Shown piece by piece: positions 1 to 61,393 of a stretch of DNA of 61,393 nt. The position numbers and the translations under genes are program-made. The DNA comes from a bacterium (GTDB lineage Bacteria; Patescibacteriota; Patescibacteriia; 2-12-FULL-60-25). The stretch is from NCBI GenBank assembly GCA_021806685.1, contig JAJZQU010000001.1:1-61393 (forward strand), written 5' to 3'. Within the stretch, counting starts at the first letter, position 1. Each line of letters starts with the position of its first letter. Below the pieces are notes generated by a model. It had not been told where the DNA came from, did not search any database, and worked only from the letters and a program-made list of their open reading frames with translations.

Positions 1-1587
1 CCGATCTACGGAGTTACTGGTTCGGTGGTTATGGCAGAGACGATCAAAATGCTGGCGCAAAAATCCCCCCTGCCCCCCTTTGACAAGGGGGTTGTTACAG
101 AGTTTGCCGGTGACCCCCTTGATAAAGGGGGAAACGAAGGGGGTTTAAAGTTCTTCCCCATTCTTTCTCGCGAACATGATGGCTTGGACTTGGATATCTA
201 TATCCCGCATAGGGAAAAGGAAGGTTATGGGTTAAATGCCGAGAGCGTTGAACTGATTGGCCAACGCGGAGCTGAATTACTAATCACTGTTGATTGCGGT
301 ATTGCCAATGTGAACGAAATTAAGCGTGCCCGTGAGCTCGGCATGGACGTAATAGTCGTCGATCACCATCAGTTTGGCGAACAGCTGCCAGATGCGATTT
401 TGATCCATCCCAAATTGCCGGGCGAAACTTATCCTTTCAAAGATTTGGCTGCAGTCGGCGTGGCTTGGAAAGTTGCTTGCGCTTTGGCTGCTGGAGCTCG
501 GGCCAAGGGATACGAAGTTCCTATTGGTTGGGAAAAATGGCTGCTTGATTTGGTGGCTATTGCCACTGTCACGGACATTGTGCCCATGGTTAATGAGAAT
601 CGAGTCTTGGAAAAATATGGATTGGTGGTGCTCAACAAGCAACGCCGGCCGGGCATAAAAGCTTTGGTTGAAGCTGTTTGTTGGAAAAAAGGGGAGTTAG
701 ATTCTGAAGCTATCGGTTATACCATTGGCCCGAGGATCAATGCGGCTGGCAGGATGGAACACGCTTATTTGGCAGTGGCGTTGTTGCTTGAGGAAAATCC
801 CGAAGAAGCAGCTGCCAAAGCCGCTGCTTTGGAGTTGGTTAACAAAAGCCGGCAAAAAGCCACTGAAGCGCTTATGCAAGAGGCAGGTAAGAATACCGAT
901 GGGCATGCAGAGCAAGCCTTGATTTTTGCTTGGTCTGAATCTTGGTCGCCTTCGCTTGTTGGTTTGGCAGCCGGCAAGTATGCGGATACTTGGGGCAGGC
1001 CAGCAGTCTTTGTCGGCAAATACGGTGGTGTATGGATAGGTTCGGGTCGTTCCATACCAAGTTATGACATTACGGCTGCCATCAAAGAGGTTGGCCAGGG
1101 TCTTTTGACCCGTTATGGCGGGCACACCCAAGCTTGCGGTTTTAGTTTGGCGACGGATGAGGCTGTAGAGAAGTTCGCAATAGCCCTGCGCCAACATGCC
1201 GCCGCAAATTTGGTCCTCGATAGTCTTAAGCCGTATATCGAAGTCGAAGCAGCCATACGTTTGGATGATATTGATTGGCGCCTAGTCGACACGCTCAAGC
1301 AATTTGAACCATTTGGCGAGAAAAATCCCAGGCCGCTTTTCGCGTCATACAATTTGACGGTTATCAGCGCGGCTTTGGTCGGAGCCACTCAAAAACATAT
1401 CCGTTGCAGCCTCCAGTCACCAACCGGTAAGGCGCAAAAGTTCATGGGTTTTTATCGTTCTGACTTAGTGGGTATAATAACGCCGGGCGCCAGTGTTGAT
1501 GTCGTCTATGAAGTTGGCATCTCGGAGTGGAATGGCAACCGGGAAATACAGTGTAAAATCATAGATGCAAGGCAAGCCCAAGAATAA
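1..1587 (+). CDS. recJ: ssDNA-specific exonuclease RecJ, 5'-truncated by window edge
   Basis: DHH-family motifs (VIVVDHHQ; IPHREKEGYGLN; GGHTQACGF). The frame of ORF 25..1587 stays open back to nt 1. Confidence 0.85.
   Translation, partial: PIYGVTGSVVMAETIKMLAQKSPLPPFDKGVVTEFAGDPLDKGGNEGGLKFFPILSREHDGLDLDIYIPHREKEGYGLNAESVELIGQRGAELLITVDCGIANVNEIKRARELGMDVIVVDHHQFGEQLPDAILIHPKLPGETYPFKDLAAVGVAWKVACALAAGARAKGYEVPIGWEKWLLDLVAIATVTDIVPMVNENRVLEKYGLVVLNKQRRPGIKALVEAVCWKKGELDSEAIGYTIGPRINAAGRMEHAYLAVALLLEENPEEAAAKAAALELVNKSRQKATEALMQEAGKNTDGHAEQALIFAWSESWSPSLVGLAAGKYADTWGRPAVFVGKYGGVWIGSGRSIPSYDITAAIKEVGQGLLTRYGGHTQACGFSLATDEAVEKFAIALRQHAAANLVLDSLKPYIEVEAAIRLDDIDWRLVDTLKQFEPFGEKNPRPLFASYNLTVISAALVGATQKHIRCSLQSPTGKAQKFMGFYRSDLVGIITPGASVDVVYEVGISEWNGNREIQCKIIDARQAQE
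61..175 (+). repeat. In-frame ~38-codon insertion inside recJ carrying two CCCCCTT-N4-AAGGGGG hairpins (74..91 and 114..131)
   Basis: Two 7-bp G/C stems read directly. The peptide KSPLPPFDKGVV..GDPLDKGGNEGG sits where RecJ proteins normally have only a few residues before the IPHR..EGYG motif. Confidence 0.5.
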
Positions 1588-1712
1588 CCAATATTTAATG
1601 TCCAATATCCAAAAAATATCCAAATTTCAATACTCAATATCCAATTTGGTTATTGATATTTTGGATTCTTGGAGTTTTTTTGGTCATTGGTAATTCGAAT
1701 TTGGTGATTTTT
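1588..1712. repeat. CCAAT-heptad imperfect palindromic element, copy 1
   Basis: A run of TCCAAT/CCAAA units is followed by the mirrored TTGG/ATTGG units, centred near 1647. The 1682..1705 box matches the second copy at 55399..55422 (reverse complement) in 21/24 positions. Confidence 0.6.
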
Positions 1713-1721
1713 TGTAAAAAT

Positions 1722-2129
1722 ATGAATCTACAAATTTATTCAGATGGTGGAGCAAGAGGTAACCCTGGGCCGGCCGGGATCGGCGTAGTCGTTGTAGACA
1801 GAGATTCTGGCAAAAAGCTGGAAGAACATTCTGTTTATTTGGGCAAGACGACTAACAACCAGGCCGAATATCGGGCGGCGATTTTAGGTCTTGAAAGGGC
1901 CATCGCTTTGGGTGCCCACTCGGTTGAGTTGGTCGCGGACAGTGAATTAATCATCAAACAGGCAAGAGGCGAATACAAGGTCAAAAATGCTGATTTGGCC
2001 AAGAGGTTTTTAGAGCTGAAAAATTTGGAAACAGGGCTTGGAGGGCGCGTGCAGTATCGCCATGTAAAACGTGAGCATAATAAGCGGGCGGATGCCCTTG
2101 CTAACCAGGCGATGGATCGGCTCAAATAA
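1722..2129 (+). CDS. rnhA: Ribonuclease HI
   Basis: YSDGGARGNPGPAGIG, NNQAEY, ADSELII and KRADALAN give the D-E-D-D catalytic pattern. The internal ATG at 1722 is preferred over the ORF-track start 1653, which lies inside the repeat. Confidence 0.8.
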   Translation: MNLQIYSDGGARGNPGPAGIGVVVVDRDSGKKLEEHSVYLGKTTNNQAEYRAAILGLERAIALGAHSVELVADSELIIKQARGEYKVKNADLAKRFLELKNLETGLGGRVQYRHVKREHNKRADALANQAMDRLK

Positions 2130-2177
2130 CAAGAGTTACCAAGTCTGAGTATCCACATGCCCTAGGGGCGTTTTTTA

Positions 2178-2186
2178 TGCTATGAT
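2178..2186 (+). promoter_or_regulatory. Extended -10 box TGCTATGAT, 8 nt upstream of the ATG at 2195 (candidate leaderless promoter of the pilus operon)
   Basis: Motif and spacing read directly. There is no SD between the box and the ATG. Confidence 0.4.
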
Positions 2187-2194
2187 TAGGGCAG

Positions 2195-4312
2195 ATGAAT
2201 AGGAGGAAAATTTACATTAAAAAAGCCAAAAAACGTAAGGCGCTTCATGAAATTATGACGCCCGGTTTTTGGCGCGCTCACCACATTGTCCCGGCCTTTA
2301 TTGCGTTAGTTGGTTTAGGCATGGCTTTAGGCGTTGCCCATTTTTCTTCCATGCAGCCTTATAAGGCTAGTGCCGCGGCTGCTGACAATATCCTTGGTTG
2401 GGCCTGGGCTGACACGATCGGCTGGATTTCCCTTAACGACCAAAACCCTTCTTCTTGCGGCTCGCCGCCTTGCGGCACCTATGGCATAAACATGGCTCCG
2501 GCTGCCAGCCTGCAACTGGACGGCAGGCAAGGGCATACTGTCAACGGTTTTGTCTGGTCGGATAACGTTGGGTTTATTTGTTTTGGTACGAGCTGCAATA
2601 TTCCTGCCTGTCGCGGGGCGTTTTTGCCTTCGCCGCCAGGCACTGGTTTTTATGCATATGTTGACCCGGTGACTGACCCTTCGCCCAAAAAAGTCCATGG
2701 TTGGGCAGTTGTTTGTAATGAAAAAGATTTAGGCTGGATTTCTTTGAATTGCGAAGACACGGGAACTTGTACCAACCCTCCAACCCCGCCAGCCTCTTAC
2801 CTTAATTACCGTCTGGTTTACAATCCGCAAGACCATAAATTTTTCGTTAACCCATATGAGGGACAACCGGCCATGTCAAAAGGCGTGCCTTTTGGTTGGA
2901 ACGGTAACAGCGATGGGACTGGTTTTGGGTATATCAGTTTTTATCCCATTTCAGGTTCGGCTGCGGGCATGCATTTGACTGCGCCGGCTGAAAATTGTCT
3001 TTTGGTAGGCGATGAGGATTTAAATGGCTTAGCTGATTGTTCTGACCCGGCCTGTTCGGCCTTGCCGCAATGCAAAGAAATTAATTCAATCAACGGAGGA
3101 TTAACCATCCAAGACAAATACAATGCTTGCCATGACCATGTTGACAATGATGCCAATGGCCAAGCTGATTGTACCGCAGGCAGTGTGCCCGCTTTACCAG
3201 CGGATACTTCGTGTTTAGGGTCAATGGTCTGCCAACTGCAAACTGACGTACCAGGCGGCTGTTCGGACGGCCTGGATAATATCGGCAATGGCTTGATAGA
3301 TTGCGTTGACCCTGCTTGTGCGGCTGATCCGGCCTGTGTAGCCCCACCCATACCTGACCAACCGATTTGTACTGACAACCCAGCTTGTGTTGGTTTAGCC
3401 GGCGAAGCTTTGGCCAATTGCTGTTGCAATGACAATATGACCAACGGCCCCCATCCTTTGGATTGTCTTGATACGAAATGTCAGGCCCAGGCGCCCAAGG
3501 TTTGCTCGGCTTGGTCAAAAGTGGTGACCGGCAATATTTATGCGCAGGGCGGCATATCCGGCACACAAGCGCCTAAAGCTTCCGGCACTAACGTAAAATA
3601 TTGCTTACGTTCCAGCGGCACCATCGAATGGACCAGCGAAGCCAGTTGTAAGGAGGAAGCTGCCGGTACAATCAACTTGCCAACATCCCAGACAAATTAC
3701 CGTAGTAAGCTTGGCTTCTTGGATTTGGCAGGAATTCGCAGCGGGCGCTACGGCGAAGTCGTGACGATAAATACTTCCAATGATCTGCCGGCTAATTTGG
3801 CAGGCAAGATATACCGCTATACTGGCGGCGGCACTTTTAACTTGCTGGCCAAAACATTTGTCAACGGCTCGGCACCCATTAACCGCGGCAACGGATTGTT
3901 GTTTATTGACGGCGGAGACTTAAAAATCATGGGTGATATCCAGTACACGGCCGATCCTGTGCAAAGCAGTTTACGTAACTTGGCGTCGTTCGGGGTGGTT
4001 GCGGTCAAGAACCTGACAGGATCCGGGGGCAATATTGATATTGACCCAGCCGTCCAAAAAGTATCAGGCGCTTATTTTGCAGAAGGGATATTTTCCACAG
4101 GATCCATCAAAACATCCAATCCGGCCTTGTCCGACGTAAACCTCAAGATCTATGGCATCTTGGTCGCTCAACAGTTTAAGCTGCAGCGTAACAACGATAA
4201 TCCTTCAGAGCCGGCCGAAGAAATCATCTTTGACGGTCGGGCCGTAGTTAACCCGCCGCCCGGCATGCAAGATACGAGCAAGTCTTTGCCTCGGCCTGAT
4301 GTGACTTTTTAA
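2195..4312 (+). CDS. Large Cys-rich membrane-anchored/secreted protein with GWAWxxxxGWI repeats; first gene of the pilus operon
   Basis: It has an N-terminal TM helix. Four G-W/F-x-W..G-W/F-I repeats lie at 2390..2947. Repeated C..DG.DN.GNG..DC.DP.C units follow. pilM starts 6 nt after its stop codon. Confidence 0.7.
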   Translation: MNRRKIYIKKAKKRKALHEIMTPGFWRAHHIVPAFIALVGLGMALGVAHFSSMQPYKASAAAADNILGWAWADTIGWISLNDQNPSSCGSPPCGTYGINMAPAASLQLDGRQGHTVNGFVWSDNVGFICFGTSCNIPACRGAFLPSPPGTGFYAYVDPVTDPSPKKVHGWAVVCNEKDLGWISLNCEDTGTCTNPPTPPASYLNYRLVYNPQDHKFFVNPYEGQPAMSKGVPFGWNGNSDGTGFGYISFYPISGSAAGMHLTAPAENCLLVGDEDLNGLADCSDPACSALPQCKEINSINGGLTIQDKYNACHDHVDNDANGQADCTAGSVPALPADTSCLGSMVCQLQTDVPGGCSDGLDNIGNGLIDCVDPACAADPACVAPPIPDQPICTDNPACVGLAGEALANCCCNDNMTNGPHPLDCLDTKCQAQAPKVCSAWSKVVTGNIYAQGGISGTQAPKASGTNVKYCLRSSGTIEWTSEASCKEEAAGTINLPTSQTNYRSKLGFLDLAGIRSGRYGEVVTINTSNDLPANLAGKIYRYTGGGTFNLLAKTFVNGSAPINRGNGLLFIDGGDLKIMGDIQYTADPVQSSLRNLASFGVVAVKNLTGSGGNIDIDPAVQKVSGAYFAEGIFSTGSIKTSNPALSDVNLKIYGILVAQQFKLQRNNDNPSEPAEEIIFDGRAVVNPPPGMQDTSKSLPRPDVTF

Positions 4313-4318
4313 AAATAT

Positions 4319-5392
4319 ATGGCCTGGTTCTTCAAAGAAAAAACTAAAAATTTCGTTGGCCTGGATATCGGCCTGTCAGGCATCAAGCTTGTTGAGCTGG
4401 CTAATGACGGCGGCCATGCCAGGTTGGTGACTTATGCCTATATCGACCAACAAGTCGATAATTACGACACCTTGTTCAATGAGCGCCTCGAAGAAACAGC
4501 CAAGAACATCAAGGCCATGTTGGCCAAGGCGCGCTGTACCACCAAGAACACCATAGCGGCTGTCCCGGTCTCTTCGGTTTTTTCATCCATCATCACTGTC
4601 CCGGCCGCCAGCGAAAAAGAAATGAAAGCCGCCATTGCTTGGGAAGCCAAGAAACTGATTCCGGTGCCGCTTGAGGAAATCCAACTCGACAGTAAGGTGA
4701 TTGAAGGTTCCATTAAGTCGGAAGGCTCGAAAAAAGTTTCGCGGGTCTTGTTGACGGGCGCGCCCAAGACATTGGTCAACCGTTATATTGACCTTTTGAA
4801 CAGGCGTTGCGGCCTCAACCTTTTGTCGCTCGAAACGGAAGCTTTTGCCCAGATCCGATCGCTTATCGGCCGCGACCATACAAGCATCATGATCATAGAC
4901 ATCGGGTCGCAGCGTACCAACATTTCAGTCGTGGAAAACGGCATTCCTTTCTTAAATCGTTCGATTGCTGTCGGTGGTTACTCAATCACGGAGGCCATTT
5001 CTCAAATGTTGGGCGTCACTTTCCAGCAAGCTGAAACAATGAAGCGCGATATCAGGTCAATGGAATCCTTTGCGCCCAGCGGTGATTTGACGCCTATCCT
5101 TTCTAATTTGATGAAGCCCATCGTAAATGAGGTGAAGTATTCTTTTTCGCTTTACCAAGGCCAAGGCGGGGTGGGGGACCAGCGTAAGATAGACAAGATA
5201 ATTTTGACCGGAGGTTCTGCCCTCTTGCCGCGTTTGCCCGAGTTTATTACACAGCTCATGAATGTTAATGCTTATTTGGGCGATCCGTGGGCTCGGGTGG
5301 TTTATCCCATGGATTTACGTCCTGTTTTGGATGAGATCGGGTCACGTTTCACTGTAAGCATTGGTTGCGCCATGCGCGATATCACTGATTAA
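4319..5392 (+). CDS. pilM: Type IV pilus assembly protein PilM (actin-like ATPase fold)
   Basis: The N-terminal FVGLDIGLSGIKLVEL and the overall length fit PilM, as does the operon context. Confidence 0.85.
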   Translation: MAWFFKEKTKNFVGLDIGLSGIKLVELANDGGHARLVTYAYIDQQVDNYDTLFNERLEETAKNIKAMLAKARCTTKNTIAAVPVSSVFSSIITVPAASEKEMKAAIAWEAKKLIPVPLEEIQLDSKVIEGSIKSEGSKKVSRVLLTGAPKTLVNRYIDLLNRRCGLNLLSLETEAFAQIRSLIGRDHTSIMIIDIGSQRTNISVVENGIPFLNRSIAVGGYSITEAISQMLGVTFQQAETMKRDIRSMESFAPSGDLTPILSNLMKPIVNEVKYSFSLYQGQGGVGDQRKIDKIILTGGSALLPRLPEFITQLMNVNAYLGDPWARVVYPMDLRPVLDEIGSRFTVSIGCAMRDITD

Positions 5393-5399
5393 ACCAACC

Positions 5400-6503
5400 A
5401 TGACTGATATTTCTCTCCTCCCCCAAGATTTTAGGGACAAAGAGGAAGAATTGAAGAAACAGCAAGGCACCGTGCAACCACCGGCGGCTGATTCGTCGAT
5501 GCATGTGCCCAAAGAAGAGGCTGAGGATGTCGAGGTGATAGAGGTCGAGGAAGGCGAGGTCGAACAGGTTTTGAGCAATGAGCCTTTTTTGACAAAGATG
5601 ATTTATAAGGCAGGAGTCTGGCTGGAAGGCATGCGGGACAGTCTCTTTAAAGCGCACAAGCCAGAGCCGCCACCCAAAGCGCCGCCCCAATTTTTTGCTC
5701 CGCCTAAAGCCAAACCATTGACTGCAGTGCCGAAGGCTCCTATCCCGGCAGCTTTAGTACCTCCAACAGCCCAGGCAATGCCTCTTGCAACAGCAAAACC
5801 GACAGTGGCAGCTCCGGTTGCCCAGATTAGGCCAGTGACACCCCAGCCCCAAGCTAAAGCCCGCATCATTCCTTCGGCTGCCACGCCCCGCAAGGTGCGG
5901 ATTATCAAGCGCACGCGCAAGCCGGTCCATGTCAGTTTGTTGGATGAGGATGTTGTCCGTCAGATGCAGGTCAATGTGCCCAAGCGAAAGTTCACTTTGG
6001 CATTTTTGACGGTCTTTTTTGCTGCGGTTTTTGTGGCTTCATTTTTCCTGCTTGACCAGCAACGGGCCAATGCTGCGGCAGACCAACAGGCGGCCAACCA
6101 GGAAATGCAGTCACTCAAAGGCCAGATAAAAGACATGCAAGGCAAGTGGGCGACTTTTCAGGACCTGGAACCAAGGCTTATGGCCTTGAATGACTTGATG
6201 GACCACCATGTTTCGATTTTGAATGTACTCAAGTTTTTGGAACAAAGGACTTTGACCGATGTGTCATACAGCGGATTTTTGTTGGATAGCGGTGGCCAGG
6301 TCCACCTAAATGTCACGGCTCCGACTTACCAAGCGGCAGCCAGGCAACTGATGATTTTTAAGGATTCACCTGAAGTCAAAAACGTTGATGCCAACTCATT
6401 CACTTACCTGTCTGATGGCAAAGGGGCCAATGTCACTTTCCCTTTGACTTTGCAATTGCAAACGCAGGCATTGTTATTCGAGCAGCCGCTTTCCGAACGT
6501 TGA
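5400..6503 (+). CDS. pilN: PilN-like pilus assembly protein with a long acidic/Pro-Ala-rich linker
   Basis: The N-terminal ISLLP motif resembles the PilN INLLP motif. A single TM (FTLAFLTVFFAAVFVASFFLL) is followed by a coiled-coil and a periplasmic domain. The ATG at 5400 is chosen, since ORF-track start 5361 overlaps pilM. Confidence 0.55.
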   Translation: MTDISLLPQDFRDKEEELKKQQGTVQPPAADSSMHVPKEEAEDVEVIEVEEGEVEQVLSNEPFLTKMIYKAGVWLEGMRDSLFKAHKPEPPPKAPPQFFAPPKAKPLTAVPKAPIPAALVPPTAQAMPLATAKPTVAAPVAQIRPVTPQPQAKARIIPSAATPRKVRIIKRTRKPVHVSLLDEDVVRQMQVNVPKRKFTLAFLTVFFAAVFVASFFLLDQQRANAAADQQAANQEMQSLKGQIKDMQGKWATFQDLEPRLMALNDLMDHHVSILNVLKFLEQRTLTDVSYSGFLLDSGGQVHLNVTAPTYQAAARQLMIFKDSPEVKNVDANSFTYLSDGKGANVTFPLTLQLQTQALLFEQPLSER

Positions 6504-6504
6504 G

Positions 6505-7209
6505 ATGTTATTCCTGTTGCTGAAACTTTTGGCAACAGGAAGCGACAAACTTAACATGGCAGACGCACCAGAAATCAAAATTACGCCTGAGCCCGATCAG
6601 AAGCCTACTGGACGGACTCCGGACAATGGGCCCAAGCCCAAACGGCCGTCAAAAATCTTTACGGATTATTACGGTTCGGTTTTTTTGCTGTTGGTTGCCG
6701 CTTATGTAGCTGTTGGTTTTTTCGTAATTAAGCCCAAAATGGATGACAATAAGCAATTGGAAGCTCAGGCCAGGGGAATCCGCAAAGAAATCGAAAATGA
6801 CCGTTCATATTTTGATGGCTTAAGCCGGTCAGTTTCAGCTGCCCAAAGCATTGACCCGCAGGTTTTGCAGAAGGTTGACCAAGCTTTGCCGCATTCGGCC
6901 AGCGTGCCGGACCTGCTTGTCCAATTAAGTTCTGCCTCGGCTTTCAGCGGAGTGACACTTTCCAACATTGTGTTTGAGAACGCTGCAAAAGCTCCTGGTG
7001 GAGGCACTGCTTCCACACCCATTAACATCACGCTCTCAGTCACAGCCAAGGATTACACTGCCTTAAAGAAGTTCCTTAACACCTTGGAGACCAGCTTAAG
7101 GATTTTTGATGTCCAAACCATTGCTGTTTCTGGTTTTGGGGAAGACATGATCAACTTCAACCTCCAACTCAGATCGTATTTTTATCCGACTGCGGCCGCA
7201 AAATTATGA
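6505..7209 (+). CDS. pilO: PilO-like pilus assembly protein
   Basis: It has a single TM, a coiled-coil and a C-terminal domain, and sits directly after the pilN-like gene. An alternative start exists at 6556. Confidence 0.5.
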   Translation: MLFLLLKLLATGSDKLNMADAPEIKITPEPDQKPTGRTPDNGPKPKRPSKIFTDYYGSVFLLLVAAYVAVGFFVIKPKMDDNKQLEAQARGIRKEIENDRSYFDGLSRSVSAAQSIDPQVLQKVDQALPHSASVPDLLVQLSSASAFSGVTLSNIVFENAAKAPGGGTASTPINITLSVTAKDYTALKKFLNTLETSLRIFDVQTIAVSGFGEDMINFNLQLRSYFYPTAAAKL

Positions 7210-7604
7210 GCAGTTCCCCACCGCTTTTTGCTCGGATCATGCTTGGCATATCGGCTTTGGTAGCCGTGGGAGTTGTTTATTGGTTCCTTTCAAATGCCTT
7301 ACAAAGCGCGCCCATGCCAACTGTCCCGCCTCCACGCCAGGCGCAGAGCTTTAATCCCAAGGCAGATGTGGTCAAGAACCCGGTTTTCCCGTTACTCGGA
7401 AACAAATACCAGTCAGCCATACCTGACATGCCAGTAGGACGGGAAAATCCGTTTTTGCCCTTGAACTATACTTTGCAACTAAGCGCCGTAACCACTGTGC
7501 CGCCCGGCGGCTTGCAGGTACCGGGATCTAAGATCAAGATCATACAGGCGCCGATTACAGTCATCACGGGCACGGTGGCCACCACCAGCCTCCCATTATT
7601 ATGA
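7206..7604 (+). CDS. Small membrane-anchored pilus-operon protein, function unknown
   Basis: N-terminal TM helix. ATGA start/stop overlaps at both ends (7206 and 7601) indicate translational coupling. Confidence 0.5.
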   Translation: MSSSPPLFARIMLGISALVAVGVVYWFLSNALQSAPMPTVPPPRQAQSFNPKADVVKNPVFPLLGNKYQSAIPDMPVGRENPFLPLNYTLQLSAVTTVPPGGLQVPGSKIKIIQAPITVITGTVATTSLPLL

Positions 7605-9343
7605 ACGACCAGGTCTTGAACTTACTGCAAACCAAGGGTTTGATTGACGATAAGGTAAAGCGCATTGCCGAAGATTTGGTTTCACGAGGAAAAACTTTGG
7701 AACAGGCTTTGGTCGGAGGCAAGTATGTTTCGGAAGCTGACTTCACCAAGATCCAAGCCGAGTCTTTAGGCATTGGTTATGAGGACCTGACAGACTTTAC
7801 TTTAAATCCGGAAGTCATGGCCTTGATACCCAAGCAGACTTTGGAGAACTTCCAAATCTTGCCCTTGCGGTTTGATGGCCAGACTTTGGTAGTTGCCTTG
7901 CGCGACCCGCAGGATTACCGCGCAGTTGAAAGTTTGGAGTTCTTGACTGACGAAAAAGGCTGGAAGCTTAAGGTGGTCACAGCCTTGCCTTCGCAGTTCA
8001 AGCGGCTGACCAAGAGCGGCAAGGGTTTGAGCACCGAAGTTGAAGGCGCCTTGGAACAAGCCAAGGGCAAATTTGAAAAGACTAAGGAAGCTGAGGAAGA
8101 GGTGGCCGGTAATATCGAGGAAGTCATCAAGGGAGCGCCTGTTTCGCGCATTATTTCGGTCATCATGCGGCATGCCGTGGAAGCCGGTGCTTCTGATATC
8201 CACATTGAGCCTGTGGAAAACGAGTCACGTATCCGTTACCGCATAGATGGCGTGCTAAGGACTGCTCTGTCTTTGCCGATTTATGTCCATCCGGCCTTGG
8301 TTTCGCGCGTCAAAGTCATGGCTAACTTAAAGATCGATGAGACACGCATCCCGCAGGACGGCCGTATCTCCCAAACCATCAATGGCAAGAAAATCGACTT
8401 CCGTATCTCAACTTTGCCGGTCGTTGACCACGAAAAAGTCGTCATGCGTATCTTGGATACGACAGCCGGCGCGCCGACTTTGGAAAACTTGGGTTTCCGC
8501 AAGCAATATATTGATATCATGAAGCAGGAAATCAAGAAGCCGCATGGCATGTTCCTGATAACTGGCCCAACCGGTTCCGGTAAGTCAACGACTTTGTTTG
8601 CCGCCTTGAACGTCTTAAATGCAGATGGCGTCAATATCTCGACCTTGGAAGATCCTGTGGAATATTTTATCGCGGGAGTCAACCAATCGCAGATCAGGCC
8701 GGAAATAGGTTATACGTTTGCTACCGGACTGCGCGCCCTTTTGCGCCAAGACCCGAATGTGGTCATGGTCGGTGAAATCCGCGATAAAGATACGGCTGAG
8801 TTGGCCATCCACGCCTCGCTGACCGGCCACTTGATATTTTCAACCTTGCACACGAATGATGTTTACGGTTTGGTCCCGCGCTTGATGGATATTGGAGTGC
8901 AGCCGTTCTTGCTGGCAGCAACCATGAATTTGGGCGTTGCCCAGCGCTTGGCGCGCAAAATTTGCGAGTTCTGCAAAGAACCGCAGGAAATACCGGCTGA
9001 AACGGTCGCTAAATTGACAGAAGAGGTCAAGAAAATCCCGCCCAAGTACCTTTCGCCCAATATCGACTTTACCAAACCCCTGGTTTTCTACCATGGCAAA
9101 GGCTGTCCCAAATGCAACAATACCGGATACACCGGGCGCACAGCCGTGGCTGAGTTGTTTCAGTTTACTCCCCAGGCTCAAAAAATGGTGGAAGAAGGTT
9201 TTACGGCCGCTAAGTTCAAGGCTGAGTTTGAACGGCAAGAAATGATGACCTTGAGGCAGGATTTGATATTAAAAGCCGTCGAAGGCCTGACAACAGTCGA
9301 AGAAGTCTTGCGTTTAGGGCAGGAAGCAACGGAAACAGAGTAG
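7601..9343 (+). CDS. pilB: Type IV pilus assembly ATPase PilB (GspE family)
   Basis: Walker A GPTGSGKST, the GspE-type N-terminal domain, and the C-terminal CxxC..CPKCNNTGYTGR zinc motif. Confidence 0.9.
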   Translation: MNDQVLNLLQTKGLIDDKVKRIAEDLVSRGKTLEQALVGGKYVSEADFTKIQAESLGIGYEDLTDFTLNPEVMALIPKQTLENFQILPLRFDGQTLVVALRDPQDYRAVESLEFLTDEKGWKLKVVTALPSQFKRLTKSGKGLSTEVEGALEQAKGKFEKTKEAEEEVAGNIEEVIKGAPVSRIISVIMRHAVEAGASDIHIEPVENESRIRYRIDGVLRTALSLPIYVHPALVSRVKVMANLKIDETRIPQDGRISQTINGKKIDFRISTLPVVDHEKVVMRILDTTAGAPTLENLGFRKQYIDIMKQEIKKPHGMFLITGPTGSGKSTTLFAALNVLNADGVNISTLEDPVEYFIAGVNQSQIRPEIGYTFATGLRALLRQDPNVVMVGEIRDKDTAELAIHASLTGHLIFSTLHTNDVYGLVPRLMDIGVQPFLLAATMNLGVAQRLARKICEFCKEPQEIPAETVAKLTEEVKKIPPKYLSPNIDFTKPLVFYHGKGCPKCNNTGYTGRTAVAELFQFTPQAQKMVEEGFTAAKFKAEFERQEMMTLRQDLILKAVEGLTTVEEVLRLGQEATETE

Positions 9344-9347
9344 CCGT

Positions 9348-9719
9348 ATGGATCGAATACCAGTCCTGCTGATAGATGACGACGCTTTCTTGGCGCGGAT
9401 CTATTCGGAAAAGCTTGAGAGCCAGGGTTATGACGTCCACTTGGCAGGCTCTGGCGAAGAAGGGTTAAAGCTGGCCGAGCGAGAAGTGCCGGCTTGTGTC
9501 TTGTTGGATATACTTTTGCCGGGGGCTGATGGTTTTGAAATCCTTGAGAAGTTTAAAGGCAATCCCGCCATGAGCCATGTCCCTGTCATTATGGTTTCCA
9601 GTTTGGGCCAAAGGGAGGATGTGGAAAAAGCCAGGAGTTTGGGAGCAGCCGGCTATTTGATCAAATCACACATTTTGCCGCAAGATGTCGTCAATAAGGT
9701 TAAGGAGGTCCTAAAATAA
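9348..9719 (+). CDS. Stand-alone response-regulator receiver domain (CheY/PilH-like)
   Basis: VLLIDDD acidic pocket, LLDILLPGADG phospho-acceptor Asp, and a 123-aa single domain. Confidence 0.85.
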   Translation: MDRIPVLLIDDDAFLARIYSEKLESQGYDVHLAGSGEEGLKLAEREVPACVLLDILLPGADGFEILEKFKGNPAMSHVPVIMVSSLGQREDVEKARSLGAAGYLIKSHILPQDVVNKVKEVLK

Positions 9720-9722
9720 GTT

Positions 9723-10934
9723 ATGCCTTCATTCAAGTACCAGGTCAGGACAGCCGACGGGCGTATTCAAGCCGGAATTGTTGAGGCTGCTACTTTGGAC
9801 GCTGCCAATGAGGCCCTGGCTGAGCGTGAGTACCAGGTTTTGGCCATAGAGCCTTATAAGGGGGTTGAAGCGGCCGCCCAGTCCATCACCCAGTTCTTAA
9901 ACCGCATTTCGTCCAAAGAGATGGTGGCTGCCGTGCGCATGCTGTCTGTCATGGTTTCCGCCTCAGTGCCCTTGGCTGATTCTTTGCGCAACATATCGCG
10001 GCAAACCAAAAACCCCCGTTTCAGGTCAATCCTAAATGACGTTGCCAATGAAATAGAAGGAGGCGCGCGCTTGTCTGAGGCCTTGGAACGTTACCCTAAA
10101 CTTTTCTCACAATTCTTCGTCAACATGATCCGTTCGGGCGAGACAACGGGCCAGCTTTCTGAAGTCATGAATTATTTGGCTGACCAGCAGGAAAAGGATT
10201 ATGACATGATGTCAAAGCTCAGGGGCGCCCTGTCTTACCCGGCTGTCATCGTAACAGGCATGGGCATTGCCGGTTTTGTCATGATGGTCTATGTCGTACC
10301 CAAACTCACCCAAGTATTGACTGAGGCCAATGTCCCTTTGCCGTTGAGCACCAGGATACTGATTGGGACATCGAGTTTCATGGCCCAATTTTGGTGGTTG
10401 ATCATCATCGCCGTAGTGGTTTTTGCCGTGTCGTTTGTTTACTGGATCAAAACTGATTACGGACGATGGATTTGGGACAGCGTCAAGCTTAGGATCCCGG
10501 TCATGGGACAACTTTTGCGGGAGATGTATGTGACGCGTTTCTGCCAGTCTATGTTTACTCTCATGAAAGGCGGCGTGACCATGGTCCAGGCTTTGGAAAT
10601 AGCAGCTTCGGTTATGGGCAATGCTGTTTGGAAACGAATGATTATCGAAACCATCCAGGAAGTGAATGATGGCAATTCCTTGGTGACTGCCATGCAGAAG
10701 GAAAAGACAGTGCCTTCCATGGCTGTCCAGATGCTGGCGGTGGGTGAGGAAACAGGCAAATTAGAGGAGGTTTTATTGAGGGTAGGGGAGTTCTATTCGC
10801 GGAACGTGGCCAATATGACATCCAACATGATGACCTTGATTGAGCCGATCATCATGATTGTTTTAGGCCTGGCCGTCGGCACCATGGTCTCGGCCATTAT
10901 GATCCCGATGTATAACCTCTCCTCAGCCGTCTAA
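9723..10934 (+). CDS. pilC: Type IV pilus platform protein PilC (GspF family)
   Basis: Two GspF-type repeats and three TM segments, with the typical ~400-aa length. Confidence 0.9.
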   Translation: MPSFKYQVRTADGRIQAGIVEAATLDAANEALAEREYQVLAIEPYKGVEAAAQSITQFLNRISSKEMVAAVRMLSVMVSASVPLADSLRNISRQTKNPRFRSILNDVANEIEGGARLSEALERYPKLFSQFFVNMIRSGETTGQLSEVMNYLADQQEKDYDMMSKLRGALSYPAVIVTGMGIAGFVMMVYVVPKLTQVLTEANVPLPLSTRILIGTSSFMAQFWWLIIIAVVVFAVSFVYWIKTDYGRWIWDSVKLRIPVMGQLLREMYVTRFCQSMFTLMKGGVTMVQALEIAASVMGNAVWKRMIIETIQEVNDGNSLVTAMQKEKTVPSMAVQMLAVGEETGKLEEVLLRVGEFYSRNVANMTSNMMTLIEPIIMIVLGLAVGTMVSAIMIPMYNLSSAV

Positions 10935-10939
10935 AAAAG

Positions 10940-10948
10940 TGCTATAAT
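10940..10948 (+). promoter_or_regulatory. Extended -10 box TGCTATAAT upstream of the major pilin gene
   Basis: Perfect TGnTATAAT. Here it lies 131 nt from the ATG, with the MITE-like element in between. Confidence 0.35.
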
Positions 10949-10980
10949 TATTCACAAGCTAATTTAATAATCTTAAATTG

Positions 10981-11068
10981 TTGTCATCCCGACCGAAATG
11001 TAATGAAGTGGAGGGATCTTGGTTAACGAAGATTCCTCGACTCGCTGCTGCTCCCTCGGAATGACATA
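10981..11068 (-). repeat. MITE-like ~88-bp element with TGTCAT(T/C)CCGA.. terminal inverted repeats (copy a)
   Basis: It is roughly 80% identical by eye to the reverse complement of 21534..21620. The termini match the inverted repeats that flank the GIY-YIG gene at 52511 and 52897. Confidence 0.6.
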
Positions 11069-11079
11069 ACGTACGTTTT

Positions 11080-11592
11080 ATGCAAACCAAGAAAGGTTTT
11101 ACGCTCATTGAGCTCTTGGTGGTTGTGGCCATCATCGGCCTCTTAGCCACCTTGGGCGTTATTGCTTTCCGCGATGCCCAAAGGAAAGCGCGCGACACCA
11201 AGCGTTTGGGCGATGTCAAAATCATGGTCCAGTCATTGGCTCAGGCCAATAACGAGGGATCTTACGTGATTTGCCGGGCTGGTTGCGCCGCTGCCCCGGT
11301 CAGCGGAGACAAGATGTCAGCCTTAACCATCTGCAAGCGTGCAGACTGTGCAGGCGGTGCAGCTGATGATACCAAGGAATTTGCCAACTTAGCCGTCATG
11401 ATTGACCCTCTAAAGCCGGCAGCGGCTTGTGCAGTGGGAAGCGCGGCCCAGTGTGATTATGGTTTTGTGCCTGCTACTACGGCTTATAAGCTGGATGGTT
11501 ATACCATCTACTTCTGGACAGAGCAGACGAACTTGGCTGGTGTTGCTGCCGGCAACTTGCACTCGGCCAATTCAAATGGCGTCATGAACTAG
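11080..11592 (+). CDS. pilA: Major type IV pilin (prepilin)
   Basis: Class III signal MQTKKG|FTLIELLVVVAIIGLLA with Glu at +5, six Cys in the globular part, and its own terminator downstream. Confidence 0.85.
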   Translation: MQTKKGFTLIELLVVVAIIGLLATLGVIAFRDAQRKARDTKRLGDVKIMVQSLAQANNEGSYVICRAGCAAAPVSGDKMSALTICKRADCAGGAADDTKEFANLAVMIDPLKPAAACAVGSAAQCDYGFVPATTAYKLDGYTIYFWTEQTNLAGVAAGNLHSANSNGVMN

Positions 11593-11607
11593 TGATTAAG
11601 TTAGAAA

Positions 11608-11636
11608 ACACCCCCGCATTGCGGGGGTGTTTTATT
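11608..11636 (+). terminator. Intrinsic terminator after pilA
   Basis: 10-bp stem ACACCCCCGC/GCGGGGGTGT with loop ATT, followed by TTTATT. Confidence 0.75.
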
Positions 11637-11662
11637 ATCTACCGGCTGGGCCGAGTCTGATG

Positions 11663-11668
11663 TATAAT
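11663..11668 (+). promoter_or_regulatory. -10 hexamer TATAAT, 8 nt upstream of the ATG at 11677
   Basis: Read directly. No SD. Confidence 0.4.
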
Positions 11669-11676
11669 GTCGAAGT

Positions 11677-12141
11677 ATGCGATTTCGCTCAAAATTAGCT
11701 TTTACCATCCCAGAATTGTTGATAGCGCTGCTAATCGTGGGCATCCTGGGCGCTGTGGCTGTCTATGCCATCAATGTCCAGCGTGCCATGAGCCGCGATT
11801 CCAAGCGTATTTCTGATGTCAGTGTCATGCGGGCAGCTTTGAGCCAATACTGGTTGCAAAAGGCATCCTACCCATTATCAGAAGGCGTTAACCTTGGCTT
11901 GATCGGCTCAGGCGCCGAAAGGCTGGCTGGCGACGGGCTTGGTTCTTTGGAGGACAACACACAACCAATATTTTTAGACAGGTTTCCGATTGGCCCCAAA
12001 AGCAACGAGTATTATGCTTATCGGGCTAATGAAAGGGGTTATAGCTTGAGGTTTATTACTGAAAGAAACACTGCTTATGGGCCGGCCGGTACTTTTTTTG
12101 CCCATTCAAGTGGTGTGGACAATCTAGACGAAACAAAATAA
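11677..12141 (+). CDS. Prepilin-like protein (pilin/pseudopilin)
   Basis: N-terminus KLA|FTIPELLIALLIVGILG with Glu at +5. Confidence 0.7.
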   Translation: MRFRSKLAFTIPELLIALLIVGILGAVAVYAINVQRAMSRDSKRISDVSVMRAALSQYWLQKASYPLSEGVNLGLIGSGAERLAGDGLGSLEDNTQPIFLDRFPIGPKSNEYYAYRANERGYSLRFITERNTAYGPAGTFFAHSSGVDNLDETK

Positions 12142-12145
12142 AAGC

Positions 12146-12943
12146 ATGTTTCTCTCAACTTTCCTTTTCCTGCTGGTGGCCGCCGCTTTTGGTGCGGTTT
12201 TTGGTTCGTTTGCCAATGTGGTTGCCATACGCACGCACGATGAATCCAGCTTGATGGGCAGGTCGCATTGCATGGATTGCAAGACGCCGCTCAAGATACG
12301 CCATTTGGTGCCGATCCTGTCTTGGCTGATCCAACGTGGCAAGTGCGCCACTTGCGGCAAGAGTATCCATATACAATACCCGTTAGTCGAGTTGGCTGGC
12401 GCCTTGTTGGCGATCTTGTCAGTAGCCAGGCATATGCCGACCGAAGGGCAGTGGCCTTGGATCTTGTTTGAATTCTTTTTTGGGCTGGCCTTGCTCATCT
12501 TCCTGGTCATGGATGCGCGTTGGATGGAATTGCCTGTTGAGTTGATGGTCGGGACCGGCGTAATTTTCACTTTGTGGAACATGCTATTACGCGTGGCTTC
12601 TGGCGAATCTGTCAGCGAAGTGGCCTGGTCGCACTTAGTCGGTTTTTGCATAGCAACTTTATTTTTCTCCTTACAGTGGATGGTGTCGCGCAAAAGGTGG
12701 ATTGGTTCGGGTGATGTTTGGATGGCTGCTGTTTTGGGAGCGGTCTTAGGTTGGCCAAGCGTGGGCATTGCGGTCTATTTTGCTTACATTTTTGGAGGTG
12801 GAGCTGCCATTCTCTTGCTCATATCCGGCAGGCTTAAGCCTGGCTCACGCGTGCCGTTTGCGCCCGCCTTGGCAGCCGGAGCTTTGGCAGCCATTTGGTG
12901 GACGCCATGGATTACGGCTTGGTTGGCCTATGCCTTTGCATAA
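12146..12943 (+). CDS. pilD: Prepilin peptidase/N-methyltransferase PilD (A24 family)
   Basis: The two CxxC pairs (HCMDCKTPL, GKCATCGKSI), a multi-TM body and a GSGDV active-site-like motif. Confidence 0.9.
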   Translation: MFLSTFLFLLVAAAFGAVFGSFANVVAIRTHDESSLMGRSHCMDCKTPLKIRHLVPILSWLIQRGKCATCGKSIHIQYPLVELAGALLAILSVARHMPTEGQWPWILFEFFFGLALLIFLVMDARWMELPVELMVGTGVIFTLWNMLLRVASGESVSEVAWSHLVGFCIATLFFSLQWMVSRKRWIGSGDVWMAAVLGAVLGWPSVGIAVYFAYIFGGGAAILLLISGRLKPGSRVPFAPALAAGALAAIWWTPWITAWLAYAFA

Positions 12944-13577
12944 TAAAAAAGGTTTTACTTTAGTTGAAGTGATGGTTAGCGTGGCCGTCATCGGGCTTTT
13001 GGCAGTCATCATGATGACGAGCTTGGGTTCTACCCGGCAAACAGAAGAGCTCAAGGCTTCGGCTCGGCAGTTAGCTGCTGATATCCGCAGCATGCAAGCT
13101 CGCGCTTTGGCAGCCGGCGATGTCCAGGCTTGTCCCAATAGTTCCGCGTTACTTTCAATTTGCGAAGATTCAAAAGCCGTCTGTACCAATCCTGCTGATT
13201 GTGTGGCCCATGTGCCATCGGCTTTTGGCGTTAACGCTTCGTCTACCGCCACGTACTACACGCTTTTTGCCGAGGTTGAGCCTTCGACTGCTGATTTCCA
13301 CCTGACCAGGCCAACAGAAGTCTTGCTTAGCCGTCCTTTGCTGCAAGGCACCAGCCAGAATGTGGTTATTAAAAATGTGTTGACCGGCAAGCCAGCTCCT
13401 TTATTGCCTAAAATTGCAGGCGATGTCAGTTTCATGCGCCAAAGCGGCAATACACGGCTAAATGACGGGAGCGGCCTTGAGCCGGATATAATGGTATTCC
13501 GTTTGTGGCACAAGGTTTCGAGCAGTACGATTGATGTTGAGGTCAATCGGGTAACCGGCAGGGTGTCTGTCCTATGA
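12930..13577 (+). CDS. Minor prepilin-like protein
   Basis: MPLHNKKG|FTLVEVMVSVAVIGLLA. The internal ATG at 12930 is used, because ORF-track start 12768 lies inside pilD. Confidence 0.7.
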   Translation: MPLHNKKGFTLVEVMVSVAVIGLLAVIMMTSLGSTRQTEELKASARQLAADIRSMQARALAAGDVQACPNSSALLSICEDSKAVCTNPADCVAHVPSAFGVNASSTATYYTLFAEVEPSTADFHLTRPTEVLLSRPLLQGTSQNVVIKNVLTGKPAPLLPKIAGDVSFMRQSGNTRLNDGSGLEPDIMVFRLWHKVSSSTIDVEVNRVTGRVSVL

Positions 13578-14194
13578 AATTAAAATCAACTAACTGCCCG
13601 GGGCAATCTTTGGTCGAAATGTTGATTGTGCTTTTTGTTATTTCCGTAGGGTTGTATGCGGCTGTCACCATGATTTTTTTTAACGTTAATTTGCAGGAAC
13701 AAGACGCTGACCAGACAGTTGCCATGAATTTGGCGCGCGAGGCGCTGGAGCTTGTGCAAAACCAACGCGATTCCAATTGGTTATCATCCAGCCAGTTTGA
13801 TGCAGGCATGTTAGACCAGCCGGGTGATTGTACTGCCGTGCCGGCCTGGGACGGGACAAGCGTGCCCAATCCTTTTTTTGACTTTACGCCCAATACCATT
13901 GACCAATCCCGTATTTACAAGTCAACGAAATCAGCTTCTTTGGGGATGCTTACTAATATTGTTTCAACTTCCACCTCTGATTTTTATAGGCTTTTGACTT
14001 TTTCACCTATTTGCCAGGACGCGAATGATGCAACCAAAAAAGCGGCGGCTGATGGCTTGTGCGCTTGTCCGCCAACAGGTTTGCCAGCGTATACCAAAGA
14101 AGTCGGCTTGAGGGCAAGGGTAGACATGCGGTGGTATCGGAAGAGCCGGCCGTTGAATTTAACTATTTTCAGTGATTTCTATGATTGGCGCTAA
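13574..14194 (+). CDS. Minor prepilin-like protein
   Basis: NCPG|QSLVEMLIVLFVISVGL with Glu at +5, and an ATGA overlap with the preceding gene. Confidence 0.65.
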   Translation: MKLKSTNCPGQSLVEMLIVLFVISVGLYAAVTMIFFNVNLQEQDADQTVAMNLAREALELVQNQRDSNWLSSSQFDAGMLDQPGDCTAVPAWDGTSVPNPFFDFTPNTIDQSRIYKSTKSASLGMLTNIVSTSTSDFYRLLTFSPICQDANDATKKAAADGLCACPPTGLPAYTKEVGLRARVDMRWYRKSRPLNLTIFSDFYDWR

Positions 14195-14774
14195 GAAAGT
14201 ACCTGGCTTTACAGTTGTCGAGCTTTTGGTCGTCATGGTTTTGTTTACCTTTTCGCTTTTGATTTTAACGCAAACCTACCTTTCTTTTATCCGGCTTTCG
14301 CACCGCACATCAAACTCAGCCACTATCCAGCAGGACATGAGGTTTGTCATGGAATATCTGACGCGTAATGCGCGCAACGGGGCCATTGATTATCCGGATC
14401 CGCCGTTGGCCATTGATAGCGTGACTTCGACGCTTAGGTTGAAGGCAGAGAACCAGCTGGCCTGGATGATGAGGAAATCCCAGCCGGGAGATGCGCGTTG
14501 CGGAGATGCACCTAACGTTGCCTGCCTGCTTGTTTCGAGTGACAACGGCGCAAATTGGGCGCCCATCACATCCAAAGGCGTTAATGTCGAAACATTTAAT
14601 ATTTATGTCAGGCCATCCTTATCGCCCTTTGTCTTGCAAGGGGGGAATTATACGAGTGACCAGCAGCCTTATGTCACTGTCCAAGTAAAAATGACTTTTA
14701 ATACGCCTATTGATAAGGAAAAAGTCAGCCTGGCAGCGCAGACGACCGTATCATCCAGAGTTTATGTACGATAA
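14181..14774 (+). CDS. Minor prepilin-like protein
   Basis: MIGAKKVPG|FTVVELLVVMVLF. The ATG at 14181 is preferred over the GTG at 14172. Confidence 0.7.
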   Translation: MIGAKKVPGFTVVELLVVMVLFTFSLLILTQTYLSFIRLSHRTSNSATIQQDMRFVMEYLTRNARNGAIDYPDPPLAIDSVTSTLRLKAENQLAWMMRKSQPGDARCGDAPNVACLLVSSDNGANWAPITSKGVNVETFNIYVRPSLSPFVLQGGNYTSDQQPYVTVQVKMTFNTPIDKEKVSLAAQTTVSSRVYVR

Positions 14775-15576
14775 GTTACGCGGCAATATCACGGCTTTTG
14801 CCATTATCCTGGTGGCCATGGTCTTGTTGTTGGGAATTGCAGTCGGCGTAGTGGTGATGGAAGGCTCGCGCCGCGCCATAGAGACTGACCGGGCGATCGG
14901 AGCCTATTACATGGCTAACTCCGGCATTGAGATGCAGCTTTATGATGTGCGTAAAAACTCTGCCAGGCTTTCAGATGAGGCTACGGCAGCCAGCATTTAT
15001 CCTGGAGGATCGAGCTGGAAGTCAACAACGGGTTATGAAACCTCGACGGTTAAGACCATCCCGCTTTTGGGGGAAGAAGAATTATCTTTTGTTGATTTAT
15101 TTGACCCGGACAACATCGGACAGCAATCAAATGTGGCTTCGGCCAACCTGACCTGGGATGCTGGTACGGTTGGTTGCCAGCCTGATTTGGAAATCGGTTA
15201 CACTGTTTGGGATGTTGGCGTGACAGTCACCTGGCCTACGAATGCGGCAGATTACATCATTGTTATTGCCCCTTATGCCTCGCATCTGGGTTTTAATGTC
15301 GGTTCATTGGATGTGACAAAAGCCTATCGCATGCGCATTAGGCCTTTAAAATGCAGTGCCAGAGACATCAATATCTCCTTGCTGAACAGTTTGAGCCAGC
15401 CCTTGGCTTATCCGGGCGACATAACCCTTGGTTCAGAAGGTTCATACCAAAAAACCACCCAGCGCCTCCGCGTCACCATGCCGCGCCAAGACATTTTGTC
15501 CGGCATCTTCAGCTATATCGTTTTCTCGCAAGAGCAACTCTGTAAGCGGGTTGGGGGAGCAGGGATTTGCCCTTAG
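14764..15576 (+). CDS. PilX-like/minor pilus protein (N-terminal hydrophobic helix, no cleavage motif)
   Basis: MYDKLRGNITAFAIILVAMVLLLGIAV, and it is the last gene of the operon. The internal ATG at 14764 is used. Confidence 0.45.
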   Translation: MYDKLRGNITAFAIILVAMVLLLGIAVGVVVMEGSRRAIETDRAIGAYYMANSGIEMQLYDVRKNSARLSDEATAASIYPGGSSWKSTTGYETSTVKTIPLLGEEELSFVDLFDPDNIGQQSNVASANLTWDAGTVGCQPDLEIGYTVWDVGVTVTWPTNAADYIIVIAPYASHLGFNVGSLDVTKAYRMRIRPLKCSARDINISLLNSLSQPLAYPGDITLGSEGSYQKTTQRLRVTMPRQDILSGIFSYIVFSQEQLCKRVGGAGICP

Positions 15577-15609
15577 ACAGACGACCACCTCCCCCCGCAT
15601 TGCGGGGTA

Positions 15610-15660
15610 CTCCTCCTCTTTCGAGGAGGAGTGGCGAACGCGAGTGAGCCGAGGTGGTGG
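15610..15660 (+). repeat. 51-bp direct repeat, left copy, flanking the DUF559 gene
   Basis: CTCCTCCTCTTTCGAGGAGGAGTGGCGAACGCGAGTGAGCCGAGGTGGTGG recurs at 16110..16160, with differences only in the hairpin loop. Confidence 0.8.
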
Positions 15661-15662
15661 TG

Positions 15663-16025
15663 TCAGTACTTTCTTCCAAAGTGTCTTATAATCTCTGCTA
15701 GCAATAACTCCGGTTCTTTGAAAACCAAATTATTTTCAAACCTTATAACTTTTATTCCAAGTCCGTTCAAAAAAGCAGTCCTTTCTTGATCATAAGCTTG
15801 CGCTTCTTCCGAGTTATGCGCTTGCCCGTCAAGTTCAATGGCTAATCGTTCTGCGGGACAATAGAAGTCTAAAATATAACTGCCAACGCTGTGCTGACGG
15901 CGAAATTTCCTGCCCAGTTTTGAATCTTTAATGAGACTCCAAAGTCCGGCCTCCGCCGGAGTCAATCGATTTCTTAATTCTTTGCGCCGGGTTTTTAGTA
16001 TAGTCCGATTATGCAGTCTTGGCAT
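15663..16025 (-). CDS. DUF559 / Vsr-like endonuclease-domain protein
   Basis: LTPAE..LW, KFRRQ, YILDFYCP and LAIELDG..H match the DUF559 signature. Confidence 0.85.
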   Translation of the reverse strand: MPRLHNRTILKTRRKELRNRLTPAEAGLWSLIKDSKLGRKFRRQHSVGSYILDFYCPAERLAIELDGQAHNSEEAQAYDQERTAFLNGLGIKVIRFENNLVFKEPELLLAEIIRHFGRKY

Positions 16026-16109
16026 GTTGTAAGTATAACATGCGCCTCACCCGTGATTACATAAGCACTCCTCCTTATGCGAAGAGGAAAGTCAAACTGT
16101 TTAACAGCT

Positions 16110-16160
16110 CTCCTCCTCTCATGAGGAGGAGTGGCGAACGCGAGTGAGCCGAGGTGGTGG
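16110..16160 (+). repeat. 51-bp direct repeat, right copy, flanking the DUF559 gene
   Basis: It starts exactly 500 bp downstream of the left copy, in the same orientation. Confidence 0.8.
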
Positions 16161-16238
16161 AGGGATGGCTACTTTTTAGCTCGCCTGGGCTTGACAGAGC
16201 TGCGAATAAGTGACATAAGTTGGACAAAGGAGGATCAC

Positions 16239-16763
16239 ATGCGTTTCAAGAACCCTGCTGATTTTCTCGGTTGGCTCAACGAGTGCGTAGTCATTCACGT
16301 TGACCCGAAGGGGACGCGATTCGTCGAACGACCTCAGGTCGAAAGGCAAGGCTACGGCCAGCAGTGCATACTTTCGCTTGAGCAACCCAAGCGGCTTGTC
16401 TGGGCCGTCGAGGTCGACAGGATATTGGAAGGGCCGTGCCCGCCGAGGGACTATCAAAGTGTTGACTTGGATAAGTTCCCGATGGGGAAATGCGTCAAGT
16501 ACGCGAACCAGCCAGATGCACCGGATAAATCCTGGTTGCACGAATCTCTCGCATTGGAGGGCATGAAGGACGTCAAGAGAATCCTCGTGTTCGCGGAGTG
16601 CTGCGGCAGCTACAGTCCTGAGTACCAGGCTAGGATTCGTCGGCTCTTTCCTCAGATCGAGTGGATGTTTGTAGAAGTCCGCGATCTTTGCGAAAACTCG
16701 TACAATCATCCGGTTGAAATCGCCGATGACTTCGTAAGAGCCGGCGTACTGCGGATCGAGTGA
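16239..16763 (+). CDS. Hypothetical protein (GC-richer, SD-bearing orphan)
   Basis: AAGGAGG lies 5 nt before the ATG at 16239. Codons are mostly C/G-ending, and the terminator at 16787..16820 follows. No family recognised. Confidence 0.6.
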   Translation: MRFKNPADFLGWLNECVVIHVDPKGTRFVERPQVERQGYGQQCILSLEQPKRLVWAVEVDRILEGPCPPRDYQSVDLDKFPMGKCVKYANQPDAPDKSWLHESLALEGMKDVKRILVFAECCGSYSPEYQARIRRLFPQIEWMFVEVRDLCENSYNHPVEIADDFVRAGVLRIE

Positions 16764-16786
16764 ACGATATTGCCGACCACTATAGA

Positions 16787-16820
16787 ACCTGTTCGCAACT
16801 CAGCGCACAGGTCTTTTTTT
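16787..16820 (+). terminator. Intrinsic terminator of the 16239 gene
   Basis: Stem ACCTGTTCGC/GCGCACAGGT (9 of 10 positions pair), followed by a T7 run. Confidence 0.6.
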
Positions 16821-16828
16821 AACTCAGA

Positions 16829-16857
16829 ATAAAAAATGCCCGCTTATTCGGCGGGGC
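16829..16857 (-). terminator. Intrinsic terminator of the HAD gene
   Basis: A GCCCGC..GCGGGG hairpin overlaps the stop codon and is followed by a T-run on the minus strand. Confidence 0.5.
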
Positions 16858-17479
16858 AGAAAGAGGCGGCGAAGTGGAGCAGGGAGCGGTAGTGCGGCAC
16901 GTGCGGGGGAAGAGAGCCGGACGGCACACGGAAGTCCGGATCAAAGAGCGCGGCTTGGGCACCGGCGTTCGTAGCGCCACGCACGTCAGCCGGCACGGAA
17001 TCTCCGATGTGCAGCAGTTCGTCCGGCCCGATTCTCGCGAGCTCACAGACGTGTTGGAAGATGCGGGGGTCGGGTTTTTCAAACCCCACCAAGCCGCTAT
17101 CAACCACATGTTCGAAGTACGCTCTGATGCCAGCATCTTTGATGTTCTGTTCAACAGTGCCATTGGCATTACTGAGCACCAACAGACGGAACCCCTTGGC
17201 CCGAAGCGTCTCTAGGCAGGGGATAACACCTGAACCCAGGGTTTTGAACCAGATCAAGCCGCCGGAGAAAAAGGTGGTGACGTCGGGGAGCGGCAAGTTT
17301 TTCAGGACCGTGCTTTTCCCGTTGGTCTTGTTGTAGCGTGTTCTGAGTTCAGCCTCTTTGAGTTGGTCGGCTGTGAAGCTTTGTCCGTAGTACTTCTTCG
17401 CAAGCTGGTTGAACTCGTCAAAATTGGCATAAACCAGCGTGTGTCCGGCATCAAAACTGATCACCCTAGGCCTTTTCAT
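16844..17479 (-). CDS. HAD-superfamily hydrolase (GC-richer, SD-bearing)
   Basis: HAD motifs are ISFDAGHTL (I), LSNANG (II) and HIGDS..D (IV). AGGAGG lies 5 nt before the ATG at 17479. Confidence 0.8.
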   Translation of the reverse strand: MKRPRVISFDAGHTLVYANFDEFNQLAKKYYGQSFTADQLKEAELRTRYNKTNGKSTVLKNLPLPDVTTFFSGGLIWFKTLGSGVIPCLETLRAKGFRLLVLSNANGTVEQNIKDAGIRAYFEHVVDSGLVGFEKPDPRIFQHVCELARIGPDELLHIGDSVPADVRGATNAGAQAALFDPDFRVPSGSLPPHVPHYRSLLHFAASFCPAE

Positions 17480-17512
17480 GAACACCTCCTGGCAGGTTGT
17501 ACCCGATTTCGC

Positions 17513-17518
17513 TATCAT
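17513..17518 (+). promoter_or_regulatory. -10-like TATCAT, 8 nt upstream of the ligA ATG
   Basis: Read directly. No SD. It overlaps a palindrome (CTATCATATG) that could also serve the divergent HAD gene. Confidence 0.3.
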
Positions 17519-17526
17519 ATGCAAGT

Positions 17527-19599
17527 ATGACCCATGCCCAAGCCGTTGAAAGGATAGCCAAATTAAGGCAAGAAATTGACCGTTACCGCTACCAATACCA
17601 TGTCCTGAACAACCTTGAGATATCTGAGGCGGCTTTGGATGCGCTTAAGCACGAACTTTATAAACTGGAGTCAGAATTCCCAGAACTGATTACGCCTGAT
17701 TCTCCGACCCAGCGCGTGGCCGGCGGGGTTGCCAAGGGTTTTAAGAAAGTTAAGCATGAGGTGCGCATGATTTCGTTGGAAGACGTCTTTTCATTTGAGG
17801 AAGCAGAAGAATGGCTCAAGCGCATCAAAAAAATCAATCCCCATTGTGATGACCATGGCCTTTATGCCGAAATCAAAATGGATGGTTTGGCAGCTGCTTT
17901 GATTTATCGAGATGGAAAGTTGGTGCGCGGCGCCACGCGCGGAGATGGGAACGTGGGCGAGGATGTGACGACCAACCTCAAGACAATTGAATCCATCCCA
18001 TTGGTTTTGCGTAAGCCGAGCGAACGCGAATTAGATGCTTACTGCCATAAATTCCAAGGCCAGATAAACGAAAGGCACTTACGGCACATCGTGACTTCGC
18101 ACGAAGGCGAGTTAGAGATTCGCGGTGAGGTTTATATGCGTCGCAGCGTCTTAAAAAAGCTTAACGCTAAGCTTAAGAAAGATGGCGAGGCTGAGTTGGC
18201 CAACCCGCGTAACGCGGCTGCTGGCGGAGTAAGACAGTTGGACTCGAAAATTACGGCTGAGCGTCATCTTTCATTTATGGGTTGGCAAGTCGTCGGTGAC
18301 ACTGGCACCAGGACACACGAGCAGTCGCACGAACTCATGAAACTTTTGGGCTTCCCGTCAGGTGATTTCAATACTTTGTGCGATGACATCAAGGGCGTGC
18401 AAAAAGTCATGGAAAAAATCGGCAATGTCCGTGACAAGCTGGATTACCAAATTGACGGCGTCGTCATCAATATCAATGACGACAAGATTTTTTCCGATTT
18501 AGGTATTGTCGGTAAGACTCCGCGCGGTTCAGTGGCCTGGAAGTTCGCGGCTGAGCAGGGGACGACAGTTGTACGTGACATTAAAGTTTCTGTCGGCCGG
18601 ACAGGTGTCTTGACCCCGGTGGCTGTCATGGATCCTGTCCAGCTTGCCGGTACAACTGTCACGCACGCTACTTTGCACAACGAAGATGAGATCAGGCGCT
18701 TAGGTCTCAAAATCGGCGATACGGTCATTGTCGAGAAGGCCGGTGACGTGATTCCTAAGGTCGTCGAAGTCTTGTCACGGCTGCGGACAGGCAAGGAAAA
18801 AGCTTTCCATATGCCAACGCATTGCCCGATTTGCGGTTCAAAAGTCACCCGTAAGGAAGGCGAGGTGGCGACTATGTGCACTAACCCGCGTTGCTTTGCG
18901 CAGGAGCTGGCAAGCTTGGGCCACTTTGTGGCCAGGGATGCGCTGGATATCCGTGGCTTGGGCGAAAAAATCCTGGAAACATTTTTGCAAGAAGGCATCA
19001 TCAGTGAACCGGCTGATTTGTTCCGCATCCAACCAGGTGATTTGGGAGGCTTGGAAGGCTTTGGTGAAATCTTGTCCAATAAGCTGGTCAAAGAGATTCA
19101 AGAGCACCGCAAAGTAACTTTGCCGCGATTTATTTATGCCTTGGGCATCCGCCACATTGGCGCTGAGAATGCTATTGTCCTGGCGCGCCATTTCAAGACG
19201 TTTGATAAGTTGCGGGAAGCGACTCTCGAAGAATTGGATAGCATTGAAGGCGTGGGTGATGTGGTAGCTAAAGCTATCCATGATTTTTTTCACAGTAAGG
19301 ACGAGATGACAAAGGTCAATCACATCTTGGAGTTTGTTCGCGTTGAGCGCGAGACAAGCGAAGCTGCCCATGGCCGTTTATCCGGTACGACCTGGGTTTT
19401 TACGGGCACGCTTGATTCTGTGGCGCGAGATGATGCCAAAGAAATGGTGCGCAAGCTGGGCGCTGATGTTTCCGAGTCAGTTTCAAGAAAAACAACTTAT
19501 GTGGTGGTCGGGGCTGACCCCGGATCAAAGGCTGATAAGGCCAAAGAGCTGGGTGTGACAATGCTAGATGAAAAAGAGTTTTTAAAGATGTTGCGATAG
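17527..19599 (+). CDS. ligA: NAD-dependent DNA ligase
   Basis: KMDG adenylation motif, OB fold, a Cys4 zinc finger (CPICGS..C..C), HhH repeats and a C-terminal BRCT domain. Confidence 0.95.
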   Translation: MTHAQAVERIAKLRQEIDRYRYQYHVLNNLEISEAALDALKHELYKLESEFPELITPDSPTQRVAGGVAKGFKKVKHEVRMISLEDVFSFEEAEEWLKRIKKINPHCDDHGLYAEIKMDGLAAALIYRDGKLVRGATRGDGNVGEDVTTNLKTIESIPLVLRKPSERELDAYCHKFQGQINERHLRHIVTSHEGELEIRGEVYMRRSVLKKLNAKLKKDGEAELANPRNAAAGGVRQLDSKITAERHLSFMGWQVVGDTGTRTHEQSHELMKLLGFPSGDFNTLCDDIKGVQKVMEKIGNVRDKLDYQIDGVVININDDKIFSDLGIVGKTPRGSVAWKFAAEQGTTVVRDIKVSVGRTGVLTPVAVMDPVQLAGTTVTHATLHNEDEIRRLGLKIGDTVIVEKAGDVIPKVVEVLSRLRTGKEKAFHMPTHCPICGSKVTRKEGEVATMCTNPRCFAQELASLGHFVARDALDIRGLGEKILETFLQEGIISEPADLFRIQPGDLGGLEGFGEILSNKLVKEIQEHRKVTLPRFIYALGIRHIGAENAIVLARHFKTFDKLREATLEELDSIEGVGDVVAKAIHDFFHSKDEMTKVNHILEFVRVERETSEAAHGRLSGTTWVFTGTLDSVARDDAKEMVRKLGADVSESVSRKTTYVVVGADPGSKADKAKELGVTMLDEKEFLKMLR

Positions 19600-19602
19600 T
19601 CG

Positions 19603-19715
19603 ATCCCCTGATCACGCCCTTTTTCGTGAAGGGCATGATCTGTCCCCTTGGAAAGGGGACGTCGCTTGCTGAAATGCGTCCCCTTATTAAGGGGACAGGC
19701 CGGAGGCCAGGGGAT
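19603..19715 (+). repeat. Multi-hairpin structured element (closing stem ATCCCCTG/CAGGGGAT enclosing three hairpins)
   Basis: The hairpins are 19610..19640, 19642..19660 (GTCCCCTT/AAGGGGAC) and 19678..19696 (the same 8-bp stem). It belongs to the same CCCCTT/AAGGGG unit family as the recJ insert. Confidence 0.5.
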
Positions 19716-19745
19716 AGAGGGCTGATTGAGCGTAACGGTTTTTTT

Positions 19746-19754
19746 TGGTATCAT
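19746..19754 (+). promoter_or_regulatory. Extended -10 box TGGTATCAT, 8 nt upstream of the ATG at 19763
   Basis: Read directly. No SD. Confidence 0.4.
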
Positions 19755-19762
19755 GTTCAGAC

Positions 19763-21523
19763 ATGACGTCAAATTTAAGCATAAAATCCGTTTTAAAGGC
19801 CTATTGGCCATATGTTAAAGCCCAAAAAGGTTGGGTTATTTTGACTTATCTAGGCGCTTGTCTCGGCGTTGCGTGCCAATTAGTTACACCTTGGTATTAT
19901 AAGGCTCTTTTGGATACGATCGCTTCTAACATGCAGGATCCATCCAAGGTTGATTTATTGTGGATCTTATTAGGCATTCTTTTTTGGAACTTTGGTGGCT
20001 GGATCAGTTTTCGCGTGGGCGGGTTTGTTGCGTCTTATGTTCAGCCTTACATACTAGCTGCCATGGATAGGAAGAATTTGGATGATTTGCTGGGCCATTC
20101 TTACCAATTCTTCACAAATAATTTTGCCGGTTCACTGTTGCGCAAAATTCAGCGTTTTTCCAGGGCGTTTGAGCGTATTATGGATGAGACAGAATGGAAT
20201 CTCTTTCCGTTATTAATCACAATCGTGGCGACTGTCGGTGTTTTGTTCATGCGGGATGCCATGCTGGCCTGGACTACGTTGGCTTTTATACTGGTGGTGG
20301 TTCTGTTTAATTTCTTCTTTTACCGATGGAAGCTTAAATACGACCTGCAAAGAGCCGAAAAAGACACGGAAGTTTCTGGCGCCTTGGCTGATGTCATTAG
20401 CAATAGCGTGAACGTCAAATTATTCTCTGGTTATGGCTTTGAGAAAAAGAAGTTTTTTAATGTCACTGACCAGCTTAGGAGGTTGCAGAAACTGACTTGG
20501 TATTTAGGTGAAACGAATAATGCCTTCCAGGCTTTCATGGGAGTCTTCCTTGAATTTGGTGTCATGTATTTGGCTGTCAGCTTCTGGCAAAAAGGCATGA
20601 TATCAATTGGCGACTTGATTTTGGTACAGGGCTACTTAATAGCCGTGATTGGGCGTATATGGAACGTGGGTCGCATCATGAAAAATTTGTACGAGGCTTT
20701 TTCTGACGCGCAGGAAATGGTTGATATCCTTGAAAAGCCTTATGACGTACTCGATGTGAAAGGCGCCAAACCGCTCAAAATCAAAAAGGGCCAGATTGCC
20801 TTTGAAGATGTTACGTTTAACTATAACCAAACCAGGGAAATCCTCACGAATTTTGATTTGACGGTAGCGCCGGGCGAAAGGGTGGCTTTAGTCGGCCCTT
20901 CGGGTGCGGGCAAGTCCACCATCATCAAATTACTTTTGCGTTTTTATGATTTGGATGGCGGCAAGATCCAAATTGACGGACAAGATATTAAAAAGGTAAC
21001 GCAGATGAGCTTGCGCGACCAAATCGCGCTTGTGCCTCAAGATCCCTTCCTTTTCCATCGGACAGTCAGGGACAACATCCGTTACGGCTATCGTGATGCT
21101 ACGGACGAAGAGGTGAAAAAAGCTGCCAAGTTGGCCCATTGCGACGAGTTTATTGTGAACTTGCCAGATGGTTATGAGACTTATGTTGGCGAGCGCGGCA
21201 TCAAACTTTCAGGCGGGGAACGCCAACGCGTAGCTATTGCCCGCGCCATCTTGGCCAACGCGCCTATTTTAGTCTTGGACGAAGCGACTTCCAGCCTTGA
21301 TTCGGAGTCAGAAGCTTTTATCCAGGATGCCCTGAGGAACCTCATGAAAGGCAAAACAGTCCTGGTCATTGCCCACCGCCTCTCAACCATTATGCAGATG
21401 GATAGGATAGTGGTCGTTGAAGACGGCAAAGTCGTTGACCAGGGTTCACACCAAGAACTTTTATCCAGGGAGGGCTTATACCAAAAACTTTGGAATATAC
21501 AGGCTGGTGGGTTTATAAGCTAA
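19763..21523 (+). CDS. ABC exporter, fused permease/ATPase (MsbA-like)
   Basis: Six-TM N-terminal half, Walker A GPSGAGKST, signature LSGGERQR and Walker B ILVLDEATS. Confidence 0.9.
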   Translation: MTSNLSIKSVLKAYWPYVKAQKGWVILTYLGACLGVACQLVTPWYYKALLDTIASNMQDPSKVDLLWILLGILFWNFGGWISFRVGGFVASYVQPYILAAMDRKNLDDLLGHSYQFFTNNFAGSLLRKIQRFSRAFERIMDETEWNLFPLLITIVATVGVLFMRDAMLAWTTLAFILVVVLFNFFFYRWKLKYDLQRAEKDTEVSGALADVISNSVNVKLFSGYGFEKKKFFNVTDQLRRLQKLTWYLGETNNAFQAFMGVFLEFGVMYLAVSFWQKGMISIGDLILVQGYLIAVIGRIWNVGRIMKNLYEAFSDAQEMVDILEKPYDVLDVKGAKPLKIKKGQIAFEDVTFNYNQTREILTNFDLTVAPGERVALVGPSGAGKSTIIKLLLRFYDLDGGKIQIDGQDIKKVTQMSLRDQIALVPQDPFLFHRTVRDNIRYGYRDATDEEVKKAAKLAHCDEFIVNLPDGYETYVGERGIKLSGGERQRVAIARAILANAPILVLDEATSSLDSESEAFIQDALRNLMKGKTVLVIAHRLSTIMQMDRIVVVEDGKVVDQGSHQELLSREGLYQKLWNIQAGGFIS

Positions 21524-21533
21524 TTCCTTTTTT

Positions 21534-21620
21534 CTGTCATTCCGAGCGAGTTTGACGAGTCGAGGAATCTTCGTTAACTGAGATTCCTCCACTTCACTTC
21601 GTTCCGGTCGGAATGACAAA
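21534..21620 (+). repeat. MITE-like ~88-bp element (copy b)
   Basis: CTGTCATTCCGAGCGAG....CGGTCGGAATGACAAAAG terminal inverted repeats, with an internal GAGGAATC..GATTCCTC hairpin. Confidence 0.6.
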
Positions 21621-21665
21621 AGAGGGTTGGACTTCACCAGTTATTTGGGTTAAACTGGCTGTCAT

Positions 21666-21968
21666 ATGAAGTTATCCAAGGAAGAAATCGCGCATCTGGC
21701 CAAGCTGGCCAGGCTGGATTTGCCCGAAGAAAAATTGGAGAAAATAACCAAGGATTTTGGGTCTATTTTGGAATATGTCGGCCGGATCCAAAAAGTTGAT
21801 ATCCAGGGCGTTGAGCCTTTTACCATGCCCGCCAAGAGCGAGGGTTGGAGGCCGGACAAAGCATTTGAAGTCGACGAAGCAACCCGTGAACTGATCCTGG
21901 CTAATTTCCCGGAACGGGCTGGCGACCTTTTGGCTGCCCCGGGCGTTTTTGAAACACCGAAAAAGTAG
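21666..21968 (+). CDS. gatC: Asp/Glu-tRNA amidotransferase subunit C
   Basis: LSKEEIAHLAKLARLDL..EE and ~100 aa, directly upstream of gatA. Confidence 0.9.
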   Translation: MKLSKEEIAHLAKLARLDLPEEKLEKITKDFGSILEYVGRIQKVDIQGVEPFTMPAKSEGWRPDKAFEVDEATRELILANFPERAGDLLAAPGVFETPKK

Positions 21969-21971
21969 TTT

Positions 21972-23408
21972 ATGAAACCACTCAACGAAATTACAATTGC
22001 CGAAGCCCGCAAGCTGCTGGATGAAGGGGTAGTCACGTCAAAGGAATTGACCAAAGCTTGCTTGACTCAGATCCAAAGTTTGGACGGTGCGCTGCATGCT
22101 TTTTTGGAAGTTTACGCTGATGATGCTTTGGCCGCCGCTGACCAGTCTGATCAACGTCGAGCTGACGGTAATGTCTTGAGCAAATTGGATGGCATTCCAT
22201 TGGCCATCAAAGACAACATGCTTTTGCAAGGCAAGGCTTGCACGGCCGGTTCAAAAATCTTGCAAGGCCACATTGCTGCTTATAATTCGACAGCCGTCAG
22301 GAAGCTGATAGAAGCCGGAGCTGTTATTTTGGGCAGGACTAATATGGATGAGTTTGCCATGGGTTCATCTACCGAACATTCGGCTTACGGCCCGACCAAA
22401 CATCCTCGTGATCCTGAACGCGTGCCAGGCGGTTCATCCGGCGGCAGTGCCGTGGCAGTGGCAGCCAATATGTGTTTGGGCGCTCTGGGCTCTGACACAG
22501 GCGGCTCCATCCGCCAGCCAGCCTCGATGTGCGGCATTTTTGGTCTTAAGCCAACTTATGGCCGCGTATCGCGTTACGGCTTGATGGCCATGGCTTCATC
22601 CCTGGACCAGATTGGCCCCATGACAAAATGCACTGAAGATGCGGCCATTATCCTTGAAACGATCCAAGGCCAAGATCCCAGCGACCAAACCACAAGTAAT
22701 GAGGCGGCTTTTAAACCCGATTGGAAAACTTCACTTAAAGGCTTGAAGATCGGTTTGCCGAAACAGGCTTGGCAAGCAGGGGGTATCGAGAGCCGCGTGC
22801 TTGAGAATACTAAGGCAGCCCTCGCTGAATTGGAAAAAGCCGGCGCACAAATGGTAGAAATCGACCTGCCTTATGCTGACGAAGCCTTAGCTGTCTATTA
22901 TATATTGATGCCTTGCGAAGTTTCGGCTAATTTAGCGCGTTTCGATGGCATGCGTTATGGCTTGCGCAAACAAGGCATGCCCTTGTTCGAGACTTATGCC
23001 CAATCGCGCGCCGAAGGTTTTGGCGACGAAGTCATGCGCCGCATCTTGCTCGGCACGTTTGCCTTATCGTCGGGTTATATCGATGCTTATTACGTTTGTG
23101 CCAAGAAAGTTCAGGCCCTGATTCGGCAGGCTTATGCCAAGGCGTTCCAAGAAGTTGACCTGGTGGTCACGCCTACTTGCCCGGCTACTGCTTTTCGCAT
23201 GGGCGAAAAACTCAATGATCCGTTGGCAATGTATCTTGAGGATGTTTTCACGGTCAGCGTCAATGTAGCTGGCGTGCCAGCCATCTCAATGCCCTGCCAG
23301 GAAGATGGGGGAATGCCGGTCGGCCTGCAGCTCATCGGAAAGTGGTTCGACGAAGCAACAGTGCTTTCAACGGCCCGCGTTTTGGAGTCAGAGTTGTCAA
23401 AACAATAA
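21972..23408 (+). CDS. gatA: Asp/Glu-tRNA amidotransferase subunit A
   Basis: Amidase signature GGSSGGSAVAVAA and DTGGSIRQPAS. Confidence 0.95.
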   Translation: MKPLNEITIAEARKLLDEGVVTSKELTKACLTQIQSLDGALHAFLEVYADDALAAADQSDQRRADGNVLSKLDGIPLAIKDNMLLQGKACTAGSKILQGHIAAYNSTAVRKLIEAGAVILGRTNMDEFAMGSSTEHSAYGPTKHPRDPERVPGGSSGGSAVAVAANMCLGALGSDTGGSIRQPASMCGIFGLKPTYGRVSRYGLMAMASSLDQIGPMTKCTEDAAIILETIQGQDPSDQTTSNEAAFKPDWKTSLKGLKIGLPKQAWQAGGIESRVLENTKAALAELEKAGAQMVEIDLPYADEALAVYYILMPCEVSANLARFDGMRYGLRKQGMPLFETYAQSRAEGFGDEVMRRILLGTFALSSGYIDAYYVCAKKVQALIRQAYAKAFQEVDLVVTPTCPATAFRMGEKLNDPLAMYLEDVFTVSVNVAGVPAISMPCQEDGGMPVGLQLIGKWFDEATVLSTARVLESELSKQ

Positions 23409-23411
23409 ATT

Positions 23412-23885
23412 ATGTACGAAGAAACAGTTTACACAGGGTCAACGGGCGCTCCAGTCGGCTGGATAATCTTTGGCGTAGTCGCAGCGATTTTGCTCTTGAT
23501 TGGGCTTGCGTTGCTGATACGCTGGGTCAAGCGCCGACTTTCGCGGCCGGAAATGTGGGGCATGTCGCGCGAGGAAGTTACCCGGCGTTGGCAGGAAATC
23601 AGGGGAGTCAGCGGGCAGCACGGGCAGATGGGTTTGAAGATGGCGCTCATGGAAGCTGACAAACTTTTGGATTCAGCTCTCAAGTCAGTCATGATGCCGG
23701 GTGAGACCTTGGGTGAAAGGCTCAAAGTCGCTTGTTATAAGTATCCTGCTTTGAGGAATGTTTGGCCGGCCCACAAGCTCCGCAACCAACTTGTCCACCA
23801 ACATGACTTCCAGCTTTCAGACCGTGAAACCCGCAAGGCTTTGGATGAATACGAGCGCGCCCTTAAGACTTTGAACATCCTCTGA
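23412..23885 (+). CDS. Hypothetical single-TM protein
   Basis: It has an N-terminal TM and is tightly packed between gatA and lgt. No family recognised. Confidence 0.6.
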   Translation: MYEETVYTGSTGAPVGWIIFGVVAAILLLIGLALLIRWVKRRLSRPEMWGMSREEVTRRWQEIRGVSGQHGQMGLKMALMEADKLLDSALKSVMMPGETLGERLKVACYKYPALRNVWPAHKLRNQLVHQHDFQLSDRETRKALDEYERALKTLNIL

Positions 23886-23886
23886 C

Positions 23887-24636
23887 ATGATCCCTTGGTT
23901 TGAGTTCCACTCATTCATGCTTGGGCCGCTGCGCATCCAGGTTTGGGGTACGTTGGTTGCTTTGGGTTTTTTGGCGGCAATTTGGGTTGCGGCCCGCTGC
24001 GCCAAGCAACAAAACATCCATCCTAACCACATCTGGAATATGGCGCCGTGGATTTTGGTTTCGGCTTTTGTAGGTGCCCGGCTTTTCCATGTTTTATTTT
24101 ATAGCCCGATTTGGTATTGGTCGCACCCTTGGGAAGCGGTAAACTTTGCGCTCCCGGGTTTTTCCATGATGGGAGGGGTGATAGGCGGAGTTCTGGCTGG
24201 TTTGATTTATGCCAAATATCATAAGCTCAATCTTTGGTCCATGGCTGACCTTGTGGCTTATGCCTTGCCATTGGGAACTGCCATTGGGCGCATCGGATGT
24301 TTTTTGATCCACGACCATCCCGGCACGCTGACGAATTTTATTTTAGGCGTGAAATATCCTGATGGAGTGAGGCACGACCACGGCCTCTATCTCTCGCTTC
24401 TCGGTTGGGCCATTTTCATCCTCTTTTATTTTTTGGGGCGCAAGAAACGGCCGCCAGGTTATTTTGTCGGTTTATGGTTAGTCATTGACGGCTTTGTTAG
24501 ATTTGTTTTGGATTTTTACAGGATCGGGGATACGCGATATATTGGTTTGACGCCTACCCAGTGGTTACTCATCCTGACTGTCGCAACAGGCATCTGGATA
24601 CTGTTGCGTAACCGAAAACTTGAAACTGGAAACTAG
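23887..24636 (+). CDS. lgt: Prolipoprotein diacylglyceryl transferase
   Basis: Multi-TM body with GARL, GGVIGG and GRIGCF..HD motifs. The last codons (KLETGN) are encoded by GAAACT heptad repeats. Confidence 0.9.
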   Translation: MIPWFEFHSFMLGPLRIQVWGTLVALGFLAAIWVAARCAKQQNIHPNHIWNMAPWILVSAFVGARLFHVLFYSPIWYWSHPWEAVNFALPGFSMMGGVIGGVLAGLIYAKYHKLNLWSMADLVAYALPLGTAIGRIGCFLIHDHPGTLTNFILGVKYPDGVRHDHGLYLSLLGWAIFILFYFLGRKKRPPGYFVGLWLVIDGFVRFVLDFYRIGDTRYIGLTPTQWLLILTVATGIWILLRNRKLETGN

Positions 24637-24696
24637 AAACTAGAAAGAGTTTACCGGTTTAACTAAATTACTCTTTCCAGTTTAAAGTGTATAAAT

Positions 24697-25356
24697 ATGG
24701 ACCAAGCAGACAAGACAAGACAGCTATTCCTGGCAGGAGCCATTATCCTGGGCGCTTTGATTGTCGGTGGTTTGGTTTGGGCTATTGCCATGGGCCCAGG
24801 CCAAAGCAATGGCAGTATTGATGCCAACATTGTTTTTAATGATGATACGAACCCAGTCCAAGGGCCGTCAGATGCCAAGGCCACTGTCCGCATTTATAGC
24901 GATTTCCAATGCCCGGCTTGCAAGGCTGCCGAGGCGCCTTTGCGCCAAGTGATGAAAGATTACGAAGGCAAAGTGCGTTTCATTTGGAATGATTTTCCGC
25001 TCATGTCATTGCATGCCAATTCCAAGTCAGCGGCCATTGCCGGCCGCTGCGCCCAAGAGCAGGGCAAATTTTGGGAGTTTGCCGCCAAGCTTTATGATTC
25101 ACAGGAACAATGGTCAACCTTGCCCGCTCCCAGTGATTTTTTCATAAATCTGGCTGACAGCCTTGCTTTGGACAAGGAGCACTTTGCGGCTTGCTTGGGC
25201 CAGGATGCGCCGGCCGCCAAGGTTATAGGGGATTATCAAGAAGCTATGGGCATGGGTTTGGATTCAACGCCCAGCTTTTTCGTGAACCGGCAAAAATATG
25301 TTGGTGTCCTGGATGTCAATACTTGGCACCAAGTTTTGGATGCGCAACTCAAATAG
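24697..25356 (+). CDS. Membrane-anchored DsbA/thioredoxin-fold thiol:disulfide oxidoreductase
   Basis: N-terminal TM and a CPAC active site (DFQCPACK). Confidence 0.8.
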   Translation: MDQADKTRQLFLAGAIILGALIVGGLVWAIAMGPGQSNGSIDANIVFNDDTNPVQGPSDAKATVRIYSDFQCPACKAAEAPLRQVMKDYEGKVRFIWNDFPLMSLHANSKSAAIAGRCAQEQGKFWEFAAKLYDSQEQWSTLPAPSDFFINLADSLALDKEHFAACLGQDAPAAKVIGDYQEAMGMGLDSTPSFFVNRQKYVGVLDVNTWHQVLDAQLK

Positions 25357-25466
25357 CCCCTTAAGTCACAGATAGGTTTGACAATTGGTTACGCGGACAT
25401 GAAAATGTAGCAACTAAGACCATTAGGTCTGTTGATAAAATTATCCACAGTTAACTATTTCACTTT

Positions 25467-26246
25467 ATGGAGAACGAAGACCAGCCCAAAGAATCGATGG
25501 GTTTTTGGCAGGCGAATCCTAAGACAATGTTTGCCCTGGGGCTCATCACCGGCGTGGCAGTCATGGCCGTGATCGCCTTGGGCTTCATCTTAAACTTCTT
25601 GCTTTCAGGCAAGAACGTCAGTGCTTTGACGGCTAACAATCAGCAAGTCGCCCAACAGCCAGCCGCCCAGCAACCAACCAATAATCCGACTGCCCAACAG
25701 CCAGCAACCCCTTCCCAGCCTCCCAAGGCAGTTGATGAGGCCAAGGATCATATCTGGGGCCCAAAGACAGCCAAGGTGACATTGATCGAATATGCTGACT
25801 TTGAATGTCCGTATTGCGCCAAGCATTTTGACACTATGGAGCAAATCAAAAAGGCTTATCCCAATGATGTAAGGATTGTCTATCGCCATTTCCCGCTCTC
25901 ATTCCACCCCAATGCCGAGAAAGCAGCCGAAGCTTCGGAATGCGCCGCGGCCCAAGGCAAGTTCTGGGAAATGCATGACAAGATTTTTGCTGCTAAAAAA
26001 GCTGGCACGATGAGCGTTGATGCTTGGAAACAGGCAGCTAAAGATTTGGGTCTGAATACTGACAAGTTTGACAAGTGTCTGGATAGCGGGGAGATGGCTA
26101 GTGTCGTAGCCGCTGACCAGGCAGAAGGCTCAAATGCCGGCGTAGGCGGCACACCAGCCACCTTTATCAACGGTACTTTGGTGGAAGGTGCTTTGCCTTT
26201 CGATTCCTTCAAGACCCAGATCGAAGCAGCCGGAGCCAAGAACTAG
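25467..26246 (+). CDS. Membrane-anchored DsbA/thioredoxin-fold thiol:disulfide oxidoreductase
   Basis: N-terminal TM, a Q/P-rich linker and a CPYC active site (DFECPYCAKH). Confidence 0.8.
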   Translation: MENEDQPKESMGFWQANPKTMFALGLITGVAVMAVIALGFILNFLLSGKNVSALTANNQQVAQQPAAQQPTNNPTAQQPATPSQPPKAVDEAKDHIWGPKTAKVTLIEYADFECPYCAKHFDTMEQIKKAYPNDVRIVYRHFPLSFHPNAEKAAEASECAAAQGKFWEMHDKIFAAKKAGTMSVDAWKQAAKDLGLNTDKFDKCLDSGEMASVVAADQAEGSNAGVGGTPATFINGTLVEGALPFDSFKTQIEAAGAKN

Positions 26247-26255
26247 TTATCACAG

Positions 26256-26280
26256 CAAAAAAAGACCGGGTAACCGGTCT
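26256..26280 (-). terminator. Intrinsic terminator for the minus-strand surface-protein operon
   Basis: AGACCGG-GTAA-CCGGTCT hairpin, followed on the minus strand by a T7 run. Confidence 0.6.
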
Positions 26281-26282
26281 CA

Positions 26283-26316
26283 CAGCCCTGAACCATGTGG
26301 TTCGGGGCTGATTTTT
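26283..26316 (+). terminator. Intrinsic terminator after the second dsbA-like gene
   Basis: 12-bp stem CAGCCCTGAACC/GGTTCGGGGCTG (one mismatch), then ATTTTT. Confidence 0.6.
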
Positions 26317-26321
26317 ACCTA

Positions 26322-28277
26322 CTAGCTTGCAGCCAGTTGGGATAAGTTTAGGGTTTTGTCTATAACAGTAGGTTCTTTGCTTAGAGGGCTGGCTATTGGT
26401 TCGCTTCGCAAGAGTTGGTAGCCCTCTTTGACAGCAGTTACGTAAAAATCTCCATGGCCAACCAGAAAAGCATACCGGCCTTTAGAGTCGCTGATTTGGG
26501 TTTCCAAGACACGGTTAAAGCGGGTATCCATAATGCGCACGACAGCATTGTGGATGGGTTTGCCTGTCTTGGCATCCTTGATCACCCCGTAAGTTGGAGG
26601 TTTCTTTTGGAGCGTCAACCGGCGGAACATCAAATAAGACAGAACCTGGAAAATAAATAATCCAAGATAGGCGTAACTTGGGGATAGCACAAAGGTGCCA
26701 AAAGCAATGGCCGTTGAGGTTAGGGCCAAGTATCTCAAGATTTGTTTTAGGGTCTTTTTACGTTTTAAATCCTTTAATGGAGCGAGTTGCTCTTGCGGAT
26801 CAAGTGGAATATTCTTGGCGATGACAGTGTCATTGTCCAGATTCAATTTAGGCGTTGTCAACAGTTCTTCGAATGGCAAGTCTTGCGTTTGGCCAACCAA
26901 TAAAGTTGTTGGGAAAGTAAAACCTTTTTTGGCAGTCTCCAAGGTATATTGCCCTTTATCAACCAAAAAGTAATACCTGCCTTGGGCATCGGTTATCTTG
27001 GTCTGCAAGGTTTTACCAGAGTCATCTATAACCCTGACAGCCGCCAAATCAACAGGTATCTTGCTCAAGCTGTTGTAGACAACCCCATATTTCCTTCTTT
27101 TTTCGCGGGTAAACAACAGTAAGGGTTGGGTAAAGAGGAAGAATAAATAATTAAAAAGGGCTGTAGAGCCGGCTGCAGCCGTTACAGTCGCAATGCCGGC
27201 TGCAGCTAAAGCTGGCACGGCTGCTGCTTGGACTTGCGGTTCAGCCAGGGTTTCTTGGACTTGTTCTGTTGTTTGGATGATTTGGCGACCTGCCTTGCTT
27301 TCAGAAAACGAGGTAACAGCTTTCCGGATATCCGTCATCACGCCCCGGGTTACCGAGGTGATATCCCTGGCCAAGGGTTCAAGGGCTTTTGGAACAGGCA
27401 CGTTGAAGATCGTGGGAGGCGGCTGCCCGGCACCAGCACCCGGTTGTGCTTCAGGGCCAGGGGTTATTTGAGGCTGCCCGCCTTCTGTTGGAGGCGTCGT
27501 GATTCCACCTCCTCCTTGTTCAGTTCCTGCCCCAACTCCTGGGATGACACCCGGTAACTCTGCTGGGCCGGTTTCTTCAGACGGAGGAGTGGTTCCAGGT
27601 GGTAATTGTCCTTCCGGAGGGGGAGTTGGTGGAACCGGAGTCACTGGAGGTGTTGGAGTTGGCGTGGGAGGCGTGGGAGTCTCCGGTGGAGGCGTTGGAG
27701 TTGGGGTTGGTTCTGGTGTCGGTTCCGGTGTGGGGGTTGGGGTCGGGGTTGGTGTGGGAGAAGGGGGAGTTGAGCCACCTGTCCCGCCACCTCCGGCGCT
27801 GCCACCGCCGCCACCAGATGGCCTGACGGCACATGGTCGCCAGTCAGTCCTGACGTTGCAGTTAGTGCAAGAAAAATTGATTTGACCAGCTAAAGTTCCG
27901 GCTGTTCCGCCGGTGCCAACAAATACTCCCGATGTACTAATGGTCACTCCGCTCATGTTTATCCAGCCTAATTGGCTGGACCAAGCATAACCGCTTAAAA
28001 TGCCGCCGCAATTATTTATTACGCTGACAAGATTGGGACTGAAATTGATCCAACCGAAATTGTCGCTCCAGGCATAACCCGTGATGGCTGTATCAGTGAT
28101 TGTCAGGCCTCCGTTGGTTGGGAGAAAATTAATCCAACCCAATTTGTCTCCCCAAGCGTATTTATCGGGGTCAATGATTGAGCCAACAGAAAGTGAAGCA
28201 CTAGCCTTGTAAGGGAAGACTAGGCCGATAGCTGCCGTTAAAGCGCAAAGGCTTATGATTTTAACCCAGACAGGCAT
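26322..28277 (-). CDS. Surface/membrane protein: signal peptide, GYAWSxxxGWINF repeats, Pro-Thr linker, TM segments and two carboxypeptidase-regulatory-like domains
   Basis: YAWGDKLGWINF, GYAWSDNFGWINF and GYAWSSQLGWINM repeats, then a PTPTPTP.. linker. DAQGRYYFLVDKGQYTLETAKKGF and DSKGRYAFLVGHGDFYVTAVKEGY each follow hydrophobic helices. Confidence 0.75.
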   Translation of the reverse strand: MPVWVKIISLCALTAAIGLVFPYKASASLSVGSIIDPDKYAWGDKLGWINFLPTNGGLTITDTAITGYAWSDNFGWINFSPNLVSVINNCGGILSGYAWSSQLGWINMSGVTISTSGVFVGTGGTAGTLAGQINFSCTNCNVRTDWRPCAVRPSGGGGGSAGGGGTGGSTPPSPTPTPTPTPTPEPTPEPTPTPTPPPETPTPPTPTPTPPVTPVPPTPPPEGQLPPGTTPPSEETGPAELPGVIPGVGAGTEQGGGGITTPPTEGGQPQITPGPEAQPGAGAGQPPPTIFNVPVPKALEPLARDITSVTRGVMTDIRKAVTSFSESKAGRQIIQTTEQVQETLAEPQVQAAAVPALAAAGIATVTAAAGSTALFNYLFFLFTQPLLLFTREKRRKYGVVYNSLSKIPVDLAAVRVIDDSGKTLQTKITDAQGRYYFLVDKGQYTLETAKKGFTFPTTLLVGQTQDLPFEELLTTPKLNLDNDTVIAKNIPLDPQEQLAPLKDLKRKKTLKQILRYLALTSTAIAFGTFVLSPSYAYLGLFIFQVLSYLMFRRLTLQKKPPTYGVIKDAKTGKPIHNAVVRIMDTRFNRVLETQISDSKGRYAFLVGHGDFYVTAVKEGYQLLRSEPIASPLSKEPTVIDKTLNLSQLAAS

Positions 28278-28282
28278 AAGGA

Positions 28283-31200
28283 TTAGTTGGATGTAGACGT
28301 AGCCTGATCCTGGGCAGTAGTAACAGGAACGTCAACCGGTTCCGAGGAAGGAGTGCTAGTCGTTGTAGGTGTTGGCGCAGGAGGAGTTGTTGTCACTGTT
28401 GGGCTGGGATCTGGAGCCGGCGTGTAATCCGGAGGTGGGTTGATATAATCCGGGAAGGACTGGTTATTATTGTAAAGTGCCTGCCAATTAAAGATAACAT
28501 CTTTAGGTTGCGCAAAAGCCAGGTGGATTTCAAAACCCGTGGCGCTAACTTTTTCTATCCAATAAGGGCCCTCGATCTTGTCCATGGGAGTGACGGTCAC
28601 AACGGGTATGTCATTAAAGGGTAACTTGAAAATTACAGGTATGACGTCTTGGCTTAGGAGAAATTTTGCCTGACCGGCTTGTGATTCCACGACAGGCTGC
28701 ATTGGGCCAAGAGGTGTGTTAGCAAATAGTGATTGATTTTCTTTCAGGCTATTGATTTGGTCCTGTTGTTCCTTAATGGCTTCGATTATTAAGGGCGTGA
28801 ATTTCGTGTAATCGAGTTGGAAATATTGGACATCCTTGTCGCCGACTGTTTCTAAAGATAACGCTTCGGGAAAAATCTTTTGGACATCTTGGGCAATCAA
28901 GCCGACCGTATGTTCATGGCCCTTGAAACGGGAGATTAAAGGATAGTGCTTTAAAACTTCCGGGTCGTCCGTTTTCCAATCATAAGTTACGCCCGTTAAC
29001 TGCATTATTTTATTTAATGCACCATCGATTTCTAAAGTGTTCTTTTTCAGACGGGCATCAGACTCATTGGCTATGCAACTTGAGGCATTGCCATCATTAT
29101 TGGTATCTACGCAAACCGTGTCACCTTTCACTTCGACCCGGCCTTGGTCAGGGATTGTTGTCCCAATCCCAAGGTTGCCGTTGTTACTAACTGTTATGTA
29201 TTGGTTTTCCAAGCCCCTGCTGATTGTGAATCCGGTGTTAGCTTGCCACAAATCCCAAGTACTAGTCCCGATGTGGGTACTGCTGACATAAAGGTCCTTC
29301 CAACGATTATCCGAAGATCCCAGGTCATATGTTAAGTTTGCATCCGGCCCCACATTACCTGCAATTTGGAGTTTAAAATTCGAGGGGTTTGATGTGCCAA
29401 TGCCAACATTGCCGTTACCGTCAATCGTCAACCTGTCATTTGTGCCAAGGACTGTAGATGAAGAAATTTTAAACCTGCCGCCATCTGTTTTATCAACGCC
29501 GATCGACCAATGATAGAAATTCGAGTTATCTGTTGAAGTTGCCACAAACCCAAGGTCACCATCTGCGCGGTTGGCATTGCCGGCTATGATAACGCGGTTG
29601 GAACCGCCTATGCTTGGAGTCCAGCCAAAGAAAGAATTATTATAATTGTTAATTAGTAATGGGTAATTGCTAAGATTATCGGCTACTGCTAATAAAGCAC
29701 CCGCGCCTGTTGCTTTGTTTTGGAGGACAAATGCCGCAGCGGTGTTCTGCGTGGCATTGGCATACATGTAACCTGATGTGGCAAAAGAAAAGTTACCTGA
29801 ACCCTGCGAGTTGCCGGAATAAATGGTTGATGAAGCATAGGCACTCCTCCAAGCATGTTGGTAGGAGCCTAAGTCATACGAGTTTGTTGATGAAGGGGCT
29901 ATTGTACCGGCCACTGTAAGCCTATAAAGATATGGGTTGGTAGTTCCAATGCCTATATCAATCTTGCCTGCTTCGTTGGGTGAGCCTTTCAAGGTCAGTC
30001 CATTCATCAGATCTCCATTGTTGTCCCTAACGCTTAAGGTCAGCCTGCCGCAAATCCATAGGCCACAGTCTGATCTGGTATAAATCTTGCCAAAATTAAA
30101 AGTGTCAGTTGTTCCGGGATAATTGCTGTAGAAATCAATGGCCGCAGCATAAGCCAAGCCGGGTGTTGAAGCGCTGGATGATAATTTGAGGAGTGCGTTA
30201 TCGGTATTTAGTTGGTTTATTGAAAGTTTGTTATTGATAGCTCCATCGCCTATGGCCGCACCGTTGAAGTCAACTTTGAAAAAACTGCTGCCCACATCTA
30301 GGGTGCTGCTGGCGTAAATGCCTCGCCAGGCATTTGTATTAGAACCTAAATCATACGAATTAGTTATGGTCGGGTTGATACTGCCTGTTGAGGTTGCTCC
30401 GGCAAACCGAATCCACTTATTGGTTGTCGCCCCCTGGTCGGTAACTTGTTGGAAGTTTGGGTTGGCTATCACCTCTGTGCCATTAATCAGGAGTTTTGAT
30501 GTTGAGATGTAGCCATCAGCATCGATATTGGTTGAGCTGACATGTTTGACGAATAGTTTTTTCCAATACAGTGAACTAGTGCCAAGATCGTAAGTATTAT
30601 CAACGCCAGGCGAAAAACCGCTTGCATCAATTTTAGAGCGCACAGCGCCGCCAGTGTAAAAACTTATCGGCGAGCTTGCCCCGTTTAAAATATTCAATCC
30701 CGTGTTTGAGCCGCCCGCAAAAAGATTCACGAAATCACCCCCGCCTGTTCCATAGGCGTTAATTGAAAAATAGGCATCGTCTGACAGCACTTGTAATACG
30801 GCACGCGCTGACGCACCGGCACTGTTATTTGTTATTTTTAGGCTGTTGTCAGTGTTCTTTCCGGCGGTACTACCGAGGGTCATGTTACCGGCCGCATCTA
30901 TAAAACCCTGTTGAGTTGAGCTTGTATAGAAATTTATTGGCGCAGCCGAATTATTCATTATATTCAAGCCTGTATTGTTTTGAGCTGTGAGGTTCACATA
31001 GCCCCCGGCGGCACCTGGTTTTGCGGTAATTCTCAAATCAGCTCCACCGGAAGCTGGAACCCCTGCAAAAAGATGGATAAATGAATCTGCAGTCACGCTC
31101 TCTTGGCGGTTGTAGACCAGGATGCCCGTTGCTGTATTATTGTTTCTTTCAATATGAACAAAATCATCGGGATTGCTTGGTGCAACGTTTCCAATACCAA

Positions 31201-31873
31201 CTCCATATTGGTTGACTTGGAACATAGTATCACCGTTCACGGCAGAACTTAGGGGAGTGCCTCCTGCGCTTGGGTCAATAAACTTGCCATTAACCGCATA
31301 TAAGGTGCTACTGGCGTAGATGTTTTTCCATGATTTTGTGGCCGAACCCAAATCAAATGAGCCATTAGTCGTTGGAATGATATTTCCAGTCGAAGAAGCA
31401 CCAGTAAATCCTATCTGGTGAGTTGTGAAGTATCCTTGGTTTGTCACTTGCTGCAGAGTTGGGACATTCGATGTGACCGGAGAACCATTTACCCAAAGAG
31501 CCGTCGTTGAGACATAGCCCAGAGCATCAATGTTTGTCGAGCTGACGTTTTTGGCAAAAAGTTTATGCCAATAATTACTCACCTCGCCCAAGTCATAAAG
31601 GTTATTGGACGTCGGTAAGATGTTGGCAGTAGTTGAGACGCCGTTAACACGTATTGGCCTATTGGTTGTATAGCCTTGATCAGTGATGTTTTGGAGAGTA
31701 TAAGGCGCAACCGTACAATTGATTTGGGTAGGGGAGCATTCAGGGTTAAGGGTTGAGCCGGGTGTATATGGCTGGCCGTTCCAGACCGCTTGGACCGTGT
31801 GCGCAAAAAACAAAGTTGAAGCCAATCCAACTATAATAATGCCATTCCGTATGACCGGTTTTATCAAAGGCAT
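28283..31873 (-). CDS. 1196-aa tail-fibre-like surface protein with a peptidase-S74 intramolecular-chaperone domain and an H-type-lectin-like C-terminal module
   Basis: It has a signal peptide and six-fold recurring Y/FDLG(S/T)xxxxW(K/R)xx(Y/F) units. SDARLKKN..GVTYDW..VGLIAQDVQKIFPE..LDYTKFTPLIIEAIKEQQDQINSLKE at 28736..29064 matches the endosialidase-chaperone pattern. VIFKLPF..PVVTVTP...VSATGFEIHL...FNWQAL at 28463..28669 follows. Confidence 0.75.
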   Translation of the reverse strand: MPLIKPVIRNGIIIVGLASTLFFAHTVQAVWNGQPYTPGSTLNPECSPTQINCTVAPYTLQNITDQGYTTNRPIRVNGVSTTANILPTSNNLYDLGEVSNYWHKLFAKNVSSTNIDALGYVSTTALWVNGSPVTSNVPTLQQVTNQGYFTTHQIGFTGASSTGNIIPTTNGSFDLGSATKSWKNIYASSTLYAVNGKFIDPSAGGTPLSSAVNGDTMFQVNQYGVGIGNVAPSNPDDFVHIERNNNTATGILVYNRQESVTADSFIHLFAGVPASGGADLRITAKPGAAGGYVNLTAQNNTGLNIMNNSAAPINFYTSSTQQGFIDAAGNMTLGSTAGKNTDNSLKITNNSAGASARAVLQVLSDDAYFSINAYGTGGGDFVNLFAGGSNTGLNILNGASSPISFYTGGAVRSKIDASGFSPGVDNTYDLGTSSLYWKKLFVKHVSSTNIDADGYISTSKLLINGTEVIANPNFQQVTDQGATTNKWIRFAGATSTGSINPTITNSYDLGSNTNAWRGIYASSTLDVGSSFFKVDFNGAAIGDGAINNKLSINQLNTDNALLKLSSSASTPGLAYAAAIDFYSNYPGTTDTFNFGKIYTRSDCGLWICGRLTLSVRDNNGDLMNGLTLKGSPNEAGKIDIGIGTTNPYLYRLTVAGTIAPSSTNSYDLGSYQHAWRSAYASSTIYSGNSQGSGNFSFATSGYMYANATQNTAAAFVLQNKATGAGALLAVADNLSNYPLLINNYNNSFFGWTPSIGGSNRVIIAGNANRADGDLGFVATSTDNSNFYHWSIGVDKTDGGRFKISSSTVLGTNDRLTIDGNGNVGIGTSNPSNFKLQIAGNVGPDANLTYDLGSSDNRWKDLYVSSTHIGTSTWDLWQANTGFTISRGLENQYITVSNNGNLGIGTTIPDQGRVEVKGDTVCVDTNNDGNASSCIANESDARLKKNTLEIDGALNKIMQLTGVTYDWKTDDPEVLKHYPLISRFKGHEHTVGLIAQDVQKIFPEALSLETVGDKDVQYFQLDYTKFTPLIIEAIKEQQDQINSLKENQSLFANTPLGPMQPVVESQAGQAKFLLSQDVIPVIFKLPFNDIPVVTVTPMDKIEGPYWIEKVSATGFEIHLAFAQPKDVIFNWQALYNNNQSFPDYINPPPDYTPAPDPSPTVTTTPPAPTPTTTSTPSSEPVDVPVTTAQDQATSTSN

Positions 31874-32004
31874 AAGATGTATTGATATTATATAAGTTTA
31901 GCCAAATTTAGCCCAGGCGGATATGTGGATTGTTTGGGGGTATGTGTTAGACCCGTCGTCTTTTGTGTGGGAGAGGGCTCCCTAAAACCCGATCTCGGCC
32001 GTGT

Positions 32005-33090
32005 TTATAGCTTTTTGTAGCCCCTAAAAGCTGAAAATTGATCTTTGGCGATTGATATCAAACGGTTTGTAGTTTTGCTGATCTCATCCTTAATATATTT
32101 GGCGTTGCCATATTGCGAAGGGTAGCCAACCAATTCCATAAAACCAACACCTTTAGTTTTATGGCCTTCGAAAATACCTTCCACGCGCAGTGGGCCTTCC
32201 CAATAGTTAATAGTGCCAAATAGCATCTCCTGGTTTTCAACCTCGGCAGTCAATTTCAAGTCAATATTTTTTGCTGGTATTTTTACGTTCCAATCTAAGG
32301 GAAAGACTGTTTGGGTTTTAGGACTGACCCATTGCCGGCCAAGAGGGACCATTTTGACATCTTGATAATGCTCCTGCTCACCGTTGGGATAGGAGATGTC
32401 GGCCCAATAAGTTTTTACCTGGCCATCATCATACTTGTAACAGACTATTTCTGTGTCATCCTCCAATTGTATTGAAAACCAATCCCATTTGTCTTTGGAA
32501 TAGCTCGTATCAGCCCATTGGTGGTCCATCCACGATTTGCCAGTGACATCCACCCACCCATCTTTGGTTTTCATCCGACCTTCTGTTCTTAGGTTGGTCA
32601 AGGAATAGTAATAGGTTGTTTTGGAGTTGAGTTCGAGATAACCTTTGCCGCCTTCGAGCAGGGGGTTTTTAATGGAAGTCAGCGTCAAATCAAGATCTTC
32701 GTTTTTTAAATGGTAGGTTGTCTTGTCTATTTTTTCGATGGCACAGTTGATGTAGTTGTTTTTAAGTTCAGGGTTGAGGTAGTTGATATAGAGCAGGGGC
32801 TTGGAAAAACTATCAGCCGAAATGATGGAAAAAGGGGATATTCTTTCAGAAAACTTCTTTTTGTTTATATCAGAGATAAGGGAATGGGAAAAATAAGTTG
32901 TTTTGAGCGGTATCTTGCTTAAGAATGGTATTTTGACTTTCTTGACATCTGCCTTGAACAGGCAGTCCATGAACGAATATTCAAGGCCGCTTTTATCCGT
33001 GAGGTGGCCGTTAAAATACCACCACTCGATTATGCAATCATGGGACGACTCATCTTCCGGGAATTTTATGGGTTGAAATTCTTTGCGCAT
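32005..33090 (-). CDS. CrtC/AttH-like lipocalin-domain protein (hydroxyneurosporene-synthase family fold)
   Basis: The N-terminal FPEDESSHDCIIEWWYFNGHL matches the family signature. Composition is AT-rich. Confidence 0.6.
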   Translation of the reverse strand: MRKEFQPIKFPEDESSHDCIIEWWYFNGHLTDKSGLEYSFMDCLFKADVKKVKIPFLSKIPLKTTYFSHSLISDINKKKFSERISPFSIISADSFSKPLLYINYLNPELKNNYINCAIEKIDKTTYHLKNEDLDLTLTSIKNPLLEGGKGYLELNSKTTYYYSLTNLRTEGRMKTKDGWVDVTGKSWMDHQWADTSYSKDKWDWFSIQLEDDTEIVCYKYDDGQVKTYWADISYPNGEQEHYQDVKMVPLGRQWVSPKTQTVFPLDWNVKIPAKNIDLKLTAEVENQEMLFGTINYWEGPLRVEGIFEGHKTKGVGFMELVGYPSQYGNAKYIKDEISKTTNRLISIAKDQFSAFRGYKKL

Positions 33091-33151
33091 ATGAGTTCAG
33101 CTTAACACGAGGGTAACAGAAATAGTATATTTGGCTCAGGTTTTAATAGCC

Positions 33152-33180
33152 TTGAAACAATTTGTATATTAAGCTAATAT
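33152..33180 (+). promoter_or_regulatory. Sigma70-type promoter for tRNA-Ser (TTGAAA-N17-TAATAT)
   Basis: The -10 ends 10 nt before the tRNA 5' end. Confidence 0.5.
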
Positions 33181-33190
33181 CTCGCGCATT

Positions 33191-33278
33191 GGAGAGGTCG
33201 CATAGAGGCCTAGTGCACACGCTTGGAAAGCGTGCATACCGCAAGGTATCGAGGGTTCGAATCCCTCCCTCTCCGCCA
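33191..33278 (+). tRNA. tRNA-Ser (anticodon GGA), encoded CCA end
   Basis: Acceptor stem GGAGAGG/CCTCTCC, anticodon stem-loop CACGC-TTGGAAA-GCGTG, long variable arm CATACCGCAAGGTATC, and T arm GAGGG-TTCGAAT-CCCTC. Confidence 0.9.
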
Positions 33279-33282
33279 GAAC

Positions 33283-33307
33283 AAAGCCCGCCATTAGGCG
33301 GGTTTTG
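33283..33307 (+). terminator. Intrinsic terminator after tRNA-Ser
   Basis: GCCCGCC-ATTA-GGCGGGT hairpin plus TTTT. Confidence 0.6.
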
Positions 33308-33356
33308 TGGTGTGTGTTAACATAATCACGCTTAATAACTCACTTTCCATAAAAAC

Positions 33357-34022
33357 ATGTTAAAAAAGATTATTTTGCCGGCTTTGTTGTTTTTAGTGAG
33401 CGGTTTTATCGCCCAAGTGGCCAGCGCTGTCCCGGCCGCCCCCAGCCCCACATGTGAGATTAAAGCCACTATCTTAAATGTCGCAAAAAAGACAACAAAT
33501 GTTAATAGATCAGAGGAAGTGCCAATAGATTATTACGCGGTTAAATTAAAGATAGAAACAAGTTCAACCTATCAGCAAGATGGCAGCGGCTCTTGTGAAG
33601 ACCTGGCGGACCAGGAAGTAAACTCGGTTGTCACTTTAAGTGAGTATGAAAAAACTCCAGTCAAAGCCGGCCAGGAAGTTGGAGCCAGAATCCACTATGG
33701 TGGAGATGAGCGGTTGGGTGGGTATTTTTTGACCAACGTTGAGATCCTGAAGGTGGGCGTGCCAACTGTCGAAGAGGATGAAGAATCCGCCATTAAGAGT
33801 TCCAAAGAAGTATCCGACATGTTGGTTGAGCAGAAGCAACTCAAAACAGTTGAGGATATAAAATTAGATTCGGATAAGAAGCAGTATTCAGCAACTGGTT
33901 ATCGCAACGCCAAGCTCTTATTCTTTATCCCAATATCACTCAAGGTTGAATTAAAGATTGACGCGTTGACAGGCGATATTAAGCAAATAAACAAACCTTG
34001 GTGGGGTTTCTTGGTCAGATAA
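33357..34022 (+). CDS. Secreted hypothetical protein
   Basis: Signal peptide (LLFLVSGFIAQVASA). The C-terminal ..KIDALTGDIKQINKPWWGFL resembles PepSY-like ends, though only weakly. Confidence 0.6.
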   Translation: MLKKIILPALLFLVSGFIAQVASAVPAAPSPTCEIKATILNVAKKTTNVNRSEEVPIDYYAVKLKIETSSTYQQDGSGSCEDLADQEVNSVVTLSEYEKTPVKAGQEVGARIHYGGDERLGGYFLTNVEILKVGVPTVEEDEESAIKSSKEVSDMLVEQKQLKTVEDIKLDSDKKQYSATGYRNAKLLFFIPISLKVELKIDALTGDIKQINKPWWGFLVR

Positions 34023-34030
34023 ATCTATTT

Positions 34031-34534
34031 ATGCCCATTTGCATCACTTTTGCCGGTCCGGTTGGCAGCTCCAAGACGCCTATTGCCACTTATTTGAGTT
34101 GGAACCTGGGTCTTCCCATCTTTAACAACGATGCAATTCGGAGTGAGGTGGCTGAGGATTTGGGAAAATATGACGTCGAAGTCTACAAACAGCGACAAAA
34201 AGAAAGAGCGACGAAGTTGATTGAATCCGGGATTTCTTGCATTATTGATGCCAGCGTTGACAGGTCGTGGCCCGAAGTAAAACCAAGGTTGCAAGCGAAA
34301 GGATATAAGTGTTTTGTTATCAGTTTGGATCTGAGTAAAGAGCTGATGGAAAAGCTTCATAAAGCTAAGGGCTACAATGAATCGCTCGAAAGGCTAGAAT
34401 CAATTATGGCTGATCATGAGAATTTTTTGTCGCAGTTTAAGGATGAGGTGGGTATATCCATTACTGATGAGAATTTTGGACAGAGGTTGGAACTCTGCCT
34501 TCAGGTGGTGAGGGAGTGGAGGAGGAATGATTAG
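34031..34534 (+). CDS. Small P-loop NTPase/kinase-like protein
   Basis: Walker A FAGPVGSSKT at the N-terminus. The ATG at 34031 is chosen over ORF-track start 33998. Confidence 0.6.
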   Translation: MPICITFAGPVGSSKTPIATYLSWNLGLPIFNNDAIRSEVAEDLGKYDVEVYKQRQKERATKLIESGISCIIDASVDRSWPEVKPRLQAKGYKCFVISLDLSKELMEKLHKAKGYNESLERLESIMADHENFLSQFKDEVGISITDENFGQRLELCLQVVREWRRND

Positions 34535-34543
34535 TATAAAATT

Positions 34544-35326
34544 ATGAATGGATTAACTAAAAAAATTCAATTTGAGAAAAAGGATTTACTTCTAAGGTTG
34601 AAAGTATTTTTAGTTTTTTTATTTTATTGGACAACGTTGTTTATTGTAATTTGTTTGTTATTTAACAAAGTCATTAGTTTTATTTTATTAAAAATGAATA
34701 GCATAGAATCGATTGTGCTGTTAAATTTGTCAGGTGCGATTTTTTTTATTTTTATTTTATTTTATCTCTTAGCACAAGGAAAATTAAAAATATGGCTTGA
34801 CGCTAACCAAGGTTTTCTCGTAGTTGTGGGTATATGGTTTACAGTTATTATTTATTTGTTAGACAATTCTGTTTATAGATTAACAATTTTAGCATCAGAT
34901 ATCGACTATTATAACAAAACAGAAAAGCTCTTGATATTAGAAAATAGTAGTAATTTAAAATCAATAGGCAGTATGGTGACAGATCTTGAGAATGATCCTA
35001 CCGCACTAGTTTGGTCGGACTTTTCGGTACAAGATTATGAAAAATACACTGAACATTTTATTGCATACTACACGCCAGAATGTCAAAATAAATATGGAGA
35101 GTTAAAATTAAATTTAGACGCTATAAACAAATTAAATAAAATGAAACGTGAGGGTATCTACCTTTATGATTCTACGCGAGCTGATCTTACAGGCAAAATA
35201 ATTTTATTTTCAAATATCTCAAAAAAGATTTTAGGTGAATTGGAATCTTGTAGCGGTACTAAGATTGTTACAATACCAAGATGGTTTCCTCTGCCAGAAG
35301 GAATAACATTTAAAGAGAAGAGATGA
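34544..35326 (+). CDS. Hypothetical membrane protein (very AT-rich gene)
   Basis: Three or four hydrophobic helices, then a ~150-aa soluble domain. No family recognised. Confidence 0.55.
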   Translation: MNGLTKKIQFEKKDLLLRLKVFLVFLFYWTTLFIVICLLFNKVISFILLKMNSIESIVLLNLSGAIFFIFILFYLLAQGKLKIWLDANQGFLVVVGIWFTVIIYLLDNSVYRLTILASDIDYYNKTEKLLILENSSNLKSIGSMVTDLENDPTALVWSDFSVQDYEKYTEHFIAYYTPECQNKYGELKLNLDAINKLNKMKREGIYLYDSTRADLTGKIILFSNISKKILGELESCSGTKIVTIPRWFPLPEGITFKEKR

Positions 35327-35392
35327 TGCGTTTATTTGAACGAAATCGAAGTTAACGTCCGGGTCAATGATTCCTAAACCATTATCAATTAT

Positions 35393-35656
35393 ATGCTATC
35401 TCTAAAGAAAAAAATTGGAATAGGTCTGATTATCACGCCGATAGTATCTTTCCTTTTACGTTATCCGGTTATCTGGATAGGGATATACTTTCTTGGCAGG
35501 ACCAATGGTTCTGAGGAGGTGGCTAAAATTACCGGTTATTCTTTCGCTATATTGAGTTTTATTACGGCAGTGACTTTGGTCTTCATCCTTCCGTTCGGTA
35601 TCATATTGCTGATCACCCCGGATTCAACAACTTCGAAAACAGATCAAGAAAAATAG
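35393..35656 (+). CDS. Small hypothetical membrane protein
   Basis: 87 aa, with two or three hydrophobic helices. Confidence 0.45.
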   Translation: MLSLKKKIGIGLIITPIVSFLLRYPVIWIGIYFLGRTNGSEEVAKITGYSFAILSFITAVTLVFILPFGIILLITPDSTTSKTDQEK

Positions 35657-35661
35657 TAACC

Positions 35662-36315
35662 ATGATGTCTATCGACTTAATCACCCAAACCGCGGAATAC
35701 GTCAAAGCCACCATGGCCCAGGAAGGCACTGGCCATGATTGGTTTCATATCGAAAGAGTTTGGCGTTTGGCTAAGACCATCCAAGCCCAAGAGGGCGGTA
35801 ATCTTGAGGTTGTCGAACTAGCGGCCTTATTGCATGATATTGCTGATTGGAAATTCAGTGATGGTGATGAGAATGCCGGCCGGCGCGTCTCCCGTGAATG
35901 GCTGGTTCAGATTGGCGCAACTTCGCGGATCGTTGATCTTGTTTGTGAAATTGTCGGAGATTTATCTTATAAAGGTTCGGGCGTGCCGGATGAGATGAAG
36001 ACTCTAGAAGGCCAAATCGTCCAAGATGCTGACAGACTGGATGCGATTGGAGCCATCGGTATTGCTCGTTGCTTTGCTTATGGTGGTTACAAGAATATGC
36101 CATTGTATGATCCGGATATAAAACCAGGCGTGCATACCAGCTTTGATGAGTATAAGAAAAAGAAGGGGACAACGTTTAATCATTTTTACGAGAAACTCTT
36201 TTTATTGAAAGATCGTCTGCATACTCGTGCTGCCAAGAAGATCGCGCAAGGTCGGGATAGTTATATGCGGGAATTTGTAGGCAGGTTTTTAAAAGAGTGG
36301 GAGGCAAAAGATTAA
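35662..36315 (+). CDS. HD-domain phosphohydrolase
   Basis: GHDWFHIERV, LLHDIADWK and DADRLDAIGAIGIARCF. Confidence 0.85.
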   Translation: MMSIDLITQTAEYVKATMAQEGTGHDWFHIERVWRLAKTIQAQEGGNLEVVELAALLHDIADWKFSDGDENAGRRVSREWLVQIGATSRIVDLVCEIVGDLSYKGSGVPDEMKTLEGQIVQDADRLDAIGAIGIARCFAYGGYKNMPLYDPDIKPGVHTSFDEYKKKKGTTFNHFYEKLFLLKDRLHTRAAKKIAQGRDSYMREFVGRFLKEWEAKD

Positions 36316-36354
36316 AAAAAGAGCCCCTGCAGACGAGTCACGTCTTGCAAGGGG
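36314..36354 (-). terminator. Intrinsic terminator of the 36685 orphan gene
   Basis: On the minus strand, a CCCCTTGCAAGACG..CGTCTGCAGGGG hairpin is followed by CTCTTTTTTT. Confidence 0.65.
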
Positions 36355-36685
36355 ACCAAGGAGTCCGTAGTTCCGGGTCAACAACCACGTATTCACGTGG
36401 GTGCTTCGGATGGTCTTCTACTGCCAGCAAGATGATCTGGCGGATGTCTTCCCTGAGCCATTTCTGGCCGACCTGGATCATGCCGCGGATGATCAGGAAC
36501 TTGATTGCGGGTTTTGAGAGCGGGGGCTTGTTGTCTTCGCCGCGGCAATGCCTTACGAGTTCAACAAATACCCTGGGGTGGTCTAGCGCTATCAGGCGGA
36601 GAAAGAGCATCGTGCCGATCTTGACTGCGCGGTCAACGCGCATGTTGCCTTTGAGGATGCAGTCCCTCCAGAGCTTGTTGTCCAT
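36338..36685 (-). CDS. Hypothetical protein (GC-richer, SD-bearing orphan)
   Basis: AAGGGAGG lies 5 nt before the ATG at 36685, and it has its own terminator. No family recognised. Confidence 0.55.
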   Translation of the reverse strand: MDNKLWRDCILKGNMRVDRAVKIGTMLFLRLIALDHPRVFVELVRHCRGEDNKPPLSKPAIKFLIIRGMIQVGQKWLREDIRQIILLAVEDHPKHPREYVVVDPELRTPWSPCKT

Positions 36686-36822
36686 TAGAACCTCCCTTGT
36701 GTGCCTTAGTTTTGGCACAGAACAGGCAAGATGTCAAGATACTCGACATATCTCTCAGCCCGCCGTATACTGGCTAGTGCGGTGGTTTTTAGCCGCTATT
36801 TTGGCGTCTACTCCGCACAATT

Positions 36823-39372
36823 ATGCAAGATAAAATAACAATCCGTGGAGCTCGCGAGCATAATCTCAAAGACATTAATTTAGAGATCCCGCGCAACAAG
36901 ATGGTCGTTTTTACAGGCTTGTCCGGCTCGGGCAAGTCGTCTTTGGCGTTTGATACGATTTTTGCCGAAGGCCAGCGCCGCTATGTTGAGTCACTTTCGG
37001 CTTATGCCCGCCAATTTTTGGGCCAGATGAAAAAGCCCGATGTGGACGAGATCGAAGGCTTGTCGCCAGCCATTTCAATTGACCAAAAAGCCCATAGCGC
37101 CAACCCGCGTTCAACGGTCGCCACCATCACTGAAATTTACGATTACATGCGCGTGCTTTATGCCCGCGTCGGCCATCCGCATTGCCCGATTGGCGGTGAG
37201 CCGATCAGGAAGATGACAGTCGATGAGATTGCGGACGCCGTTCTCCAGCGCACGATTGAGATCCACAGCAAGCCCGAAGAAATCAAGAAACGCAAGAAAG
37301 CATCCAGCGCCAATGAGATTGTCATCCTCTCGCCCTTGGTGCGCGGCAGGAAAGGGGAGTACATGCAGATGTTGCAACAGGCTTATGAAGGCGGTTTTTC
37401 GGAAGTTCGCCTTGATGGCCAAATTTTTCCTTTGCGTGACCGTGTGCCGCTTTCGCGTAACGTGCGCCACAACATTGAATTGGTCGTAGACAAGATTCCT
37501 CTGGCTTGGCCAATCGAAAACAACAAACCTTTAAGGTCACGTCTGGTTGAGGCTATTGAAATCGCCTTGGATCGCGGTAATGACTCCGTGATTGCTGTTT
37601 TGGATGATGGTTCTGAAAAGTTGATGTCAGCCCGCTTTGCCTGCCCTGAACATGATTTTTCTTTTCCTGAGATTGAACCGCGCTTATTCTCGTTTAACTC
37701 GCCTTATGGTTCGTGCCCGACTTGTACTGGTTTGGGTACGGCTTTTCTTTTTTCCGAAGATCCTTGCCCTGTCTGCAAAGGCGCGCGCCTGCGTCCCGAG
37801 GCTCTACATGTCTTTATTAATAAGAAGAGCATCGTCGACGTGACGGGCATGACCATTGCAGAAGCACACGAGTTTTTTGAGACTCTCAAACTTACAGAAA
37901 CGGAGATAGCCATCTCAGAAGGCATCCTCAAGGAAATAATGGCCCGCCTCCAGTTTATGCTGGATGTTGGCTTGCATTACCTGACTTTAAACCGCATTGC
38001 CGGTTCCTTGTCTGGCGGTGAAGCCCAGCGTATCCGCTTGGCCTCGCAAATCGGATCCAAATTGGTCGGCGCTTTGTATGTTTTGGATGAACCGACTATC
38101 GGTCTCCACCAAAAAGACAATGCCAGGCTGGTTGAGACGCTCGAGAAACTGCGTGATGCAGGCAACTCGATCATCGTCGTCGAGCATGACGAAGATACGA
38201 TAGCGGCGGCTGATTATCTGGTTGATTTTGGGCCGGGTGCCGGCAAGCGTGGCGGTAAGATTGTGGCCCACGGTCCCATGCCACAAATTTTGCAGGATAA
38301 GAATAGTTTAACTTGCGCTTATTTGCGCGGCGACAAGCAGATTACCATGCCTGCCAAGCGCCGCGGCGAAGCTAAACAATGGTTGACCATCAAAAAAGCC
38401 AGGGCCAACAACCTCAAAAATATCAACGTCAAGATTCCACTTAAGCGTTTTGTTTGCGTGACCGGCGTCTCAGGCTCTGGCAAATCAACTTTGACGATTG
38501 ATATATTGTACCGGGCCTTGGCTGCCAAATTGAATGGTTCGATGGCCAAGCCATCCGCCCATGACAGCATCCAGGGCATTGATTGGGTGGATAAGATAAT
38601 TGACGTCGACCAATCGCCTATCGGTCGCACGCCGCGCTCCAATCCCGCCACTTATACCGGCATGTGGTCGCATATCCGCGACTTATATACGTTAACGCCG
38701 GACGCCCGCATGCGCGGCTATAAGCCGGGTCGTTTTTCGTTCAATGTCCCTGGTGGGCGTTGCGAACATTGCGAAGGCAACGGACAAATCGCGATTGAAA
38801 TGCATTTCTTGCCAACGGTTTACGTGCCGTGCGAAGTCTGCAAAGGCAAACGATTCAATCGCGAGACTCTGGAAGTTAAATACCGCAATAAAAGCATTGC
38901 CGACGTCTTAAGCATGACAGTGGAAGAAGCAGATGTATTTTTTAAGGACATCCCTCCGGTACGTGACCGTACCAAGGTCTTGACCGAAGTCGGACTTGGC
39001 TATATCGAACTTGGACAGGCAGCTACGACTTTATCCGGCGGAGAAGCGCAACGTGTCAAACTCTCGGCTGAACTAGCACGCCGCGATACCGGCCATACTG
39101 TCTATATCCTAGATGAACCGACAACTGGTTTGCATTTTGACGATGTGCAAAAACTTTTGGACGTCCTCCAGCGCCTCGTTGACCGCGGCAACACGGTTTT
39201 GATCATCGAACATAACTTGGACGTGATTAAAAATGCTGATTGGATCATTGACCTTGGCCCCGAAGGCGGGGATAAGGGCGGACACATCGTAGCCGAAGGA
39301 ACTCCGGAAGAAGTTACACAAATCAAATCAAGTTACACCGGGCAGTATCTAAAGAGGGTGTTGAAACGTTAA
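36823..39372 (+). CDS. uvrA: Excinuclease ABC subunit A, short form lacking the insertion domain
   Basis: Two ABC modules (GLSGSGKSS and GVSGSGKST; LSGGEAQR twice). Only 13 residues separate CPTCTGLG from CPVCKGARL, where canonical UvrA carries a ~110-aa insertion domain. Confidence 0.9.
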
Positions 39373-39417
39373 AAAAACACCCTCGCTCGCCTCGAGTTTA
39401 TCGAAGTGGAGTGAGGG

Positions 39418-39618
39418 CTAAGAAGGCGGGTGCTCTTCGCGCTTGGGCTTGAAGGCGGATCTTAGGGAAATGAGCAGGCCGCTCAGGAAAATGATTGATA
39501 CGACGAAGAGGTCGAAGACAGTCTCCCTGATTCTCTTGTGGGCGATGCAGAGCATGGCCACTACAGCGGCTACAGCGGTAACGAACAGGATGATGAGCGT
39601 GACGTAGTCAGTTTCCAT
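39418..39618 (-). CDS. Small two-TM hypothetical protein (SD-bearing orphan)
   Basis: GGAGG lies 6 nt before the ATG. It is 66 aa with two hydrophobic helices. Confidence 0.5.
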   Translation of the reverse strand: METDYVTLIILFVTAVAAVVAMLCIAHKRIRETVFDLFVVSIIFLSGLLISLRSAFKPKREEHPPS

Positions 39619-39636
39619 GGCTACCTCCAGGGCCTT

Positions 39637-39665
39637 AAGCTAGCAAAAATGAGTCATTCCGTCAA
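39637..39665 (-). promoter_or_regulatory. Sigma70-type promoter TTGACG-N17-TAGCTT for the 39618 gene
   Basis: Read on the minus strand. Confidence 0.4.
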
Positions 39666-39687
39666 CGGTTGACCGTGGCGGCCTGGC

Positions 39688-39696
39688 TGGTACCAT
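39688..39696 (+). promoter_or_regulatory. Extended -10 box TGGTACCAT immediately upstream of uvrC
   Basis: It lies 0 nt from the ATG at 39697 and 6 nt from the ATG at 39703. The latter fits the leaderless geometry seen elsewhere. Confidence 0.35.
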
Positions 39697-40992
39697 ATGG
39701 CTATGATTCCCAAGAGCGTTAAGCTAAAAAATAACAAATTACCTGATAAACCCGGCGTATATCTGATGAAGGACGCTGCGGGTGAGATTTTGTATATTGG
39801 CAAGGCAACTTCGCTCAAGCACCGCGTTGAGTCTTACTTCACCCGTCCTCGCGACAACAGGATACAAGAGATGGTATCGAAAATATCGTCGATAGATTAT
39901 CTTGAGCAACCAACGGCCATTGAAGCCTTGTTTTTGGAAGCCAGCTTGATCAAGCGCCACCAGCCTTATTACAACGTGCTGGAAAAGGATGACAAAAGTT
40001 TTTCATATTTAGTCATCACCAAAGAGCAGTATCCGAGGCCTTTTGTTTTGCGGGCTACGGATTTTAATGATTCTTCGGCCGCTGCATACAAAGCTGTTTA
40101 TGGTCCGTTCAAATCCGCCCGTGCTGTCCGTGCCTCGCTCGACATCATCCGCAAAGCCATTCCTTGGTCAACTTGCGTTCCCGGTCAACAACGCCACTGT
40201 TTCTATGCTTCTCTCAAGCAATGCCCTGGAGTTTGCGTGGGTGACATCTCACCGCGAGATTATGCCAAGGTCATTCGTGATTTGATGGCTTTTTTTGATG
40301 GCAAGCGCAAAGACATTATCAGGCGTTACCGCAAAGAAATGCAGGCTGCCTCAAAAGCGCAAAAATACGAACTGGCAGGTGATATCAGAAATCGTTTGCA
40401 TGCGCTTGAACATGTCCAAGATGTTTCAATGCTTTCCAAGGACGATCCGCCCTCACCCCAAAAAGGAGATTCGAGTCCCGAGATTCAAGATTCGGGGATG
40501 TTTGGTCGTATCGAAGGTTATGATGTTTCAAACATTTCCGGGACTTCTGCCACAGGCTCGATGGTCGTCTTTAAGCACGGGGCGCCTGTCAAAGGCCTAT
40601 ACCGAAAATTCAAGATCAGGACTGTCTTTGGACCGGATGATTATGCTAGCTTGCGAGAAGTCTTGCGCCGGCGTTTTCGGCATAGCGAGCATGGTTGGGA
40701 ATGGCCGGATTTGATTTTGATTGATGGGGGAGCGGGCCAGGTCAACACTGCACTCGAAGTAATCGCCAGCCTGGAAGCGGCGCGCATGATCCCTGTCATG
40801 GGCCTGGCCAAAGGCCCCAATCGCGACAAGGATGAGCTTGTCATCCCGCCGGCCTTTGTGGCGTTGAAAGACTCATTAGAGAAGCATAAGGACATTTTAG
40901 TCCATGTGCGTGACGAATCTCATCGTTTTGCCATTGCCTATCACCGCAAGCTGAGGTCACAGCCCTTAAAGAGCCCTAAAGCCAAATTATGA
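39697..40992 (+). CDS. uvrC: Excinuclease ABC subunit C, short form lacking the C-terminal (HhH)2 domain
   Basis: GIY-YIG (GVYLMKD..ILYIGKA), a UVR motif region (ELAGDIRNRLHALEHV) and an RNase-H-like endonuclease domain (IEGYDVSNISG..DGG..HVRDESHRFA). The protein ends about 10 aa after that. An alternative start exists at 39703. Confidence 0.85.
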   Translation: MAMIPKSVKLKNNKLPDKPGVYLMKDAAGEILYIGKATSLKHRVESYFTRPRDNRIQEMVSKISSIDYLEQPTAIEALFLEASLIKRHQPYYNVLEKDDKSFSYLVITKEQYPRPFVLRATDFNDSSAAAYKAVYGPFKSARAVRASLDIIRKAIPWSTCVPGQQRHCFYASLKQCPGVCVGDISPRDYAKVIRDLMAFFDGKRKDIIRRYRKEMQAASKAQKYELAGDIRNRLHALEHVQDVSMLSKDDPPSPQKGDSSPEIQDSGMFGRIEGYDVSNISGTSATGSMVVFKHGAPVKGLYRKFKIRTVFGPDDYASLREVLRRRFRHSEHGWEWPDLILIDGGAGQVNTALEVIASLEAARMIPVMGLAKGPNRDKDELVIPPAFVALKDSLEKHKDILVHVRDESHRFAIAYHRKLRSQPLKSPKAKL

Positions 40993-42452
40993 AATGGATA
41001 TTTGCAGCAATCGCGATTATGGTCGCATTAACATCGGCTATGCAGGTCCAGGCAGTCCCGCCTCCGGATTTTATTTTTAATGTCGGTTCGATACTCATAC
41101 AATTTTTCACGCTGGCTTTTTTGTTGCTTTCGGCGGCTTTTGGCTCGGCTTATCAATTTTTAAAAGCCCGTTTAGCCACTCGTCGCGCTAAAATAGTTTT
41201 CCTCACAGCCTCTTTAGGACTAATCACGGCTGTTGCCGGCGGAGGGGCATATTTAGTTAATTTTTATTACCAAAAACAAGCATATGGGCAATGGCTGGCG
41301 GAAAGCAAGAAAATGACTGAACAAGCCGTGGAACAAGAGTCAGCTGCGACGTCAACCAGTCCGCTGGATACTTTGCAAATCGGCCAATCGCAAGAAGCAA
41401 CTTCGACTGGAATGGCTAAATTTGAAATTAAGGCAACCCAACCTTTAGATAAGGTTGGCATTTTCATACGCGACTATTATTCGAATATTGCCAATGGCAA
41501 ATTCGAGCAAGCTTATAATGTCTCAAAACGCACAGTAAGTCTCGCTACCTTTAAAAGTTGGTATGCTTCTACCACGAGAATCGTGATAGAAAATTTACAG
41601 CGCATAGACGAGACCAAGGCGTCGCTCGAATTGACTTTATTTGAGGGGAAGTTGGCCACGCGGTACGGCGTGTTGATGACGGTTAATGTGGACGGCGGGC
41701 AACCGACCAGGGTTGATAAATCAGAAGTCAGGGTGCTTTCCCAGGGAGGCTTGGAAGAGAGCGCTGAGGGCACATTCTTTGATGCCCATAAGGATTTACC
41801 GGCCACTACAAGCAATACTGCCTTCCGTGATGCTATCCAATCCGGCCGAAAGGATTTCATCGTCTTGGATGCCCGGGAAAACGTTGAATATGAGAACGGA
41901 TATTTTCCTGGCAGTTTGCATATCAGATACGCTGATTTACAGGCAGGACGCTGGATTGAGATGCCAAGAGACAAATACGTCTACGTATTCTGTTGGTCGG
42001 GTATTCGCGGTTCTGAGGTGGCTAATTTTTTACGAACCAAGAAAATTTTAGCTATTTCTTTGGATGGTGGGGCAAAGGGTTGGGTTGATGCCGGAGGAAG
42101 GTGGGAGGGAAACATCTTGTTTAAGACAAAGTACTCGGACGCGCGTTACCAGAAGTTATTTTCGACCGACGAAGCCAGGCAAAAAATAAAGGATGGCGTG
42201 GTCATGGTGGACAGCCGTGAACCTTACAAGTTCAAACAATGGCATATACCAGGGAGCGTTAATATCCCTCTCATGTATACGCCGAGCATCAAGATTGAAG
42301 AAGCCATGGCACAGGTGCCCAAGGATGCCACTGTGATTACTGTCTGTGACGCTTATGTTAATTGTTTTGACGCCAACATCACAGGTGTGGAACTTGAAAA
42401 GCGTGGCCATGCTTATTTAGGGAGATATAGCCAGCCATGGGAAATGAAATAA
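40989..42452 (+). CDS. Membrane protein with two C-terminal rhodanese-like domains
   Basis: N-terminal TM helices. VLDARENVEYENGYFPGSLHI..VFCWSGIRG is one domain and VDSREPYKFKQWHIPGSVNIPL..TVCDAYVNC the second. Confidence 0.7.
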   Translation: MKWIFAAIAIMVALTSAMQVQAVPPPDFIFNVGSILIQFFTLAFLLLSAAFGSAYQFLKARLATRRAKIVFLTASLGLITAVAGGGAYLVNFYYQKQAYGQWLAESKKMTEQAVEQESAATSTSPLDTLQIGQSQEATSTGMAKFEIKATQPLDKVGIFIRDYYSNIANGKFEQAYNVSKRTVSLATFKSWYASTTRIVIENLQRIDETKASLELTLFEGKLATRYGVLMTVNVDGGQPTRVDKSEVRVLSQGGLEESAEGTFFDAHKDLPATTSNTAFRDAIQSGRKDFIVLDARENVEYENGYFPGSLHIRYADLQAGRWIEMPRDKYVYVFCWSGIRGSEVANFLRTKKILAISLDGGAKGWVDAGGRWEGNILFKTKYSDARYQKLFSTDEARQKIKDGVVMVDSREPYKFKQWHIPGSVNIPLMYTPSIKIEEAMAQVPKDATVITVCDAYVNCFDANITGVELEKRGHAYLGRYSQPWEMK

Positions 42453-42454
42453 TT

Positions 42455-43783
42455 ATGAACCAAACAGAATATTTGAAGAGCGTTTTACCTCCTGCCCCGT
42501 ATTTTTTTGAACAGAACGGCATCGCCGAGATTGCTTCCCGTCCCAGGCCGTTGACCTTGAGTTTGTTAAGAAAAATATACGGCTCAGGTGGGCCGGTACA
42601 GAAGGCTTATGCCAAATATGGCATAAACTATTTGCCTTTGGATACGCTGCGTATTTTTGGTAACCAACTTTTTGTAGATCGAGAGCAGGAGTTGAAAAGC
42701 TTATTGCCGGGGTACAGTTATTACTCAGCTCAGCCTTGGGAACCAAGGTTAGCGCCATTTGCCGGGTTTTTGACAACTCTCAGGAATGCGTTTGCCTTAC
42801 GAAAAATTAATGCCGAGCTTGACCAAAAGTTATTAGAAGGACTGGAAAACGAACTTAAGTATATTGGTTCGCAGGAAGCGGATCTTGAGACTTCACTAAA
42901 AAAGTTCCTGGAAGTTTATATATTGATTTTTGAAATTAACATTAAGGCCGAAAAAGCGTTATCAATACTGATTAAGGCTTTGGCTGGTTTTGATATCAAG
43001 CCATCCGATATTTTGGCATCGCCCGGCAGCTTTGATTTTTATAAACTGAAACCGATTGAATTTGATTCTTCTGATTGGCGAGGTAACTCATTGGAGTTTG
43101 GGGATGATTCGCGGTTTGTCTGCCAGGGTCTTGGCCGCAAAAATGAAACCGTTGATTTTTGGTGGCAAAAGCTGGAGCCAGGCCAACGCAGTCAACTATC
43201 CAAGCCGATTTTGGATGCCTTACGTTACAACGATCTGCGGGAAATGGGCAGGTGGTTGGTAGTCGGCCAAATCAACAAATTGCGTAGAGCCGCTTTTATT
43301 AGGGCTGAATCAATAGGCCAAGAGTTTAAGGATGTAGCCTTGTTTGCCAATCTGGACGAGTTGCTTTCAGGTAAGATAGATTTTGCAGAATTGGAGAAGC
43401 GTAAATTAGAATATAGCCAATATGCTTCTTGGGACCTGCCACCTGTGCTTAGGAGCGACCAATCATCGACAATCAAGCAGTTAAAAGGCGTGGGCCTTGC
43501 TCCAGGCAAAGCAACAGGCACTTTGGTAACGGCAGAAGGAATAGCTGAAACTGAGGTAGATGTTATCTTGTTTACTAAATTGTTAACGCCAGATCTGGCC
43601 GCTCATTTGGGCAAATTAAAAGGAATCGTCTCAGAGCGGGGGAGCGTACTTTCTCATCTCGCGATCCTGGCGCGGGAAAGAGGGATCCCGGTAGTGGCCA
43701 ATGTGGATTTAGGTCAGCTTGGTGTTAAATTTGGCGATCAAATTACAATCGATGGGGGCGCTGGCAGCGTAAATCTGCTATAA
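42455..43783 (+). CDS. Protein with a C-terminal PEP-utilising-enzyme mobile (swivelling His) domain
   Basis: GKATGTLV..ILFTKLLTPDL..GIVSERGSVLSHLAILARERGIPVV. The N-terminal ~340 aa are not recognised. Confidence 0.65.
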   Translation: MNQTEYLKSVLPPAPYFFEQNGIAEIASRPRPLTLSLLRKIYGSGGPVQKAYAKYGINYLPLDTLRIFGNQLFVDREQELKSLLPGYSYYSAQPWEPRLAPFAGFLTTLRNAFALRKINAELDQKLLEGLENELKYIGSQEADLETSLKKFLEVYILIFEINIKAEKALSILIKALAGFDIKPSDILASPGSFDFYKLKPIEFDSSDWRGNSLEFGDDSRFVCQGLGRKNETVDFWWQKLEPGQRSQLSKPILDALRYNDLREMGRWLVVGQINKLRRAAFIRAESIGQEFKDVALFANLDELLSGKIDFAELEKRKLEYSQYASWDLPPVLRSDQSSTIKQLKGVGLAPGKATGTLVTAEGIAETEVDVILFTKLLTPDLAAHLGKLKGIVSERGSVLSHLAILARERGIPVVANVDLGQLGVKFGDQITIDGGAGSVNLL

Positions 43784-43784
43784 T
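43776..43784 (+). promoter_or_regulatory. Extended -10 box TGCTATAAT, 6 nt upstream of the ATG at 43791
   Basis: Read directly. It overlaps the stop codon of the upstream gene. Confidence 0.4.
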
Positions 43785-43790
43785 GCTCCC

Positions 43791-44054
43791 ATGAAAAATA
43801 AAGGGAGTTCTTTTTTCTATGGCATATATACCCTGGTCGGTTGGTATGGCGCCGGGGCGATCTTGATCGCTTATGCATTAAATAGTTTTGGAGTGTTGCG
43901 ATCGGATGGATTAGCCTTTCAAGTCCTTAATTTGACCGGCGCTGTGGGCATATCCGTCATCTCCTTGACCAAAAAGGCTTACCAACCAGCTGTGCTCAAT
44001 ATAGTTTGGGCGGTTGTTGCCATAGTGGCTGTCATTGGCATGTTTGCCAAATGA
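43791..44054 (+). CDS. Small three-TM hypothetical membrane protein
   Basis: 87 aa and hydrophobic. Confidence 0.5.
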   Translation: MKNKGSSFFYGIYTLVGWYGAGAILIAYALNSFGVLRSDGLAFQVLNLTGAVGISVISLTKKAYQPAVLNIVWAVVAIVAVIGMFAK

Positions 44055-44058
44055 GGTT

Positions 44059-45312
44059 ATGCCCAGCTTCTTTCAAAAATTTCTAAAAAAATTCGGGCCG
44101 GGTTTCATAACCGGCGCTTCGGATGATGACCCTTCAGGCATTGCGACCTACACGCAGTCCGGAGCGGGGTTTGGCTTAGGCCAGATTTGGACAGTGATTT
44201 TCATGTGGCCCATGATGATTTCCATTCAGGAAATGGTGGGCAGGATCAGCATGGTGGCAGGCCAGGGTTTAGCTTCGGTAGTCAGGAAAAGATATTCGAA
44301 ATGGATTTTGTACATTCTGGTTTTTTTGATTTTAATTGCCAATACCATAAACATCGGGGCTGATTTGGGGGCCATGGCCGATACCACGCGTTTAATCGTG
44401 CCACAGGTCCCGTTTGCCGTTTTGGCCATAGGTTATACCGCATTGATTTTATTTTTAGAGATTTTCATCACTTATAAGACTTACGCCAAAATTTTGAAAT
44501 GGTTTGCACTCACCCTCTTAAGCTACTTCGTAACGGTCTTGCTCGTCACCACAAATTGGGGATCTTTGTTTTCAGTCGCCTTTATCCCGCATTTTGAATT
44601 GACCAAGGATTTTGTGATGATGATTGTGGCCATACTCGGCACGACTATCTCGCCATACCTGTTTATCTGGCAAGGCAACGAGGAGATGGAAGAAGAAATC
44701 GCCCAAGGCAGGAAAACATTAACGCAACGCAAAGGTGCGACAGCTCGCGAGATAGGGGATATGCGCCGCGATACGATTATCGGCATGACTTTCTCGCAGA
44801 TAATAACTTTTTGTATCATTGCTACGGCCGCCTTTGCCTTTTTTAAGAATGGTTTATTCGATATCCAGACTTCGGCCCAAGCAGCTAAGGCCCTCGAGCC
44901 TTTGGCCGGCAGGTTTGCGTCACTGGTTTTTGCCATAGGCGTGATTGGCACGGGCTTATTGGCCATACCCGTCTTATCCGCGTCAGCATCTTACGCTTTG
45001 TCCGAAGCTTTTGGCTGGAAAGAGGGTTTGTATAAAAAATTCAAGCAAGCACACGGCTTTTACGGCGTCATCACCATCTCGACTTTGATCGGACTGACAA
45101 TCAATTTTATTGGTATCAATCCTATCAAGGCTCTGATTTACGCCGCCATTATTAACGGCCTGGTCACTCCGCCTTTGATTTTAATCATCTTGAAAGTGGC
45201 TAATGATAGAAAGATCATGGGCGCCAGGATTAACGGTTGGCTTTCGAATAGTCTTGGAATAATTACATTTCTTGTCACGACGGTCTGTGCTGTTTTGGTT
45301 TTTGTCTTATAA
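44059..45312 (+). CDS. NRAMP-family divalent metal transporter
   Basis: FGPGFITGASDDDPSGIATY with a multi-TM body. The ATG at 44059 is chosen over ORF-track start 44035. Confidence 0.8.
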   Translation: MPSFFQKFLKKFGPGFITGASDDDPSGIATYTQSGAGFGLGQIWTVIFMWPMMISIQEMVGRISMVAGQGLASVVRKRYSKWILYILVFLILIANTINIGADLGAMADTTRLIVPQVPFAVLAIGYTALILFLEIFITYKTYAKILKWFALTLLSYFVTVLLVTTNWGSLFSVAFIPHFELTKDFVMMIVAILGTTISPYLFIWQGNEEMEEEIAQGRKTLTQRKGATAREIGDMRRDTIIGMTFSQIITFCIIATAAFAFFKNGLFDIQTSAQAAKALEPLAGRFASLVFAIGVIGTGLLAIPVLSASASYALSEAFGWKEGLYKKFKQAHGFYGVITISTLIGLTINFIGINPIKALIYAAIINGLVTPPLILIILKVANDRKIMGARINGWLSNSLGIITFLVTTVCAVLVFVL

Positions 45313-45335
45313 AAAAGAGACGTTCATTGAACGTC
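45311..45335 (-). terminator. Intrinsic terminator of the 46622-45324 orphan operon
   Basis: GACGTTC-ATT-GAACGTC hairpin, followed on the minus strand by TCTTTTTT. Confidence 0.6.
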
Positions 45336-45818
45336 AGGAGGCGGGGGAGGCGGAGGATCTTTTGGTTTTGGTTCGAAGTAATTTTCTAGATCAGCAGCTG
45401 GAATAGAGATGCGGCCTCTGTACAGGGCATGAGCCAGGGTCAGTTGCATGGCCTTTTCGCCGTCCATTTCCTCGCTCAGGTCGGAAATCTCGATTCGACC
45501 TTTGGACAGGTATGTCTCCACATACCTGCACAGGGCAGCTCTCGGGTCATAGTCCTGCCTAAAAAGCCAAGGAACAGGGATGACCAGGTTGGCAAAAGCT
45601 CCTGGAGCGATCAGCTCGGCAAAGATGATGGTTAGATCGTGCTCCTCGCCCGGGTCGTCTTTGCGCAGATGGAGCTGTATTTCCACAGAATCAAGGTTGA
45701 TCTGGGCTTCAACCTTGAAGGCGTAGCCTGGCTTGAGCTCATGGCCCTCGTAAGAGCAGTCGAGGATTGTATTCTGCAGTGGTACGAATTCAGGGAGAGG
45801 GAAGACTGGTCCCTTCAT
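45324..45818 (-). CDS. Hypothetical protein with poly-Pro C-terminus (GC-richer orphan)
   Basis: GAGG lies 7 nt before the ATG. Leu codons are CTG-rich. No family recognised. Confidence 0.55.
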   Translation of the reverse strand: MKGPVFPLPEFVPLQNTILDCSYEGHELKPGYAFKVEAQINLDSVEIQLHLRKDDPGEEHDLTIIFAELIAPGAFANLVIPVPWLFRQDYDPRAALCRYVETYLSKGRIEISDLSEEMDGEKAMQLTLAHALYRGRISIPAADLENYFEPKPKDPPPPPPPDVQ

Positions 45819-45920
45819 GTTATGCCTCGCTTTCTATGTGCTGGCAGGAGCTTAACATAATGGCAAAAGAGGGCAAGAAGAGTCGTTTTATAAAAAAATT
45901 AGCCTTGGCAGTTGCCTTGG

Positions 45921-46622
45921 CTAGAGTGATATGGAGTCCGGACCGGACTGGGGAGCGCATTGTGGAGGCAGGGAAGGCGGAGATTTGCGCTCGTCTTCGT
46001 CGTCGCAATGAATCCGTTGAACTGTGCCACGCAAAGCTGGGCTTGAGTAGTTGAGAATCAGGCCGCATTTGCAAAGGGCAACCTGCTTAGGCCCTGCTTC
46101 GCAGAGAGCCCCTTCTTCGACGTCGTGCATATCGCAAATGTTGCCGATGAGGCAGCTCTTGAGCAGTGGTTTGCCCTTAGGTCGGCACTCATTGCGGTAG
46201 AAACCGTCAGGGTGCCCCTCGAAGGGCGTGAGCAGTAGACCAAGATGACAGTACATGGTCATTGATATCAGTATGTTGCCTATGCGCGTGAGTGGCATTC
46301 CTTCAAAGGATTTGCCTTCATCCTCGCATCGGCAGCTGTAATCGACCTTGCTTGGTTCTTCCCATGGGTCTGAGGATGACGATGATGGACTGCCGGGAAT
46401 CGTGATTTCTCCTAGGTGCAGTTCTTTCCTCGGCTCGTCGGAGGCCGATGGAATCGGATCAGGCACCAAAAGCTGCGACGATGCGGACTGCGATGCAACG
46501 GGGCAGGGCGCCTGGTTAGCCAGGTTAGCTTTGGTTTGGTCCGCCACTATGGCAGCAATTATTGTCACGACCAGACCAACCGCAATTGCCAACAAGAGGT
46601 TGATCTTGTGTTCGATAGTCAT
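45921..46622 (-). CDS. Hypothetical membrane-anchored Cys-rich protein (GC-richer orphan)
   Basis: The internal ATG at 46622 is preceded by AAGGGAG, and the N-terminus is a TM helix (INLLLAIAVGLVVTIIAAIV). The ORF-track extension to 46871 has no support. Confidence 0.5.
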   Translation of the reverse strand: MTIEHKINLLLAIAVGLVVTIIAAIVADQTKANLANQAPCPVASQSASSQLLVPDPIPSASDEPRKELHLGEITIPGSPSSSSSDPWEEPSKVDYSCRCEDEGKSFEGMPLTRIGNILISMTMYCHLGLLLTPFEGHPDGFYRNECRPKGKPLLKSCLIGNICDMHDVEEGALCEAGPKQVALCKCGLILNYSSPALRGTVQRIHCDDEDERKSPPSLPPQCAPQSGPDSISL

Positions 46623-46666
46623 GTCTTGGCACTCCCTTGTGTTGTCAAAACGGTTTGCGATTGTTG

Positions 46667-46694
46667 ATAGTAGCAGGAATGTTGATTGTGTCAA
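46667..46694 (-). promoter_or_regulatory. Sigma70-type promoter TTGACA-N16-TACTAT for the 46622 gene
   Basis: Read on the minus strand. It would give a ~40-nt leader containing the SD. Confidence 0.45.
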
Positions 46695-46830
46695 TCCAAA
46701 AATCTTGTACAACCTGAATAACATGTCTAGTGGGAAAAGGTCATATCCACATTGGAACAAAAAAAGAACAGTATTTTGGCTAGGTTCAGGTCTATTTATC
46801 CTGTGTAGGAATAGTTGACCATAAGTCCCA

Positions 46831-46870
46831 AGTGGCATAAACTGGGTATCAGTGGGAAAGGGTGGGAACA
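46831..46870 (+). promoter_or_regulatory. Candidate MraZ operator: four 10-bp-phased (G)TGGG repeats
   Basis: aGTGGcataa / acTGGGtatc / aGTGGGaaag / gGTGGGaaca lie upstream of mraZ. A possible TTGACC (46815)-N17-TAAACT (46838) promoter overlaps them. Confidence 0.5.
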
Positions 46871-46967
46871 AAAGGTTGCCGCATCAGAGGATGCGGTTAA
46901 GCTGTCCCCATTTTTTTGTCCGCCAAACACGGCGAAGTGCTCAGGCGGATCTGAATAGTGTCTATAT

Positions 46968-47399
46968 ATGTTCATCGGAGAGTATCATTTCACACTTGAC
47001 GATAAGGGGAGGCTTTCCGTTCCTGTCGGCTATCGCACCGCGTTAAATGATGGAGCTGTGGTAACGCGCGGGCTTGACCATACACTGTTTTTATACCCAA
47101 AGGAGCAGTGGAGATCCCTAGCAGCCAAAATAGCTGCTCTGCCGCTTTCAACAGCGGACACCCGCGCTTTTGCCCGCCTCATGTTGGCCGGTGCCATGGA
47201 AGTGGCGATCGATAAGTCAGGACGCATTTGCATTCCTGAGTATTTGCGAACTTACGCAGGACTCAAAAAGCAAATAGTTGTTTCCGGCTTGTACGACCGT
47301 CTGGAAATCTGGGATGAAGGCAACTGGGAGGCATATGTGGCTAAAACCGAAGCCAACGGCGACCAAATTGCCGAAAGGCTTGGACCAATCGGCCTATGA
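46968..47399 (+). CDS. mraZ: Transcriptional regulator MraZ
   Basis: F.G....LD.KGR..VP duplicated SpoVT-AbrB-like halves (LDDKGRLSVP and IDKSGRICIP). Confidence 0.9.
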   Translation: MFIGEYHFTLDDKGRLSVPVGYRTALNDGAVVTRGLDHTLFLYPKEQWRSLAAKIAALPLSTADTRAFARLMLAGAMEVAIDKSGRICIPEYLRTYAGLKKQIVVSGLYDRLEIWDEGNWEAYVAKTEANGDQIAERLGPIGL

Positions 47400-48331
47400 G
47401 CCAAGCAAAGGCAACAGTTCACAAGGCCGTAATGGTCAGTGAAGCCATGGAAGCGCTACAACCCCGAGCCGGGGGCCGCTATTTAGACGCGACCTTGGGC
47501 GGAGGCACGCACTCCATGGAATTGCTCAAGCTTTCAGCTCCTGATGGTTGCGTCCTTTCCTTGGACGTTGATCCGATTGCCTTGAGCCGCGCTGAACAGC
47601 AAAACGTCTACGGAAAAAGGTGGCAAATAGTTGAATCCAACTTTAGCCATCTTAAGGAGGTGGCCGAAAAATCCGGCTGGATGCCGTTTGACGGCATACT
47701 CTTTGACCTCGGCCTTTCATCAGACGAGTTGGCTGACCCATCCAAAGGGCTTTCGTTCCAAATTGACGGCCCGCTGGACATGAGGTTGGGCCCCAAGGCT
47801 AATGATGATGGTTTGACCGCGGCCACGATAGTCAACAGCTGGAGTGAACATGAGTTGACCGAGTTTATCCGAGCGTATGGCGAGGAAAAATTCGCGGCCA
47901 GGATTGCCAGGGCAATTGTTGAGAGGCGTCGCCAAAAACCAATCTTGTCCACCTTGGACTTGGCCAATCTCATCAAGGCTTCTGTCCCGAACTTGCATAC
48001 TGTCATCCATCCGGCGACTAGGACATTCCAGGCTTTGCGCATTGCGGTTAATGATGAGCTAGCTGTCCTAAAGAGCGCCTTGGATCAAGCGGATGAGATA
48101 TTAGCGCCTAACGGCACAATAGCCGTCATCTCGTTCCATTCACTGGAAGATCGCATCGTCAAACAAACGTTCAAAAAGTTCGTTGGATACCAAATTTCAA
48201 AAAAACCAATCCGTCCAAATCAGGCGGAAACAAAAACTAACCCACGCGCCCGCAGCGCTAAACTGCGAGCGGCACATAAAAACGCAACAAAACAAACAAA
48301 TTTATGTCACGGACGTACGCGCTTGCTATGA
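47396..48331 (+). CDS. rsmH: 16S rRNA (cytosine1402-N4)-methyltransferase RsmH
   Basis: H.PVM..E, DATLGGGGHS-like (DATLGGGTHS), DLGLSS and SFHSLEDR motifs. ATGA overlap with mraZ. Confidence 0.9.
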   Translation: MSQAKATVHKAVMVSEAMEALQPRAGGRYLDATLGGGTHSMELLKLSAPDGCVLSLDVDPIALSRAEQQNVYGKRWQIVESNFSHLKEVAEKSGWMPFDGILFDLGLSSDELADPSKGLSFQIDGPLDMRLGPKANDDGLTAATIVNSWSEHELTEFIRAYGEEKFAARIARAIVERRRQKPILSTLDLANLIKASVPNLHTVIHPATRTFQALRIAVNDELAVLKSALDQADEILAPNGTIAVISFHSLEDRIVKQTFKKFVGYQISKKPIRPNQAETKTNPRARSAKLRAAHKNATKQTNLCHGRTRLL

Positions 48332-48666
48332 CCAGACCCCACCAAAGATTCGGTTTCAAAGAACCGATCGGAAGGCAGATCCCACAAGGAGCTATGGGTT
48401 GGAGTTTGTTAATCCTGGTGGTTTGGTTGGGCATGGCCGGGCTTTACGTGACACAAATAGTGCGTGCCGCGCCCCGCGGTGACCAGCTCCAGAAGTTGGA
48501 GCGTCATGTGGATGAAATGCAAAGGGATATCATGGCTTTGGAAGATTCCACAGCTAAAGCATCGTCTTTACACGCACTCGCCGAACGAGCGCAGGGACTG
48601 GGCTTGGTACAAGTCCAAAATCCTGAATATGTTAATCCGGCTGCCCATGCTTTCGTTCGGCGCTAA
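48328..48666 (+). CDS. ftsL: FtsL-like cell-division protein
   Basis: Short cytoplasmic tail, a single TM and a coiled-coil, in the position after rsmH. The ATG at 48328 forms an ATGA overlap with the rsmH stop, so it is preferred over 48304. Confidence 0.55.
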   Translation: MTRPHQRFGFKEPIGRQIPQGAMGWSLLILVVWLGMAGLYVTQIVRAAPRGDQLQKLERHVDEMQRDIMALEDSTAKASSLHALAERAQGLGLVQVQNPEYVNPAAHAFVRR

Positions 48667-48686
48667 AAACGCCATGTTGATTTAAA

Positions 48687-48725
48687 GAATTCCTCCGGCA
48701 GCGCGTTTCCGGGGGAATTTTTTTA
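48687..48725 (+). terminator. Intrinsic terminator after the mraZ-rsmH-ftsL unit
   Basis: GAATTCCTCCGG..CCGGGGGAATT stem, followed by a T-run. Confidence 0.7.
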
Positions 48726-48734
48726 TGCTATTAT
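48726..48734 (+). promoter_or_regulatory. Extended -10 box TGCTATTAT, 9 nt upstream of the ATG at 48744
   Basis: Read directly. No SD. Confidence 0.4.
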
Positions 48735-48743
48735 AGTAACAGT

Positions 48744-49304
48744 ATGCCTGAATTGCATAACCCATTTGATGCCCTGTTGGACCGAATCAATAGGGAAGTT
48801 GATTTTGATGCGCCTGTACGAGAGCGCCAAAGGCAAGCGTCCGAGCTAGAGCGCGGCAGGCATGAGAAGCAAGAGAAGCAAGAGAAGGAAGAGGCTGAAA
48901 AATTCCGACAAGAAGAAGCTGAGAGGCGCAAGCTCTTAGAGAAGCCTTTCAAAATTAATATCACTTATGGTGAACCAGATAAGGAACGGGTATATGTGAT
49001 TTCCGGCGGACATGTAGGCCCACTGACAAATGAAAAATTAGAAAGAAGTTTTTACAGGATGACTGCCAATCGCTTAGCTGCTGGGTTGAGGGAGCGGGGA
49101 TTGGCTTCATGGGAGGTTGTAAGCCACAATACCCAGATTGAAGTATTTCCGTATGAGATAGACAAAAACGATAAAATGATACTTGCCAAACCCCTGCCAG
49201 AGCAAGACTTCTTGCTTAGGGATGCCTTGGCTGAAGCGGTACAATACTACTCCGACTTGTTTAAAGGAGCGGATGTGGCCGAAGCAGTGGAGCGTAAACA
49301 TTAG
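48744..49304 (+). CDS. Hypothetical protein with an E/K-rich segment
   Basis: ORF with a leaderless-type promoter. No family recognised. Confidence 0.55.
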   Translation: MPELHNPFDALLDRINREVDFDAPVRERQRQASELERGRHEKQEKQEKEEAEKFRQEEAERRKLLEKPFKINITYGEPDKERVYVISGGHVGPLTNEKLERSFYRMTANRLAAGLRERGLASWEVVSHNTQIEVFPYEIDKNDKMILAKPLPEQDFLLRDALAEAVQYYSDLFKGADVAEAVERKH

Positions 49305-49327
49305 AATTATTTAGGGAGCAGTTTTTG

Positions 49328-49336
49328 TGCTATAAT
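49328..49336 (+). promoter_or_regulatory. Extended -10 box TGCTATAAT, 8 nt upstream of the ATG at 49345
   Basis: Read directly. No -35 and no SD. Confidence 0.45.
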
Positions 49337-49344
49337 CTTGCAAT

Positions 49345-49740
49345 ATGTTGCAAGGCACGGGGGCGCTCGGGCGGCTGCTGTTAGTTGATTTGATCGGCAG
49401 CGTTGCTTGGTTTCCAATCTGGTGGTACACGACAGGCATCAAAAAGATGATCCAATTTTGCATCGACGGATTGCGTTACCGCGTCCGGCAATATGCTTTT
49501 GCCATTTGGATCAAGAATTTTTTCGTACCAATGTACGGCCAATACGATTGGCAGGGCCGGGCCGTAAGCATCTTCATGCGGTTTGTGGTGATTGTCGGCC
49601 GGGGGATTGCTTTGGTAGCCGAAGCCATCATTTATGTCTTTTTAGTTTTTTGTTGGGCTGTTATCCCGCCATTTGCTTTTATCTTGGCCCTCCAGAACAT
49701 CTTGTCCGGCACTTTTACTTCACGATTGCCAACGCTTTGA
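49345..49740 (+). CDS. Hypothetical multi-TM protein, adjacent to the Clp-like gene
   Basis: Three or four hydrophobic helices. Its stop is 1 nt before the Clp ATG. Confidence 0.55.
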   Translation: MLQGTGALGRLLLVDLIGSVAWFPIWWYTTGIKKMIQFCIDGLRYRVRQYAFAIWIKNFFVPMYGQYDWQGRAVSIFMRFVVIVGRGIALVAEAIIYVFLVFCWAVIPPFAFILALQNILSGTFTSRLPTL

Positions 49741-49741
49741 T

Positions 49742-52468
49742 ATGACAGATGAGCTGATAGTGCCTAAAATCCCGCCAGCTATTGTTTGTTCGGCTTGCAA
49801 TGGCGACCCGCGTGCTTCACGGCACTGCAAACAATGCGGTGGAGCTGGCATTGGCATACCGAGCGACGAAGGGTTTTTGGTTTGGGCGACAACGGTTGAT
49901 GATTTTACCGCTGCCATCCGCAAATTGCGCATCAAAGTCAACGCTGTAGTCCACATGCTAGTCATGGCGGCCATTGTGTTGTGTTTGATTGCCTTCTTTT
50001 GGCAAGTCATTCCGAATTTTACAATCGAGGACGTTAAAACTTTAGTTTTTTGGACAGCTGGCTATTGGTTTGTGACGCTTTTTTATGTGGCCATTGTCCT
50101 GGCAGCTTTTTTTATCTTCCGCATGAACGAGTTTACGGCCATTGCCAAGGATCTGCCGCATTGGCTTACCAGGCATGATACTTCAGATGTTAAGCAGGGC
50201 AAGTCAGATATAGTTCGTCATTCGTTGGACGTCTCGCCTTATTATTCTCCAACTGCCATGGAGGTCGTTGAGTCGGCTTATAAACTGGCCAAGGAGTTGG
50301 GTAAGATCGAAGTTACGCCGGAAATATTATTTGCAGCCGTCTTGTCCGGCCATGATGGTTCGCTTTTCCTGGTCAGGCTTGGCTTGCCTTTTGATAAGAT
50401 CAAAGAGCCTTTGGTCAGGTTGATGATGGTTGGTTCAGCCGGCACGCCGCCCATAACTTTTTCACGCGAGGCCAAACGTGTCTTGGCTTCGGCTTTTGCT
50501 TTGGCAGACGAAACGCACCGCAAACATGTCACGCCCATGGAGATCTTTTTGCAGGCTTTTGCTGAAAGCCCGAAGCTGCAGGAGCTGTTGGACAGTTTGG
50601 GTTTTCCTTTTACCCATGTTTCGCATGTGGCCCAATGGGTCTTGCTCCAATCCAAGATGCGCGAGGACCAGGACCGTTTTGTGCGGTTGGCCAAACTTAA
50701 GCCAAAATCAGCCATGAACCGGGCCATGACAGCCCGTCAAACGCTTTTGCTCGACAGGTTTAGCGAAGACCTGACATTGCTGGCCCGCCAGGGTTATCTG
50801 GCGCCCATGGTAGGCAACCAACAGGTTATGGAAGAGTTGTTGCGCGGTTTGGAGAGCGGGCAAAGAGGCGTCGTCTTAGTCGGTGAGACTGGGACGGGCA
50901 AAGCGGCTGTTGTCGAGCAATTAGCTCGCCGCATGGTGGAAGAAGACGTGCCTGACATTCTTTTTGATAAGCGCTTGGTCTCAGTCAACTTGGCGCAGGT
51001 TATTGCTTCAGGCGATCCTGGCCTGGCAGCCGAGCGATTGGTTGAGATGCTGCACGAAGTGGCTTTATCTGGAAATATAGTTTTGGCACTTTATGGCATC
51101 GAAGCTTTGGTTGGATCAGGGTCAGGGCCTATGGATTTGGCAGAAACCTTATCCAGCGAGTTGGATAAAGGTTATTTCTTGTTGGTGGCCACTGCCACGC
51201 CGCAAGCTTGGACCCAATATTTGGAACGCAGGACATTAGGCAAGCAAGTAGTCAAAGTTATTGTCCCTCCGGCCGAAGCAACACAAACAATCCAAGTCTT
51301 GATGGCCAAGTCAGGTCCAATCGAATACCAGAATAAAGTATTTTTCTCGTTTGCTGCAATTGAAAAAGCCACGAATTTAGCTATCCGTTATTTGCATGAC
51401 GTGGCGCCGCCGCAAAACGCGCTCAATGTCATCCGCGAGGCAGCAGTTGCTGCGCGCAAAATCAGGGGAGAGGGCACTTTTGTTTCAGCCGAAGACGTGG
51501 CCAAAATCGTACACGACAAGACAAATATTCCGGTGGAGATGGTAACTGAACAAGAATCGCAAAGCTTATTGAACCTCGAATCACGCATGCATGGCCGCAT
51601 AGTTGGCCAGGATGAGGCAGTGGTGGCAGTGGCCAGGGCCATCCGCCGCGCTCGCGCCGAGTTGCGCGAAGGCAAGCGCCCGATTGCCAACTTCATGTTC
51701 TTGGGGCCGACTGGCGTTGGCAAGACGGAATGTGCCAAGACTTTGGGCCAAGAATATTTTGGCGATGAAGGTGCCATGGTGCGCTTGGACATGTCAGAAT
51801 ACCAGGACAAATCATCGATTGCCCGCATGATTGGCGCTCCGGGCGACGAGCGCGGCGGATTACTGACCGAGGCCGTGCGCCAAAAGCCGTTTACAATTGT
51901 CTTGCTTGATGAAATCGAGAAAGCCCACCCGGATATTTTGACGCTTTTCTTGCAAGTCATGGATGACGGACGTTTGACAGACGGCATTGGCCGCACGATT
52001 GATTTCACGAACACGATTGTCATCATGACATCCAATGCTGGCACTCCTTACATCCAATCAGCCGTGTCAGAAGGCTTATCAATGGAACGCATTAAGACTG
52101 CTTTGCTGGAACGTGAGCTTAAAAGTATTTTCCGCCCGGAATTCTTGAACCGGTTTGACGGCATTATCGTCTTCAAGCCTTTGACGCGCGATGAAGTCGT
52201 GCAAATCGCCTGGCTGATGGTTAATAGTGTGGGCAGGCAGCTCGAGGCTAAAGGCATGAAGCTCAGGGCAGATGATAAGGCTGTTGAAGATTTGGCTGAT
52301 GCCGGCTTTGACCCGGCTTTTGGCGCACGGCCTTTGCGCCGCGTCATCCAAGATCGCGTGGAAACGCCTTTGGCTGATATTTTGCTCCAAAAACAAGCTG
52401 GTCGGCGCGATACAATCGTACTTAATGCCGATGGCAGCTTAAGCGTGGAAAAAGCCCCGGCACTATAG
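49742..52468 (+). CDS. Membrane-anchored Clp/Hsp100-family AAA+ ATPase (zinc-finger N-terminus, two TM helices, Clp-N repeats, degenerate D1, intact D2)
   Basis: CSACNG..CKQCGGAG, then two hydrophobic helices and two Clp_N-like repeats. D1 Walker A is GETGTGKAA, but LFIDE is replaced by LALYGIEAL. D2 has GPTGVGKTE, Walker B LLDEIEKAH and the sensor GARPLRR. The ATG at 49742 is chosen over ORF-track start 49673. Confidence 0.8.
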   Translation: MTDELIVPKIPPAIVCSACNGDPRASRHCKQCGGAGIGIPSDEGFLVWATTVDDFTAAIRKLRIKVNAVVHMLVMAAIVLCLIAFFWQVIPNFTIEDVKTLVFWTAGYWFVTLFYVAIVLAAFFIFRMNEFTAIAKDLPHWLTRHDTSDVKQGKSDIVRHSLDVSPYYSPTAMEVVESAYKLAKELGKIEVTPEILFAAVLSGHDGSLFLVRLGLPFDKIKEPLVRLMMVGSAGTPPITFSREAKRVLASAFALADETHRKHVTPMEIFLQAFAESPKLQELLDSLGFPFTHVSHVAQWVLLQSKMREDQDRFVRLAKLKPKSAMNRAMTARQTLLLDRFSEDLTLLARQGYLAPMVGNQQVMEELLRGLESGQRGVVLVGETGTGKAAVVEQLARRMVEEDVPDILFDKRLVSVNLAQVIASGDPGLAAERLVEMLHEVALSGNIVLALYGIEALVGSGSGPMDLAETLSSELDKGYFLLVATATPQAWTQYLERRTLGKQVVKVIVPPAEATQTIQVLMAKSGPIEYQNKVFFSFAAIEKATNLAIRYLHDVAPPQNALNVIREAAVAARKIRGEGTFVSAEDVAKIVHDKTNIPVEMVTEQESQSLLNLESRMHGRIVGQDEAVVAVARAIRRARAELREGKRPIANFMFLGPTGVGKTECAKTLGQEYFGDEGAMVRLDMSEYQDKSSIARMIGAPGDERGGLLTEAVRQKPFTIVLLDEIEKAHPDILTLFLQVMDDGRLTDGIGRTIDFTNTIVIMTSNAGTPYIQSAVSEGLSMERIKTALLERELKSIFRPEFLNRFDGIIVFKPLTRDEVVQIAWLMVNSVGRQLEAKGMKLRADDKAVEDLADAGFDPAFGARPLRRVIQDRVETPLADILLQKQAGRRDTIVLNADGSLSVEKAPAL

Positions 52469-52939
52469 GTGACTCTGTCATTTCGACCGTAGTCACGTAG
52501 GTGGCTCCCTCTGTCATCCTGAGCGAAGTGAGTTCGACGAACGCAGTCGAAGGACCTGGCTTTAATATATGGTTCCTAAAACATATTCTGTCTATATAAT
52601 GGCCAGTGAGGCTTGTGTGCTTTACATAGGAGTGACGAGTGGGCTTGAGGTTAGAGTTTATCAGCATAAACAGAATTTAGTTGAAGGATTCACTAAAAAG
52701 TACAAGTGCCACAAATTGGTATATTTTGAATCTACAACAGATGTTCAAGCAGCTTTAGCAAGGGAGAAACAACTGAAGGGTTGGACCAGATTCAAGAAGA
52801 TGCAGTTGATTCAAAAATTTAATCCAACCTGGAAAGATCTCTCGGAAGAGTTCGGTCCAGATCCTTCGACTTCGTCGGACTCCGCTCAGGATGACAGGGG
52901 AGAAGAGCAACTTCGCTCGGAATGACAGAGAGAAGTGAC
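52469..52939. mobile_element. GIY-YIG nuclease cassette bounded by nested inverted repeats
   Basis: The inner inverted repeat is 52511..52556 versus 52860..52897 (CTGTCATCCTGAGCG..TCGAAGGACC / GATCCTTCGA..CGCTCAGGATGACAG). The outer pair is TCTGTCATTTCGA (52476..) versus TCGGAATGACAGA (..52930). No target-site duplication was verified. Confidence 0.5.
52569..52925 (+). CDS. GIY-YIG (URI) domain nuclease
   Basis: YSVYIMAS..VLYIGVT, R...H, KLVYFE and AL.REKQLKGW..KK. The last ~20 codons are encoded by the right-hand inverted repeat. Confidence 0.85.
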   Translation: MVPKTYSVYIMASEACVLYIGVTSGLEVRVYQHKQNLVEGFTKKYKCHKLVYFESTTDVQAALAREKQLKGWTRFKKMQLIQKFNPTWKDLSEEFGPDPSTSSDSAQDDRGEEQLRSE

Positions 52940-52974
52940 TAAGCACTGAATTTATGTTAATTTAGACCGGTCAT

Positions 52975-54084
52975 ATGGATCAGATGGGACTATTGGTTAT
53001 TTGTGGTTATATCTTATTGGGAACAGCCTTACTGTCTTTTGTTTTAAGCTACTTTAGCCGGCGCTGGGCCATCCGGTTTAAAGCTTTGGATATTCCCAAG
53101 AGCCCACGTAAAATCCATAAAGAACCAGTGCCGCTTTGGGGAGGGTTGGGGATTGGGTTGGCGCTTATCACAGCAGTCTTTGTCTTTGGATCAGATGTTA
53201 CCTTCTTGAGTTCAAAAATATCGCTTTGGCAGATTGTTGGTTTTATTCTTGGTATAATCATCCTTTGTATTGGCGGCATGCTGGACGATAAATATGACCT
53301 CAAAGCCTGGCAAAGCCTCATCTTTCCCGTTCTGGCATCTTTAGTCGTTGTTTTGACCGGCACATCGATTGTACATGTGACCAATCCCGGTACTTCGGCT
53401 GCCTTTTTCTTGAACTGGTGGGTTTGGCATCCGTTTGGGTCAGCTTGGAGCCTTTCTTTGCCAAGTGATTTGCTGACATTTATTTGGATATTAGTAGCCA
53501 TTTTTGCAACCAAGATTACAGATGGGCTGGACGGCCTTGTCTCCGGCATAACTGTCATTGGCGCAGCCATGGTTGGCTTACTGTCAGTCATGAAAACTTA
53601 TTTCCAACCGGAATCAGCCATTTTGGCCGCAGCGGTTGGAGGGGCATATCTTGGTTTTTTGCCAAAGAACATGCATCCGGCCAAACAGTTTTTGGGTGAA
53701 GGCGGAGCAACCATTGCTGGTTTTTGTTTGGGTTTCCTGGCCATCCTTTCTAGCGCCAAGATTGCCATAGCCCTCGCCGTGTTGGCCATTCCGGTGGCTG
53801 ATGTGGCATTTGTTTTTATGCGGCGCATCTATAATCATAAACCTTGGTACCAAGGCGATGATACGCACCTCCATTTTCGGCTTTTGGCAGCTGGCTTGCC
53901 GCACCGCACTATTGTTTTCTTGCTTTGGATTGTTTCTGCTTCAGCCGGTGTTATGGCACTCACCTTCCAGACGCGCGGCAAGATTTTTTTGATAATCGCC
54001 CTGGCTTTGCTGACATTCCTTGTCTCGTGGCTGGCTGATAAAGCTATTAAGCGTCGACAACTAATCGTTAGCAACCATGACTAA
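52975..54084 (+). CDS. Glycosyltransferase family 4 (WecA/TagO/MraY-like polyprenyl-phosphate sugar-1-P transferase)
   Basis: KIHKEPVPLWGGLGI, MLDDKYDL and TDGLDGLVSG, with a multi-TM body. Confidence 0.8.
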   Translation: MDQMGLLVICGYILLGTALLSFVLSYFSRRWAIRFKALDIPKSPRKIHKEPVPLWGGLGIGLALITAVFVFGSDVTFLSSKISLWQIVGFILGIIILCIGGMLDDKYDLKAWQSLIFPVLASLVVVLTGTSIVHVTNPGTSAAFFLNWWVWHPFGSAWSLSLPSDLLTFIWILVAIFATKITDGLDGLVSGITVIGAAMVGLLSVMKTYFQPESAILAAAVGGAYLGFLPKNMHPAKQFLGEGGATIAGFCLGFLAILSSAKIAIALAVLAIPVADVAFVFMRRIYNHKPWYQGDDTHLHFRLLAAGLPHRTIVFLLWIVSASAGVMALTFQTRGKIFLIIALALLTFLVSWLADKAIKRRQLIVSNHD

Positions 54085-54517
54085 AGTGGTTAAAATTTTT
54101 CTTATCATCAGCCTGATTTCGATTGGGATGCTTTTAATTATTTTTTGGCCGATAAAAGGCGCCATGAAAATTGATATTAATGGCACACAGATTTCTGTCA
54201 TGGTTGCTGATACCGAGGCGGCGCATAAACAAGGATTATCCGGACGCGAAAGCATAAAAGATAACCAAGGCATGCTTTTTCTTTTTGACCAGCCATACAA
54301 ATACATGTTTTGGATGAAGGATATGAAATTCCCGCTTGATATCGTATTTATACGAGATGGACGGATTGTTGATATGGCTACAGACCTGCCGGCGCCAAAA
54401 GAAGGTGAGAGTCCGGCCACTTTTACGCCTAAGGAGATGGCTGATCGAGTATTGGAGGTAAATGCCGGAACAGCCAAAAGATTTGGTTGGGATTTGGGCA
54501 CTGAAGTCAAGTTTTAA
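54077..54517 (+). CDS. DUF192 domain protein
   Basis: GLSGRESI..GMLFLF.....FWMKDMKFPLDIVFI matches the DUF192 pattern, with an N-terminal TM. Confidence 0.75.
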   Translation: MTKVVKIFLIISLISIGMLLIIFWPIKGAMKIDINGTQISVMVADTEAAHKQGLSGRESIKDNQGMLFLFDQPYKYMFWMKDMKFPLDIVFIRDGRIVDMATDLPAPKEGESPATFTPKEMADRVLEVNAGTAKRFGWDLGTEVKF

Positions 54518-54548
54518 AGATAACCAGCCAACTATCACCTCTTTTCCC

Positions 54549-54576
54549 TTGACATATCCAGCTAACCTGCTAGAAT
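54549..54576 (+). promoter_or_regulatory. Sigma70-type promoter TTGACA-N16-TAGAAT for the 54633 orphan
   Basis: Read directly. A ~50-nt leader follows, ending in AAAGGAGAG. Confidence 0.5.
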
Positions 54577-54632
54577 CGTTTTCGCGTTCAGTGAGAAACC
54601 TCGCAAGAGAGTTTGCCTAAAGGAGAGTTGTG

Positions 54633-55349
54633 ATGACGTCGAATTGTGGTGTTAGTCAGGAAACGGTTGATGAAGTCAGAAGAATCAAGAGCCTTGATGA
54701 CGAGTTCGATCAACAGGTAGATACCCTGATCAGGTCAGGTATCCACAGGTGCGTCGAACCTTTGGCAATGGGAGAGCGAGCATTCCGCGAGATGCTCAAC
54801 GAGCTCAAGGACCCTCTGCGTAACATTGAGTTCGCTCCAGGGGACGAATTTCCCAGGTTCCTGATCGTAGTTCCGACTGGTTTGGTTAGCCTGCATAGCC
54901 AATGCCACCTCATAAGTTGGGAAGGTCGAAATGTCAGGACAACCATTTTCGAGAATGAGCTGTCTGTCATTTTCAATGGCAGGCCGCATTGCCTGCCATA
55001 CCTGGCTGCCCAGATAGACATGGGTTGCGATTACCGCCCTCTTTCGACCGACGAGTACTCAACCTACATCAGTGGCACCGGCCAGAGTCCGTTCTATGCC
55101 GAAGAACTCCTCGCGCTCCTGCGCTGCAAGCCACCGGCCATGCTCGAAGGCAAGTTCTTCTGCGCCAATATGCGCCACGGGCCTGACAAGCGCGGCGTGT
55201 ACCTCCAGCTTGGGAAGGACAACTTCCAACTCAATACAGAGGACAAGGACATTGCGGGCCGGGACCACAGGTTCCCGTCTTGTTCCAAACGCCTCTACAT
55301 GACCAGGAAACCGCCTCGCCCCAGTGGCAGTCCGGCTTCCTTTGATTGA
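54633..55349 (+). CDS. Hypothetical protein (GC-richer, SD-bearing orphan)
   Basis: AAGGAGAG lies 5 nt before the ATG at 54633. Codons are C/G-ending. No family recognised. Confidence 0.6.
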   Translation: MTSNCGVSQETVDEVRRIKSLDDEFDQQVDTLIRSGIHRCVEPLAMGERAFREMLNELKDPLRNIEFAPGDEFPRFLIVVPTGLVSLHSQCHLISWEGRNVRTTIFENELSVIFNGRPHCLPYLAAQIDMGCDYRPLSTDEYSTYISGTGQSPFYAEELLALLRCKPPAMLEGKFFCANMRHGPDKRGVYLQLGKDNFQLNTEDKDIAGRDHRFPSCSKRLYMTRKPPRPSGSPASFD

Positions 55350-55397
55350 GGCCTCGGCTCTTAACCGGACTCGGTTTTGAGCCTATTTTTTATTAAT

Positions 55398-55472
55398 AAC
55401 CAAATTCGAATGTCCAATAACCAAAAAATAACCAAATTGGAGCTTTTTTGGACATTGGTAATTAGAGTTTGG
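55398..55472. repeat. CCAAT-heptad imperfect palindromic element, copy 2
   Basis: AACCAAATTCGAATGTCCAATAACCAAAAAA ... TTTTTTGGACATTGGTAATTAGAGTTTGG. The right box matches copy 1 (1682..1704) in 20/23 positions. Confidence 0.6.
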
Positions 55473-55514
55473 ACATTTGACAATCTCGATGAGATTGTTT
55501 ACTATATCGCCACT

Positions 55515-55826
55515 ATGATTGCTGTAATTGCGACCGGCGGTAAACAATACCTGGTCAAAGAAGGAGACAAAATCGAGATCGAAAAGATCAAAGGCGAGAA
55601 AGGCGAAGCCGTGACTTTTGATAAAGTGCTTTTGACTGCCGAAGAGGATGGTTCAAAGCTCAATGTCGGGACGCCTAACCTGTCGACCAAAGTCACAGGA
55701 AAAGTTATGGAACAGGGTCGCCACGACAAGATTGAGGTTGTGCATTACAAGGCCAAGGTGCGCTACAAGAAGCGCCAGGGCCACAGGCAGCCTTTCACGA
55801 GAATTGAAATCACAAAAATCGGGTAA
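55515..55826 (+). CDS. rplU: 50S ribosomal protein L21
   Basis: MIAVIATGGKQYLVKEGD..., 103 aa. The internal ATG at 55515 is used, because ORF-track start 55377 lies in the repeat. Confidence 0.9.
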   Translation: MIAVIATGGKQYLVKEGDKIEIEKIKGEKGEAVTFDKVLLTAEEDGSKLNVGTPNLSTKVTGKVMEQGRHDKIEVVHYKAKVRYKKRQGHRQPFTRIEITKIG

Positions 55827-55838
55827 CCCCCGATTTTT
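55815..55838. terminator. Bidirectional hairpin between rplU and recR
   Basis: AAAATCGGG-TAACC-CCCGATTTT overlaps the rplU stop. Confidence 0.55.
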
Positions 55839-56439
55839 AATTTGCCCGTCGATTCAGATACGCATCCGTGATCGTTGCCTCGTCAGCGTATTCGATTTGC
55901 GCGCCGGTTGGGATGCCGCGGGCCAAGCGCGAGACTGTTATCGGGAGTCCGGCCAGTTGGCGCATCAAATACATGGCAGTTGTATCTCCTTGGACATCCG
56001 GGTCGAGCGCCAAAATAACTTCGCGAATCTTATTTTCAGGATTTTTTATCTTTTCCAATAATTTGCCGATTTGCAGCATTTCCGGTGTCTTACCTTCAAT
56101 CGGGTCAAGCAAGCCGCCCAACACGTGGTAGCGCCCTTGGTAAATGCCAGCATCTTCCATGACACGCACGTCTTGGCTATTGGCAACCACGCACAAGAGC
56201 CCGGCGTCGCGCCTGGGGTCCGAGCAAATCGAACAAGGTGAAGCATCGGTCCACATGCCGCAAACTTGGCAGGGAACAATTTTGGCTGCGAGTTGGGACA
56301 GGGTATCTGCAAATTGTCGGATGTTGGTTTTGGATTGGGTGGCCAGCCAATAAGCATAACGCAAAGCCGCCCGTGGCCCAACGCCCGGCAACCTATCAAA
56401 CATTTCTGCCAGTTCCTTGATCGTCCTGGGAACGCTCAT
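55837..56439 (-). CDS. recR: Recombination protein RecR
   Basis: LPGVGPR HhH, a C4 zinc finger (CQVCG..CSIC) and a Toprim domain. Confidence 0.9.
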   Translation of the reverse strand: MSVPRTIKELAEMFDRLPGVGPRAALRYAYWLATQSKTNIRQFADTLSQLAAKIVPCQVCGMWTDASPCSICSDPRRDAGLLCVVANSQDVRVMEDAGIYQGRYHVLGGLLDPIEGKTPEMLQIGKLLEKIKNPENKIREVILALDPDVQGDTTAMYLMRQLAGLPITVSRLARGIPTGAQIEYADEATITDAYLNRRAN

Positions 56440-56750
56440 TATTTTTTAGTCATCTCTTGGATATCTTTGGCCAAATCCAAGCCGCCAATATCCTTAAGCT
56501 TGCCTGACAAGAGTTTTTGCAGTTTTTCGGCTGCATCATTACAAGCATCCTTAATCAAATTTTGGAGGTTGGCTTTGTCGGCCAAAGCATCATCTGTCAG
56601 CACCACGTTTGTCACACGTTGGTTGCCGTTCATGTTAATTTTGACTTTGCCCCAGCCGGATGAGCCTTCAACGGTTTCTTTTTCCAAAGTTGTCTGAATC
56701 TGCTTGGCGCGGCTGCGAAGGTCTTGGAATTGCTTGAGTTTGTTGAACAT
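56439..56750 (-). CDS. ybaB: YbaB/EbfC nucleoid-associated protein
   Basis: ~100 aa. GSSGWGKVKINMNGNQRVTNVVL fits the family, and the gene is upstream of recR as in most bacteria. Confidence 0.8.
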   Translation of the reverse strand: MFNKLKQFQDLRSRAKQIQTTLEKETVEGSSGWGKVKINMNGNQRVTNVVLTDDALADKANLQNLIKDACNDAAEKLQKLLSGKLKDIGGLDLAKDIQEMTKK

Positions 56751-56793
56751 ATGCGAACCATGTTACCGATTAGCCGGATAAACGTCAAAAAGT

Positions 56794-56817
56794 AAAAAAA
56801 GAGCCCAGTTACCTGGG
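56794..56817 (-). terminator. Intrinsic terminator of the 57249 orphan gene
   Basis: CCCAG-GTAA-CTGGG hairpin on the minus strand, followed by CTCTTTTTTT. Confidence 0.55.
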
Positions 56818-57249
56818 TAGAGTTTCGTCCTTCTCTTTCTTTGGGAAGACCCTCGTGGCAATGATGAAGATAGCAGCCAATCCCAGGGCGCGGGCTGCTG
56901 GCTGCAACCAATCTCCGGCCGTGTATAGCCGATAGACTAGGCAGGCAACATCTTCCACGAAGTACAAGATGATGATTATGGAGGCCATGGTAATCGACCT
57001 TTTGAGGATGGCTTTCAGCTGCTCTTCCTGTTGCTTTCGGAGCTCCGGATTAGTTGAAAGGTCGAAGTTATACAACCTCAGGAAGATGAAGGTTGCAATT
57101 GCCATAAGGCTGAGCGCCCAACTTAAGTCGCTTGCCAAAGAGTAGTGCCAGCTTTCATGCACTAGAAGCCAGTCCTTGGCGATTGCCAGCACCAATGTGG
57201 AGCCCATGGCGAATTCAAAGAACATCTCAAGAGCCTCAACTCGCTTCAT
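56809..57249 (-). CDS. Hypothetical four-TM membrane protein (SD-bearing orphan)
   Basis: GAGGAGG lies 5 nt before the ATG, and it has its own promoter and terminator. Confidence 0.6.
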   Translation of the reverse strand: MKRVEALEMFFEFAMGSTLVLAIAKDWLLVHESWHYSLASDLSWALSLMAIATFIFLRLYNFDLSTNPELRKQQEEQLKAILKRSITMASIIIILYFVEDVACLVYRLYTAGDWLQPAARALGLAAIFIIATRVFPKKEKDETLPR

Positions 57250-57271
57250 GTCAACCTCCTCTGAGTAAGCA

Positions 57272-57301
57272 ATTCTAAGTACACTTAATCATTAATGTCA
57301 A
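57272..57301 (-). promoter_or_regulatory. Sigma70-type promoter TTGACA-N18-TAGAAT for the 57249 orphan
   Basis: Read on the minus strand. Confidence 0.45.
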
Positions 57302-57331
57302 TGATAAAGGATGTTCAGGATGAATATTTAA

Positions 57332-58858
57332 TCAAAACGGCATGCCTGGCGGCGGAGTGTTAGTGATGGGAGTGTTGGGATCAAAATCAATTGGAGGCAG
57401 TTGGGCCGGGCTCATGGGCGGGGCGATGGTCGGCCTGGGTGCGGAAGAGGGGACGGCGGCATGGGCCATGGCCGGTTGCAGACCGGCTGCGCCTTGGGGT
57501 TGCTTGGCCAAGCTGCGGAAGCTGGCGCGTGTCTCGTCGAAAAACAGTTTTACCAAACCAGTTGGACCGTTGCGGTGTTTGGCAATGTGGATTTCTGCCA
57601 AATGCCGTTCATCAGGCGATAAATCTTCCAGTCTATAGTTTTTATCGGCAGCTTTGCGGTAAATGAAAAGTACGATGTCAGCGTCTTGCTCGATTGAACC
57701 TGATTCACGCAAGTGGGAGAGTTTAGGAATGGCTGGCTTGACCAATTCAACAGCGCGCGCAAGCTGGGAAAGGGCCAACACAGGCACTTGGAGTTCACGG
57801 GCAATAGCTTTAAGGCCGCGCGTAATTTCGGCCACTTCCTGCACGCGGTTTTCTGCGCCATTGCTGCCGCGCGATTCCATAAGTTGCAAGTAGTCGATAA
57901 TCACAAAACCCAGGCCGTGTTCCATTTGCAAACGGCGTGCCTTGGTCCTGATTTCCACGATATTAGCTGAAGCTGCATCATCGATATAGATTGGAGCTTC
58001 GGACAATGTGCCAATGGCATGGCCAATGCGCGAAAAATCATCATTTTCGCCTTGGTCAGACAAGCGGCCGGAATGCATTTTCCACAAATCAACGTTAGCC
58101 TCAGCGCAAATCAAGCGGTCAACAACTTGTTCCTTGCTCATTTCCAACGAGAAATAACCAACCGGCACTTTGTGCTTGACTGCCGCGTTGCGCATGAAGT
58201 CGAGCGAAAGCGAAGTTTTGCCGCAAGAAGGGCGGGCAGCCAAAATCACCAAGTCGCTTTTCTGCAAGCCATTGAGCATGTTGTCCAAATCAACAAAGCC
58301 TGTGGCCACGCCGCGCAGCTTGCCTTTTTCACGGTGGATTTCGTCAATGCGCTCAAAAGCCGAATCCAAAATGTTGGTGATGGGGGTAAAAGCCGTTTTC
58401 ACGAACTTTTGCGAAACACCAAAAAGTTTTTGTTCAGCCTGGTCCAAAACAGTTTCAACATCTTCCGATTGCTCAAAGCCCAAAGCAGTGATGTCCTGTG
58501 CTGCATGGATCAAGCGCCTGAGCGTGGCTTTTTTCTGGACAATGCGCGCGTAATTCTGCACGTGGCTCGAAGTGGGCACTGTGTTGGCCAGCTGGATCAA
58601 ATAAGCGCGCCCGCCGATAGCTTCCACCTGTTTTTTTTCTTCCAAGCGATCGGTGACTGATAAGATGTCGATTGGCTCATGCTTGCGGAACAAATCAGAC
58701 ATGGCCTCAAAAATCTCACGGTGTTTGTCAGCGTAAAAATCTTCCGGCGTTACCATGTCACCCACGCGGATAATGGCTTCTTTGTCTATCAGCAAAGCGC
58801 CCAGCAAAGACATTTCTGCATCCAGGTTTTGGGGCACCAGCTTGTCGCTATCTGACAT
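57332..58858 (-). CDS. dnaB: Replicative DNA helicase DnaB with a Pro-rich C-terminal tail
   Basis: PQNLDAEMSLLGALL, Walker A ARPSCGKTS and Walker B VIIDYLQLM. The ATG at 58858 is preferred over the GTG at 58864. Confidence 0.9.
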   Translation of the reverse strand: MSDSDKLVPQNLDAEMSLLGALLIDKEAIIRVGDMVTPEDFYADKHREIFEAMSDLFRKHEPIDILSVTDRLEEKKQVEAIGGRAYLIQLANTVPTSSHVQNYARIVQKKATLRRLIHAAQDITALGFEQSEDVETVLDQAEQKLFGVSQKFVKTAFTPITNILDSAFERIDEIHREKGKLRGVATGFVDLDNMLNGLQKSDLVILAARPSCGKTSLSLDFMRNAAVKHKVPVGYFSLEMSKEQVVDRLICAEANVDLWKMHSGRLSDQGENDDFSRIGHAIGTLSEAPIYIDDAASANIVEIRTKARRLQMEHGLGFVIIDYLQLMESRGSNGAENRVQEVAEITRGLKAIARELQVPVLALSQLARAVELVKPAIPKLSHLRESGSIEQDADIVLFIYRKAADKNYRLEDLSPDERHLAEIHIAKHRNGPTGLVKLFFDETRASFRSLAKQPQGAAGLQPAMAHAAVPSSAPRPTIAPPMSPAQLPPIDFDPNTPITNTPPPGMPF

Positions 58859-58933
58859 ACGCACAGAACTTACAAGCCCGCAGGCAGCAGGGGAAGATGA
58901 TAACGGGTGGCAGACCTGGGGATAACTTTATTT

Positions 58934-59000
58934 CATGTAGCATGTAACACGAAACATGTAACATTGGAATGTAATTTTGCTACATGTTACATGCTACATG
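58934..59000. promoter_or_regulatory. Perfect 16-bp inverted repeat CATGTAGCATGTAACA / TGTTACATGCTACATG with extra ACATGT-type units (candidate operator)
   Basis: The arms are at 58934..58949 and 58985..59000. The right arm abuts the -10 box at 59006. Confidence 0.45.
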
Positions 59001-59005
59001 CTACA

Positions 59006-59014
59006 TGGTATAAT
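59006..59014 (+). promoter_or_regulatory. Extended -10 box TGGTATAAT, 8 nt upstream of the ATG at 59023
   Basis: Read directly. No SD. Confidence 0.45.
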
Positions 59015-59022
59015 TGTGTTAA

Positions 59023-60153
59023 ATGAAACAAAACTCCAAAGTCCTGGACGTTACTTTGAATCTTATCGGGACCATCATAGGGGCTGGAGTTTTTGGATTG
59101 CCTGCAGTCATGGCAAAAACAGGGGTTTTGGGCGGCACGCTCATCTTTTTTGGGATAATGGTTGTGGCTTTGTTGCTGCATTTGTTGTTCGCCCAAGTTG
59201 TTCTGGCTGACAAGACCAAAAGGCGGTTGGCTGGCTATGCCGGCAAGTGGGTTGGCGGATGGGCTTATTGGGCAGCTTTGGTAATCTTTTTCTTCAAATG
59301 CTGCGGCGCCATCTTGGCTTACATTATTTTGGGCGGGGAGTTCATTTCAGCCATTGCCCACGGCCTTGGCTTGTTTGACGTTGTTTGGGTTTGGCAGTTG
59401 GTCTTTTGGGCAGTTGGGGCAGTCATCGTTTTCTTTGGCTTGAAGATCGTAACTCATGTCGAGGATGACCTGACTTGGTTGCTGGTCGGCGCCATGCTTT
59501 TTTCCGGCGTTGTCCTTGTACCGTTTTTTGATTGGCATGGCCTAAGCACATTGAATGCCATGAACTTTTGGCAAGCCTTGGGTGTCATGTTCTTTGCCGT
59601 GACTGCCATGACAGTCATCCCTGAGGCGGTTGATATTGCCGGGCGGAACGCTAGCACATCGCAGCGAGGGATTATCTGGGGCACGGTTATAGCAGGCGTG
59701 ATCTCTTGGATTTTTGGGTTGAGCATTGCTTTGGCTTATCCGGGTGTCCAAGCCGCGGCTGATATTTCGTTGGCTTTCCCGCCGATTTTCTGGTGGCTCA
59801 TCCCGACAGTTGGCGTCTTGGCCGTTGTCACTTCTTATTTGACTGTTACCCAAGCCCTGAAGAACCTTTTGAGCCTTGATGTCGGTTTAAAGCCAGTTTG
59901 GTCTTGGATCGTGGCAGTTGCCGTGCCTTTGGGATTTTTCGCAATCACTGCCCGCAATTTTTTAAACACGATTGGCTTTGTTGGCGGAGTGCTGACCGGC
60001 TTGTCGGGCTTGATAGTTTGCCTTTGCGCTTGGCAAGTCATGCGCCGTAAGGGGGTGCGCATCAACTGGGTTTGGAAATGGCTGCCTTTGCCTTTAGGTT
60101 TGGTCCTCTTGGCCATTGTTTTGCAGGAGCTTATGACATATGTCAAAATATAA
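59023..60153 (+). CDS. Amino-acid permease-like transporter (Trp/Tyr-permease / Aa_trans-like)
   Basis: The N-terminal LIGTIIGAGVFGLPAVMAKTG motif and ~11 TM helices. Confidence 0.6.
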   Translation: MKQNSKVLDVTLNLIGTIIGAGVFGLPAVMAKTGVLGGTLIFFGIMVVALLLHLLFAQVVLADKTKRRLAGYAGKWVGGWAYWAALVIFFFKCCGAILAYIILGGEFISAIAHGLGLFDVVWVWQLVFWAVGAVIVFFGLKIVTHVEDDLTWLLVGAMLFSGVVLVPFFDWHGLSTLNAMNFWQALGVMFFAVTAMTVIPEAVDIAGRNASTSQRGIIWGTVIAGVISWIFGLSIALAYPGVQAAADISLAFPPIFWWLIPTVGVLAVVTSYLTVTQALKNLLSLDVGLKPVWSWIVAVAVPLGFFAITARNFLNTIGFVGGVLTGLSGLIVCLCAWQVMRRKGVRINWVWKWLPLPLGLVLLAIVLQELMTYVKI

Positions 60154-60156
60154 TAT

Positions 60157-60576
60157 ATGAGAAAATATTTATCGTTCGTTTATATCCCGCTGCTTAAGTG
60201 GCTGGCCAACCTAACGCTTATCATGTTGGTTTTCGGTTACCTGCTCACCACGCCGCTTAACCCATGGCTTGAGTTGGGCATTGGCTGGACATTGTCCATG
60301 TTGATCGCCATGTTTTTCACTTATTGGGCTTGCCACAAGGAAATCTTCCAAGGCAAAAAGTTGGCGCTGTTCATCGCCTGTTGGGTCGTCATCACGGCTG
60401 GCATGGAAATGTTTTTGAGCTATTACACTTTTTGGAGCCCGTTCTTTACGCTCTTGCGTTTCGAGTTTGCCGTCCAAATGTTGGCTGAGATTTTGGGCAT
60501 CCTAATCATCATCAAAGTCCTGCGCAGACAGCATGCGTACAACGTCGCGGCAGAGGGGATTAACCTCGAAGGATAA
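60157..60576 (+). CDS. Hypothetical four-TM membrane protein
   Basis: Hydrophobic ORF starting 3 nt after the permease stop. Confidence 0.5.
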   Translation: MRKYLSFVYIPLLKWLANLTLIMLVFGYLLTTPLNPWLELGIGWTLSMLIAMFFTYWACHKEIFQGKKLALFIACWVVITAGMEMFLSYYTFWSPFFTLLRFEFAVQMLAEILGILIIIKVLRRQHAYNVAAEGINLEG

Positions 60577-60594
60577 AACTGAAAACTAGAAACC

Positions 60595-60660
60595 ATGTCC
60601 CGAGCGAAGTCGAGGGATGGAAAGAGTTTATCTGTCATCCTCGCGCATGCGGGGATCCAG
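60595..60660. repeat. Degenerate copies of the TGTC..CCGAGCGAAG / TGTCATCCTCGCGCATGCGGGGATCC repeat family
   Basis: Sequence similarity to the termini of 21534..21620 and of the GIY-YIG cassette. Confidence 0.45.
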
Positions 60661-60682
60661 AAATAAAAAGAGATAAAATCCC

Positions 60683-60710
60683 TTGACTTTTATGTATTGA
60701 TATGTAATAG
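60683..60710 (+). promoter_or_regulatory. Sigma70-type promoter TTGACT-N16-TAATAG (TG-extended) for the 60759 orphan
   Basis: Read directly. It shares the CCCTTGAC context with the promoter at 54549. Confidence 0.45.
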
Positions 60711-60758
60711 ATTACACATCCTGGTTCAAGGTGAATCAGAAAATGAGGAGGTCGTAAA

Positions 60759-61217
60759 ATGACATGTCCGATCTGTGGGAGGGTGTATTGCGATCATAGT
60801 CCAGCCGAGCGAGGTCAGACGCTAAATGAGATGTTGGCTGACTGCAGTGCTCCGTCTGTCGTGGAGAATGCGGAGGCGACGAGACCCAAGCCCCAGAGCA
60901 AGAATGCGCGTTCGACGGCCGCGGCCAGCAAGAAGAAGGAGGGCCTAATCCAACACAAGAAGTACTTCGGTGGCAAGGTGCAGACTCTCGGCTTCCACAG
61001 CGGAGACGCCATCACCTTCGAGACCTGTGTCGTCGAACCGGGCGAGTACGACTTCGGCACGGCGGAGCAAGCAGAGATGATCACGTGCACTTTCAATGAG
61101 ATGACCGTGAACGGCAAGGCGATCAGGCCGGGCAGCAGGCCATTTGTGATCCGGCCGGGCGATCCACGCAAGATTTCAGCCAAGCAGATGGCGACCTACA
61201 GCTGTATGTGCAGGTAG
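60759..61217 (+). CDS. PpnP/DUF1255-like cupin with an N-terminal Cys-containing, Lys-rich extension (GC-richer, SD-bearing orphan)
   Basis: The C-terminal ~90 aa (KKYFGGKVQTLGF...VVEPGEYDFGTAEQAEMITC...ATYSCMC) parallel the pyrimidine/purine nucleoside phosphorylase PpnP. GAGGAGG lies 8 nt before the ATG. Confidence 0.6.
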   Translation: MTCPICGRVYCDHSPAERGQTLNEMLADCSAPSVVENAEATRPKPQSKNARSTAAASKKKEGLIQHKKYFGGKVQTLGFHSGDAITFETCVVEPGEYDFGTAEQAEMITCTFNEMTVNGKAIRPGSRPFVIRPGDPRKISAKQMATYSCMCR

Positions 61218-61245
61218 CAACGCCGCGCAGGGGGGCTCTCACAGG

Positions 61246-61277
61246 CCTGGAGAACGATTGTTCACCGGGTCTTTTTT
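61246..61277 (+). terminator. Intrinsic terminator of the 60759 gene
   Basis: Imperfect stem CCTGGAGAAC/GTTCACCGGG, followed by TCTTTTTT. Confidence 0.45.
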
Positions 61278-61281
61278 ATTC

Positions 61282-61350
61282 CGTCATTCCGAGCGAAGGC
61301 GAGGAATCCGCGGAGCTGATGAACTTGGGTGAATCCGCAAAGCTACTTCA
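61282..61350. repeat. Further copy of the GTCATTCCGAGCGAAG..GAGGAATC repeat family at the window edge
   Basis: CGTCATTCCGAGCGAAGGCGAGGAATCCGC matches the MITE and GIY-YIG-cassette termini. The element may continue beyond the window. Confidence 0.45.
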
Positions 61351-61393
61351 CTTCAATCCCAAATGAATCCAGGAGTCCTAGAACTAGATCGGA

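Follow-up and report, generated by a model that had tools for sequence, protein, structure and literature searches.

What binds a small nuclease gene to the repeats that enclose it, and do the two move together? This question is raised by a stretch of 61,393 nucleotides from a Patescibacteria bacterium (contig JAJZQU010000001.1; hereafter the window), where a short open reading frame (ORF) for a GIY-YIG nuclease is framed by nested inverted repeats and elements with the same termini lie elsewhere without any ORF. An earlier note on this DNA had compared the arrangement with that of an autonomous element and its miniature derivatives, in which the nuclease rather than a transposase would be the mobilising protein.

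The nuclease gene and the hairpin units

The ORF encodes 118 amino acids, as the earlier note had stated, and its sole Pfam match is the GIY-YIG domain (PF01541, residues 6-78, E 2.4e-13). It lies between a ClpC-like gene, which ends at 52468, and a gene for an MraY-family glycosyltransferase (GT4), which starts at 52975, and is present in a single copy in the 61-kb window. The core of the protein is 96 aa long (52569-52856), and the last 22-23 codons are a read-through of the right-hand repeats, through the inner one and then into the outer one, in agreement with the roughly 20 codons proposed before. The protein has a great many homologues, with a typical length of 93-97 aa, and many of them carry C-terminal tails such as DPSTSLRSAQDDRK, which is a translated right-hand repeat.

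A tblastn search of the plasmid collection PLSDB with the window protein gave matches in two Neisseria gonorrhoeae chromosomes deposited as plasmids, one of them at positions 1881716-1881973 of NZ_CP119142.1 (E 2e-19). This locus has no annotation in PLSDB and carries canonical NTS repeats on its flanks; its translation is 94 aa long if four N-terminal residues are allowed, and then reproduces the Y6/Y17/E64 numbering of the N. meningitidis enzyme SsnA (PMC11893778). Because of the flanking NTS repeats, the length of 94 aa and the residue numbering, we identified the gonococcal locus as ssnA. BLASTP of the window protein against it showed 49% identity (E 4e-29), and residues Y9, Y19 and E66 of the window protein, which are invariant across 30 homologues, align with Y6, Y17 and E64 of the meningococcal enzyme.

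SsnA is the type member of the Ssn family defined by Chenal et al. (Nat Commun 2025; PMC11893778) as GIY-YIG enzymes of ~94 aa that cut single-stranded DNA (ssDNA) beside a Ssn-related motif (SRM), a motif generalised from the Neisseria repeat NTS (CGTCATTCCCGCG...GCGGGAATC, in full CGTCATTCCCGCGMAVGCGGGAATCYRG). The meningococcal protein (NMV_0044, CDD cd10448) has 94 aa and a single domain; it binds the hairpin solely as ssDNA, cuts a few nucleotides upstream, and is inactive on the reverse strand, on duplex and on RNA. The three upstream nucleotides and the 3' C of the motif matter, and cleavage is abolished by Y6A, Y17A and E64A. Three other homologues likewise cut next to their own motifs, which makes four members with SsnA. 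Site-specific nicking of ssDNA next to the hairpin is the only activity demonstrated for the family, and in Neisseria it restricts natural transformation: deletion of ssnA leads to about five-fold more transformation with NTS-bearing DNA. Among genomes with more than 200 SRMs, 81% encode a homologue, and the threshold for a homologue was a tblastn E < 1e-10 (PMC11893778).

No Ssn structure was present in the PDB copy searched. A single-sequence PDB search with the window protein gave no match, nor did an NCBIfam search, and in a profile search of the PDB the closest solved structures were the UPF0213 proteins 1zg2 (E 1.6e-8) and 1ywl (E 1.1e-5). An assignment of the protein to UPF0213/COG2827 (Slx1-like), suggested by these profile matches, was withdrawn because Ssn is kept apart from Slx1 in PMC11893778.

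The nested inner and outer repeats of the earlier note were recovered in place by a repeat finder. The inner pair is made up of 52508-52529/52879-52900 (91% complementary), 52530-52541/52871-52882 (92%) and 52541-52559/52857-52875 (89%), and the outer pair of 52473-52493/52910-52930 (86%). Both pairs can be read as SRM-like units, two on either side of the gene (Table 1). The units share one plan: the tag TGTCAT stands at the 5' end, ATYCY and RGRAT form the stem, and in every good copy a C adjoins the stem on its 3' side. The inner part is as a rule GAGCGAAG...CGA, with an insert that varies; most window units have GAGCG...CGA as their inner stem, in which G.A pairs are probable, and a long inner hairpin is frequent. 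The outer right unit matches the head consensus exactly over 16 nucleotides. Six matches to the motif CTGTCATTCCGA with at most one mismatch were counted in the window, where 0.18 would be expected, and none of 100 shuffles reached six.

The 5-bp stem covaries among copies (ATTCC/GGAAT, ATCCT/AGGAT, ATCCC/GGGAT). Lone units gave no fold-energy signal (z about 0 to +1), and the evidence for a hairpin is therefore the covariation and not the energy. Rfam searches, of the whole window at gathering thresholds and of two regions at E up to 10, returned just one tRNA and chance miRNA matches. A hammerhead-like or kink-turn-like RNA, considered by eye from CUGA...GA motifs, was rejected because stem I could not be accommodated and Rfam gave no match.

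About 11 units occur at five sites in the 61 kb; all sites are intergenic, and every copy sits downstream of plus-strand genes. The two elements of about 88 bp without an ORF, which had been described as roughly 80% identical and opposite in orientation, are indeed inverted copies of each other with about 80-85% identity, the order of unit subtypes included, and each consists of two units round a central GTTAAC. The doublet at 10981 folds with z -4.7 as RNA and -1.4 as DNA, and that at 21534 with z -5.9 as RNA and -5.3 as DNA. The degenerate copies that the earlier note had placed at 60595..60660 and 61282..61350 stood in part: the former contains two units and the latter begins with one, but 61311-61350 has no recognisable unit and is flanking sequence common to the window and the comparison locus L085. 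In the window, the units at 60633 and 61282 are separated by a GC-rich insert of 620 bp (60661-61281), which carries the ORF 60759-61217.

Table 1 Positions of the cassette, its gene and the SRM-like units in the window. L001, L085 and L088 are comparison loci in related genomes.
Feature	Position	Strand	Remarks
Cassette	52469..52957	+	489-bp indel in multiple alignment, starting directly past the ClpC stop codon
Outer left SRM-like unit	52473..52506	+	Tag CTGTCAT and 5' half of hairpin; 3' stem degenerate; part of an inverted-repeat pair and of a direct repeat; kept in L001
Inner left SRM-like unit	52509..52559	+	CTGTCATCCTGAGCGAAG-(inner hairpin)-GTCGAAGGACC
ssn gene	52569..52925	+	Single-domain GIY-YIG nuclease, named from PF01541 and homology to Neisseria ssnA
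Inner right SRM-like unit	52857..52900	-	Inverted relative to inner left unit; found by unit detector; 40/44 identical to L001
Outer right SRM-like unit	52910..52930	-	Head only, CTCTGTCATTCCGAGCGAAGT on minus strand; partly deleted in L001
Inverted doublet without ORF	10981..11068		Units 10983-11017 (+) and 11032-11065 (-); between pilC-like gene and pilin gene
Inverted doublet without ORF	21534..21620		Units 21536-21568 (+) and 21583-21617 (-); between ABC-transporter gene and gatC
Degenerate single unit	60596..60622	+	ATGTCCCGAGCGAAGTCGAGGGATGG; tag without AT; absent from L085 and L088 at that position
Canonical SRM	60633..60660	+	TGTCATCCTCGCGCATGCGGGGATCCAG; orthologous unit in L085, none in L088
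Single unit	61282..61310	+	CCGTCATTCCGAGCGAAGGCGAGGAATCCGC; orthologous L085 unit directly beside the 60633-type unit

Association of gene and units across phyla

The published SRM pattern, HGTCWYN(0-2)YYVSBRHN(0-5)WNVSBRGN(0-2)RNCYNB (PMC11893778), matches the window once, at 60633-60660, with 0.32 matches expected in shuffles; the other window units miss it because their inner stem is of the GAGCG type or their loops are longer. It was found within 1 kb of ssn in 11 of 61 homologous loci tested and failed in the other 50. A large class of SRM variants escapes the published pattern, and published counts therefore probably underestimate the system.

In contigs representing one genome per species, more than 595 relatives of the window protein were found, and the best 80 (46-65% identity) were analysed. 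These best 80 of more than 595 come from Acidobacteriota, Firmicutes, Patescibacteria, Proteobacteria, Chloroflexi, Planctomycetes, Omnitrophota and others. Seventy-three of their loci had enough flank to be searched, and the 10-mer GTCATYCYGA was present upstream, with its complement downstream, in 36 of the 73, and on at least one side in 50; the published figures for ssnA homologues are 42% with an SRM on both sides and 71% with one nearby (PMC11893778). When a permissive hairpin detector was run over the homologous loci, it gave ~3.3 units per kb at distances up to 300 nt from the gene and ~0.10 per kb beyond 1 kb, an enrichment of about 30-fold next to ssn across phyla; in a separate count, the strict 10-mer head also gave 0.10 per kb beyond 1 kb. 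Of 92 nearest units, 75 have the tag directed away from the gene.

The loci differ in how gene and units are fitted together. In L002-L004 the gene is wedged between thiG and thiF and the repeats abut its start and stop; in five loci (L020, L036, L040, L047 and L048) the ORF sits between complete doublets; and arrays of alternating units were observed in L020, L028 and L083. A second ssn copy was seen in 4 of the 80 loci (best 80 of more than 595), each of which spans up to about 20 kb.

Judged by sequence comparison, the ORF and the units of the window very probably belong to the published Ssn/SRM system, with both the flanking and the ORF-less units as the cognate SRM. The system would then extend into the candidate phyla radiation (CPR), whose members are thought to depend on DNA uptake. 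The likeness lies in a single-domain GIY-YIG protein with a core of 96 aa against ~94 and with the catalytic Tyr, Tyr and Glu kept, in the inverted hairpin repeats on both flanks, which have GTCAT as tag and a C 3' of the stem, and in the many ORF-less intergenic copies. There are differences as well. The host belongs to the Patescibacteria, a group not named in PMC11893778, and most window units, with their GAGCG...CGA inner stem and often a long hairpin, fall outside the published pattern. The nearest tags point outward in most loci here and inward at the gonococcal locus, and the window ORF extends by about 22 codons into the right-hand repeats. In addition, presence and absence of the cassette between close relatives, as described below, was not found in the available text of that paper.

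Presence and absence of the cassette among relatives

The site between ClpC and GT4 was compared between the window and L085, L087, L088, L001 and L089/L090; L085, like the locus L091 used below, is from assembly GCA_029004215.1. In L085, L087 and L088, whose ClpC genes have 90.7%, 88.0% and 75.2% nucleotide identity to that of the window, the site is empty: the ClpC stop codon is followed at once by TAACTTAG, and the spacer of 17-18 nt contains no unit. The window, L001 and L089 hold 490-530 bp there. L001 (ClpC 77.7%) has the same cassette as the window, and L089/L090 (ClpC 72.4%) have a diverged ssn (62% amino acid identity) with two units on each side. The window flanks resemble L085 up to both cassette borders. 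The cassette is the gene with its four flanking units, gained or lost as one block, because the three closest relatives have neither the block nor a scar. The distribution over the ClpC-GT4 sites fits three gains and fits three precise losses.

Insertion polymorphism between related genomes, which the earlier note had proposed as a test, was thus found: the three closest relatives are without the cassette, and the variation extends to the 21534 doublet and to the units near 60.6 kb. The doublet is absent from L093, and other, unrelated hairpins occupy its site in L091 and L092. At the 60.6-kb site, L088 has no unit, L085 has two adjacent units, and the window has an extra unit together with the 620-bp insert.

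The cassette differs from its surroundings in composition, with a GC content of 43.7% (38.5% in the ORF core) against 48.6% for the window. It is also better conserved towards L001 than the genes beside it: nucleotide identity is 86% in the cassette ORF and 76-78% in the flanking genes, and four-fold degenerate sites are identical at 24 of 35 positions in the ORF and 260 of 522 in the flanks (p 0.036). The non-coding repeats of the cassette are identical at 129 of 144 positions, and the stretch 52469-52568, which includes both left units, at 89 of 100.

Target-site duplications were also looked for, and no consistent one was seen in filled against empty sites, in the unit sites of the relatives or in the 36 two-sided loci. 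A possible GCACT repeat of the window cassette is missing from L001.

Possible mobility of the cassette and comparison with known systems

How would a nickase act on such a cassette? By analogy with the four characterised members, Ssn would work on ssDNA only, binding the folded hairpin of one strand and nicking a few nucleotides 5' of the tag; in Neisseria, motif-bearing transforming DNA is cut on entry, with less integration as the result. Because the tags face outward in most loci, one nick per strand is predicted, and the two would fall on the outer edges of the cassette. Nicks placed in this way would be in keeping with a part played by Ssn if the cassette and the ORF-less doublets are moved or copied, and could start copying or excision. 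We know of no strand-transfer activity of Ssn.

Along the lines of the earlier note, the cassette would be an autonomous transposable element with the GIY-YIG protein as transposase, and the 88-bp doublets and single units would be its non-autonomous, MITE- or REPIN-like derivatives moved in trans. The terminal inverted units are conserved along with the protein across phyla, the cassette is present or absent at one site without a scar and is foreign in composition, and its similarity in the window and L001 exceeds that of the flanking genes. The doublets, moreover, are oriented two-unit elements that were copied whole and vary among relatives, and the outward tags place the predicted nicks at the cassette borders. 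The idea of IS-like mobility is not new, since it was raised as a hypothesis by the authors of PMC11893778, whose Discussion likens NTS-ssnA-NTS to an insertion sequence and the whole system to REP/BIME repeats with domesticated transposases (RAYT). However, no junction compared showed a consistent target-site duplication, the 61 kb contain the gene once, a second copy occurs in only 4 of the 80 loci (best 80 of more than 595), and joining of DNA strands is not known for any GIY-YIG enzyme, as far as knowledge of the superfamily goes (PMC1564403). The cassette occupies the same site in the window and L001 despite 22-24% divergence of the flanks, and in diverged form in L089, so that long residence would fit as well as repeated insertion; and the function proven in Neisseria is restriction of transformation (PMC11893778). 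We consider a GIY-YIG transposase rather unlikely. Of the earlier proposal, what stands is a link between gene and units that is not due to chance, and the existence of ORF-less units; the nuclease is a candidate for the mobilising enzyme and no more, nicking alone having been demonstrated for the family (PMC11893778).

Two further explanations can be considered. The doublets may have spread by other means, and a selfish ssn ORF may have invaded their centres by cleavage and repair, as in homing. An ORF-less doublet does look like the cassette minus its ORF; in L002 nothing separates the repeats from the start or the stop of the gene, and in the five loci mentioned above complete doublets enclose the ORF. 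The outer pair of the window, moreover, combines the two unit types of the ORF-less doublets and retains their order. But the empty ClpC-GT4 sites are without any unit, so the ORF must have arrived, or left, with its units; the outer units of the window lack 3' stems, which is unexpected for insertion into the centre of a doublet; Ssn spares double-stranded DNA (PMC11893778); and a separate DNA-binding domain, which known GIY-YIG homing enzymes possess, is missing from the protein. Invasion of doublets by the gene is accordingly improbable. The other explanation would have the units serve in ordinary regulation, as hairpins that terminate transcription or stabilise mRNA, or form a structured RNA; they would be fixed in position, and their nearness to a GIY-YIG gene would be coincidental. 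This agrees with the intergenic position of all copies downstream of plus-strand genes and with the strong folding of the doublets as RNA. It is hardly credible in view of the rest: no terminator-like site, that is a stem followed by a T run, was seen at any element scanned, no Rfam family matched, the positions are not conserved in close relatives, units are about 30-fold enriched beside ssn across phyla, and SsnA does not bind the RNA form (PMC11893778). The same terminator scans indicate that the termini are not terminators, which is in favour of the earlier note.

Within the Ssn/SRM reading, we suggest tentatively, as a possibility that we rate below even, that SRM-ssn-SRM moves actively, as a mobile element of Patescibacteria and of further phyla, and that the Ssn nickase is the only enzyme which it encodes. 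Nicks at the outward tags would then start copying or excision during replication or transformation, and SRM doublets as well as SRM-flanked cargo, for example the 620-bp insert, would share the same machinery. If this were true, it would be the first class of prokaryotic transposable element with a GIY-YIG nuclease as its driver, and a mobility driven by Ssn would mean a new class of bacterial mobile DNA.

The Ssn/SRM cassette shares features with several known systems. Like insertion sequences, it has terminal inverted repeats that bound a gene for a candidate enzyme, and it shows presence/absence polymorphism at orthologous sites. With the REP/REPIN/BIME-RAYT systems it has in common hairpins whose 5' end carries a short conserved tag, units in inverted doublets and alternating arrays, a nuclease gene that sits between repeats of its own and is apparently of low copy number, and recognition of a folded single strand. 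RAYT, however, is a domesticated IS200/IS605-type Y1 HUH transposase, and with a GIY-YIG enzyme here the likeness is functional and architectural only. The tag is GTAG in REP and GTCAT here, Ssn is without a known covalent intermediate or strand transfer, and REP repeats are lineage-specific whereas the SRM sequence is conserved across phyla. The GIY-YIG homing endonucleases (I-TevI and the Seg proteins) resemble Ssn in the catalytic domain, the selfish-looking gene and the patchy distribution, but they possess a C-terminal DNA-binding domain, have a double-stranded target and lack flanking inverted repeats, whereas the window protein is a bare domain. The UPF0213/Slx1-like proteins (1zg2, 1ywl) are the closest by structure profile and are of the same minimal size; Ssn (cd10448) is nevertheless treated as a separate family in PMC11893778, and our literature search did not find a repeat association for UPF0213 proteins.

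Three points go beyond what the available text of PMC11893778 describes: the block-wise gain or loss of the nuclease gene with its hairpins, the large class of SRM variants outside the published pattern, and the frequency of SRM in viral contigs that lack the gene. Whether units distant from the gene follow the stem type of the ssn-adjacent ones was examined with the permissive detector; a weak match signal was seen (0.24 vs 0.14, reached by 25 of 2000 permutations), on which we do not rely because this detector admits false positives. When viral contigs were scanned with TGTCATYCYGAGCGAAG, at least 120 stretches matched, and in the 45 loci inspected nearly all matches were complete units. None of the 120 viral loci among the matches listed encodes an Ssn homologue. 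Abundant units in viral contigs without a nearby ssn are compatible with an action of Ssn in trans.

Insertion sites of SRM units and the segment between two of them

An ORF-less inverted pair of Ssn-related motif (SRM) units, hereafter a doublet, has a pilC-like gene (T2SSF) on one side and, on the other, a gene for a pilin with an N-terminal methylation motif; it thus lies inside a type IV pilus cluster. This location is of interest because Ssn, the single-domain GIY-YIG nuclease, acts on transforming DNA in Neisseria (Chenal et al. 2025, PMC11893778).

The + strand of the window has just three copies of the 8-mer GTCATATG, within which the SRM tag GTCAT is contained, and two of the three fall at the start codons of gatC and of the GT4 gene, in both cases a short way downstream from a site of SRM insertion. 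Because the GT4 allele of L085, a locus empty of the ssn cassette, also has GTCATATG, the 8-mer is native sequence, the other empty alleles being one or two bases different (GTCTTATG in L087 and GGCTTATG in L088, both lacking the cassette at GT4, and GGCATATG at gatC in L093, a close relative). Its presence at the insertion sites may reflect a target preference, or else chance.

The ABC-transporter/gatC spacer, occupied by an SRM doublet in the window, holds unrelated GC-rich hairpin palindromes in two close relatives (L091 and L092) and is empty in another (L093); it looks like a hot spot for differing palindromic elements. The lgt product is 375 aa in L091 vs 249 aa in the window, and that of L091 has extra matches to 23S_rRNA_IVP and bAvd-like, which suggests an insertion or fusion within the gene.

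In the window a segment of ~620 bp separates two SRM units which, in the close relative L085, lie immediately next to each other. Its GC content is 54% overall and 58% within its ORF, vs 48.6% for the window, and the ORF encodes 152 aa with a weak match to Ppnp (PF06865). The segment looks like a cargo gene put between hairpin units, and the SRM-ORF-SRM order is like the "NTS-gene-NTS" arrangement described for Neisseria, NTS being the Neisseria version of SRM.

Coordinates of the features compared
Feature	Sequence	Positions
pilC-like gene to pilin gene	window	9723-11592
Doublet in pilus cluster	window	10981-11068
GTCATATG at gatC	window	21661-21668
GTCATATG at GT4	window	52970-52977
Spacer palindrome	L091	8515-8575
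Spacer palindrome	L092	1-60
Spacer without palindrome	L093	9660-9690
lgt	window	23887-24636
lgt	L091	10855-11982
~620-bp segment	window	60661-61281
ORF in segment	window	60759-61217
Adjacent SRM units	L085	13307-13395
ssn cassette	L002	9310-9720
ssnA locus (L214)	NZ_CP119142.1	1880216-1883473

SRM units near ssn genes and in viral contigs

In the window's Ssn clade (L005-L084), the published SRM search pattern detects a motif no farther than 1 kb from the gene in just 11 of 61 loci, and a GTCATYCYGA-based search detects one within ~300 nt in ~68% of 73 loci; the two figures differ in the loci covered and in the distance allowed. In many units of this clade, GAGCGAG and CGAGTCGA enclose a long inner hairpin rich in GC.

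TGTCATYCYGAGCGAAG is present in at least 120 stretches of viral contigs (IMG/VR, L094-L213). Inspection of 45 of these loci showed complete SRM units or doublets in nearly every case, and among the matches listed an Ssn homologue is encoded in none of the 120. Since dRS3 repeats of Neisseria are phage integration targets, according to PMC11893778, some of these stretches may be prophage ends.

ssn genes at other loci

The ssn cassette of the distant locus L002 (also L003 and L004) is wedged between thiG and thiF inside a thiamine operon. The end of the thiG frame falls within the left SRM, and the ssn frame extends over the start of thiF; ssn insertion is thus tolerated within an operon. In NZ_CP119142.1 the N. 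gonorrhoeae ssnA frame is interrupted close to its beginning, with a stop six codons into the ATG frame; either the gene is a pseudogene or the sequencing is in error. PLSDB files this 2.17-Mb chromosome, together with another of the same size and species (NZ_CP119140.1), as plasmids.
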